From the NCBI GenBank assembly GCA_039588155.1, contig JBDHAI010000001.1:1-37887 (forward strand): 37,887 nucleotides of DNA, written 5' to 3'. The position numbers and the translations under genes are program-made. The notes below the pieces were generated by a model that worked only from the letters and a program-made list of their open reading frames with translations, was not told the origin of the DNA and searched no databases. Every line of letters begins with the position of its first letter. Positions within the stretch are counted from its first letter, which is position 1. Source of the DNA: Gemmatimonadota bacterium. Lineage in GTDB: Bacteria; Gemmatimonadota; Gemmatimonadetes; Palauibacterales; KS3-K002. Positions 1 to 37,887 of this stretch are shown piece by piece.

Positions 1-731
1 ACCAGCGCGTCCCGTTCACGCAGCGTGGACAGCGCGTCGTCGATTTGCTCGCGCAGCAGACGATCCTCGACCTCGCTCACGGCTGTGCTCGCCTGCTCGC
101 CGACGAACCGCTCGACCAGAGTGCTGTCCTCGCTGTCCCCTATAGGCGCGTCGAGCCGCACTTCGCCGGCGTTCAACGCCTCGAGCATTTCCACCGTCGC
201 CGGGTTCATATCGAGCCTGCGAGCAATCTCCTCACTCGTCGGCTCGCGGTCCAGGTCGACTTTCAGCGACTGCCGGGCTTTGAGGATCTTCGAGAGCTCG
301 GCGGCACGGTTCAGAGGAACGCGTACCGAGCGACCATGATGAGCCAGCGCCGACAGGATGGCCTGGCGGATCCACCAAACGGCATAGCTGATGAACTTCA
401 CGCCCTGGTCGGGATCGAACTTGATGGCCGCGGTCACCAGGCCGAGGTTGCCCTGCTGAATGAGGTCGCTCAACGGAAGCCCGCGACCCTGGTACTTCTT
501 CGCCACCGAGATGACGAAGCGCAGGTTGGCCTTGCAGAGGGCTTGGATCGCGTCCGTGTCACCCTTCTGAGCCTTCCGGGCCAGCCGGATCTCCTCCGCG
601 GGCGTGATGAGCTCGTGCTGGCTGACATCCTGCAGGTACTGGTCGAGAGCAGAATCGTCCCCCGCCACCCGGCTCTTCAGTGCCTGGCTAGCCAACCGCT
701 TCGCCTTGGCTGTTTCTCGATCCATGATCAT
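1..731 (-). CDS. RNA polymerase sigma-70 family factor (RpoD/SigA-like), N-terminal about 243 codons only; the C-terminus (region 4) runs off the left edge
   Basis: Absent from the ORF track because it has no stop in the window. My translation of the reverse strand from ATG 731..729 gives MIMDRETAKAKRLASQALKSRVAGDDSALDQYLQDVSQHELITPAEEIRLARKAQKGD...ANLRFVISVAKKYQGRGLPLSDLIQQGNLGLVTAAIKFDPDQGVKFISYAVWWIRQAI...RVPLNRAAELSKI, covering sigma regions 1.2, 2 and 3. Plus-strand ORFs 25..339 and 45..821 are its antisense shadow. An alternative start is ATG 725. Confidence 0.9.
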   Translation of the reverse strand, partial: MIMDRETAKAKRLASQALKSRVAGDDSALDQYLQDVSQHELITPAEEIRLARKAQKGDTDAIQALCKANLRFVISVAKKYQGRGLPLSDLIQQGNLGLVTAAIKFDPDQGVKFISYAVWWIRQAILSALAHHGRSVRVPLNRAAELSKILKARQSLKVDLDREPTSEEIARRLDMNPATVEMLEALNAGEVRLDAPIGDSEDSTLVERFVGEQASTAVSEVEDRLLREQIDDALSTLRERDAL

Positions 732-780
732 CAGGGCCTATCCCCTAACTGTCTTCCCAATCGATTCACACTCTCGGGTC

Positions 781-818
781 AAACTAAAGCCCGGCTGAGA
801 ACCGAAGGTTCCGCCGGG
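781..818 (-). terminator. Possible intrinsic terminator of the ABC-2 operon, or a leader hairpin of the sigma gene
   Basis: The reverse strand reads CCCGGC-g-GAACC-ttc-GGTTC-tca-GCCGGG followed by CTTTAGTTT. It lies about 180 nt downstream of the permease stop (1000) and about 50 nt upstream of the sigma start (731), so its role is ambiguous. Confidence 0.35.
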
Positions 819-999
819 TGAGCCCTACTGGGCGGCAATACGCCCGTCCCAGCCCAGCGCCCGACGGCAGGTTTAAACACCTATGTAGCCAAGAAGTTCA
901 AACGGACCCAGGGGTGGGCAACCATGGAATATAGGGCCCACAGGCCGCTTGTCAACGACGGGTTCCGCCGCCGGTCTTACTGTACCCGGCATGGCGTAT

Positions 1000-2037
1000 C
1001 TAGTTCCAGCGGAAGATCTTGAGGGCCACAAGGAAACCTATAATCCCCCAGGCCGCGACGATGGAGAGCCGGCCGAGGTTGGCGGTCAAGGGAGCGCCAT
1101 CGGTCATCACGGCGCGGAGCGCGTCGAGGAGTGGGGTGAGGGGCAGGGCCTTGATGGCTGGCTGGAGCGCGTCTGGGAAGCGGGCGTAGGAGAAGAAGAC
1201 ACCCGAAAAGATCCACATGGGCATCATGACAACGTTCATAATGCCGGAAACGCCCTCGACGGTGCGAGCGCGACTGGCGGTGAGCATACCCAGTCCCGCG
1301 AAGGCGAGGGCTCCGACCACCGAAACGACGAGGAGGTCGAGGATGGAGCCGTAGACCCGGACATCGAAGACCAGCCAGCCAAAACCGATCAAGGCGGCGA
1401 CTTCGAGGACCATGAAGACGAACCGAGAGAGGATGTAGGAGAGCAGGTATTCGCTTTTGCGCATCGGCGTGGCGAGTAGGCGCTTGAGCAGCTTCCTTCG
1501 TCGTGCCTGAACGATGTTGAAGCCGATGCCCCACATGCCGCTTCCCATGAGGTTCAGGCCCAGCAATCCGGGGATGAGGAAGTCGATGTAGCGCGAGCCA
1601 GGTTCGGTCAGGTGCTGTTCGCCGACGGGCACGGGGTCGGTGCGGCCGCGGCTACGCTGCACGGCGTCGTCGACCGTCCGGCGCGCCAGTTGGCTTTCGC
1701 TGCGGCTCGGGTCGAAAACGTAAGTGAGGGAGTCGCCGGGGACGACGACGACGGCGATTTTGCCGGTGCGCAGTTCATTCCGTGCGGTTTCGGGCTGCAG
1801 TACGCGGGCGTCGAGGTCGGGGAAGCTATCGAGTGTCGCCGCCAGCGCCGTGGCGCCGTTGCCTTGCTCGACGGCGATGCGCAGCGATTCCGCCGGGCGA
1901 TTGCGAAACGCGATACCGAGGCCCAAGGCCATCAGCACGGGGAACACGAAGACCCAGAAAATTGCTTCGGGCTCGCGGATGAACTCCATGACGCGGGCAC
2001 GAGTCAGCTGCAGGAGGGGGTTGGAGTACTTAATCAT
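1000..2037 (-). CDS. ABC-2 type exporter permease
   Basis: 345-aa track ORF. It has one N-terminal TM helix, a long extracytoplasmic loop, then a block of about 5 hydrophobic helices, which is the typical ABC-2/NatB/DrrB layout. Its ATG overlaps the upstream ATPase stop by 8 nt. Confidence 0.8.
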   Translation of the reverse strand: MIKYSNPLLQLTRARVMEFIREPEAIFWVFVFPVLMALGLGIAFRNRPAESLRIAVEQGNGATALAATLDSFPDLDARVLQPETARNELRTGKIAVVVVPGDSLTYVFDPSRSESQLARRTVDDAVQRSRGRTDPVPVGEQHLTEPGSRYIDFLIPGLLGLNLMGSGMWGIGFNIVQARRRKLLKRLLATPMRKSEYLLSYILSRFVFMVLEVAALIGFGWLVFDVRVYGSILDLLVVSVVGALAFAGLGMLTASRARTVEGVSGIMNVVMMPMWIFSGVFFSYARFPDALQPAIKALPLTPLLDALRAVMTDGAPLTANLGRLSIVAAWGIIGFLVALKIFRWN

Positions 2038-2968
2038 CTCTCAGGTGCCGACCCGTGAGCGATACGAACACATCCTCGAGCGTAGCGTGGTGAGTCGTGA
2101 GATTGGAGAGGACGACCCGCTGCTCCTTTAGGGCTGTGAGCAAAGCGGGCACCGTCCTGTGCAGCTCGCTTACCGTAAGGAAGATGCCGTTCCTTTCGCG
2201 TCGCACGTCCTGCACGCCTGAGACTTCGGCCAGCCACCCATCGATCGCAGGGTCGTCGTTCTCGACAGCGATCTCTACCACATGCTCGGCTCCCAGGGCG
2301 GCGATCAGCTCGCTGGGGCTACCCAACGCGATCACACGCCCGTGGTCCACCACTGCGACACGATCGCAAAGCCGGTGAGCCTCTTCCATGTAGTGGGTCG
2401 TGAGAACGACCGTGCCGCCCCGGGTCTTGAAATCGTGGACGAGGTCCCAGAGCTGCCGGCGAGATTGGGGGTCGAGTCCCGTGGTCGGCTCATCGAGAAA
2501 GAGGAGCTCTGGGTGGCAGATCAGCGCACAAGCGACCGCCAGCCGCTGCTGCTGGCCACCGGACAACCGCGACACCCACGACTTTCTCTTCTCCTCCAGC
2601 CCTACGATCCGCATGACGTCGTCCGGGCTGGGTCCTTGATCATAGAAGCTACGGAAAAGCTGTAGCGTCTCTTCCACTGTGAGCTTTTCGGCCAGCTGCG
2701 TTTCCTGGAGCTGGACGCCCAGGCGCTGCCTCAGGGCCCGATCGTCCGTACCCCAATTCATCCCGAGCACTTCCAGCTGGCCGGCATCGGGTTGAAGCAG
2801 GCCCTCGAGGATCTCCACCGTCGTCGTCTTGCCGGCGCCGTTCGGTCCAAGGAGCCCGAAGCACTCGCCGACCTGGACCTCCAGGTCGAGTCCGTCGACG
2901 GCGACCACATCGCCGTAGCTCTTTCTCAGTCCCTGACAGCGGACCGCGACCTGGAGTGCGCCATTCAT
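2030..2968 (-). CDS. ABC transporter ATP-binding protein (ABC-2/DrrA-NatA type)
   Basis: Walker A GPNGAGKTT, signature LSGGQQQRL, Walker B LLFLDEPTTGLD and H-loop TTHYMEE are all present in the 312-aa ORF. Confidence 0.95.
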   Translation of the reverse strand: MNGALQVAVRCQGLRKSYGDVVAVDGLDLEVQVGECFGLLGPNGAGKTTTVEILEGLLQPDAGQLEVLGMNWGTDDRALRQRLGVQLQETQLAEKLTVEETLQLFRSFYDQGPSPDDVMRIVGLEEKRKSWVSRLSGGQQQRLAVACALICHPELLFLDEPTTGLDPQSRRQLWDLVHDFKTRGGTVVLTTHYMEEAHRLCDRVAVVDHGRVIALGSPSELIAALGAEHVVEIAVENDDPAIDGWLAEVSGVQDVRRERNGIFLTVSELHRTVPALLTALKEQRVVLSNLTTHHATLEDVFVSLTGRHLRDD

Positions 2969-3020
2969 CGATCGGGTGGCCGGTCCTCTTTAGCGTTGTG
3001 CCGCCTGCGCGGCGCTGCCG

Positions 3021-3518
3021 CTACTGGTCTATGCCGAGTAGCTCCACGTCAAAGAGCAGTGTCGAGCTTGGCGGGATTACCGGAGGGCGACCCGCGGCTC
3101 CGTAGGCGATGTCCGGTGGAAGAATGATCCGCCATTTGTCGCCGACTCGCATCATGCCGAGCGCTTCGTCCCAACCCGCAATCACGCGACCGGTTCCTAC
3201 CGGGAAGCTGATCGGCTCATTGCGATCGACCGAGCTATCGAATTTGCTGCCGTCGGTCAGCCAGCCGGTGTAGTGGACGTTGACGACCTTGCCCGCTTCC
3301 GTTTGCGGGCCGTCTCCGGACTGGATGACGATGTACTGAAGGCCGCTGGCCGTGGTGACCGTATCTCCCATGACCGGCGGCGGACCTCCGGGTTGACTCA
3401 TGCTGGGCTCCTCTGCAGCCATAGCAGCTGCCTCTTCGGTCTGTTCCATCTCCCGGTCGGAAGAACAAGCTGCAGCGATAAAGAGAACCGGGATTACGAG
3501 AATCAGTCGTTGAAACAC
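3021..3518 (-). CDS. FKBP-type peptidyl-prolyl cis-trans isomerase, probable lipoprotein
   Basis: The C-terminal FKBP domain reads VNVHYTGWLTDGSKFDSSVDRNEPISFPVGTGRVIAGWDEALGMMRVGDKWRIILPPDIAYG...LLFDVELLGI. I moved the start from track ATG 3593 to in-frame GTG 3518, which is preceded by AAGGAG with a 6-nt spacer. This gives a signal/lipobox VFQRLILVIPVLFIAAAC. Confidence 0.9.
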   Translation of the reverse strand: MFQRLILVIPVLFIAAACSSDREMEQTEEAAAMAAEEPSMSQPGGPPPVMGDTVTTASGLQYIVIQSGDGPQTEAGKVVNVHYTGWLTDGSKFDSSVDRNEPISFPVGTGRVIAGWDEALGMMRVGDKWRIILPPDIAYGAAGRPPVIPPSSTLLFDVELLGIDQ

Positions 3519-3733
3519 GTCGTGCTCCTTCGCAGCGGGTGAGGGCGCAAGTGAACGGCACTGTTGTACGGTCCCAGGTGCGCCCCCGAACATCGGTGAC
3601 GGGCGACGGTGCGGAGACTATCGCAGCCTTGGTGCTACCGCAACCGGGGCTCAACTTGACCCGTCGTATAGAATGCCGTCGATTAAAGCGCAACAAGCCG
3701 AGGAGCGAGAACGGATAGCAGGAGACATAGATA

Positions 3734-5905
3734 ATGAGCTTGTCGACAGCGGTATTGTCGGCCTGGGTGGCGGTGGCGGCGGGGCTCGGGAGCGGACTTT
3801 CGCAAGATGAAGAGGATCTCGGTTGGCCGCGCGAGTTCCGACATTCCGGGCGACTGATCGTCGTCTACCAACCCCAGCCCGAGACCTTCGAAGGTGATGT
3901 AATCACGGGCCGCTCGGCGGTCTCGGCGACGTTGGAGGGCCAGACTGAACCCATCTTTGGTGCGTTCTGGTTCGAGGCCTTCGTTGAGACGGATCGCGAG
4001 AACCGCCTGGTGGCGGTGGTGAACGTGGACATTCCCAGGGTCCGCTTCCCCGATGCCACCGAGGAACAGCAGCGAGAGGCGGCTGAGATTCTCGAGCTCG
4101 AGATTTCAACCTGGGACCTGGTGATTGATCTGGACCGATTACTGACGAGTTTGGAGGCGGCGGACAGAGAGCGGCTTGCGTCCGAGGGTCTCGCGACGGA
4201 TCCACCGATGGTCATTGTGACCAGCGAGCCTTCGCTTCTGGTGATGCTCGATGGTAAGGCAGTGCTGCACGACGTTGAGGGTACCGAGCTCCAGCGGGTC
4301 GCGAACACACCGTTCTCGATCATCTATGACCGGTCTGCGAACCTCTATTACCTCTATGCCGGGGAGGATGTCTGGTTTGCGACGAACGATTTGCTGGGGC
4401 GTTGGGAGATCTCGGAGGACACGCCGGAACATGTGGTCGCGCTCATCCCTCCCGAGGTGGAAGGGGAAGACGTTGAGGGCGAGGCTGAGCAGAGCGATGT
4501 GGATATCGAGAATCTGCAGATTGTCGTGGCCACCGAGCCGACGGAGCTGATCATCGTCGATGGACCGCCCAAGTACGCATCGATCGAGGGAACGGATCTG
4601 CTTTACGTGAGCAACAGCGAGAGCGACGTGTTCCTGGATATCGCGACACAGGAGTTCTTCATCGTTCTCTCCGGCCGCTGGTACAAGAGCGCGAGCCTGG
4701 ATGGTCCTTGGAGCTTCTTGCCGTCAGACTCGCTGCCGGGTGATTTCACGCGCATTCCACCTGAATCGGCGCGAGGAAGCGTGTTGTTCTACGTTGCGGG
4801 AACCGATCAGGCGAGGGATGCCGTGCTCGATAACTCGATCCCCCAGACGTCCGCAGTCAAGCGCGATGGGACGCTCGAGGTGACCTACGATGGCGAGCCG
4901 AAGTTCGAGCCGATCGAGGGCACCGAGATGAGCTACGCGGTGAACACGGAGTTCCAGGTACTCGAGATCGGCGGGAGGTACTACGTCTGCCACGAGGCCG
5001 TCTGGTACGAGTCGGACAGCGCGGTTGGCCGTTTCGAGGTGTCGGTGCAGGTGCCGGACCAGGTTCAGGAGATCCCTCCCGAGAACCCGAACTACAACGT
5101 CAAGTACGTCTACGTGTACGATTCGACGCCCGACGTGGTCTACGTGGGCTACACTCCCGGCTATGCGTGGAGCTTCATCTACGGGCCGACGATCGTCTAT
5201 GGGACCGGGTGGTGGTACCGGCCTTGGGTCAGCCCCTTCTTCTTCTACCCGCGGCCCATGACCTGGGGCTTTCACGTGGCCTACAACCCGTGGTTCGGCT
5301 GGAGCTTCGGCTTTGGCTTCGGATACGGCCCGTTCCACTTCGGCTTCTGGGGCCCTTCGCCCTGGCACCGTCGCGGCTGGTGGGGCCCGGCGGGAATGCG
5401 TCACGGATATCATCGCGGCTTTCACCGCGGCTATTCCAGCGGCTTCCGGCAAGGTTTCCGTGCCGGTTATGCTGCGGGCCAACGCCAATCCAACATCTAC
5501 AACCGTCAGCGAAACGCGTCGCGGAACGTCGACCGGGCGAGCGCGCGGGCGCAAATGCCGAACCGTACCGGAGCTGCGGGGGGAGCGCGCTCCCAAGCGG
5601 CGCGTGGGGGTCAGGTGCAGGGAGGGCAGCGGGCTCAGGTCTCGCCTGACCGTCCGAACAACGTGTACGCCGACCGTAACGGCGACGTACATCGCCGCAA
5701 CTCGGATGGAAGCTGGCAGCAGCGCGATCGCAGTGGCTGGAGTTCGAGCGGCCAGGCACGTGATCCGAATCAACAGGCGTCGAGCAGCGATCGATCGAAC
5801 CTCAACCGCGACCACCAAGCCCGGCAACGTGGCGCGCAGCGCAGCCAGAGCTACTCGACGAGTCGGCCTTCGGGCGGTGCGGGGAGCCGCGGCCGCCGTC
5901 GCTAA
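3734..5905 (+). CDS. Secreted hypothetical protein: signal peptide, three roughly 75-95 aa repeats, aromatic/Gly-rich segment, R/Q/S/N/G-rich disordered tail
   Basis: 723-aa ORF with AGGAG 11 nt upstream and N-terminal hydrophobic MSLSTAVLSAWVAVAAGLGSG. The three repeats end LYYLYAGEDVWFATNDLLGRWEIS..ALIPPE, FFIVLSGRWYKSASLDGPWSFL..TRIPPE and YYVCHEAVWYESDSAVGRFEVS..QEIPPE. They are followed by GWWYRPWVSPFFFYPRPMTWGFHVAYNPWFGWSFGFGFGYGPFHFGFWGPSPWHRRGWWGP and a roughly 190-aa polar tail. Confidence 0.75.
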   Translation: MSLSTAVLSAWVAVAAGLGSGLSQDEEDLGWPREFRHSGRLIVVYQPQPETFEGDVITGRSAVSATLEGQTEPIFGAFWFEAFVETDRENRLVAVVNVDIPRVRFPDATEEQQREAAEILELEISTWDLVIDLDRLLTSLEAADRERLASEGLATDPPMVIVTSEPSLLVMLDGKAVLHDVEGTELQRVANTPFSIIYDRSANLYYLYAGEDVWFATNDLLGRWEISEDTPEHVVALIPPEVEGEDVEGEAEQSDVDIENLQIVVATEPTELIIVDGPPKYASIEGTDLLYVSNSESDVFLDIATQEFFIVLSGRWYKSASLDGPWSFLPSDSLPGDFTRIPPESARGSVLFYVAGTDQARDAVLDNSIPQTSAVKRDGTLEVTYDGEPKFEPIEGTEMSYAVNTEFQVLEIGGRYYVCHEAVWYESDSAVGRFEVSVQVPDQVQEIPPENPNYNVKYVYVYDSTPDVVYVGYTPGYAWSFIYGPTIVYGTGWWYRPWVSPFFFYPRPMTWGFHVAYNPWFGWSFGFGFGYGPFHFGFWGPSPWHRRGWWGPAGMRHGYHRGFHRGYSSGFRQGFRAGYAAGQRQSNIYNRQRNASRNVDRASARAQMPNRTGAAGGARSQAARGGQVQGGQRAQVSPDRPNNVYADRNGDVHRRNSDGSWQQRDRSGWSSSGQARDPNQQASSSDRSNLNRDHQARQRGAQRSQSYSTSRPSGGAGSRGRRR

Positions 5906-5986
5906 TCGAGTCCCGCCGGCGCTATTGCCGGGAGCACCTCGGTGCAGGTCGTACACGCGTCGCGCAAGCCGGCGATGCGCGTGCGC

Positions 5987-6934
5987 TCACCCTTCCTGTC
6001 TGATGCCCGCGGTGTTGGTGCAGATGGCGCCGTTTAGCCAGCATGTGTAGCAGGCGCGGTGGCTCAGCGCGAAGGGCCGGGCGGCCTCGGCAAGCGAGCT
6101 GCCCAGGCGCGCGTCGGGGGAGTCGATGAGGATGGGGCAGACGTAGACGCCGCGGTTGGTGACGACTCGGCCGCTAGAGCACAGGAGCTGGCTCCCATGG
6201 TAGCCGGCCATCTTGGCGGAGTTCACGGTCTCCGCCTCGGAGTAGCCGCGGGAGCGTAGCGCCTCGCGGCCGAGGTGAATGTCTGGGAGGATCTTGATTC
6301 GGGGCCGGTCGTAACCGACCTTACGGAGAGCCTCGACGAATTCTCGGTAGACCCGCTCATCCTCGTGTGCGCACCACATCTGAGCGGCTGTGATGATGGG
6401 CCGGAAGCCGTGCTTGACCAGACGGCCGACGCCCTGCATGGCGCGCTCGAACATTCCCTCTCCGCGGATAGGGTCGTTGGTTTGCGGCGATGGGCCGTCC
6501 AAGCTGACCCGAAGTTCCAGCGAGTAGCGGGAAGCGGCGGCGATTTCGGCAAGTCGGCGCACGGTCTTCTCGGTTAAGAGAGTGCCGTTGGTCAGGACGC
6601 TGGCGGGACCTATGCGCAGGGTAGCCTCAAGTATCGCGAGCAGATCCCTGTGCATGAACGGCTCGCCGCCGGTGAAGTAATACTCCTTGACGCCCCAGGA
6701 CCGTGAATGTTCGAGGTAGTCGAGCACGAGCTCGAGATCGAGGAACCAGAAATCGTGGTTCTCGGGGCCGCAAGAGATGAAGCAGTGGGTGCACCGCAAG
6801 TTGCAGACGGTGCCGGCGACCTGGAACCACAGGCAATCCAGGCTGTCCAGGGGCACCAGGGGGGCGGGTTCGTTGAGGGCGACGGCCCCAGGGGTTGCCC
6901 CAGCGGGTACGGTGTTCAAGTTGTTGTCGGCCAT
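5987..6934 (-). CDS. Radical SAM enzyme with C-terminal Cys-rich (SPASM/twitch-like) region
   Basis: Motifs CNLRCTHCF (CxxxCxxC) and FTGGEPF, plus C-terminal cysteines LLCSSGRVVTNRGVYVCP and HRACYTCWLNGAIC. The track ORF extends to 7081. I prefer Met50 (ATG 6934, MADNNLN...) because the longer form would overlap the divergent PP2C start. The start remains uncertain because there is no clear SD. Confidence 0.8.
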   Translation of the reverse strand: MADNNLNTVPAGATPGAVALNEPAPLVPLDSLDCLWFQVAGTVCNLRCTHCFISCGPENHDFWFLDLELVLDYLEHSRSWGVKEYYFTGGEPFMHRDLLAILEATLRIGPASVLTNGTLLTEKTVRRLAEIAAASRYSLELRVSLDGPSPQTNDPIRGEGMFERAMQGVGRLVKHGFRPIITAAQMWCAHEDERVYREFVEALRKVGYDRPRIKILPDIHLGREALRSRGYSEAETVNSAKMAGYHGSQLLCSSGRVVTNRGVYVCPILIDSPDARLGSSLAEAARPFALSHRACYTCWLNGAICTNTAGIRQEG

Positions 6935-7080
6935 GTCTGGAGACACAACCTGTCTTGGAAAGCTGGGGTTCCGCAAGTTGGCCGCCGCGGGCCTCGAGGC
7001 CGGGTGCGGGCCCCGCATTGATAAGCGGGTGCCTCTGTGTGTAGTTTGTGGCCCCTCGAGCGTAGATGGGCGGAGGTCCA

Positions 7081-7821
7081 ATGAAGTGGGTATACGCGGG
7101 CAAAAGCGACGTCGGTAAGGTCAGGCAAGGCAACGAGGATTCGCTCTTCACTGACGCGGAGCGGGGTGTGTTCATCGTGGCCGACGGCATGGGCGGTCAT
7201 GTCGCGGGTGAGGTTGCCAGCCAGATCGTGGCCGAGACAGTCGGCTCGGGGGCTAGCCGCGCAACGGACGAAGGTCTGCGGGGCGCTGAGCTCGAGAAGC
7301 GAGTGCTCGAGCTGATCGCCGAGGCAAACCGAGCGATCATCGAGCGAGCCGAGTGCGAGCCTGACAAGCGGGGTATGGGCACGACGCTGACATTGCTCAT
7401 GCTGGAGCCCGAATCCACTTACCTGATGACTCAAGTAGGAGATAGCCGCGGATACCTGGCGCGGAACGGAGAACTGACGCAGATCACCTGCGATCACACG
7501 GTGGTGCAGCAGCAGGTCGACCGGGGCGCTCTGACGCCCGAGCAGGCTCGGGACCACCCGCTTTCACATATCCTGACCCGTGCACTTGGTACCGAGAGCG
7601 CGGTACAGGCGGACACGTACAGCGATTCCACTCAGGTCGGAGATGTTTTCCTTCTCTGCTCGGACGGGCTGAGTGGTATGCTCACGGATGAAGCGATACT
7701 TGACATTCTTGCCTCCCCCACCGCTGACCTTCAGGCAATGGCCGACGCGCTGATCGCCGATGCCAACGATGCTGGTGGCCTCGACAACATCACCGCCGTC
7801 GTCGTCAAGGTGACGGAGTAG
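7081..7821 (+). CDS. PP2C-family Ser/Thr protein phosphatase (Stp/PrpC-like)
   Basis: Motifs GKVRQGNEDS, ADGMGGHVAGEVAS, GTTLT, VGDSRGYL, LCSDGL and GGLDNITAVVVKV. The start is moved to ATG 7081, which has GGAGG 5 nt upstream; the track start is 7066. Confidence 0.9.
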   Translation: MKWVYAGKSDVGKVRQGNEDSLFTDAERGVFIVADGMGGHVAGEVASQIVAETVGSGASRATDEGLRGAELEKRVLELIAEANRAIIERAECEPDKRGMGTTLTLLMLEPESTYLMTQVGDSRGYLARNGELTQITCDHTVVQQQVDRGALTPEQARDHPLSHILTRALGTESAVQADTYSDSTQVGDVFLLCSDGLSGMLTDEAILDILASPTADLQAMADALIADANDAGGLDNITAVVVKVTE

Positions 7822-7841
7822 TAGGACGCGCCTTTACGCGC

Positions 7842-9173
7842 TCAGGCTGCAGAGCCCATCCCAACCAGTTGGACGATTTCCGCCTCGGGTGAGGTTACCA
7901 GCTCGAGTATCCGCTCCGGGCGATTCAGTGTCATCCGCGGTATCGTGAACACGCGAAACACCCGCGCCGCATGGTAGAGGTCGCGTCCGAGACGAGGTAG
8001 GTCGATCAATCCGGCGCGACCCTCGGCGGTCAGGCGCCGCACGGAGCCGTCACGAGCCAGCATCAAGATATCGAGCTCCAGCATGCCGGGCTTGGCTGGG
8101 TAGTCAAGGAAGACGCTACCGGGCTCGAGCCCGTTCTCTTGGGCCAGGTGGTCTTCTAAGGCCGACCTCAGGTCCGGGCGTTCGTGAAACCACGACGCGA
8201 CTTCGCGTCCGAGCTGGGCGAACGCGTCGCTCAAAGCATCACCCCACCAATCGGCGGCGCGCTTTGGCAACCTTCGGTGCCGCAGTGCAGGGATCAACCG
8301 CTCACGTGCCCGGCGAGCGCTTTCGGTGTCGCTGCGATCGGCGAGGCGCTCGAGCGAGCTCAGCAGTTCCTCGTCGCCCCGGCCTACGATGTCAGCTCGC
8401 TCCGCCCAACCGCCATTCAGGGCTTCGCGAATGAGCCTTTGGAAGGACACTGAGGCGGCGCGAACGGCGTGGTGCCAGTAGACGTTCCTGAACATCTGGT
8501 ACTTGGCGAAAAGCAGCGACTCAAGGGCCGACAGGCCCTGCATGGCCACACCGACCTCGAGACGCCCCGTATCCGGATCCCGGAGAATGCGTAAGGAGTC
8601 GAGCAACCGGTCCACGTCGATTTCGCCGTAGGGCACGCCGCAGTAGGTCGCGTCGCGCTTCAGGTACTCGATCTTGTCCAAGTCTAATGAGCCCGAGACC
8701 AGCCCCTGTAGTGGGCTATCCGACCGGCCGAGGATGAGCCGGTGGATGTCCTGCGCTGCTTGTCCACCGAGCGGCTCCAGCGCTGCGGCGACCTCCGGAT
8801 CTGACAAGAACTGCCCCGCCAGATGCTCGTGATCATCAGGCACGAGACCCGTTTCCAGCTCTTCGAGTGTATGGCTAAAGGGGTAGTGACCGATGTCATG
8901 GAGCAACCCTGTTATGCGAAGAATCAAACGGTCGCGGTCCTCGATGTCGCGCAGCTCGCCGGAAGCTTCCAGTTGGCGCAGAGCTCGACCCGTCAGGTGA
9001 TACACGCCTAGGGCGTGGTCGAAGCGGGTGTGAACGGCACCAGGGTACGCGAGGTATGCCAGCCCTAGCTGCTTCACCCTGCGTAGCCGTTGGAAAGCGG
9101 CCGTATCGATGAGTTCGAGGGCCGGAGGCTGAATCCGGATGTTTTTCCAGATGGGGTCACGGATGACGGTCAT
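7842..9173 (-). CDS. HD-domain phosphohydrolase, SAMHD1/EF1143-like (COG1078-type, possible dNTP triphosphohydrolase)
   Basis: 443-aa ORF with DPIWKNIRI..LIDTAAFQRLRRVKQLGLAYLAYPGAVHTRFDHALGVYHL and LLHDIGHYPFSH, the H..HD..D metal-binding pattern of the SAMHD1-type HD fold. Confidence 0.85.
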   Translation of the reverse strand: MTVIRDPIWKNIRIQPPALELIDTAAFQRLRRVKQLGLAYLAYPGAVHTRFDHALGVYHLTGRALRQLEASGELRDIEDRDRLILRITGLLHDIGHYPFSHTLEELETGLVPDDHEHLAGQFLSDPEVAAALEPLGGQAAQDIHRLILGRSDSPLQGLVSGSLDLDKIEYLKRDATYCGVPYGEIDVDRLLDSLRILRDPDTGRLEVGVAMQGLSALESLLFAKYQMFRNVYWHHAVRAASVSFQRLIREALNGGWAERADIVGRGDEELLSSLERLADRSDTESARRARERLIPALRHRRLPKRAADWWGDALSDAFAQLGREVASWFHERPDLRSALEDHLAQENGLEPGSVFLDYPAKPGMLELDILMLARDGSVRRLTAEGRAGLIDLPRLGRDLYHAARVFRVFTIPRMTLNRPERILELVTSPEAEIVQLVGMGSAA

Positions 9174-9199
9174 GGTTAGATAGCCTTAGTCTAACCCCA

Positions 9200-9232
9200 T
9201 CATAAAGCGACTCGCCCCGAAGGGCGAGTCGC
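9200..9232 (-). terminator. Rho-independent terminator downstream of the ferredoxin gene
   Basis: The reverse strand reads GCGACTCGCCC-TTCG-GGGCGAGTCGC, a perfect 11-bp stem (9207-9217 / 9222-9232) with a UUCG tetraloop, followed by TTTAT. Confidence 0.75.
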
Positions 9233-9268
9233 GCCAAGCCGTTGGGTTCGAGAAAGCTGGTGTCTTGT

Positions 9269-9523
9269 TCAGTGCAGCGTCCGGTACTTCTCCTGGAGCC
9301 GCTCTTCCGACTCTCGAAAGTCGGGATTCGGGACGATGCACTCAACCGGGCATACTTCAATACACTGTGGCTCGTCGTGTGCGCCCACGCACTCGGTGCA
9401 CCTATCGCTGTCGATCCAGTACACGGGCACGTCGGTGGCCACACCCTCGTTGATGGCCTCGTTCGGGCACATCGGTAAGCACGCGCCGCAGTCGATGCAT
9501 TCGTCGGTGATCATCATCGCCAT
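9269..9523 (-). CDS. yfhL: YfhL-type 2x[4Fe-4S] ferredoxin (84 aa)
   Basis: MAMMITDECIDCGACLPMCPNEAI...DSDRCTECVGAHDEPQCIEVCPVECI carries two CxxCxxCxxxCP-type clusters, with GGAGG 8 nt upstream of ATG 9523. The 191-aa track ORF (to 9844) is an Arg/Pro-rich upstream extension that I do not believe is translated. Confidence 0.9.
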   Translation of the reverse strand: MAMMITDECIDCGACLPMCPNEAINEGVATDVPVYWIDSDRCTECVGAHDEPQCIEVCPVECIVPNPDFRESEERLQEKYRTLH

Positions 9524-9744
9524 GGCAAACGACCTCCGCTCAAGAAGTAGTACGCACAACCGCACCAACCATACTGCGAGATCGGGGCCGTTCCCCGAGA
9601 CCAATCGCCTAACATATGGTCGTGCATAGATATACAACGACATGGCCCGTGTGGGGTCGGGGATTCGGACGTCGCTTCTTGGGGACAAATCATCCCAGCC
9701 TAAGCGTGAATTGGGGCAGGGACGGCCAACGCGCTCCAAGCCAG

Positions 9745-9772
9745 CGGGCCGGGGCTCCACGAGCCCGGCCCG
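9745..9772 (-). terminator. Possible terminator hairpin after maeB (no U-tract)
   Basis: 12-bp GC stem with one bulged base and a 3-nt loop (cgggccggggctc-cac-gagcccggcccg), about 30 nt downstream of the maeB stop. It is not followed by a T-run. Confidence 0.3.
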
Positions 9773-9800
9773 AGTCGGTGTGCCGAGTTCGGAAGGCCTC

Positions 9801-12086
9801 TCAGGCGAGCAGGGGCGCCTCCTCCGCCTGCCGTTCGAGGGCATCGACGACCGCGATCGCAGTCAAGTTGACGATTTCGCGCACGTCGGCGCCGCGCTGG
9901 AGGATATGCACCGGCTTCTGCATCCCGAGCAGGATGGGTCCGATCGCCGTGGCGCCACCCAGGCGGGCGAGGATCTTGTAGGCGGCGTTGGCGGTGTTGA
10001 GATCGGGGAAGACGAGGACGTTCGCCTTATCCTGAAGAGCGCTGAAGGGGTAGCGTCGCTTGAGAATATCGGGGACCACCGCGGTATCCGCCTGCATCTC
10101 GCCGTCGATGATGAGGTCGGGGCAGCGGTTCTTAACGATGGCCACGGCTTTGGCGACTTTCGCCGACTCTGGGTGGCGTACCGATCCGAAGTTGGAGAAG
10201 GAGACCATGGCGACGCGGGGATCGACGCCCAAGCGTTGTGCGAAACGAGCGGCGGAGATCGCCGTGTCCGCCAGAGTCTCGGCGTCAGTCATGATGTTCA
10301 CTGTGGTATCGGCGAAGAACATGACGTCTTTTTCCATGACCATCATGTAGAGCCCGGCGACCTTGTGAACGGAGGGGTTCATACCCACGATCTCGAGGCA
10401 GGGCCGAAGCGCATCCGGGTAGTGCATCTCTTGTCCGGCAATAAGTCCGTCCGCATCGCCCATGTGGAGCATCATGGCCGCGTAGTAGATCGGATCCTCC
10501 AGCTTTTCTAGCGCTTCGCCGCGGGTGATCCCCTTTCGCTGGCGCTCTCTGAAGAACTGTTCGACGTAGCCTTCGCGTTTGGCGTGCTCTTCAGGATCGA
10601 CGATCTCGATCTGGTCGAGCTCGAGCTCGATTCCGTATTGCTTGATCGCCCGGGTAATTCGTCTTGGACTGCCGACCAAGATGGGCTGAGCGATTCGCTC
10701 TTCCAGGCAAGTATGCGCGGCGAAGAGGATATGGTCGTCGGTCGCCTCGGGGAAAACGATCCTCTGCAGCTTTGGCGCGTGCTGTGCTTTCACGACGATA
10801 TTACGGGTGACCTCGCGCGCGCGTCCCAAACGTGACTCGAGCTCGTTGCGGTATTCCTCGAGGTCGAGCTGGACGCGCGCGACGCCCGAGTCCATGGCGG
10901 CCTTTGCGACTGCAGGCGCCTCCCAGAGCAGCACGCGGGAGTCGATGGGTTTGGGAATCAAGTAGTCGCGCCCGAAGCTGAGCTTCTGGACTCCGTAGGC
11001 GCGGGCCACGTCCTCGGGCACCGGCTCCTTGGCCAACTCAGCCAAAGCATGTGTTGCCGCCATCTTCATCGCTTCGTTGGTGGCTTTTGCGCGAGCGTCC
11101 AGTGCGCCGCGGAAGATGAACGGGAACCCGAGAACGTTGTTCACTTGGTTCGGGTAGTCGGAGCGCCCCGTGGCCATGATGATGTCCTTGCGGGCCTTGA
11201 GCGCGTCTTCCGGTAGAATCTCCGGGTCTGGATTGGCCATGGCGAATACGATGGGATCGTTGGCCATCGTCTTGATGTCGTCCGGCGTGATGACACCAGG
11301 CTGCGAGAGGCCGATGAATGCGTCGGCGTCCCTGATGGCGTCGGACAATGTCCGATCGGACGTCTTGTGCGCGAAGCGGGCCTTGTACGGGTTGAGTTTG
11401 TCGCGCTCCGAATGGATGACACCCTTGCTGTCGGTCATGAAGATATGCTCGCGCTTCGCACCTAAAGTGATGTAGTGCTCGGCGCAGGCGATTCCCGACG
11501 CGCCGGCGCCGCTCACCACGATCTTCACTTTTGCGATGTCCTTCCCGACGACCTCCAGCGCGTTTACGAGTCCGGCACCGCTGATGATCGCGGTGCCGTG
11601 CTGATCGTCATGGAATACCGGGATATTCAGGCGCTCGATCAGCGTCTTTTCGATGTAGAAGCAGTCGGGAGCCGCGATGTCCTCGAGGTTGATGCCGCCG
11701 ACGGTCGGCTCCAGCAGCTCGCAGAAGCGGATCATGTCTTCCGGATCCTCGCTGCCGACCTCCAGGTCGAACACATCGATGTCGGCAAAGCGCTTGAACA
11801 GAACGCCCTTCCCTTCCATCACCGGCTTCGACGCCAGCGCGCCAATGCGGCCGAGCCCGAGCACCGCGGTGCCGTTGGAGACGACGGCCACCAGGTTGCC
11901 GCGCGCCGTGTACTTGAAGGCCTCATCTTCGTTCTCATGGATCTCGCGGCAGGGCTCGGCGACCCCGGGCGTGTAGGCGAGCGAAAGGTCTCGCTGAGTA
12001 TTGCAGGGCTTCGTTACCTGCAAAGCGATTTTGCCGGGCCGGCCTTCGGAGTGATAGGCCAAGGCCTCATCCCGCTTGATCAGCAT
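9801..12086 (-). CDS. maeB: NADP-dependent malic enzyme (malic enzyme domain fused to a phosphotransacetylase-like domain)
   Basis: 761-aa ORF. The N-terminus [23 protein letters not shown], the NAD(P) fold [13 protein letters not shown] and a roughly 330-aa C-terminal PTA-like domain give the classic MaeB architecture. Confidence 0.95.
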
Positions 12087-12180
12087 GTGCTCTGTCTCCG
12101 TGGGTGCGTGGGGCTAGGTGATCCCCTAACTGCAAAACTAAGGCCACGTAGAAGGGTCGCCACTCGCCACCGAATAACGA

Positions 12181-12378
12181 TTATGGACTGGTGGAGTGGA
12201 TTCCCGTCCAACGCAGTATGTCCTCCATCAGGCACCACCGGGTAATCGCGGACTGCAGCAGATTGACACCGACGAAAGCGGTGAACAAGAACCAGTAGGG
12301 GCTGACCCACCAACCCAAAGCCAGGCTGGCTAGAATAAGGACGCCAGCGATCAGTCGAATCTTGCGCTCGAGTGACAT
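12181..12378 (-). CDS. DUF2892/YgaP-C-terminal-like small inner-membrane protein (65 aa)
   Basis: MSLERKIRLIAGVLILASLALGWWVSPYWFLFTAFVGVNLLQSAITRWCLMEDIL is a two-TM hairpin with the R-x-I-x-G ... G-x-N-L-x-Q-S-A-x-T-x-W-C pattern of the YgaP transmembrane module. It starts 6 nt after the upstream gene's stop. Confidence 0.7.
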   Translation of the reverse strand: MSLERKIRLIAGVLILASLALGWWVSPYWFLFTAFVGVNLLQSAITRWCLMEDILRWTGIHSTSP

Positions 12379-12384
12379 TTTGCC

Positions 12385-12705
12385 TCACCGGTCTAAGGAT
12401 GTGCCGAGCTCACAACAGCTGAACTGCTCCACGTCGAGAAGCGTGGCGCGAATTGGGTGGCGCGGGTCTTGGACGCCGGCGCAGTGGGCGACTGCTTGCA
12501 TGAGGTTCCTCGCTCCCTCGTCGGGGAGGATCGTCATCACCATTCGGGACTGGTAGGGCTGGATTTCGCCTGACCAGCCTGCGGCGCTGCCGGGTCCGTG
12601 ACCCTCGACGGATAGACGGCTGAAGGCTTGGACCTCCAGTTCGCGCAGCAGTCCGTTCACACACTTTTCATCTTCCTGGAGATACATCATCAGCACGAGC
12701 TTCAT
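12385..12705 (-). CDS. P-II-like (GlnB-fold) small protein of the type encoded next to RND pumps (106 aa)
   Basis: MKLVLMMYLQEDEKCVNGLLRELEVQAFSRLSVEGHGPGS...RMVMTILPDEGARNLMQAV...IRATLLDVEQF follows the beta-alpha-beta pattern and the F-[ST]-R-x-x-V-x-G-x-G motif that I recall from efflux-associated P-II family proteins. I moved the start to ATG 12705, 1 nt after the RND stop (track start 12786 lies inside the RND gene). Confidence 0.6.
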   Translation of the reverse strand: MKLVLMMYLQEDEKCVNGLLRELEVQAFSRLSVEGHGPGSAAGWSGEIQPYQSRMVMTILPDEGARNLMQAVAHCAGVQDPRHPIRATLLDVEQFSCCELGTSLDR

Positions 12706-12706
12706 G

Positions 12707-15700
12707 TCATGTCGTCTCCGGTTGAGGGATTGGGCTCGTCGGGCCGGTCTTTCGCTGGTGCACCAGGTAGTAGATGCTAGGGACAACGATCAGCGTGAGC
12801 ACGGTTGATGCGATGGCGCCGGTGATGAGCGCGACGGCGAGCCCTTGGAAGATCGGGTCGAAGAGAATCACGATCGCACCGATCACGACAGTGCCCGCGG
12901 TGAGTGCGATGGGCCGGGTGCGCACGGCGCCGGCCTCGATCACCGCCTGTTCCAGCGGCACCCCGGCGGACCGGCGCGCCTCCAGGTAATCGATGAGCAG
13001 GATGCCGTTACGGACCATGATGCCGGCGAGGGCGATCATGCCGATCATCGACGTGGCTGTGAAGAAAGCGCCGAATATCCAGTGTCCCGGGGCGATGCCC
13101 ACGAGCGTAAGGGGAATTGCGGTCATCATGACGAGGGGGGCGACGAAGGAGCCGAACCAGGCGACAATGAGGACGTAGATGAGCAGCAGCGCTCCTCCGA
13201 AAGCGATTCCAAGGTCTCGGAAGACCTCATAGGTCACCTGCCACTCGCCGTCCCATTTCATCACCGGCTGTTCGATCAGATCGGGCTGACGCGTATAGAG
13301 CTGACCCAAGTTGGCACCGGACGGGAGTTCGATTTCCGCGAGTTGCTCTTTCAGATCGAGAATGGCGTAGACCGGACTTTCGGCTTCGCCGGCCACCTCC
13401 GCCGTCACGTAGACGACGCGTTGGCCGTTCTTACGGTCGATGACCTGCGGCGCGGTGGTCAGCTCCGGCCGCACCAACTCACTGAGCGGCACCATGCCAC
13501 TCCCGGTCATCGAAACCAGGTGAATGCTCCCAAGCCGCTCGATGCCTGAGCGCTCGCCCTCCGTGACGCGCAGGCGCACGGGGACCAACGTGCGAGCCTC
13601 CGGCTGCGACAGATAGGTAGCGATGGAACCGCCGAGCGCCGTTTGAAGCGAGCGGGCGACCGAGGCTTTGGCTACCCCGCTGAGCGCTGCTTTTTCCTCG
13701 TCGATGACCAGGCGAAACTCTTTCTGCGGCTCGTTCAGCGACCAATCGACGTCCACGACGCTGGGGTGTTCCTCGAACGAGTCGCGGATCTCTTTCGCCA
13801 CGCTGGATCGTGATTCCTCGTCCGGCCCGTAGACTTCGGCCACGAGCGTAGAGAAGACCGGCGGTCCCGGCGGGACCTCCACGATCTTCACCCGAGCACC
13901 GGTGTCGGAAGCGAGTGCCAGGCTTTGCACGATCGGCCGTACCCGCTTGGCTACGTCGTGGCTCTGAGCGCTGCGCTCCGACTTATCGACCAGGTTCACC
14001 TGGATGTCGGCGATGTTGGTGCCGCGTCGAAGGTAGTAGTGGCGGATCATGCCGTTGAAGTTGAACGGTGCGGCGGTACCCGCATAGATCTGGATGTCCG
14101 CGATCTCTGGTATTGCGACAAGCGACCGGCCGATATCGTCGGCCAGCGCCGTCGTGACCTCAAGCGGCGTACTCTCGGGCATATCGATGATGATCTGCAT
14201 CTCGTTCTTGTCGTCGAACGGCAGCATCTTCACCGACACCGCACGCGTGAAGAACATGCTCGTGGCACCGATCAATAAGATGGCCACGGCTCCGAGCATT
14301 CCCCACATCCAAATCGGTCGTCGCAGCAGCGGATTCATGATCTTGCTGTAAGCCCGATAGATCCTCGTTCGCTCGAGCACATAGGCCGGCCCGTCGTCCT
14401 TGGCGTGGGCCCGGCGTAGCAGCCGAAAAGCGAGCCAGGGTGTACCCACCAGAGCCACCGCCAGCGAGAAGAGCATCGCCACGGTTGCACCTATGGGCAT
14501 GGGGCTCATGTAGGGACCCATCAGCCCGGACACGAACAGCATGGGCAAGACAGCGGCGATTACGGTCAAGGTGGCGAGGATGGTCGGGTTCCCTACTTCG
14601 TCCACGGCGGCCCGCGCCGCCGCGCGCAATGGTCGGTCGCGCATGGCGAAGTGTCGCTCCATGTTCTCTGCGACGATGATCGAGTCGTCAATGACGATCC
14701 CTGTCACAAAGATGAGCGCGAAAAGCGTGACGCGGTTCAAGGTGTACCCGAAGAACTGGTAGACGAAGAGCGTCAACGCGAAGGTCATCGGGACCGAGAT
14801 CATGACGATGACGGCGCTCCGCCAGCCCATGGCGAAAGCGACGACGAGTCCGACGGCTACGATCGCGAGCAAGAGGTGCTCCTTCAGGGTCGCGACTTTC
14901 TCCCTGGCGGTCTCACCGTAGTTCCGGGTGATCTGCGCTTCGAGTGACTCCGGCAGGATGCTGCCGCGCAGGCTCTCGATCTTCGACTCCAGGGCTTGGC
15001 CGAGTCGTGTCGCGTCGGCACCCGGCCGTTTGGAGACCGCGATCGTCACCATCGGATCGAGATGCTCGCCGGGGACACCCGTGAAGGTGTAGTTGGAGAC
15101 TTCCTCCGGGCCATCGATGACGTCGGCCACGTCAGCGACCTGCACCAGCACACCGTCACGCACGTCGAGCACTACCGAGCCAACGTCATGGGCGGAGGCC
15201 AGGAACGGGCCCGCTGTGACCCGCACGACTTCGTCGCCCTTGGTGTACTGGCCGGCCTGCACGTTGACGTTGGCCATGCGGAGACGTTCGGCGAGCATGT
15301 TGGGGTCGACGCCGTAGGCCGCCATGCGGTCGGGTGAGAGCTCGACGCGAATCTCCCGTGAGTAGCCGCCGGTCACAACCACGTCGCGCACCTCGGGGAT
15401 GGTTTCCAGCGCGACGCGGACTTCGTCAGCAATCTGGCGCAGTGTGGCGTGGTCTTGGCCGTCGCCGGAGAGGGTAACCGTAAAGAACGGCACATCGTCG
15501 ATGGTGACCGTCTTCACCAAAGGCATGTTGAAGCCGGGTGGCATGCGTTCCGCGTACTTCATTAGGGTCGTAAACAGGCGGACCAGGCTCTCCTCCATAT
15601 CGCGGCCCACCTCGTAGCGAACCGTGACCAGGCCAAAACCCATTTCGGCATGGCTGTAGACGTATTCAACTCCCTCAATCCCCGATAGCACGTTCTCCAT

Positions 15701-15913
15701 GGGGATGAGCAGCCGATTTTCCACCTCCGCCGGCGCTGTACCGGGTAAAGGCAAGTAGATGTCGGCTAACGGGACGATGATCTGTGGCTCCTCTTCGCTG
15801 GGCAGCGTGACCACGGTATACAGACCGAGTGCCAGCGCGCCCGCCATCAACAGTGGGGTCAGCTTGGAGGTGAGGAAGGCGTCGGCCAGCTTGCCGGCAA
15901 ACTCACTCTTCAT
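12707..15913 (-). CDS. RND efflux transporter permease (AcrB/HAE-like)
   Basis: 1068-aa ORF with 12-TM / two-large-loop RND organisation. The TM4 motif GIVIDDSIIVAEN (Asp-Asp pair as in AcrB/MexB) differs from the CzcA DFGxxxDGA or CusA types. Confidence 0.95.
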   Translation of the reverse strand: MKSEFAGKLADAFLTSKLTPLLMAGALALGLYTVVTLPSEEEPQIIVPLADIYLPLPGTAPAEVENRLLIPMENVLSGIEGVEYVYSHAEMGFGLVTVRYEVGRDMEESLVRLFTTLMKYAERMPPGFNMPLVKTVTIDDVPFFTVTLSGDGQDHATLRQIADEVRVALETIPEVRDVVVTGGYSREIRVELSPDRMAAYGVDPNMLAERLRMANVNVQAGQYTKGDEVVRVTAGPFLASAHDVGSVVLDVRDGVLVQVADVADVIDGPEEVSNYTFTGVPGEHLDPMVTIAVSKRPGADATRLGQALESKIESLRGSILPESLEAQITRNYGETAREKVATLKEHLLLAIVAVGLVVAFAMGWRSAVIVMISVPMTFALTLFVYQFFGYTLNRVTLFALIFVTGIVIDDSIIVAENMERHFAMRDRPLRAAARAAVDEVGNPTILATLTVIAAVLPMLFVSGLMGPYMSPMPIGATVAMLFSLAVALVGTPWLAFRLLRRAHAKDDGPAYVLERTRIYRAYSKIMNPLLRRPIWMWGMLGAVAILLIGATSMFFTRAVSVKMLPFDDKNEMQIIIDMPESTPLEVTTALADDIGRSLVAIPEIADIQIYAGTAAPFNFNGMIRHYYLRRGTNIADIQVNLVDKSERSAQSHDVAKRVRPIVQSLALASDTGARVKIVEVPPGPPVFSTLVAEVYGPDEESRSSVAKEIRDSFEEHPSVVDVDWSLNEPQKEFRLVIDEEKAALSGVAKASVARSLQTALGGSIATYLSQPEARTLVPVRLRVTEGERSGIERLGSIHLVSMTGSGMVPLSELVRPELTTAPQVIDRKNGQRVVYVTAEVAGEAESPVYAILDLKEQLAEIELPSGANLGQLYTRQPDLIEQPVMKWDGEWQVTYEVFRDLGIAFGGALLLIYVLIVAWFGSFVAPLVMMTAIPLTLVGIAPGHWIFGAFFTATSMIGMIALAGIMVRNGILLIDYLEARRSAGVPLEQAVIEAGAVRTRPIALTAGTVVIGAIVILFDPIFQGLAVALITGAIASTVLTLIVVPSIYYLVHQRKTGPTSPIPQPETT

Positions 15914-16995
15914 CAGACGCCCTCCCCTGTTGCTCGCTCCACCTCGAGGAAAGAAGGCGTCCAGTCGACCTCGCGGACGCTACCGACGGGCTGGCCGTCG
16001 GCGATCTGAGCGCTGGGCTCGCGGACCAACATGGCGGCGTGATTGGGGCCGGCGAGCAGCTCAGTGGCCTCGCCCAGCTGCCGGCCCAGCCGCACCCAGC
16101 GGAGGCGTAGTTCATCGCCGTCAACCACAAACACACCACTCAACTGCCCGCGTTTCACCACCGCGTCTGTGGGTATCCAGCGAGTCACGGCGTTCAACTG
16201 ATCAATCTCCAGTCGGACGAACGCGCCGGGTGGAACCTGCGGCACGTCGAGACCGGGTTCGAACCGGGCCTCGATGCGGAAGCGCCGACTCGCTCGCTCG
16301 ACTGCAGGGACCACGCGAGTCACACGGGCCACATGCCGCGACTTCGTCTCCGGCTGGTAGACCGCGACGTCGTCCCCGACAGCTAGACGTCCTGCCAGCT
16401 CCGCCGGCAAGTCGGCCTGGATCTTCAATGCGCCCTCGCCGATCATTTCCAGAATGGGCATACCCGGCATCGCCAGATCTCCCGGATCGGCTCCCCGCGC
16501 TGTGATGACGCCAGAGAACGGCGCTCGCAGGACGACGTAGTCGCGTTGGGCCCGCGCGTCTCGAAAGCCAGCCTCCGCCATTTCCAGTCGAGCCTCGGCG
16601 TCATCGAGCTCCTGCGCGGTCGCGGCTCCGTCGCGCGCGAGCGCGGCGATGCGGTCGTGCCACCGTTGGGCGAGCTCCGCCGCCGCCCCGGCACTCTCGA
16701 CTCGGGCGTCGATCTCCTTGGTGTCGAGCGTCACGAGGGGCTGGCCCGCGGACACGCGCGAGCCGATATCGACAAGCAGCTGCCGTATAGTGCCGCTCAT
16801 CCGGGTTGCGAGCTCGGCTTGCTGGCTTGCCAGGACCGTCGCCGGCACGGTGAGCACGCCAGGCGAGAAGACTGACCTCGAGGCTACAACGTCCACTGGC
16901 CTCTCCCGCTCGGACAACTCACCCGATTCACCTCCGCAAGCGGCAACGGCTAGGGTGACGAAGGTCAACGCACGGTACCTATCGATCCACTTCAT
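15913..16995 (-). CDS. RND periplasmic adaptor (membrane fusion protein), lipoprotein
   Basis: 360-aa ORF with lipobox LAVAAC. It has an HlyD/AcrA-like lipoyl and coiled-coil region (VSAGQPLVTLD...ELDDAEARLEMAEAGF...VLRAPFSGVI). Its stop shares 1 nt with the RND start (ATGA). Confidence 0.9.
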   Translation of the reverse strand: MKWIDRYRALTFVTLAVAACGGESGELSERERPVDVVASRSVFSPGVLTVPATVLASQQAELATRMSGTIRQLLVDIGSRVSAGQPLVTLDTKEIDARVESAGAAAELAQRWHDRIAALARDGAATAQELDDAEARLEMAEAGFRDARAQRDYVVLRAPFSGVITARGADPGDLAMPGMPILEMIGEGALKIQADLPAELAGRLAVGDDVAVYQPETKSRHVARVTRVVPAVERASRRFRIEARFEPGLDVPQVPPGAFVRLEIDQLNAVTRWIPTDAVVKRGQLSGVFVVDGDELRLRWVRLGRQLGEATELLAGPNHAAMLVREPSAQIADGQPVGSVREVDWTPSFLEVERATGEGV

Positions 16996-16997
16996 GG

Positions 16998-18341
16998 TCA
17001 GCTCTCTGGGTTGGATTGCGATCGGACGAAATCGAGGCGCGCTACGGCCATGTGGTATTTGGCGAGGGCGTCGATGGCTCGCTGGCGCATCGCGGTGGCT
17101 CGTGCTTCGGCCTGCAGTAGATCGGCGGCAGTGGCGAGGCCCTCGTCGAACCGCCGACGCATCAGCTCGCGGCCGGAGTCCGCAGCCACGGAAGCCGCCT
17201 CGGTGGCCTCGACCTGCAGCTGCGCGCTCCTCACGGCTCGCTGTGCCTGGTCAAGCTCCTTCTCTGCATCACGTAAGGCCTGCTCGTACTCGACCTCGGC
17301 GATCCGTTCATTCAGGCTCGCTTGCTGGTTGTCCGCGGAGCGGGCGAAACCGTCGAACAGGTTCCAGCGCAGCATAGCGCCAACGGTCCAATTGTCGTTC
17401 TCGAACTGGATGGGATCCTGGCTGTGCCAGGCGTATTGTGCGAACAAGTCAACGACCGGGATCCAGCCGAGGCGGGCCCGCGTCTTGGCGGCACCCGCGG
17501 CATCGGCTGCGGCGGCCAATGCCTTCAAGTCGGAACGCTGGCCCGGATAGAATTCGACCTCGGCCGACACCGAGGGCGGAGCGAGTGCATCGGAGGGCTC
17601 GGGTATCGTATCCGGGCCCCACCCGAGGTGGCGCGCCAGGTCGTGTAATGCGTCGAGCCTGGCGCGCTCCGCTTCGACTCGCTGAGCGCGCGACGCGGCA
17701 TGCTCGGCTTGGGCCTGAAGGAGATCTGCCTCGGTCAGGAGACCCCGCTCGCGACGCTTGCCGAACGCCTCGAGGGTGGCGTCAGCTGCCTCCAGGTTCG
17801 CCGCCGCCGCCGCGAGCTGCGCGGCCGCAGTCTGCGCTCGGTAGTAGAGTGTGCGGGTGACCAGGATGGTCGCCTCGCGCGTCCGGACGGTGACCCAGTC
17901 CGCTGCCGCGGCCTGGCTCCTGGCGGAAGACCTCCCCGCCCAGGCGGTCGGATCGAGGAGGCTCCAGCGAACGCCGATCGCTGTCGACCAGTCGGCGATG
18001 GCGTTCGGGTTGTTCAAGACCGCGAAATCGAGGTCCTCGGGTCCGAAAGTGCCTTGACGGAGCTTTGTACCGAAGACGGCCACCGGATCGGTGGATCTCA
18101 TGTAGCCGGCGCGAACGTCGAGCCACGGCCACAGCGGACTGGAAGCCGAACGGCCCCGGGCCGACGCGAGGTCTCGCCGGGCCTCGGCAATGGTGAGGTC
18201 GGAATTGCGCTCGAGCGCGGACCGGATGGCCTGCTCGAGTGAGAGCCGACGGGCCACTACAGCGTCACTCTGAGCGCGCGCGGGGGTCGCGGCGGCCAGG
18301 GCGAGCGAGCAAGCGAGCGCTGATCTCATTAAGGTATGCAT
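16998..18341 (-). CDS. TolC-family outer membrane efflux protein
   Basis: Signal peptide MHTLMRSALACSLALAAATPARAQ. Duplicated OEP repeats with long coiled segments are present (LSLEQAIRSALERNSDL..., ...YRAQTAAAQLAAAAANLEAADATLE...). I moved the start to Met20 of the track ORF (ATG 18341); ATG 18329 is also possible. Confidence 0.9.
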   Translation of the reverse strand: MHTLMRSALACSLALAAATPARAQSDAVVARRLSLEQAIRSALERNSDLTIAEARRDLASARGRSASSPLWPWLDVRAGYMRSTDPVAVFGTKLRQGTFGPEDLDFAVLNNPNAIADWSTAIGVRWSLLDPTAWAGRSSARSQAAAADWVTVRTREATILVTRTLYYRAQTAAAQLAAAAANLEAADATLEAFGKRRERGLLTEADLLQAQAEHAASRAQRVEAERARLDALHDLARHLGWGPDTIPEPSDALAPPSVSAEVEFYPGQRSDLKALAAAADAAGAAKTRARLGWIPVVDLFAQYAWHSQDPIQFENDNWTVGAMLRWNLFDGFARSADNQQASLNERIAEVEYEQALRDAEKELDQAQRAVRSAQLQVEATEAASVAADSGRELMRRRFDEGLATAADLLQAEARATAMRQRAIDALAKYHMAVARLDFVRSQSNPES

Positions 18342-18378
18342 ATTTTTATATGTATAGGCGAAAAAAATAGTAGTGTGG

Positions 18379-18684
18379 CTACATCTGACAGTGATCATGT
18401 ATACAGTCGATAACCCGCGTTACCCTGGCATCCTGGATTCGATAGAAGACGTTCACACCATCGCGGCGGCTGGCCAGGACGCCTTTGTCGCGCATGAGGT
18501 TGAGGTGCTGAGAGGCGACGGCCTGCTCAAGCCCGAGTGCTTCGTAGATGGCCGTCACGTTCTGCTCGCCGTCCCTGTCGAGCAGCTCGACTATCTGCAG
18601 GCGGACTGGATGCCCGATGCACTTGAGCATGGTCGCCGCCTGCTGGATCGCTTCCACAGTCAAGTTCTCTGTTCGGGGCATCAT
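18379..18684 (-). CDS. ArsR/SmtB-family (YgaV/BigR-like) transcriptional regulator
   Basis: 101 aa with the winged-helix core LKCIGHPVRLQIVELLDRDGEQNVTAIYEALGLEQAVASQHLNLMRDKGVLASRRDGVNVFYRI. It lacks the ELCVCD alpha3 metal site but has Cys22 and a C-terminal CIHDHC cluster. Confidence 0.9.
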   Translation of the reverse strand: MMPRTENLTVEAIQQAATMLKCIGHPVRLQIVELLDRDGEQNVTAIYEALGLEQAVASQHLNLMRDKGVLASRRDGVNVFYRIQDARVTRVIDCIHDHCQM

Positions 18685-18712
18685 TAGCCGTTACCGTGCA
18701 TAGGTGTTACGG

Positions 18713-18741
18713 TATTATATATAGATATATCTATATGTCAA
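18713..18741 (-). promoter_or_regulatory. Putative arsR promoter with embedded 18-bp perfect palindrome operator
   Basis: The reverse strand reads TTGACA (18741..18736), then tatagatatatctata, then TAATAC. The perfect palindrome ATATAGATATATCTATAT occupies 18719..18736 and fills the -35/-10 spacer. It sits in an AT-rich island in an otherwise GC-rich genome, about 35 nt upstream of the arsR ATG. Confidence 0.5.
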
Positions 18742-18871
18742 CCTTTACTCGAACCGGGCCTTGTGGCTGGGGCTATGGCTGCTGGGCGGGAGCGGACCGC
18801 TTTGCTAGACCGCTTGAAGCCGGGGGCGTAGATTACGCTCAACCCAACCGAGTACCGAGACGGAGGCGACC

Positions 18872-19270
18872 GTGGACATCAAGCCGAACCGGCTGGTGTA
18901 TCTGGGGTATGGCAAGTACTGGCGATCGGATCAGATCACCGGCCTCGTCCCCATCGAAGACGAGCGTGGTCCTGGGCGCCGGACTCACGTTCATGTGGCG
19001 ACTCTTCAGCAGCCGATCGTGGCCTCACGGTCGGAAGACTCGATTCGGCGAGAGATGGCGGCGGCAAGCGACGAGGAGTTCAGAATGGGGGAACTACGTG
19101 CCGCGGTTGGCGACCTGCTCGAGGATATGGCGCAACTTTCCCCTGTGCTGAAGCGCATGCTTCTTCATGAAGGCGGCATGGACATGCGTCGTTGGGAGGA
19201 CCGCCTGCGAGGATTGCTCGGCCATGAGGAGGGTCTGTCTGGTCAGGAGGATCTCTTCAGTTCTGAGTAG
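18872..19270 (+). CDS. Hypothetical small protein; N-terminal part resembles RemA/DUF370, followed by an acidic helical tail
   Basis: 132-aa ORF with a GTG start preceded by GGAGG (5-nt spacer). RLVYLGYGKYWRSDQITGLVPIED and GPGRRTHVHV resemble the RemA motifs INIGFGNxVxxxRIxAIVxPES and YGRRTR (recalled from memory, not searched). Confidence 0.55.
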   Translation: MDIKPNRLVYLGYGKYWRSDQITGLVPIEDERGPGRRTHVHVATLQQPIVASRSEDSIRREMAAASDEEFRMGELRAAVGDLLEDMAQLSPVLKRMLLHEGGMDMRRWEDRLRGLLGHEEGLSGQEDLFSSE

Positions 19271-19333
19271 GGGTGTGGGCGCTGCAGTCGCTCGACTCCG
19301 CCCATCGTCTCGCCGCGTGGCGATCCCCGAATC

Positions 19334-21103
19334 GTGAAGGCACTCGCGTCACATACCGCCGCTATTGTCCTTATCCTGCTCTTCGCACTTGAGCTGCGGG
19401 CTCAGAGCGACGAAGAATGCCAGGACGGGCGGATCGCCAGTATCCAAATCATCACAGAACCCATCTTCGCCGAGGGCGCGGCGGACAGCGTCAACGGTGC
19501 GCTTTCCAAGGTATACGCAGCCGCCAATTGGCTGCACATAGAGACTCGCGAAACGTTCGTCCGGCGCGAGCTCCTGTTCAGAGAGGGGGACTGTGCGGAA
19601 CGGCTGCCCCTGACGGAGAGCGAGCGAATCTTGCGTGGATTTCGTTTTCTGGAAGCGGCGAGCGTCGAGTCGACCCAGCGGCCGGACGGTGATGTAGACG
19701 TGACGGTAACGACCAAAGACGACTGGTCGTTGCGACTCGAGCCTCGATTCAACTTCGGCGGTGGCTTCGCCGTAACGGGTATCAAGGTAGGTGACTCGAA
19801 TCTCGACGGTCGGGGCAGGTTGGTGGAGCTGTCGTACATCCTCCGCTCGGGACAAGATGATGTCCTGCTCAGCTACTTCGATCCGCAGTTCTTGATGACC
19901 CGCTGGGACTTTTCCCTGGGCGTGCTTCGTGGAGGGGCCGGCTGGACGGTCGGTCAGGCGGTTGCTTTTCCCTTCATCGGTCTCGTGGGCAGGAAGGCGG
20001 CGTTTCAGAACGCCCTGTACAGCGAGCGGGAGTTTCGCTACGTCGTAGGGGATTCGAAAGAGAGCACAACAGAGCTGCTCTTACCAACCCTTCAGAAGAC
20101 CTTCGGCCTGGGCGGAGGGCTTCGGACCCGGCCTTCTCTTCTGGGAAGGTCCACGAGACTCTGGTCGTCCGGCCTGTCCTTGTCCTACGAGGATACGAGG
20201 TACAGTTCCAGCGTTTTTGAGGACAGCACTTTCCTGTCCTCGCCGGGCGTCGCGGAGGCGATCGGGGGCGCGACATCCGCTTCGGTGTTACCGCGGAACT
20301 CTCTGCGTCTCAACGTCCTGGGTGGGGTGCGCTGGCTGGATTACGTCAAGCGCGAGGGAGTGAGCACGCTGAGGGCAGTGGAGGACATCGCGCTGGGAGC
20401 TTCAGCGGATGTGCTCGTGGGTGCAGCGCCCGAATGGTTCGGGCTAGAAGATTCGCACGTCTTGTTGGGGTTCGATCTCTATGGCGGAACGCGGGTGCGC
20501 GGCAACTGGTTTTCGGCGCTGCGGATGAACGCGGAAGCTCGCCGTGACTTGGATACGGGAAAGTGGAGAGATAGATATGCGGCTTTTCTGTGGACCAACT
20601 TCTGGGTCGTAAGCTCGCGCAGCACCAACGAGCTCACGGCTAGCTACAGCGCGGGTTGGAAGACGACCGTTCCCTTCCAATTAACGCTTGGCGGACCTTA
20701 CCGCCTGGGGGGATATTCCCTGGACCGATTCCCTAGCGGTGCACGGGCGGTTTTACGGTTGGAAAATCGTTACAATCTCACGAGGCTCGGTAAACTCATC
20801 GACTTCGGCAGTGTAGTCTTCTTCGACTTGGGCGAGGCGTGGTCGAATGGAGCGCTCTTCGGGGTCGACTCGGGCCTGCGAGCTTCGGCTGGGATCGGCC
20901 TTCGGTTTGCCGTGCCCGCCGGTAGCCGGCAGACCTATCGACTGCAGATCGGGATCCCTCTCGACGACGGGGTCAACTTCGGCGATTTCGTTTTCTCACT
21001 CAGCATCGACCGTCTCCTGAGGGTGGAGACCGATTTGATAGACCCGCAGCTGGCCCGGAGTCGCGATCCCGCGATTCGTTCCGCGGGCCGATTCCTGAAG
21101 TGA
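19334..21103 (+). CDS. Omp85/BamA-TamA family outer membrane protein (single POTRA + beta-barrel)
   Basis: Signal peptide VKALASHTAAIVLILLFALELRAQ, followed by a POTRA-like segment (IASIQIITEPIF...ERILRGFRFLEAASVEST..VDVTVTTKDDW). A roughly 450-aa region of alternating beta-strand pattern ends in an aromatic-rich C-terminus. GTG start with a weak SD. Confidence 0.75.
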   Translation: MKALASHTAAIVLILLFALELRAQSDEECQDGRIASIQIITEPIFAEGAADSVNGALSKVYAAANWLHIETRETFVRRELLFREGDCAERLPLTESERILRGFRFLEAASVESTQRPDGDVDVTVTTKDDWSLRLEPRFNFGGGFAVTGIKVGDSNLDGRGRLVELSYILRSGQDDVLLSYFDPQFLMTRWDFSLGVLRGGAGWTVGQAVAFPFIGLVGRKAAFQNALYSEREFRYVVGDSKESTTELLLPTLQKTFGLGGGLRTRPSLLGRSTRLWSSGLSLSYEDTRYSSSVFEDSTFLSSPGVAEAIGGATSASVLPRNSLRLNVLGGVRWLDYVKREGVSTLRAVEDIALGASADVLVGAAPEWFGLEDSHVLLGFDLYGGTRVRGNWFSALRMNAEARRDLDTGKWRDRYAAFLWTNFWVVSSRSTNELTASYSAGWKTTVPFQLTLGGPYRLGGYSLDRFPSGARAVLRLENRYNLTRLGKLIDFGSVVFFDLGEAWSNGALFGVDSGLRASAGIGLRFAVPAGSRQTYRLQIGIPLDDGVNFGDFVFSLSIDRLLRVETDLIDPQLARSRDPAIRSAGRFLK

Positions 21104-21272
21104 GCGTGGAAGCTGGTGTTGTTCTTGGGCGACTTGGCTTCTCCGTGCGGGCTTGTTCATTGTGGGTGCACCCGGAACCCGGCCCAGATGATTGCGGGAA
21201 CCGGCGCAGTGTGCAAAGGTTTGTAGCATGTGGAGTGGATGACGCGTGAGGCGAGATGACTCTTCAGCAAGG

Positions 21273-22139
21273 ATGCGTAGGATGAAGACGGCCACGATCC
21301 CTGTCATCGCGGTGCTGGCATCGCTGTTCGCCGGCCATCCGGCGTCGGCGCAGAGTTTCGATCATGCGATTCTCGACACGGTACTAACAGGATTCGTCCA
21401 AGCCGGCCGCGTCGACTACGCTGCCCTCAAGGTGGGCAGAGCAGGGTTAGATCGCTACTTGAGTCAGGTGGCGTCGGTCAGTGAGGCGGAATTCACTTCG
21501 TGGCCTGAGGCGGAGCGCATCGCGTACCTAATCAATGCTTACAATGCATATGTTCTCGAGACGGTCATCGACAACTATCCAATAAAGAGGAGTGGCTTCT
21601 TCAAGAAGCTCACGTCGCCTAAACGGTTCAGCTTCCCCGACAACTCGGTCCGCCACATCGACGGCGTCTTCGACGGAATCACCCACGCGGTTGCCGGCAA
21701 AGAGATGACGCTTGACGGCATCGAGCACGGTGTGTTGCGGGCCGAATACAACGAGCCTCGGATCCACTTCGCGTTGGTATGTGCAGCCGTGAGTTGTCCG
21801 TCGCTGCGCGAAGAAGCCTTTCGCGGTGATCGTCTCGACGAACAGCTCGATGACCAGGGCCGCACCTTCCTCAACGACCCGCGTTTCAACCGCTTTGAGT
21901 CCGAGGGGAGAGAGGTGTATCTGTCGAAGATCTTCGATTGGTTCGGCGATGACTTCCGTCAGTTCGCCTCCGCGACCGGTTACCAGGACGACGAAACGGT
22001 GAACGGAGTGCTGACCTTCGTTTCACGTTATCTGATCGAGAGGGTGGGCGAATTCCTCGAGAGCGGAGACTATCGAGTCCAATTCCTGAGCTACGATTGG
22101 ACTCTCAACGACCAGGCGGTCGCTGCGGCGACACAGTGA
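21273..22139 (+). CDS. DUF547 domain-containing protein, secreted
   Basis: Hallmark DUF547 motifs AYLINAYNAYVLETVI and IHFALVCAAVSCPSLR, with signal MRRMKTATIPVIAVLASLFAGHPASAQ. The start is ATG 21273 or 21282; the track lists GTG 21246. Confidence 0.85.
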   Translation: MRRMKTATIPVIAVLASLFAGHPASAQSFDHAILDTVLTGFVQAGRVDYAALKVGRAGLDRYLSQVASVSEAEFTSWPEAERIAYLINAYNAYVLETVIDNYPIKRSGFFKKLTSPKRFSFPDNSVRHIDGVFDGITHAVAGKEMTLDGIEHGVLRAEYNEPRIHFALVCAAVSCPSLREEAFRGDRLDEQLDDQGRTFLNDPRFNRFESEGREVYLSKIFDWFGDDFRQFASATGYQDDETVNGVLTFVSRYLIERVGEFLESGDYRVQFLSYDWTLNDQAVAAATQ

Positions 22140-24342
22140 GCCGCCGGCGTCCGGCGAGTCGGCTCAGCCTGACCTACCTTACAGCACTCGCCAGCGCCAT
22201 CTCCATCGCTTACGTGGCTCGGCCGTGTTCAGCGCAGGAGATCGTGCTGCGGCCGCCGACGGCCGGTGTGCAGGAGCGCGGCGACTGGAATGGGCCACGG
22301 GTCACGCAGCTCGTGAGCCGAGCCATCGAACGTCGGGCCAGTTGGGCGAGCGATGACAGGCTCCAAGACTACCGGGCACACGCGCGCGGCCACATCTACT
22401 TTCTCTACGACCTAGGTCGGAACGCCGACCGCCATTTGGTCAAGGCCGATCAGCTCGCCCTCGATCTCTACTGGCGCACCCCGGATCGGACTCGACAGAT
22501 CATCGTCGGACGCAAAGAAGAGAAGGCCCTGCCCACTAACATTCGTTATCACCTCGACCACCTCACCGTGGTCATGGACAACTTTGGTGATCGTATCTAC
22601 ATGGGTGAGGGCGCTGAGGTCAGAGATGCGCTACACCCGGCGGCGCCGGGTGCGCTGGACTTCTACGAGTATCGACTTACCGACTCCCTGACGCTGGTGT
22701 TACCCGAGCGGGATGTTCAGGTCTACAAGGCGGAGCTCAGGCCTCGGAATTCCGCTCAGCCCGGCCTGGTGGGTGCGATCTATCTCGACCGGGCAACCGC
22801 GGACATCGTCCGAATGGAGTTCACCTTTACGGCCGCTTCCTACATCGACGACACGCTCGACTACATCAACGTGCATTTGGAGAACGCGATGTGGGAGGGC
22901 CGCTACTGGCTGCCCTATCGCCAGGGTATCGAGCTGCGGCGCGAGGTGGGTCTCATCAACTTCCCCGCCGGCGGCATCATCAGGGCCGAGTTCGCTATCG
23001 GCGGCTACCGCTTCAACACCAGCTTTCCCGATGTGGTTTTTCGGGGTCCCCGCGTCAGCGCGCTACCGGCATCCGCTCGCGAGTCGTACGAGTTCCAAGA
23101 GGGGCTGTACGATGCTCTAGACCCGGAGGTCGCTACCGCGCCGCCATCGTTGGAGGAAATCCGCCGGGAAGCCACGCGTATCGTTTCGGAAGACTACCTG
23201 CGGCAAGCGAGAGGTCTGAAGCTGGCGGTGCCCGGGGTGTCTTCGGTCTTCCGTTTCCGGCGGGCCGAGGGTCTGTACCTGGGTCCGGGTGTCGGTCGTG
23301 ACTATCCGAGCGGCAGCCTCGGTGTGTTGGGCGGCTACTCGTTCGGAGCGAGCCGCTGGCAGGCGCTAGCGAAAGTAGAAACGACGGTCGCTGGGCGTTA
23401 CGAGGTCGAGCTGGCCGGCTATTACAACCGCGTGGCGGACGTTTCGATCTGGCAGCCGAGTTCGGGGATCATCGCCACGCTCTCGGCACTCATCGACGGT
23501 GAAGACCACCGAGAGCCTTACTGGGCCAGCGGCGGTCGGCTGACGGTAGGCCAGGCCTGGGGCCGGGCACGGGCGAGGATCTCGCTGGGGTTCGAGGACT
23601 GGGAGGCCGCGCAGCTGACTGCCACGAAGACGATCGATCGCGGCTATCGTGAGGTGCGCGAGCCAGGCGACTTCACCGGCATCGAGCTCGCGCACCTCAC
23701 GATCGCGGCTATCGTGAGGTGCGCGAGCTCGATGCCGGTGAAGTCGCCTGGCTCGCGTTTCAATTCGACGGCCGACCCGTGGGCGCGGTGGAGACGGTGG
23801 GCGGCGCGTCGTGGGACACGCGTCTCGAGGGCGCCACCCGCCAGGTAGCCGGCGATTTCGAGTACGTGCAACTCGCCCTGCGGGTTGGGCAACTGTGGCC
23901 GGACCTGGTGGCCGGGACCGGCCTTCGCCTGAGCGCCGCCGCCGGTGCGGTCGGTGGCGGCACCATCCCGGCTCAACGGCTGTTCGCGGCCGGTGGCCGG
24001 GGCACCGTTCGCGGTTATTCCTTTCACCGGTTCGTCGGAAACCTGTACGGCGCGGTGGGGCTCGAGCTCGCGCGCCGGTTCTGGTACCCCTACGTGTCCA
24101 TCGATCTCTTTGCGGACATGGGTTGGGTGGGCATCGAGGGGAACGGAGCAGCCGCGGCGGTGGCTGGGTGGAATCGCGTCGGTGAGCGAGCCGGCGCGAC
24201 CCGTGGCCCGCTGATCGGTGTGGGAGCCGGTGTTGGTCTGGTGTTCGACATTCTGTGGGTCGAGCTGGCCCGAGGGGTGAGACAGGGTGGCAACTGGGAG
24301 CTCATTGTAAGGGTGAGGTCCGAGTTCTGGCCCTGGTTGTGA
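22136..24342 (+). pseudogene. Large Omp85-like outer membrane protein, reading frame broken by a 65-bp inverted duplication (or an assembly artefact)
   Basis: Track ORFs 22097..23848 and 23719..24342 are in different frames. Deleting 23663..23727 fuses them in frame into a 713-aa protein. Its C-terminus (RLFAAGGRGTVRGYSFHRFVGNLYGAVGLELARRF...GVGAGVGLVFDILWVELARG) looks like an Omp85/surface-antigen barrel with the VRGY loop-6 motif. GTG 22136 overlaps the DUF547 stop (GTGA). Confidence 0.7.
23663..23751. repeat. Perfect inverted repeat, 41-bp arms with a 7-nt spacer, inside the Omp85-like gene
   Basis: 23663..23703 (ccaggcgacttcaccggcatcgagctcgcgcacctcacgat) is the exact reverse complement of 23711..23751. 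In addition, the 28 bp at 23635..23662 are repeated directly at 23700..23727. Confidence 0.95.
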
Positions 24343-24347
24343 AACCC

Positions 24348-27134
24348 TTACACGGCCTTCGTCTCGTACCAATTGCGGCCGACACCCATATCGACGGCAA
24401 TCGGCACATCGAGATCCAGCGCTCCCTCCATCTCACGCTTCACGAGAGCCGTGACCCTCTCGGTGTCATCCGGATGGACTTCGAAGAGTAGCTCGTCGTG
24501 CACCTGAAGGATCATCCGGCTGCGGTCGCCGTGCTGGCCCAATTTCCGATGAATGTTGATCATCGCCAACTTGATGAGATCCGCGGCGGTGCCTTGGATC
24601 GGTGAGTTCGTGGCGACGCGCTCGCCGAAGCCGCGAATATTGGGGTTCTTCGAGTTCAATTCTGGGATATAGCGGCGTCTTCCGAACAGGGTCTCCACAT
24701 AGCCCTCATCGCGGGCAAGCTCGACCTGACGGTCGAGGTACTCTCGAATGGCGGGGAAGCGCGTGAAATAATTGTCGATGAACGCGCGCGCTTGTGTGAC
24801 GCTGATGCCTAATTGACGTGCCAACGCCATCGGGCCCTGCCCGTATATCGTCGCAAAGTTCACTGTCTTTGCCTGCCCGCGCATCGCTGGCGTCACAGCC
24901 TCCGGCTTGGCATTGAAGATCAGCGCAGCTGTTTCCCTGTGAACGTCACGGCCCGCGTTGAAAGCTTCGACGAACGCCGGATCGCCGGACAGATGGGCCA
25001 AGATGCGCAACTCGATCTGCGAGTAATCGGCGCCCAAGAATCTCAGTCCGGGCCCGGGCACGAACCCTTTCCTTATTTCGGCGCCGAGCGTTGTGCGTAT
25101 CGGGATGTTCTGGAGGTTGGGGTCAGAGCTGGAGAGACGTCCCGTCGAGGCCACCGTCTGATTGAACGACGTGTGGATGCGGTCGTTCTCATCGGCCAAG
25201 GCCGGGAGCGCGTCCACGTACGTCGATTTCAGCTTCGCCAGCTCCCGGAACTCGATGATCAAGCGGGGCAACTGATGCCCCTCGGCCGCGAGCTCCTCCA
25301 GAACTTCGGCGTCAGTAGAGGGGCCCGTCTTCGTCCGCTTCTTCACCGGTAGGCCCATCCGGTCGAAGAGCACCTCGCGAAGCTGGATCGGCGAATTGAT
25401 GTTGAGCTCGCGACCCGACAGCTTGTAGATCTCCTCCTCGACCAGCTCAAGTTCGCTCTGCAGGCGCTCACCCATTGCGGCAAAGAACTCGCGATCGATA
25501 GCGACGCCGGCCTCCTCCATATCAGCCAGCACCGGCATCAACGGCATCTCGACTTCGTCGAACAGTTGCCTCAGTCCGTAGTCGTCCAGCTGTCGTGTGA
25601 GCCGCTCATCCACGCGAAGCGCGAAATCCGCGCGTTCGGCCGAGAAGCGCGCAGCCGCCGCGACCTCGACGTGCGAGAAAGGGATTGCTGATTTGCCTTT
25701 GCCGCAAACCTCCTCGTACGCGGTCAGCTTCTGCCCGAACTCCTCCAGCACGAGCGTCTCTAGGTCGTGCTGACGCCGGCCGGGGTCGAGGCAGTAGGAC
25801 TCGATCATCACGTCTCTAATGGCTCCAGCCAACTCTAGGCCAGCGGATCGCAGCACCGGTAGGCAGCTCTTGAGATCGTGGCCGATCACCTCGACGCGAT
25901 CGTCGCGGAGCAACGACGCCAGAAGTTTTAGCGCGGCCGATCCGATCGCGGACAGATTGTCTGCGGCCTCGTCGCTCGAGTCGCCGAGGGCTAGCTCTCC
26001 CGGCGGAGTCGCCAGATGGTTGAGTGGCAGGTAGACCGCGCGGCCGGGCTGAGCTGCGAGACTCAGGCCCACAAGATCGGCTCGGCCTGTGGTCGTTTTA
26101 GCCGTGCGCACGTCGACGGCAAACCGACCGCGCTTCTGCGCGTCCTGGACCAACCGTTGTAAGCGGCTAACGTCGTTGACGGTTTCGTAACCGGGCTCTG
26201 GCACCTCTTTGTGAGGCTTGGCCGGCCCTTCCGGAGCGTACTCGCGTACGAGCGAGTGGAACTCGAGCTCTAGGAACAGGTCACGCAGCGCCTCGCGATT
26301 CGGCTCGCCGACCGTGAGGTCATCGAGGTTGAGCTCGATGGGGAGATCGGTGCGAATGGTGACGAGATCCTTGGATAAGCGCGCTTCAGCGGCGTGCTGC
26401 TTCAAGGCCTCCCGCGGGCGTTTCTGGGAAAGGCCGTCCGCGTGGTCGAGGATGTCCTCGAGTGAGCCGTACTGCCCGATCAGTTGCACAGCAGTCTTGG
26501 GGCCGATACCACGAACGCCCGGGATGTTGTCGGAGGAATCGCCGACCAGGGCCAGGTAGTCGGTGACATGCTGGGGTGGCACTCCAAGCCGCGCGGCGGC
26601 GTTCGTGGGATCCACCAACTCGGCTTCAACGGCTGCTGGGCCGCCGCGGCCCGGATTCAACAGAGCGACCCCTTCGTCGATGAGCTGGTAGAAATCCTTG
26701 TCCCCGGAGACGATGATCGCTTGCAGGCCCGAGTCGTTGACCTGTCGTGCGAGTGTGCCGATGACGTCATCGGCCTCGTAGCCTTCCAACTCGATCACGG
26801 GGATGTTGAACGCGGCGAGAATCTGACGAATCCGGCGCATAGCGGTGTCGAAATCTTCTTGAAGTGTTTCGTCGAGCTTCTCTCGAGTCGCCTTGTAGTC
26901 TTCGTAGATCTCGTGCCGGAACGTATCCGTGCCACCCGCGTCGAAGATGAAGCCGAGGAAGTCAGGTCGCTGCTCGGCCAGGGTTTTCTTTATGAACTGC
27001 GCGACGCCCCAGGGCGCGGACGTATTCTCGCCGTGCGAAGTGCGGAGAGGTCGGCTGATCATCGCGTAGAACGCCCGGTAGACCAGGGCGTGGCCGTCCA
27101 CCAGAAAGACTTTCGGGGTCTCTGCTCTTGCCAT
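24348..27134 (-). CDS. polA: DNA polymerase I
   Basis: 5'-nuclease N-terminus KVFLVDGHALVYRAFYA. Polymerase motif A is DYSQIELRILAH, motif B is RGQAKTVNFATIYG and motif C is LQVHDELLFE. I moved the start to Met20 of the track ORF (ATG 27134, MARAETPK...). Confidence 0.95.
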   Translation of the reverse strand: MARAETPKVFLVDGHALVYRAFYAMISRPLRTSHGENTSAPWGVAQFIKKTLAEQRPDFLGFIFDAGGTDTFRHEIYEDYKATREKLDETLQEDFDTAMRRIRQILAAFNIPVIELEGYEADDVIGTLARQVNDSGLQAIIVSGDKDFYQLIDEGVALLNPGRGGPAAVEAELVDPTNAAARLGVPPQHVTDYLALVGDSSDNIPGVRGIGPKTAVQLIGQYGSLEDILDHADGLSQKRPREALKQHAAEARLSKDLVTIRTDLPIELNLDDLTVGEPNREALRDLFLELEFHSLVREYAPEGPAKPHKEVPEPGYETVNDVSRLQRLVQDAQKRGRFAVDVRTAKTTTGRADLVGLSLAAQPGRAVYLPLNHLATPPGELALGDSSDEAADNLSAIGSAALKLLASLLRDDRVEVIGHDLKSCLPVLRSAGLELAGAIRDVMIESYCLDPGRRQHDLETLVLEEFGQKLTAYEEVCGKGKSAIPFSHVEVAAAARFSAERADFALRVDERLTRQLDDYGLRQLFDEVEMPLMPVLADMEEAGVAIDREFFAAMGERLQSELELVEEEIYKLSGRELNINSPIQLREVLFDRMGLPVKKRTKTGPSTDAEVLEELAAEGHQLPRLIIEFRELAKLKSTYVDALPALADENDRIHTSFNQTVASTGRLSSSDPNLQNIPIRTTLGAEIRKGFVPGPGLRFLGADYSQIELRILAHLSGDPAFVEAFNAGRDVHRETAALIFNAKPEAVTPAMRGQAKTVNFATIYGQGPMALARQLGISVTQARAFIDNYFTRFPAIREYLDRQVELARDEGYVETLFGRRRYIPELNSKNPNIRGFGERVATNSPIQGTAADLIKLAMINIHRKLGQHGDRSRMILQVHDELLFEVHPDDTERVTALVKREMEGALDLDVPIAVDMGVGRNWYETKAV

Positions 27135-27198
27135 GTGTTGGGAATATGCCGGTTCGCGAGGACGGCGCCTAGTGGCGGCCTCGAGTGCCACGGGCCAT

Positions 27199-27233
27199 AC
27201 GAAAACTCGCCCGGACTTTAGGTCCGGGCGAGT
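27199..27233 (-). terminator. Rho-independent terminator of the cold-shock gene
   Basis: Perfect 12-bp stem 27205..27216 / 27222..27233 (actcgcccggac / gtccgggcgagt) with a 5-nt loop. On the reverse strand it is followed by TTTTCGTAT. Confidence 0.8.
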
Positions 27234-27266
27234 GTCGGAACTGCCGCTGCATTTAGTAGTCGAGGG

Positions 27267-27470
27267 CTATACGCGCTGGACGTTGGCAGCCTGTAGCCCT
27301 TTGTCTGTCTGTCGGAGCTCGAACTCGACCTCCTGGCCTTCGGCGAGTGTCTTGAATCCCTCCATGTTGATCGACGAAAAGTGTACGAAGATGTCCTCTG
27401 CTCCCTCGGGTTGCTCAATGAAACCGTAGCCCTTGGCATCATTGAACCACTTGATCCGCCCTTTGGCCAT
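27267..27470 (-). CDS. Cold-shock protein, CspA family
   Basis: 67 aa with [34 protein letters not shown] (RNP1 KGYGFI, RNP2 VFVHF-like). GGAGG lies 9 nt upstream. Confidence 0.95.
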
Positions 27471-27519
27471 ACGACTACTACCTCCTGCAGTGGGTGAATA
27501 CTATTGGCGAGACGCGCCC

Positions 27520-27548
27520 ATACTACGAGGAGGTTTGGGAACTGTCAA
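27520..27548 (-). promoter_or_regulatory. Sigma-70-type promoter of the cold-shock gene
   Basis: The reverse strand has TTGACA (27548..27543), a 17-nt spacer and TAGTAT (27525..27520). This predicts a roughly 40-45 nt leader. Confidence 0.55.
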
Positions 27549-27576
27549 CCGAAGAGATGCAGTGGGACTCCGACCG

Positions 27577-29910
27577 TTACTCGGCCTCGGCTGCGGGCTC
27601 GAACGCGCCGTAAAGCTGGCGATAAATCCAGTAGTGGGTCTGCACGTTGCGCACGTAGCTTCGGGTCTCCGACAGCGGAATGCGTTCCGCGAAAAGCTCG
27701 GCATCGGCCTGGTACTCGGGTCTCTGGCGCCAGCGGCGCGCGCGGGTCGGGCCGGCGTTGTAGGCGATGAGCGCGATCTGCAATTCGCCGTAGCGGCGTT
27801 GCAAGTCGGCGAAGTAGGCGGTGCCGAGATGAACGTTTGTTTCCGGATGGAAAAGCAGCTCGTCCCTGTAGTCGCCGATGCCCATCCTACCCGCCCACCA
27901 ACGACCGGTCGCCGGCATCAGTTGCAGCAGGCCGCGTGCTCCGGCACGCGAGACGACCTCTGGCTCGAATGCCGATTCTTGCCGGGCGATCGCGGCGACG
28001 AGGTAGGGATCGAGCCGCTGAGCGCGTGACTCGGCGGCGATGATATCCCTGAAGGCGAGGGGGTAAACAGCCTGGAGAACGCTGGCACTCCAGACTCCGC
28101 GCAGTCGGGCGTGGGCGCGCCAGCCGAGCTTGACTGCGTCCTGGCCGAATCCGCGCGCGGCGAGTTCCTGCGCGAGCCCGAGCATCTCAGCCGGTTTGTC
28201 TGGAATGGGGTTGATAATCGTCTCGAGAACCGACTGCGCCTCTTCGGCCAGCCCGGCACTCCGCAGCAATCGGACGATATCGAACTGCTGGCGGGTCTCG
28301 GCGTCGACCGGAACGGGCTCGGGTCCGGGTCGAAGCTGTTCCCAGGGATCGATTCCCGCCCGCTGGGCGGAGAGGAAGCCGTAATACCCGAAGGGATCGC
28401 GGGAGTGCACGACTTGGAAGAGGCGCTCGGCCTCAGCGATTCGATCGGCCCCGCCTTCCGCCAGCCGTGCCCTTGCGGCCCAGTACGTTGTACTGATCTT
28501 CAGATCGCTCCAGCGACTCGCTCGGCGAAGTCGATCGAAGCTCTTGCGCGCACCGGCGTAGTCGCCGTCGAGAAAGTCGAGGATTCCGAGCCGGTATCTG
28601 GCGAGGGATGCCGTTTTCGATCCGTTGTAGCGCTGGGCGACCTCCTCGTATATCGCGCGGGCACGCTCGGTGTCCCCAGCGCTCTCGTAGAGATCACCCA
28701 GCAGCGAGAGTGAGCGGAGCGCCGCCCCGGTGCCCGGGTAGGCATCGGCGACGTCTTGCATGCGAGCCCGCCCCTCCCTTCGCCATCCACGCCGATAAGT
28801 GGCGCGCGCTGCGATGTACTCGGCCTGGGCCTTCCGCGAGCGATCTGTGTCTGAAGCAATCAGTTGCTCCAGTTGATCGACGGCGGCGAAGTGAGAGCCG
28901 CCACGATACAAGAGCTCACCGATCTTGAGTTGAAGCTTCTGCCGTTCACCACTGGATACATCGCTCAGCTCGAGGTAGAGCGCGTAGTGTTGGGCGGCCT
29001 CGAGCGGCGCACCAGATCTCTCGAAGGCGAGTCCGAGTTGCTGATGGTCCTCAGCCCGGAGGTCAGGGAGCTCCGAAAGTAGCTCGGCAGCCTCACGGGC
29101 GCGGCGTGTGTCGAGGCGAATCGCCGTTCTGAGCGTGCCGCTGGCCGCTGCGGTGTCGCCTTGCTCCAGATGGATCGTCGCTACACGGGCACGTAGCTCC
29201 GCCGAACGATATCGTGCATCTGGGGCGTCCGCCGCCTCCAGCAGCCTCCTCAACGCCTGTTCTCTGTCTCCCGCCTGTTCGTAGGCTGTAACCATGGCCA
29301 GGTTGCGCCGATAGGACGGTGCGGCGATCGCCTCGTCCAGTAGCTGGCGCACGGCTGCCGTGTCTCCCAATGGCGCGAGGCCTTCTGCGGCACGCATGGC
29401 GGCATAAGGCCTAATCTCGGGAACGAGATCCGCGGCTCTGACGTAAGCTGCCGCCGCTTCCCGGCCGTCGCCCAAGTTGTTCAGGGCTCGGGCCAGGCCG
29501 ATCTCAGCGAGCACCCGGGGTAACCGCTCGACGGAGTATTCGAGGAAGATTCGGTAGTTCTCAATGGCCGGCTGGTTCTGGCCCGTTTCCAGTTGGGCCC
29601 GGGCCAGCAGCGCTCGCCCTTCGCCCAACCGTGTGAGATCGAGCCACTCTGCCAACTCCAAGCGGCGAACGACGGCCGCCCAGGCTCCACGGCCCCCGTC
29701 GGCCCGGGCCGCCAGCAGCGATGCGGCCGGACTCCCGCGTTCACTGCGATCGAGGTTGCGCAGGAGTCGCGAGGCATACCAATGCCGCCCCTGGTCCAGG
29801 GCCAGGGCCACGGCCTCGAGGGGATCGTCGCGTGGCGGCTCCTCCGCCCAGGCGGGCAGCGGGGCGGCGACGATCAGGCAGCAGGCGATATGTAGTCCGT
29901 AACGGCGCAT
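27577..29910 (-). CDS. Soluble lytic murein transglycosylase (Slt70-like: superhelical/TPR-like N-domain + GH23 SLT domain)
   Basis: Signal MRRYGLHIACCLIVAAPLPAWA, followed by a long alpha-helical repeat region. The C-terminal catalytic motifs are AIARQESAFEPEVVSRAGARGLLQLMPATG and ALIAYNAGP. Confidence 0.9.
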   Translation of the reverse strand: MRRYGLHIACCLIVAAPLPAWAEEPPRDDPLEAVALALDQGRHWYASRLLRNLDRSERGSPAASLLAARADGGRGAWAAVVRRLELAEWLDLTRLGEGRALLARAQLETGQNQPAIENYRIFLEYSVERLPRVLAEIGLARALNNLGDGREAAAAYVRAADLVPEIRPYAAMRAAEGLAPLGDTAAVRQLLDEAIAAPSYRRNLAMVTAYEQAGDREQALRRLLEAADAPDARYRSAELRARVATIHLEQGDTAAASGTLRTAIRLDTRRAREAAELLSELPDLRAEDHQQLGLAFERSGAPLEAAQHYALYLELSDVSSGERQKLQLKIGELLYRGGSHFAAVDQLEQLIASDTDRSRKAQAEYIAARATYRRGWRREGRARMQDVADAYPGTGAALRSLSLLGDLYESAGDTERARAIYEEVAQRYNGSKTASLARYRLGILDFLDGDYAGARKSFDRLRRASRWSDLKISTTYWAARARLAEGGADRIAEAERLFQVVHSRDPFGYYGFLSAQRAGIDPWEQLRPGPEPVPVDAETRQQFDIVRLLRSAGLAEEAQSVLETIINPIPDKPAEMLGLAQELAARGFGQDAVKLGWRAHARLRGVWSASVLQAVYPLAFRDIIAAESRAQRLDPYLVAAIARQESAFEPEVVSRAGARGLLQLMPATGRWWAGRMGIGDYRDELLFHPETNVHLGTAYFADLQRRYGELQIALIAYNAGPTRARRWRQRPEYQADAELFAERIPLSETRSYVRNVQTHYWIYRQLYGAFEPAAEAE

Positions 29911-29963
29911 AATTGTCCGCTTTATTACATGGCGGGCTGTACCACTGTCAATGGGCGAGCGAC

Positions 29964-31364
29964 TTAGGAGTAGAGAGCCTGGACCGCTTCGCGGAACGCC
30001 CGGCGCGATTCGACGGTCAGCCGGAAAGCCCCGGTGGCGGTCGAGTCGGTGAAGACGAGACGCAACTCGAAATCCAGTGACTTGTCATACACCCAGACCT
30101 GACTCTGCTCCTGCACCTGCCCGGAGTCGAGGTGGCGCATCACCTCGTCAGGGGGGCCAAAGGTGATATACACCGCACCGCGATCTGTGAGCCACCCCGC
30201 AGTTCCTGCCTCGCCGAAGCGGTCATTCGCCTCGGCAATCCTGCGAAAGTACAGCTCGAAGAACTCGTTCTCGTCCGTCTCCGGAACGGGGTCCTTCTGT
30301 TTCCAAAACGCCTGCAACTGGTGTGCCCGTTCCCCGGGAGGGGTGCTGAGCAGGCTGTCGAGGGCGGCGGGTGTCGCGGCATATCGCAAGAAGCTCATGG
30401 CTTGCTGATAGTCGGTGACCACCCAAGTCGGAGTGAGTGCAACGATTAGGGCCGTCGGGTCGGAGGTCGTCGACGCGCCGAGCTGGGAACGGAGCGAGAG
30501 TGTGCCGGGCGGTAGCCTGTCGGGCTTTAGGGAAACCGTCGCCGAGCGAAGTTGGCCCGGGTCCGGTCGAAAGTTCACAGTGTCGGTCGTGATGACCTGT
30601 CCTTCCAAGCGGGTCTCGAGGACCAGGAGATCGGCGTCCGCGGCGGCGCCCTCGGTGTAGATCAGCAGTTCGGAGTGTCCGAAGGCAACGGTGGCTCTGG
30701 GGTTGATGATGAGCGAGGGTAGCGAGTCTCGGACTTCGCGTGGAGTGGCGCGGTGGACGATGAGGGGCGCGGTGACGAATGGCGGCTGAAAACGGGGTAC
30801 GTGCAGTTCGGTATGGGCGGTCATGCCTTCGGCAGAGGCAAGGTCGCGGACGGCGATTCGAGCCGGGTAGTCCCCGGGTTCGAGTGCGAGGAACGCTTGG
30901 AAAACCACGCTTTCATCCCGACGGGACGTCTCGCGGAAGCTGCGAACGCGGACTTCCTGGGTTTCGTCGAGTTGAGCGGCGGGGGCCGCGCTGTCGCCCA
31001 CGACGATCTCGACGCCATAGCGGGCCACAAAGAGTTGTTGGTCGCGGCGAAACTTGAGTGCTGCGTTCGGCAGGCTGAGAGCGAAGACGCCGTAAGTGCT
31101 GTCGGCGGGACCGGGCAGGTAGGCGACGTTGCCGACGGCTGGAAAGCGGGGCTCACCGACGAGGAATCCGAGTCCTCTGTACACGCCGAGGGGATTAGGT
31201 ACCGGTTCCGTCTCGGTGACGATTTCGCTGGGCGAAGGCTGGCCCGTAGTACCCGCTGGCCCGCAGGCGGCAGCCAGCCGGGCCAAGGCGACGAGCGCCA
31301 GCAAAAAAGGGCCACCTCGGCGGTGGCCCTTCTTGCGCAATTTTGGCTCAGGTCCAGGACTCAC
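29964..31364 (-). CDS. GWxTD domain-containing lipoprotein
   Basis: The C-terminal domain reads FWKQKDPVPETDENEFFELYFRRIAEANDRFGEAGTAGWLTDRGAVYITFGPPDEV (GWLTD). The lipobox is LARLAAAC. The GTG start overlaps the stop of the upstream ExbB-like gene (GTGA). Confidence 0.85.
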   Translation of the reverse strand: MSPGPEPKLRKKGHRRGGPFLLALVALARLAAACGPAGTTGQPSPSEIVTETEPVPNPLGVYRGLGFLVGEPRFPAVGNVAYLPGPADSTYGVFALSLPNAALKFRRDQQLFVARYGVEIVVGDSAAPAAQLDETQEVRVRSFRETSRRDESVVFQAFLALEPGDYPARIAVRDLASAEGMTAHTELHVPRFQPPFVTAPLIVHRATPREVRDSLPSLIINPRATVAFGHSELLIYTEGAAADADLLVLETRLEGQVITTDTVNFRPDPGQLRSATVSLKPDRLPPGTLSLRSQLGASTTSDPTALIVALTPTWVVTDYQQAMSFLRYAATPAALDSLLSTPPGERAHQLQAFWKQKDPVPETDENEFFELYFRRIAEANDRFGEAGTAGWLTDRGAVYITFGPPDEVMRHLDSGQVQEQSQVWVYDKSLDFELRLVFTDSTATGAFRLTVESRRAFREAVQALYS

Positions 31365-32050
31365 ACGGTCCGTGTCTTCGCTTCGATTTCGTGGAGCGCG
31401 TCGATCATCTTCTGCGCGCTTTCCTCCATCTCGATCACCATGCGGTCGATCTGAGTGACGAAGTAATTGTGCGCGATGTTAATCGGGATCGCGATGGTGA
31501 GTCCGCTGGCTGTGGTGATCAGAGCGACCTTAATACCGCCGGCCACGGTGGTCGCCTCGACTTCGCCGGCCAACTCGATGGCTTGGAAGGCCTGGATCAT
31601 CCCGATCACCGTTCCCAGGAAGCCGGTGAGCGGCGCGACGTTCGCCAGCGTCGCGAGCCAGACCAGTCCGCGCTCCAAGCCGGCCAGCTCGATCAATCCG
31701 GCGTTCTCGATCGCCTTCATCACCCGCTCGGTTCCCTCTTCCTGGCGACGCAGGCCGGCAGCCAGAATGGCGGCGGCGGGCGCCTTCGACTCTTGGCAGA
31801 CCCGCATGCCCTCCTGAATTCGGTGCTCGGCGAGCAGCTGATCGGTTTCCGCCAGCAATTTCCGGTTCCGGCCGGCCTTGATCTGAAGGTCGATGAACTT
31901 CCAGACGATGATGACGGCGCCAGCTAGCGCGAAGAACGCCAGCGGGTACATCATGAAGCCGCCGTCCTTGAAGGTCTGGACCAAGTCCAGCTGTTGCCCT
32001 TGGCCGAGGGCCTGAACCGCCGCGATTGCGGACAGCAATGTACCGCTCAA
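31361..32050 (-). CDS. MotA/TolQ/ExbB-family proton channel protein
   Basis: 229 aa with three TM helices and the conserved C-terminal core LATLANVAPLTGFLGTVIGMIQAF...GGIKVALITTASGLTIAIP. TTG start with GGAGG 6 nt upstream. Confidence 0.9.
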   Translation of the reverse strand: MSGTLLSAIAAVQALGQGQQLDLVQTFKDGGFMMYPLAFFALAGAVIIVWKFIDLQIKAGRNRKLLAETDQLLAEHRIQEGMRVCQESKAPAAAILAAGLRRQEEGTERVMKAIENAGLIELAGLERGLVWLATLANVAPLTGFLGTVIGMIQAFQAIELAGEVEATTVAGGIKVALITTASGLTIAIPINIAHNYFVTQIDRMVIEMEESAQKMIDALHEIEAKTRTV

Positions 32051-32160
32051 CTTGAACCTCCTGAGCCTGACAGCGGCCTGCTCAACGCCACCGTGAGATT
32101 TGAGCCCTTATAGGTCGGGGAAATAGCGGTTGGTAACCTAGAGAACGGCCTGTAGACTTG

Positions 32161-33165
32161 TCAAGACTGCGAGCCACCCGCGCCTGCGGGGGCTCTAATC
32201 TTGTGACACGCCGCCAGCCCGCCCCCCATTTGCCGCTCCAAACGCGGGCTCTCCGACCGGCAAACATCATCGACGTCCGGGTGGGGGCAACGGGGGTGGA
32301 ATCGGCAGCCCGGCGGGGGGCTGGCGGAGCTCGCCACGTCACCCAACAAGGCGATCCGCCGGCCGGACCTGCCGCGTTTGGGATCCGGGACCGCCGAGAG
32401 CAGCGTCTGAGTGTACGGATGGGCGGCTCCTCGGAAGAGTTCGTCCGCGTCGTCGAGCTCCACGATCCGACCCAGGTACATGACGGCCACCCGGTTCGCC
32501 ACGTGCCGAACCACCGACAGGTCGTGGGTGATGAACAGGTAGGTCAACTCGAATCGCTGCTGCAGTTCCGCCAGCAGGTTGAGCACCTGGGCCTGGACCG
32601 AGACGTCCAGCGCCGAAACCGGCTCATCGGCGACGATGAACTCGGGCTCCACGGCCAGCGCTCGGGCGATGCCGATACGTTGGCGCTGACCGCCCGAAAA
32701 CTCATGCGGGTATTTCGCCTCGGCATCGGTGTGGAGGCCGACGGCGTCCAGTAGCTCGACGACGCGCCGATTCGCGTCGCTGCCCGTGGCGATCCCGTGC
32801 GCGCTCAGCACCTCCCGGATCATCCCGCCCACAGTCATCCGCGGATTGAGTGAGCCGAAGGGATCCTGAAAGACGAGCTGGGCTCGGCGCCGGAAACGGC
32901 GGAGTCCGGCATGGTTCAGTTGGGCGATGTCCTGGCCGTCGAAGGCCACCTGGCCGCCGCTGGGCTCGAGCAGTCGCAGGATCAGTCTTCCCGTCGTGGT
33001 CTTCCCGCAACCCGACTCGCCCACCAGAGCGAGGGTCTCACCGCGCCGGATCTCGAACGACACACCATCGACGGCGCGAACGTAGCCGGTCGTCTTACCG
33101 AAGACGCCGCGGCGAATCGGGAAGTGTTTCTCGAGCTCAGCGACGACGACCAGAGGTGAATTCAC
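32161..33165 (-). CDS. Peptide/nickel ABC transporter ATP-binding protein (OppF/DppF-type)
   Basis: Walker A GESGCGKTT, signature FSGGQRQRIGIARAL, Walker B FIVADEPVSALD and a C-terminal oligopeptide-transporter extension with 4 Cys. I moved the start to GTG 33165, which has GGAGG 7 nt upstream and a GTGA overlap with the OppD stop. Confidence 0.9.
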   Translation of the reverse strand: MNSPLVVVAELEKHFPIRRGVFGKTTGYVRAVDGVSFEIRRGETLALVGESGCGKTTTGRLILRLLEPSGGQVAFDGQDIAQLNHAGLRRFRRRAQLVFQDPFGSLNPRMTVGGMIREVLSAHGIATGSDANRRVVELLDAVGLHTDAEAKYPHEFSGGQRQRIGIARALAVEPEFIVADEPVSALDVSVQAQVLNLLAELQQRFELTYLFITHDLSVVRHVANRVAVMYLGRIVELDDADELFRGAAHPYTQTLLSAVPDPKRGRSGRRIALLGDVASSASPPPGCRFHPRCPHPDVDDVCRSESPRLERQMGGGLAACHKIRAPAGAGGSQS

Positions 33166-34130
33166 GGGCTCGCCTCCCCCAGCGGTGTCGTGCCGGTCGA
33201 GGCGCGCCGAGTCGGGTCGTCCTGCAACCAACAGCGGCAAGTGCGACCGGCGACTATCAGCGGTGGGGCATCGTCTCGGCAGCGGTCCCAGGCGTGGGGG
33301 CAGCGAGGGTGGAAGCGGCAGCCGGCGGGCCAGCTTTTCGGGTTGGGAACGCTCCCAGGTATGACAGCGAGTCGTGGCTGTCTGCGGCCCAAGCGGGGAA
33401 GGGCTTCGAGTAGACCTTCGGTATAGGGATGTGAGGGGCGCTCGAAGACCTCCGCCGCCGTACCGCCCTCGACGGCCTGGCCCGCATACATGACCAGGAC
33501 ACGGTCGGCGATCTGCGAGACGACTCCGAGGTCGTGGCTGACGAAGATGAGGGCCATCCCGAGGCGCGCCTGGAGGTCCGAAAGCAGGTCGAGGATCTCC
33601 GCTTGGATGGTGACGTCGAGCGCCGTGGTGGGTTCGTCGGCGATGACGACGCCGGGTTCGCAGGCGAGCGCCATGGCGATCATGGCGCGCTGCCGCATCC
33701 CCCCGGAGAATTCGTGCGGGTAATCTGTCACCCGGGCGGCGGGGTCCGGAATACCGACCAGCTCGAGCATCTCGATTGCTCTGGCGCGGGCCGCGCGCTT
33801 GTTCGTGGCCTGGTGAGCCCGGATGGTCTCTGAGATCTGGTTGCCGATGGTGTAGACCGGGTTGAGGCTGGTCATCGGTTCCTGGAAAACCATCGAGATG
33901 TCGTTGCCGCGGATCTTCTGCATCTCTTTATCTGGAACCTGAATCAAGTCGCGATCGCGGAAGAGAACGCGACTACCGGCTTCGATGACACCGGGCACCT
34001 CGACGAGCCGCAAAATGGATAGACACGCTATCGTCTTGTCGAAGCTCAAGCCGTCGACCGCGCGGACCACTCCGTCTTCCGTATGGAAGTAGGTGCGAAG
34101 GTTCTCGACGCTCAGGACGATGTCGCTCAC
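33162..34130 (-). CDS. Peptide/nickel ABC transporter ATPase (OppD/DppD-type) lacking the Walker A loop
   Basis: Q-loop MVFQEPMTSLNP, signature FSGGMRQRAMIAMAL, Walker B VVIADEPTTALD and H-loop FVSHDL are present. The region between VDGLSFD and KTIACLSILRL lacks the expected GExGxGK segment. I moved the start to GTG 34130 (GTGA overlap with the OppC stop). Confidence 0.85.
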   Translation of the reverse strand: MSDIVLSVENLRTYFHTEDGVVRAVDGLSFDKTIACLSILRLVEVPGVIEAGSRVLFRDRDLIQVPDKEMQKIRGNDISMVFQEPMTSLNPVYTIGNQISETIRAHQATNKRAARARAIEMLELVGIPDPAARVTDYPHEFSGGMRQRAMIAMALACEPGVVIADEPTTALDVTIQAEILDLLSDLQARLGMALIFVSHDLGVVSQIADRVLVMYAGQAVEGGTAAEVFERPSHPYTEGLLEALPRLGRRQPRLAVIPGSVPNPKSWPAGCRFHPRCPHAWDRCRDDAPPLIVAGRTCRCWLQDDPTRRASTGTTPLGEASP

Positions 34131-35260
34131 GTGCGTATCCTCAGCCTGGGATCGAGAGCATCGCGCAGTCCGTCGCCCACGAGATTGAACGCAACCACCG
34201 TCAGCACGATAGCGAGCCCGGGGAAGGTCGAGACCCACCAGGCCGTCACCATGAACTCGCGGCCATCGTTGATCATGTTGCCCCAGGACGGGGTCGGCGG
34301 CTGCACGCCGAAACCGAGAAACGACAGGCCGGCCTCGATGAGGATGATGTTGCCGAGACCCAGCGTGGCGGCCACGATCACGGGCCCCATCACGTTGGGA
34401 ATGATGTGGCGGAAGATGATACGCGGCGCGCCAAGTCCGAGCACGCGTGCCGCCTGGATGAAGTCACGCTCACGCAGCGATAGGACCTCGCCGCGAACGA
34501 TACGGGCCGTAGATGGCCACAGCGTCAAGCCGAGCACGGCGATGACCAGCGAGATGGAGGGCTCGAACAGCGCGATGACGGCGATCAAGAGCACGAGGCG
34601 CGGGAACGAGATGAGCATATCGACGAAGCGCATCAGAATGGTATCGACCACGCCACCGAAGTAGCCGGCGACCGCCCCGATCAGCGTGCCCAGCGTGATC
34701 GAGATGGCGATAGCTATGAACCCGATGGCCAGGCTTATGCGCGCACCGAAGAGAACGCGAGTCAAGACATCGCGCCCGAAGCGATCGGTTCCCATGAGGT
34801 GATCGAGGGAAGGCGGCAAGTGCCGCGTGGCCGCTACGTCGCCGATCGCGATCGGGTCGTGCGGCGTCAGGTACGCGCCAAGCAGGGTGGCAACATACAA
34901 GAACGCCATGAGATAGAGGCCGAGCAGCGCCGCACGGTTCTTCTTGAACTCGCGCCAAGCCAGCGTCCATTGGGATTGGCTTCCCTCCACGACCCCGGCG
35001 CCCATGGCCGTTGCAGCGCCCAGCTTCCAGACCAGTGCGAGACCTGCGATGAGTGTGAACAGCGCGAGCCAGTAATCGATGCGGCCGGCGGTGAAGGTCG
35101 CCCAGACCCGGTCGAAGGCGAAAACGAGTACCGCGACCAGAAAGAGCGTCGCCATCAGCAGCGAGAGCCCAAGCAACCGCTCACCGCGCCGCAGCTGAGT
35201 CAGCCCGGGAACGAGCGCCGCGAGGCGACGGCGCTTGCCTGCTCCGCTCGCGTCATTCAT
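34127..35260 (-). CDS. Peptide ABC transporter permease (OppC/DppC-type) with an extra N-terminal membrane segment
   Basis: 377 aa. The OppC N-terminal box is WREFKKNRAALLGLYLMA and the BPD-transport EAA region is SLRERDFIQAARVLGLGAPRIIFRHIIPN. It is preceded by roughly 95 extra residues containing two hydrophobic helices. Confidence 0.9.
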   Translation of the reverse strand: MNDASGAGKRRRLAALVPGLTQLRRGERLLGLSLLMATLFLVAVLVFAFDRVWATFTAGRIDYWLALFTLIAGLALVWKLGAATAMGAGVVEGSQSQWTLAWREFKKNRAALLGLYLMAFLYVATLLGAYLTPHDPIAIGDVAATRHLPPSLDHLMGTDRFGRDVLTRVLFGARISLAIGFIAIAISITLGTLIGAVAGYFGGVVDTILMRFVDMLISFPRLVLLIAVIALFEPSISLVIAVLGLTLWPSTARIVRGEVLSLRERDFIQAARVLGLGAPRIIFRHIIPNVMGPVIVAATLGLGNIILIEAGLSFLGFGVQPPTPSWGNMINDGREFMVTAWWVSTFPGLAIVLTVVAFNLVGDGLRDALDPRLRIRT

Positions 35261-36245
35261 AGCGGATCCTCGGATCGACCACCGCGTAGAGCAGGTCGGC
35301 GAGCAGATTGGCCATGACGACCATCACGGCGAACGCGAAGGTCGTGGCCATCACCACGGGGTAGTCGCGCTGGTAGATGGCGTCGACGATGACCTTGCCC
35401 ATACCTGGCCAGGCGAAGACGACTTCCACGAGTACGGCGCCGCTGAAGAGGAACGGCAAGTACAAGCCGAGCAGGGTGATGATCGGCAGGAGCGCGTTCT
35501 TTAAGGCATGTTTGAGTATGACGGAGCGCTCGGGCAGCCCCTTGGCTCGCGCGGTGCGGATGTAGTCCTGGCGAACGACCTCGAGCATCGAGCTGCGCAT
35601 GTAGCGCGAGACGCTCGCCGCCGACGAGACGCCCAACGCAATGGAGGGCAGCACGAGGTGGTGGAGTCGGTCGCTGAGCTTACCCCAGCCGCCGAGTAGA
35701 TCGTAACTCACGCTGGTCATGCCGGAGGCGGGAAATCGCAAGGCGTCGGGCCACCAGTCGACCTGATATACCTTGTAGGCGAAGATCAAGATGAGCATGA
35801 GGCCCAGCCAGAAGCTGGGCATCGAGTAGATGAACAGCGCCCCAAGCGTGAGCAGGTTGTCGAGCAGGGAGTACTGGCGCACCGCCTGCACGATGCCGAG
35901 CACGATCCCGATTCCGAAGATGAGCAGGATGGCGGTCCCGCTAAGGATTAGCGTATTGGGGATTCGCTCGCTGAGAATGGCGGTGACGGGGCGGTTCTGG
36001 GTGAGGCTGACACCAAAGTCCCCCGTCAGGAAGCTTTTCATCCACTTCAGGTACTGGATGTGGATCGGCTGATCCAACCCCCAGTTCTGGCGCATCTGAT
36101 CGAGCACTTCCGGGGAGACGCCAGGGCGCATGAACATCGCCGTAGGGTCGCCGGGCGCGGCGTGCATGACGAGAAAGACCAGTGTGAGGATCCCCAGGAG
36201 GAGTGGGATCGCCTGAAGGAGGCGGCGGATGATGTATGCGGTCAT
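35253..36245 (-). CDS. Peptide ABC transporter permease (OppB/DppB-type)
   Basis: The N-terminus MTAYIIRRLLQAIPLLLGILTLVFLVMHAAPGDP is typical of OppB, and the EAA loop is VVRQDYIRTARAKGLPERSVILKHALKNALLPI. I moved the start to ATG 36245 (ATGA overlap with the OppA stop). Confidence 0.9.
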   Translation of the reverse strand: MTAYIIRRLLQAIPLLLGILTLVFLVMHAAPGDPTAMFMRPGVSPEVLDQMRQNWGLDQPIHIQYLKWMKSFLTGDFGVSLTQNRPVTAILSERIPNTLILSGTAILLIFGIGIVLGIVQAVRQYSLLDNLLTLGALFIYSMPSFWLGLMLILIFAYKVYQVDWWPDALRFPASGMTSVSYDLLGGWGKLSDRLHHLVLPSIALGVSSAASVSRYMRSSMLEVVRQDYIRTARAKGLPERSVILKHALKNALLPIITLLGLYLPFLFSGAVLVEVVFAWPGMGKVIVDAIYQRDYPVVMATTFAFAVMVVMANLLADLLYAVVDPRIRYE

Positions 36246-37879
36246 CGACGGCGACTCGCCGGCTCGATCCACCAGTCCTTGGCGTTAATGAAATCGCCGC
36301 GGATGTCCATCTCGACGTTCCTGACGCTCTCACGCACGGCGTTGGCGCGCACATCGTAATAGAGGAACGTGTAGGGCTGATCCTGCTGCATGATCTGTTG
36401 ATACTCACGCCAGAGCGGGATCGCCGCGGCGCGATCCTCGATCACGACCACTTGCTCCAGAATCTCATCGACCCGTGGATTGCAATAGCCTGCCCACTGG
36501 AAAGCGCCGTCGAGCTCGGAGCACGCGAAGAGCCTGCGGTCATCGAGATTGAAGTCGGCACCCCAGCCCAGCACGAACGCGTCGAAGCGCCTTTCGGAGC
36601 CGGTGATGTCCGCGCGCATACTCTGTGCTTCCTGCGCCCGCACGCGGACTTCGACGCCGACCTGCGCCAGATTCGCCTGAACCAGCGTCATGATATCCTC
36701 GCGCGCCGGGTTGCCGGCGTTGGTCTTCAGCTCGAAGGAGGCCGGCAGGCCAGCGCTCTCACGTACGCCGTCGCCGTCGCGATCGACCCAACCGGCGGCG
36801 TCCAGAAGGGCGGCGGCGCTGTCGGGATCGTAGGGGAGCGGCTGGAGGTCGGCGTCGTACGCCCAATGGAAAGGCGGAATCGGCCCCTTGGCCGTTTGCC
36901 CGAGCCCTTGTTGGACCACGTCGACGATTTCCTGGCGGTTGATAGCGAGGGTCAAGGCGCGGCGAACCCGGGCGTCCTGGAAGAAGGGCAGTCTTTCATT
37001 CCAGTTAATGAACGCGTAGCTGCGATTCGGATACGTGATCAGTCGAGCCGCGGGTTGTGCTCTCACCTCTTCGAGCTGCGAAGGTGCGACGATGAGGTAC
37101 ACGTCCACCTCGCCGGTGAGAAATTCGGCCAGTCGGGTGGTCGGCTCCCCGATGTGCCGGTAAACCAGTCGGTCCACGTAGGGCCGGCCCCCTAACGCCT
37201 CGGGGAAGTCGGGGTTCGCCTCGAACACCCAACGGTCACCGGCGCGGTGCTCGACGAAGCGAAACGGCCCGTTGCCCAAAGGCGCCACGGAACCGAAGCG
37301 ATGTTCGCGCAGGTCGGCCGGCGGCACTTCGCCGAGAATGTGCGCGGGCAGCGGGGCCGTCGTGCGCCAGGGATCCATGAAGCCCGGATGTTTTTGCAGT
37401 CCGAAGCTGATCGTGAACGAATCCAGGACGGTAGCGGAGGTGTAGAGCGCGAAGCGCGATGCACGGGGGTATGCGGTCGCGGGATCCTTGATGCGGTCGA
37501 AGGTGAACTTCACGTCGTACGCTGTAGTCGGCACACCATCGTGCCACGCGACGTCGTCGCGGAGGTAGAACGTCAGCACCATGTCATCTCCGCTGATGAC
37601 CGTGTCCCAACGCTCGGCGAGATAGGGAACGGGCTCGAGCTTGTCGTTGTACTCGATCAACGGCGTGAAGAGAATGTGGTCTTGAAGTTCCTGCGAGATG
37701 TCGTCCGTGCTCGCCAGCTGGTTCAGCGAGTGCGCTTCCATCAGCGAGGCAACGACGACCGTGCCGCCGTAACGGAGGGAGTCGGGTAGGCCGTCGGCGT
37801 CCGCAGCCGGATCTCGAACATCTCCACACGCCGTGAGCGCCAGGGAGCACGCCCAGGCCGCGACGAGGATTCTACTCAT
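36242..37879 (-). CDS. ABC transporter substrate-binding lipoprotein, family 5 (OppA/DppA-like)
   Basis: 545 aa with lipobox LALTAC. It has the size and motif pattern of SBP family 5 (e.g. WHDGVPTTAYDVKFTF, GNGPFRFVEH) and is the first gene of the opp-type operon. Confidence 0.9.
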   Translation of the reverse strand: MSRILVAAWACSLALTACGDVRDPAADADGLPDSLRYGGTVVVASLMEAHSLNQLASTDDISQELQDHILFTPLIEYNDKLEPVPYLAERWDTVISGDDMVLTFYLRDDVAWHDGVPTTAYDVKFTFDRIKDPATAYPRASRFALYTSATVLDSFTISFGLQKHPGFMDPWRTTAPLPAHILGEVPPADLREHRFGSVAPLGNGPFRFVEHRAGDRWVFEANPDFPEALGGRPYVDRLVYRHIGEPTTRLAEFLTGEVDVYLIVAPSQLEEVRAQPAARLITYPNRSYAFINWNERLPFFQDARVRRALTLAINRQEIVDVVQQGLGQTAKGPIPPFHWAYDADLQPLPYDPDSAAALLDAAGWVDRDGDGVRESAGLPASFELKTNAGNPAREDIMTLVQANLAQVGVEVRVRAQEAQSMRADITGSERRFDAFVLGWGADFNLDDRRLFACSELDGAFQWAGYCNPRVDEILEQVVVIEDRAAAIPLWREYQQIMQQDQPYTFLYYDVRANAVRESVRNVEMDIRGDFINAKDWWIEPASRRR

Positions 37880-37887
37880 AACTTTAG

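Follow-up and report, generated by a model that had tools for sequence, protein, structure and literature searches.

A conserved putative operon of sediment Gemmatimonadota encoding an ArsR-family repressor, a tripartite RND pump and two unusual small proteins

Gene arrangement, promoter and conservation

The window analyzed here is a 37,887-nucleotide stretch of DNA from a Gemmatimonadota bacterium (GCA_039588155.1, JBDHAI010000001.1:1-37887). Six genes lie on its minus strand in the 5' to 3' order arsR, outer-membrane channel (OMP), periplasmic adaptor (MFP), RND permease, P-II-like protein and DUF2892 protein (Table 1). An earlier note on this DNA had described six co-directional genes, and all six open reading frames were reproduced exactly, as were their junctions, which read from the sequence as 37, 2, -1, 1 and 6 nt in turn. 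The MFP gene lies 2 nt from the OMP gene and overlaps the RND gene by 1 nt, and the P-II-like gene starts 1 nt past the RND stop codon. No terminator-like site was found on the coding strand of the operon. Family identity exceeds the curated Pfam and NCBIfam cut-offs for five of the six proteins, the exception being the P-II-like protein, and the contiguous OMP, MFP and RND genes make up a tripartite RND efflux set at the gene level (PF02321, TIGR01730 and PF00873).

Table 1. Features of the operon, in order of transcription
Feature	Position	Strand	Basis
Sigma-70-type promoter, TTGACA-16-TATAAT	18714..18741	-	12/12 consensus positions
Perfect 18-bp palindrome ATATAGATATATCTATAT in the -35/-10 interval, presumed operator of ArsR	18719..18736	.	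Sequence reading
ArsR/SmtB-family repressor, 101 aa	18379..18684	-	NF033788, HTH_5, HTH_20
Second inverted repeat, AT-rich (TATACATATAAAAATATGCATA), overlaps the start codon of the OMP gene	18335..18356	-	Sequence and relatives
Outer-membrane channel (TolC/OEP family), 447 aa, signal peptide	16998..18341	-	Two PF02321 repeats, E 1.4e-51
Periplasmic adaptor (MFP) lipoprotein, 360 aa	15913..16995	-	TIGR01730 155 bits vs cut-off 94.9; HlyD_3, HlyD_D23
RND permease, 1068 aa, separate DUF2892-linked clade	12707..15913	-	PF00873
P-II-fold small cytoplasmic protein, 106 aa	12385..12705	-	AF2 and Foldseek
DUF2892/YgaP-like two-helix membrane protein, 65 aa	12181..12378	-	PF11127 (YgaP-like_TM) 50.4 bits vs cut-off 25.3

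The promoter is the single 12/12 match within positions 11900-19400. The palindrome ATATAGATATATCTATAT, already pointed out in the earlier note, is present and sits inside the 16-nt spacer of this consensus promoter; its 14-mer core is found nowhere else in the 3.25-Mb assembly. In 22 orthologous loci the region upstream of arsR keeps a -35 TTGACA followed by AT-rich repeats, and inverted repeats of the form AGATAT...ATATCT occupy the equivalent place in the loci of relatives. When 777 kb of fetched loci were searched for this pattern, all 13 matches fell immediately 5' of arsR or within the arsR-OMP spacer. That spacer also holds ACACATA-N-AATATGNATA, kept in the closest family and in a handful of others, and the TATACATATAAAAATATGCATA repeat could act as another operator or at the level of translation.

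Approximately 50 Gemmatimonadota loci were fetched for comparison, and gene order was judged where the context was complete. The six-gene order is kept in nearly all of these, and because it recurs across families of Gemmatimonadota the arrangement is far beyond chance. Among 401 sampled genomes, 20 have an RND ortholog, defined by an identity of at least 68%, and 19 of these also carry the P-II-like gene. In one subclade arsR is swapped for a different, divergently transcribed ArsR, and a Bacteroidota version has the other five genes and no ArsR. Since arsR is replaced or absent in some versions, the invariant core is, by this comparison, OMP-MFP-RND-PII-DUF2892. The earlier note had proposed a composite module and had named loss of the arsR, P-II-like and DUF2892 genes from the vicinity of the pump in relatives as a finding that would overturn it; all three stay with the pump in nearly all relatives with complete context, and its interpretation is supported overall. 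Judged from these genomes, an arsR repressor gene, an efflux pump and two unusual small partners form a conserved putative operon in sediment Gemmatimonadota.

The pump, its small partners and the regulator

The OMP always occupies the same position in the gene order and the MFP carries the lipobox LAVAAC. The permease matches PF00873 (ACR_tran) over residues 21-1052 (E 4.4e-156), which places it in the RND superfamily, and scores below every NCBIfam cut-off (HAE1 models TIGR00915, 273 vs 940, and NF033617, 426 vs 1250; HME model TIGR00914, 313 vs 701). It is approximately 21-23% identical to AcrB, CusA and MdtB/C (AcrB 20.6%) and 42-49% identical to DUF2892-linked pumps of other phyla. These pumps form a clade that splits from AcrB, MdtB/C and CusA with support of 1.0, and a DUF2892 gene adjoins the RND gene in 22 of its 26 members, drawn from four phyla. 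The DUF2892 subtype of the window is found beside related pumps in four phyla. The window RND has no cysteines, and clade members have none or, in a single case, one.

Permeases of the HME type are recognized by a TIGR00914 score above cut-off and by the Met573/623/672 triad and D405/E939/K984 relay of CusA or the DFG-DGA-VEN motif in TM4 of CzcA. In the window RND, VIDDSIIVAEN in TM4 lines up with AcrB D407/D408, and the relay reads DD/R/R/T, composed of the TM4 Asp pair, an Arg in TM10 replacing AcrB K940, and Arg/Thr in TM11. CusA E939 is replaced by Arg and K984 by Ile, and the CusA Met triad (Met573/623/672) is absent, its aligned positions being Ile, Ile and a gap. An HME (CusA/CzcA-type) assignment is rejected, with TIGR00914, the triad, the relay and TM4 all against it and with CzcA compared by motif only. 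The alignments to AcrB and CusA agree with the earlier description of TM4 as AcrB-like rather than CusA/CzcA-like. On the choice between HAE and HME that the note had posed for profile classification, HME falls away, and HAE1 proper probably does not take its place: the AcrB-type relay is there, with Arg for Lys940, but on this phylogeny the RND falls in a separate clade.

The DUF2892 protein has the helix-loop-helix layout of its family with a cysteine after TMH2, an invariant cytoplasm-side residue within WCLMEDILR. It is 38% identical to residues 111-165 of YgaP, the transmembrane domain, and its cysteine aligns with Cys159. The ygaV and ygaP genes adjoin in Escherichia coli K-12 and the window ArsR is 33% identical to YgaV, so that the analogy to YgaV/YgaP drawn previously holds at the sequence level. 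TMH2 of YgaP binds thiocyanate, SCN- (PMC4730233).

By sequence, the P-II-like protein reaches 20.3 bits against the PF00543 cut-off of 25, and 20 of 28 members match only weakly. Its predicted fold is β-α-β-β-α-β (AF2 pLDDT 87.7), with GlnK, GlnZ and PII as the best Foldseek matches (E 1e-6, TM 0.68), and the name it received in the earlier note is upheld by this fold although the sequence score is sub-threshold. Residues 36-50 of the model form a T-loop-like segment of reduced pLDDT, and a conserved DPRHPIRA motif is situated toward the C terminus of the fold. A C-terminal CC/CxC tail occurs in families f1, f2 and f9. A profile search returned 211 representatives among 1.84 billion, with canonical P-II proteins out of reach; the Bacteroidota homolog P0045 is linked to the family by hhalign at 92.9%. 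By these searches the P-II-like protein is a small family of its own, spanning Gemmatimonadota and Bacteroidota.

The regulator is a winged-helix protein of the ArsR/SmtB family, above cut-off for NF033788 (78.5 vs 55 bits), PF01022 (33.4 vs 22) and PF12840 (35.8 vs 27). Its nearest solved structures are BigR, SqrR, PagR and YgaV, with BigR, SqrR and YgaV at E 3e-12 to 3e-11. Three sensor designs of this family were compared with it. In SqrR, BigR and YgaV, which sense sulfane sulfur, two cysteines, in α2 (SqrR C41) and at the C-terminal end of α5 (SqrR C107), form an intraprotomer tetrasulfide; R773-type ArsR proteins have C-V-C or CxCxxC in α3; and the α5 metal site of SmtB and CzrA is built from Asp/His...His/Glu ligands of both protomers. 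The absence of a classical CVC site noted earlier is confirmed by an α3 region without cysteine, which rules out a classical As(III)-sensing ArsR of the R773 type (PRK10141, 36.5 vs 97). The BigR/YgaV-type option stands as regards the nearest structures, but the protein is not a strict member: in the column of the SqrR α2 cysteine it has Glu33, a position that is Glu or Asp in 110 of 113 orthologs, and it scores 57.5 against the BigR cut-off of 155 (NF040642).

Cys22 and the CIHDHC cluster (Cys94...Cys99), which the earlier note had found consistent with thiol or metal sensing, are present in the window ArsR, but the histidines are not kept beyond the closest family. Among 113 orthologs C94 is conserved in 100%, C99 in 99% and C22 in 96%, compared with 72% for H96 and 69% for H98, which are missing from families f2, f6 and f9. 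Cys99 lies one residue off the SqrR C107 column and is lost in f6. By conservation, the likely sensor residues are Cys22, Cys94 and Cys99 rather than the histidines, although D93, H96 and H98, candidate ligands of an α5 metal site, are present in the window ArsR. A C-x3-C arrangement in α5 is shared with the ArsR proteins of sister pumps that adjoin PDO and rhodanese genes.

Substrate, inducer and competing explanations

What does the pump expel? To our knowledge, no DUF2892-linked MFP-RND pump has been functionally characterized. In clade neighborhoods an ArsR gene is often close by and rhodanese, PDO-like or SQR-like genes are found in several. On plasmid 1 of Paracoccus denitrificans PD1222, genes near the pump encode a PDO-like hydrolase and an SQR-like oxidoreductase together with YeeE, a sulfurtransferase and an ArsR of the canonical two-Cys form. 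The pump locus of Pseudanabaena ABRG5-3 holds an SQR-like gene and a rhodanese. Rhodanese genes also accompany the pumps of Azospirillum and Methylocella, in the latter with an FAD oxidoreductase gene, and two Gemmatimonadota loci of the sister clade, L099 and L102, carry an MBL hydrolase and rhodaneses. In Azospira, H2S induces an RND/SQR operon and a DUF2892 gene (PMC5358917), and RND pumps neighbor genes for sulfane-sulfur-sensing ArsR proteins elsewhere (PMC12423496). Around the P-II-bearing loci themselves, in Gemmatimonadota and Bacteroidota alike, no SQR, PDO, rhodanese or YeeE homolog lies within approximately 10 kb, so the sulfur link rests on relatives that are 42-51% identical. The repeated occurrence of the pump family among sulfide-detoxifying genes makes reactive sulfur a more likely substrate than drugs or metals.

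The best reading, to which we would give about an even chance, is that a thiol-switched repressor governs a reactive-sulfur-linked pump, both inducer and substrate being deduced from the genes. The six-gene operon would be negatively autoregulated by its thiol-based ArsR/SmtB repressor. At rest, as the position and conservation of the palindrome suggest, an ArsR dimer would occupy this site in the promoter spacer and block its own gene and the five downstream. A thiol-reactive signal, for which sulfane sulfur produced under sulfide stress, as persulfide or polysulfide, is the likeliest candidate, would then modify Cys94 and Cys99 in helix α5, and Cys22, and release the repressor. OMP, MFP and RND would next form a tripartite pump driven by protons, its AcrB-type Asp-Asp/Arg/Arg relay being recognized at the motif level. 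From the neighborhoods of the pump family, its cargo would be a sulfur-derived or thiol-reactive compound, taken up in the inner membrane or the periplasm and expelled across the outer membrane. Translational coupling would produce both small partners in step with the pump: the DUF2892 protein, a putative two-helix membrane protein homologous to the thiocyanate-binding membrane domain of YgaP, and the P-II-like protein, cytoplasmic and presumably trimeric. More speculatively, the latter probably binds the trimeric pump on its cytoplasmic side, or else DUF2892, and tunes activity, a contact modeled on GlnK-AmtB and SbtB-SbtA.

Efflux of a soft metal or metalloid is rather unlikely, although several features point toward it. 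As(III), Sb(III), Cd, Hg, Pb, Zn or Cu(I) would be bound through Cys22, Cys94 and Cys99 (with His96 and His98 in the closest family) and exported by the pump, and the P-II-like protein would sense or chaperone metal in the cytoplasm in the manner of PII-NG or CutA. Only the generic "metalloregulator ArsR/SmtB" model scores the regulator above its cut-off, an S3 site is plausible given the three conserved cysteines, which would suit As(III), Cd, Hg or Pb equally well, and the window's own family has a D-C-I-H-D-H-C cluster that includes D93. The cysteine tail of the P-II-like protein, weak matches of the MFP to CzcB/CusB-type models and Metal_resist (PF13801) genes adjoining one Bacteroidota locus point the same way, as does the precedent of PII-NG in czcABC operons, Co-induced in Geobacter (GSU2134-2137; PMC7726332). 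Against metals stand the permease itself, with its AcrB-type DD pair, its lack of the CusA Met triad and E939/K984 relay and its TIGR00914 score, and the range of the module, across which neither the histidines nor the CxC tail are kept and whose Bacteroidota P-II homolog is free of cysteine. Moreover, relatives of the pump accompany sulfur enzymes rather than metal genes, and canonical P-II lies beyond HMMER reach of the P-II-like family.

Distinctly unlikely is general efflux of hydrophobes, electrophiles or oxidants, whereby quinones, aldehydes, HOCl or peroxides would oxidize or alkylate a two- or three-Cys ArsR, amphiphilic toxicants would be removed as by HAE1 pumps, and the small tail proteins would be AcrZ-like assembly or stability factors. 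Many electrophiles trigger thiol switches, the proton relay is AcrB-type with no metal signature, the best solved-structure matches of the RND are TriC, OqxB, MexK and MdtB, and the lack of sulfur enzymes close to P-II-bearing loci would fit. However, the RND forms its own clade at only 21-23% identity to HAE1 pumps, the tight cross-phylum DUF2892 link and recurrent sulfur neighbors indicate a narrower role, and its conservation across families (68-86%, vs 32-68% for the OMP) suggests a specific substrate. That the genes are chance neighbors in separate transcription units, with spurious small ORFs, is very improbable and already contradicted by comparative genomics: the P-II-like ORF falls under the Pfam threshold, but its fold is confidently predicted, it accompanies the RND ortholog in all but one case, junctions overlap or measure 1-6 nt, order is kept across families (for five genes, across two phyla), and DUF2892 is 69-85% identical across the phylum.

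Comparison with known systems

The MFP-RND loci of Paracoccus, Pseudanabaena and Methylocella belong to the same RND clade (42-44% identity) and share with the window the DUF2892 subtype VGxNLxQSAxTxxC and a nearby ArsR. They lack the P-II-like gene, usually lack an OMP and carry SQR-like, rhodanese or PDO-like genes, whereas the window operon is self-contained, adding OMP and P-II-like genes with no sulfur enzyme within 10 kb. The H2S-induced operon Dsui_3440-3443 of Azospira suillum may be compared with these loci from its published description.

The regulator shares its family, its fold and presumably its cysteine-based sensing with the sulfane-sulfur-sensing repressors SqrR of Rhodobacter capsulatus, BigR of Xylella and Acinetobacter, and YgaV, canonical two-Cys members of which flank relatives of the pump, e.g., in Paracoccus. 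It too has a C-terminal α5 cysteine, near SqrR Cys107, but its cysteines are Cys22 at the end of α1 and an α5 C-x3/4-C pair, with none in α2. Its gene is accompanied by one for a DUF2892 membrane module, as ygaV is by ygaP. Its candidate operator, AGATAT/ATATCT, differs from the published SqrR box ATTC-N8-GAAT (bioRxiv 10.64898/2026.05.02.721436).

PII-NG genes, as described by Sant'Anna et al. (2009) and cited in PMC7726332, are P-II genes found with czcABC heavy-metal pumps, and likewise place a small cytoplasmic P-II-fold protein in an operon with a tripartite RND pump. By description only, PII-NG is set apart as a recognizable PF00543 protein of proteobacteria that precedes an HME-type, metal-linked pump; the window protein is sub-threshold for PF00543, is encoded after a pump that is not of the HME type and comes from a 211-member family with the DPRHPIRA motif. 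The window also resembles GlnK-AmtB and SbtB-SbtA, in that a P-II fold with a T-loop-like segment is encoded beside a trimeric transporter, and AcrZ-AcrB, in that an RND permease is co-encoded with a small membrane partner, AcrZ being a single helix unrelated to DUF2892. In all three of these systems the small protein regulates its transporter by direct binding.

A conserved six-gene operon

An earlier note had described six co-directional genes on the minus strand of 12181-18741, and both their positions and the junctions of 37, 2, -1, 1 and 6 nt, from arsR to DUF2892, proved exact. Five of the gene identities are borne out by curated models, whereas the P-II-like protein is weak by sequence and P-II by fold. 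A scan of 11900-19400 found no terminator-like site on the coding strand. The next gene downstream, a malic enzyme/PTA fusion 94 nt off, lies outside the module because it is syntenic in the closest relatives only.

Features of the operon and its control region
Feature	Coordinates	Strand	Assignment
arsR	18379-18684	-	ArsR/SmtB, NF033788, 78.5 bits vs cut-off 55
OMP	16998-18341	-	OEP, E 1e-51
MFP	15913-16995	-	RND adaptor TIGR01730, 155 bits vs 94.9
RND	12707-15913	-	ACR_tran, E 4e-156
P-II-like	12385-12705	-	PF00543, weak, 20.3 bits vs 25
DUF2892	12181-12378	-	YgaP-like_TM, 50.4 bits vs 25.3
Promoter TTGACA-16-TATAAT	18741-18714	-	12/12 sigma-70 consensus; single such match in 11900-19400
18-bp perfect palindrome ATATAGATATATCTATAT	18719-18736		fills promoter spacer; putative ArsR operator
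AT-rich inverted repeat TATACATATAAAAATATGCATA	18335-18356		overlaps OMP start codon

The window comes from a Gemmatimonadota MAG. Of 401 Gemmatimonadota genomes sampled, 19 encode the P-II-like protein, and 20 have an RND orthologue with 68% identity or more, the same 19 and one more. Wherever the contig is long enough the order ArsR-OMP-MFP-RND-PII-DUF2892 is kept, both at 18 loci cut from this sample and at 34 drawn from GTDB species genomes with a narrower P-II alignment, a search biased towards close relatives. Across loci, identity to the window's proteins is 68-86% for RND, 69-85% for DUF2892, 41-79% for P-II-like and 32-68% for OMP. In one subclade (L022, L025, L029, L053, L059, L062, L065, L067) the co-directional arsR is swapped for a different, divergently transcribed ArsR (30-37% identity) upstream of OMP, with an α5 LCELVCRS motif and no α2 Cys; the same type adjoins four sister pumps (L096, L098, L099, L102) and resembles Pseudanabaena ArsR1. 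One genome (G356, L093:3137-9051) has ArsR-OMP-MFP-RND (RND 69% identical) without a P-II-like or DUF2892 gene downstream; their place is taken, on the other strand, by a 403-aa ORF and a 70-aa membrane ORF that is unrelated. In another Gemmatimonadota MAG (L070:9696-10392) the pump is gone: directly after arsR, which encodes Cys22 and CIHDHC, come a P-II-like gene cut down to its C-terminal half and an intact DUF2892 gene. The OMP, MFP and RND genes and some 42 initial P-II codons are missing, through either natural deletion or assembly artefact.

The comparative test of the proposal that arsR, P-II-like and DUF2892 form a composite module with the pump favours it, because gene order is conserved across relatives and exceptions are few. 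The operon is real and conserved, and very probably encodes a tripartite pump that is repressed by ArsR and has two dedicated partners. OMP-MFP-RND-PII-DUF2892 clusters with no ArsR occur in Bacteroidota, Chondrinema litorale among them. This five-gene core is carried by cultured organisms, C. litorale and a Fulvivirgaceae isolate (both Bacteroidota), and experiments are therefore feasible. The core at one Bacteroidota locus (L083:9638-11436) has as neighbours, on the opposite strand, an ECF sigma factor and two Metal_resist (PF13801) genes.

An RND clade and its neighbours

RND pumps have been studied almost wholly as drug and metal exporters. The TM4 motif of this one had been described as AcrB-like rather than CzcA/CusA-like. 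The TM4 motif VIDDSIIVAEN aligns with the D407/D408 pair of AcrB (E. coli references), TM10 has Arg at AcrB Lys940, and TM11 retains Arg971 and Thr978. The CusA methionine triad and E939/K984 relay are absent from the window's RND, and a CusA-like copper mechanism was rejected on these grounds. The description of TM4 is right, yet the protein scores under all NCBIfam cut-offs and belongs to a clade of its own. It is 20.6-23.0% identical to AcrB, CusA, MdtB and MdtC, and its best solved relatives (TriC, OqxB, MexK, MdtB and ZneA) all score alike. Relatives at 42-49% identity were found in cultured bacteria by tblastn of plasmids; a FastTree analysis of 30 sequences places them in one clade with the Gemmatimonadota pumps (support 1.0), with AcrB, MdtB/C and CusA outside. 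To our knowledge, no member of this widespread clade has ever been characterised. Its RNDs contain no cysteine in 1050-1120 residues, the single exception being a Vibrio member with one; E. coli AcrB, CusA and MdtB/C have 2-4 each. The mature OMP has none, and the MFP only that of the lipobox.

Members of the clade are accompanied by a tiny Cys-bearing membrane protein; in several phyla their companions also include persulfide-type regulators and genes for sulfide detoxification. Of 26 members examined, 22 have an adjacent DUF2892 gene (Gemmatimonadota, Bacteroidota, Pseudomonadota, Cyanobacteriota), and the encoded proteins are of a single subtype, VGxNLxQSAxTxxC. The membrane domain of YgaP, which binds thiocyanate via TMH2 (PMC4730233), is 38% identical to the window's DUF2892 protein, whose Cys aligns on Cys159. 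A second, more canonical DUF2892 gene in the window's genome (contig C166, L091:4913-5134; PF11127, 73.6 bits) adjoins a TonB-C protein and is linked to no pump. In Paracoccus denitrificans PD1222, DUF2892-MFP-RND adjoins a PDO-like hydrolase, YeeE, a sulfurtransferase and an SQR-like oxidoreductase, and the ArsR near the pump has both canonical SqrR/BigR cysteines. Pump neighbours include an SQR-like gene and rhodanese in Pseudanabaena, a rhodanese in Azospirillum, and a rhodanese and FAD-dependent oxidoreductase in Methylocella. A sister clade in Gemmatimonadota (RND 46-52% identity, ~115 of 401 genomes) has DUF2892 adjoining in 7 of 8 loci examined at 48-51% identity, and at two loci (L099, L102) PDO-like and rhodanese genes adjoin ArsR. 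Published work is in line with these neighbourhoods. In Azospira suillum, H2S induces an RND/SQR operon and a DUF2892 gene (PMC5358917), and a 2025 survey records RND pumps next to sulfane-sulfur-sensing ArsR regulators (PMC12423496). The pump clade and its tie to sulfur had thus already come to notice in 2025.

The chief weak point of the sulfur link is that no SQR, PDO, rhodanese, YeeE, DsbA or DUF302 homologue flanks any P-II-bearing locus, and for the window's own operon the link is therefore indirect. Another contig of the window's genome (C177, L090:4938-7609) carries, unlinked to the operon, a cluster of the sulfur-trafficking type, with genes for a Pyr_redox_2 oxidoreductase (28% identity with the SQR-like protein of Paracoccus), DUF1641, and DsrC/TusE-like and DsrE-like proteins.

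A putative operator and the ArsR regulator

The palindrome within the promoter is a clean putative operator that suits in vitro work. Its 14-mer core has no second copy in the 3.25-Mb assembly, and a whole-genome regulon search for more copies gave none, bar one two-mismatch site (contig C74). At 22 orthologous loci AGATAT/ATATCT-type inverted repeats come after a TTGACA, in surrounding DNA that is GC-rich. Fetched loci totalling 777 kb contain 13 matches to AGATAT-N0-10-ATATCT, every one of them either directly upstream of arsR or between arsR and OMP. This layout is classic for an autoregulated ArsR operator, and the operon is probably autoregulated. The AT-rich repeat at the OMP start codon is kept in the closest family and two more distant loci, and may act as a second operator or mask the start codon.

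The solved structures nearest to the ArsR are BigR, SqrR, PagR and YgaV (33% identity to the last). For SqrR, rcc1451 is documented as a natural operator (bioRxiv 10.64898/2026.05.02.721436). SqrR/BigR-type persulfide sensors are defined by an α2 Cys, whereas the window's ArsR has Glu33 there, and 110 of 113 orthologues carry an acidic residue (Glu or Asp). Across these 113, Cys94 (100%), Cys99 (99%) and Cys22 (96%) are conserved, and His96 (72%) and His98 (69%) vary. Both histidines are gone in other families, and Cys99 is lost in f6. Families f2 and f9 have C-x3-C as their C-terminal pair, and an identically spaced and placed pair (LCELVCGR) recurs in sister-pump ArsRs, including ones adjoining PDO-like/rhodanese genes. 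With Cys22, Cys94 and Cys99 conserved, the α2 Cys replaced and the histidines variable, the ArsR is, by its sequence, a probable thiol-based sensor of non-canonical layout. The homologue search returned Gemmatimonadota orthologues only, leaving this layout without outside context, and the combination of Cys22 with an α5 C-x3/4-C pair matches no ArsR sensor known to us or found in this analysis. The earlier note had suggested thiol/persulfide (BigR/YgaV-type) or α5-type metal sensing; with the α2 Cys absent, the ArsR is strictly speaking not of the BigR/YgaV type.

Persulfide or polysulfide bridging of these cysteines fits the context best, and we judge the case for reactive sulfur as both inducer and substrate to be evenly balanced. 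The same cysteines could possibly form an S3 metal(loid) site; a metal(loid) efflux system is nevertheless unlikely, given the variable histidines and the pump's lack of the CusA triad. General electrophile or hydrophobe efflux, with which the AcrB-like aspartates are compatible, is less probable still beside the clade's sulfur-linked neighbours. A gap in sulfane-sulfur disposal across the outer membrane of Gram-negative cells would be closed if the clade does export reactive sulfur.

A probable P-II-fold partner for the pump

The Gemmatimonadota/Bacteroidota branch has a private P-II-fold protein in addition. Its profile gave only noise against PDB sequences, and a fold search was needed. The AlphaFold model (28 homologues, pLDDT 87.7, the residue 36-50 loop less certain) has a β-α-β-β-α-β fold, and GlnK, GlnZ and PII account for all of its best PDB matches (E ~1e-6, TM 0.68). 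DUF3240 was rejected as an identity, with one weak match among members and an uninformative literature. A profile search of 1.84 billion representatives returned 211 proteins in total, the named ones from Gemmatimonadota and Bacteroidota, and on sequence grounds this is a separate family, with the motif DPRHPIRA. A C-terminal CC/CxC tail is added in families f1, f2 and f9. The Bacteroidota homologue (101-104 aa; hhalign 92.9%, E 4e-7) is encoded at the equivalent position of the five-gene clusters.

In one scheme, which we consider improbable as a whole, a P-II-fold trimer plugs onto the RND trimer and the RND-DUF2892 pair is a dedicated reactive-sulfur exporter. The P-II-fold trimer would dock on the cytoplasmic face of the RND trimer, directly or via DUF2892, and gate efflux on sensing a cytoplasmic ligand, and the RND-DUF2892 pair would export polysulfide or elemental sulfur across both membranes. 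Such docking, if true, would make this the first RND pump under P-II-type post-translational control. P-II proteins are classic trimeric regulators of trimeric membrane transporters, and the P-II-RND pair is therefore a concrete, testable case of new pump control. In gene context the known parallel is the PII-NG group, P-II proteins whose genes accompany czcABC (PMC7726332).

Follow-up and report, generated by a model that had tools for sequence, protein, structure and literature searches.

The window, by which we mean the whole 37,887-nucleotide stretch of DNA analysed, carries an Omp85-family gene that is broken into two open reading frames by a short and entirely local rearrangement. Comparison with a sister allele identifies positions 23663-23727 on the forward strand as a 65-nt insertion, missing in the sister contig, that is built from local sequence only. 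Its first 41 nt are the reverse complement of positions 23646-23686, numbered on the uninterrupted gene, and its last 24 nt are a copy of 23639-23662; these two pieces account for all 65 bases, as expected from the earlier claim that every inserted base had been copied from the flanking gene. Its placement is ambiguous within a 29-nt direct repeat, the forward-strand copies of which lie at 23635-23663 and 23700-23728 with identical sequence, the first containing CGAT (23635-23638) and CGCGAGC (23657-23663). Without the insertion the gene reads GTGCGCGAG joined directly to CTCGATGCC, and with it there are novel junctions at 23662/23663 and 23703/23704.

The local structure is a long perfect palindrome. 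The segment at 23646-23662 recurs exactly at 23711-23727, and the segments at 23687-23703 and 23663-23686 are exact reverse complements of it and of 23728-23751, just as the sequence-only reading had laid them out. That reading also gave a 41-bp inverted repeat and a 28-bp direct repeat (23635-23662 = 23700-23727); the perfect pairing, the 7-nt spacer and the direct repeat itself were correct, but both lengths were too short, since the arms by sequence identity are 47 nt each (left arm 23657-23703, right arm 23711-23757) and the direct repeat extends to 29 nt. The right arm is original gene sequence, the spacer CGCGGCT (23704-23710) keeps its ancestral orientation, and the outer 6 nt of the inverted repeat (CGCGAG/CTCGCG) were already in the uninterrupted gene. 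On the forward strand at 23751-23757 lies GCTCGCG, the pre-existing partner of CGCGAGC and the landing site of the first jump in the event reconstructed below. This is the only inverted repeat of at least 30 nt in the 37.9-kb window, and the palindrome region, folded as single-stranded DNA, reaches -77 kcal/mol compared to -33.6 +/- 3.1 for shuffled sequences (z = -14); the inverted repeat is well beyond chance. There were no matches at the site in Rfam or in a promoter and terminator scan, which rules out a known RNA element or terminator. The 28-nt repeat had no exact occurrence in the metagenome and genome collections scanned, so a third strain was not obtained for comparison.

Deleting 23663-23727 restores a single open reading frame of 713 residues with a GTG start at 22136, in agreement with the proposal that the two frames at 22097-23848 and 23719-24342, both recovered in our check of open reading frames, derive from one gene. 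The additional 65 nt shift the frame at codon 509/510. The resulting 5′ fragment (22136-23848, forward strand) has 509 native residues followed by a 61-residue out-of-frame tail and is called publicly as a protein of 570 residues. The 3′ fragment (23779-24342, forward strand, the longest open reading frame starting at 23719) has public calls of 187 and 181 residues, and contains the loop-6 motif GGRGTVRGY but no signal peptide. Public annotation gives the 187-residue form the name “outer membrane protein assembly factor BamA”.

When the repaired protein was used as query, a full-length protein of 713 residues (P0001) was found and is listed at 100% identity, with one residue, G versus R, differing from the repaired translation. 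It is borne by a sister contig, IMG Ga0452209_007265 (sample 3300041085, 49,966 bp), which is GenBank JBDGYZ010000017.1 of assembly GCA_039588815.1. We rebuilt 39.2 kb of this contig from three loci for comparison; it is 99.7% identical to the window over 37.1 kb (window 1-37123), and in the 160 nt around the site it equals the repaired window sequence exactly and encodes the 713-residue product. The 90% protein cluster of this protein has members from just two contigs, that of the window and its sister; in it the public gene calls of the window contig are 570 residues plus 187 or 181 residues, and the split is thus already in the deposited record.

Homologues tell the same story. Among the matches listed for the repaired protein are about 120 homologues from Gemmatimonadota, roughly 650-720 residues long, several of which NCBI names BamA/TamA family outer membrane protein. 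Alignments of 20 and of 54 homologues run uninterrupted through the junction (...IDRxYRxVRxLDxGEV...), with R505, V507 and G513 conserved on either side, and none of 18 related Gemmatimonadota DNA loci has a gap at the junction (in a window of 90 residues, 17 are gap-free and one has a single-residue gap further downstream). The alignment of the repaired translation to orthologues that the sequence-only reading had proposed therefore gives colinearity through residue 509/510 in every case. It had named two outcomes that would speak against a single gene: neither does an orthologue end near residue 509, the homologues being single proteins of about 700 residues, nor do relatives keep the 65 bp, which is absent here from the 18 related loci and the roughly 120 homologues. 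We regard it as established that the insertion interrupts one conserved Omp85-family gene and, judging from these sequence comparisons, that it is a derived state private to the window scaffold. The public annotation, with its two genes of 570 and 187 or 181 residues, might be taken to favour a natural two-gene layout, and a 65-nt insertion could in principle be a mobile element or other foreign DNA, but we give almost no credence to either idea. Colinearity of the orthologues rules out the natural layout, as does the sister contig, with its identical flanks around one 713-residue gene. A mobile element or MITE is ruled out by the local origin of each inserted base, and the empty Rfam, promoter and terminator searches at the site also count against a foreign insertion.

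The likeness of the repaired protein to the Omp85 superfamily (BamA/TamA) lies in three features. Pfam Omp85 (PF01103) matches residues 537-683 with 28.8 bits against a gathering cut-off of 24; the loop-6 (V/I)RG(Y/F) motif is present as GGRGTVRGY at residues 598-606 and is nearly invariant in 54 homologues; and an AlphaFold model (pLDDT 82.5) has a C-terminal beta-barrel. The first two bear out the earlier claim of an Omp85 VRGY-type motif in the C-terminus. Foldseek relates the model to BamA barrels with E about 1e-11 (TM about 0.6 on target) and to TamA, while a sequence-profile search of the PDB gave no match, so that fold search alone provided structural matches. The protein differs from BamA and TamA in its N-terminal half, where POTRA domains were not detected (no match at E <= 1) and where there is instead a sub-threshold match to DUF5686; the NCBIfam Omp85_fam model scores 13.8 bits compared to a cut-off of 200. 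These differences point to a Gemmatimonadota-specific Omp85-family protein and not to a BamA or TamA orthologue. Residues 50-300 (window 22283-23035) form an all-beta domain, and this all-beta, DUF5686-like N-terminal architecture is kept across Gemmatimonadota and Longimicrobiaceae homologues. In the predicted structure the break falls between the strands at 478-491 and 513-524, and therefore the 5′ product would be expected to miss about half of the barrel together with GGRGTVRGY. Directly upstream, window 19334-22139 contains a second Omp85-like gene (589 residues, weak PF01103 match) and a DUF547 gene, whose stop codon shares bases with the GTG at which the broken gene starts (22136-22139). 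This adjacency and overlap suggest one operon with two Omp85-family barrels.

A single four-point template switch applied to the sister allele rebuilds the window base for base, and the template-switch signature that had been read from the sequence is therefore present in full. The first fragment (F1) runs to 23662, the second (F2) is the reverse complement of 23646-23686 (41 nt), and the third (F3) resumes at 23639 so that 24 nt are copied again. The first switch has 8 equivalent positions, corresponding to a 7-nt microhomology (CGCGAGC/GCTCGCG), and the second has 5, corresponding to a 4-nt microhomology (CGAT). Whichever strand is described, the switch points come in the order 4-3-1-2 and the return lies behind the departure; an equivalent description is an intra-strand snap-back on the other strand, in which the 4-nt stem comes first and the 7-nt pairing serves the return. 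This geometry is established. In the ancestral sequence, CGCGAGC and GCTCGCG pair into a 7-bp stem closing a 22-nt loop, a stem that is retained in the centroid of the fold, and CGAT and ATCG form a 4-bp stem flanking the 7-nt spacer, yet the fold as a whole is no better than that of shuffles (z = +0.7). The ancestor is thus no quasipalindrome, and the event is not a classical Ripley quasipalindrome correction.

As a mechanism, we envisage that the growing strand would exit its template after ...CGCGAGC, pair anew with GCTCGCG located 23 nt downstream on the strand of opposite sense, and copy 41 nt backwards. It would then return via CGAT to a point 24 nt behind its departure and copy that stretch again, the outcome being 65 additional nucleotides, the frameshift at codon 509/510, the 47-nt perfect palindrome and the 29-nt direct repeat. 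A return behind the departure would require a substantially freed 3′ end, which might be supplied by a reversed fork, by break repair, or by strand-displacing or cyclic synthesis in vitro.

Several known classes of event resemble this one in part. In the four-point model (PMC5453318; Monttinen and Loytynoja 2022, PMC8794818), F1, a reverse-complemented F2 and F3 explain the whole difference, and insertions can make new perfect hairpins, both as here; the difference is the order 4-3-1-2 with net re-copying, a class that Loytynoja and Goldman (2017) did not observe in human-chimp comparisons and whose absence they put down to the fact that the new duplex would have to be opened (PMC5453318), so that our event lies outside the orders seen in vivo. 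The quasipalindrome template switch (Ripley 1982 model; E. coli thyA hotspot and lacZ QP reporters; PMC7202029) is similar in that the nascent strand copies the strand of opposite sense between short inverted repeats and returns, leaving a more perfect palindrome and, in our case, also a frameshift. However, classical events of this type mend a few bases in a palindrome that is already nearly perfect, whereas here an ancestor with stems of only 7 and 4 bp gained 65 nt and a newly built 47-nt palindrome. A further parallel is the snap-back of synthesis-dependent microhomology-mediated end joining (SD-MMEJ; PMC2943611, PMC5728401), in which an inverted templated insertion is left after a free 3′ end has snapped back onto a short repeat, been extended, unfolded and re-paired by microhomology. 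It differs in being described mainly in eukaryotes, and a simple two-ended break without a sister template does not give the 24-28-nt direct duplication found here.

Technical processes offer likenesses of their own. Fold-back chimeras from multiple displacement amplification (MDA; PMC9984789) and from sonication or enzymatic fragmentation (PMC10908179) also form at short natural inverted repeats. The overlap in MDA inverted chimeras is typically 5-8 nt with a peak at 7 (PMC9984789), and the first junction here is 7; such chimeras nevertheless continue inverted for hundreds of bases normally (PMC9984789), and those from libraries are usually rare, single-junction molecules (PMC10908179), whereas our event has a second junction after 41 nt and both junctions are present in the consensus, which sets it apart from the MDA type. 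Local assembly errors of IDBA-UD (Chen et al. 2020, PMC7111523) are similar in consisting of a short gene-breaking stretch of consensus in an otherwise accurate scaffold, with several such lesions per tens of kilobases in two sister scaffolds in our case; these errors are defined by a consensus without even one supporting read (PMC7111523), and our comparison is at the level of the consensus.

The remaining differences between the two contigs bear on which kind of process is at work. Over 37.1 kb there are 124 SNPs, which change 76 codons synonymously and 33 nonsynonymously, with 10 intergenic; small indels are lacking altogether, and neither sequence contains Ns. The excess of synonymous changes indicates purifying selection, and the window and its sister thus represent two strains, about 99.7% identical, that are truly distinct and under selective constraint. 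Exactly three structural differences separate them, each of 48-65 bp and each destroying a conserved gene; one is the 65-nt insertion at window 23663-23727 in the Omp85-family gene. The next lies at window 34038 in a minus-strand open reading frame (33162-34238), where the window is without 48 bp, in frame; the deletion takes out LHAGETLGVVGESGCG, the Walker A loop of an OppD-like oligopeptide ABC ATPase, and its junction has 1 nt of microhomology and CTTG...CAAG at the edges. The other is in the sister, which has lost 65 bp equivalent to window 11548-11612 from a minus-strand malic enzyme (open reading frame 9801-12086). The enzyme is intact in the window at 761 residues, while the sister loses the FHDDQHGTA region and its call is shortened to 575 residues; the junction, CCTTCCCG joined to GAATACC, again shows microhomology of 1 nt, and TCCCGG-AATA-CCGGGA arises where the ends meet. 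That this deletion and the Omp85 insertion are both 65 bp in size is probably coincidence. We considered hairpin-skipping for the two deletions and rejected it, as their junctions do not fit clean excision of a stem-loop, and the sizes 65, 65 and 48 have no convincing relation to assembler k-mer sizes. An indel spectrum of 48-65 bp only is odd for natural strains.

On balance we consider the insertion slightly more likely than not to be an artefact of metagenome reconstruction, introduced by the assembler, by chimeric molecules or by both. An assembler strand switch or fold-back chimeric library molecules would have left a local error in a short-read scaffold, which would then have passed into the IMG and GenBank records. 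One line of argument is the company the insertion keeps. Three gene-killing lesions of 48-65 bp, one of them in the sister, stand beside a complete lack of small indels; about 3 dead genes in 34 are hard to explain as standing biology when the SNPs are under purifying selection, and together with the restricted indel sizes they fit more easily with technical lesions in both assemblies. The return behind the departure, of the class that Loytynoja and Goldman did not observe in vivo (PMC5453318), points the same way, as does the lack of any further template-switch footprint among the SNP clusters of the two contigs: of 10 such clusters, none has a reverse-complement source of at least 12 nt, and there is thus no independent sign of template switching in the lineage. 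Circumstantial provenance also leads to scaffolds made by IDBA-UD, an assembler with a record of local errors that lack support (PMC7111523). One related metagenome-assembled genome (MAG), whose accession prefix (JBDHGH) lies close by, bears the name M8-58_Bin_422, and M8-58 is a sample in a Bohai Sea sediment study that assembled 15 metagenomes with IDBA-UD v1.0.9, recovered 438 Gemmatimonadota MAGs and submitted scaffolds of at least 2 kb to IMG under GOLD Gs0149406 (PMC12345210). However, this tie is indirect, no mention of the scaffold having been found in the literature or the supplements of the study. Moreover, repeats of 7 nt and 4 nt do not by themselves allow a de Bruijn assembler to make up the junction k-mers, and consequently either molecules or reads with each junction existed or the error came from a small-k or local-assembly step. 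Other points against an artefact are that the event looks exactly as if a polymerase had switched templates, something that happens in vivo too, that library fold-back chimeras (PMC10908179) and MDA chimeras (PMC9984789) normally have the simpler forms described above, and that the two deletions, with only 1 nt of microhomology, are not obviously products of the same process as the insertion.

A genuine template-switch or snap-back mutation in vivo, which would make this a recent null allele of the barrel protein, is a possibility that we take seriously, though tentatively. The cell's own polymerase would have made the two jumps at a stalled or reversed fork or in break repair, and the null allele would be the majority type of the sample's population. 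Such an event would leave just the four-point geometry seen here, which is exact and has microhomology at each of the two switches. The quality of the scaffold at the base level, with its absence of small indels and its mostly synonymous SNPs, is otherwise high, and selection may favour losing a surface protein, for instance one that serves as a phage receptor. Template switching at short inverted repeats is moreover established in bacteria and can, by insertion, create long perfect stems (PMC7202029, PMC8794818, PMC5453318). Against this, the ancestor had no quasipalindrome beyond the 7-bp and 4-bp stems and an unremarkable fold, the strand re-enters behind the point at which it left, and a single contig is all in which the allele has been seen. 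A 47-nt perfect palindrome between 29-nt direct repeats should also be unstable, an expectation that draws on work on palindromes in E. coli, and the two further mid-size gene-killing lesions within 37 kb, one per assembly, argue for a technical source. A more elaborate version of the in vivo origin seems to us improbable: in it, a snap-back on a freed 3′ end would have produced a real majority allele which, with the 48- and 65-bp deletions, would record error-prone break repair in Gemmatimonadota that grow slowly in marine sediment, and precise reversion, allowed by the 29-nt direct repeat around the 47-nt palindrome, might make it a self-reversing off-switch for a surface barrel protein. We consider it more improbable still that the locus is a reversible on/off switch for surface-protein phase variation, operated by precise, palindrome-aided deletion between the 29-nt repeats. 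A direct repeat around a palindrome would permit precise excision, and the target is an outer-membrane protein, but there is no insertion of any kind at this place in any of the 18 related loci or the roughly 120 homologues, the forward event takes two rare jumps, and a repeat tract and recombinase are both absent.

Whether artefact or real, the event is of a kind already known, and there is no new kind of system here. If it is an artefact, it matters as data hygiene only: the public records hold a broken Omp85-family protein and an Opp ATPase without its Walker A loop from the window, and a broken malic enzyme from the sister. IMG and GenBank list the fragments of the barrel protein as separate proteins, and the lesion has thus propagated into protein databases. 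Should it be real, an uncultured bacterium would here provide an uncommonly clear natural case of a long inverted-duplication template switch, with the ancestral allele in hand and both switch points readable, and the event would belong to the return-behind-departure class that was unobserved in the human-genome survey. Elsewhere in the window, tight clusters of multi-nucleotide SNPs separate the two contigs at 14924-14987 and 30733-30742, within genes for an RND transporter and a GWxTD-domain protein; copying of neighbouring sequence as its reverse complement accounts for none of them, so these may be recombination tracts.
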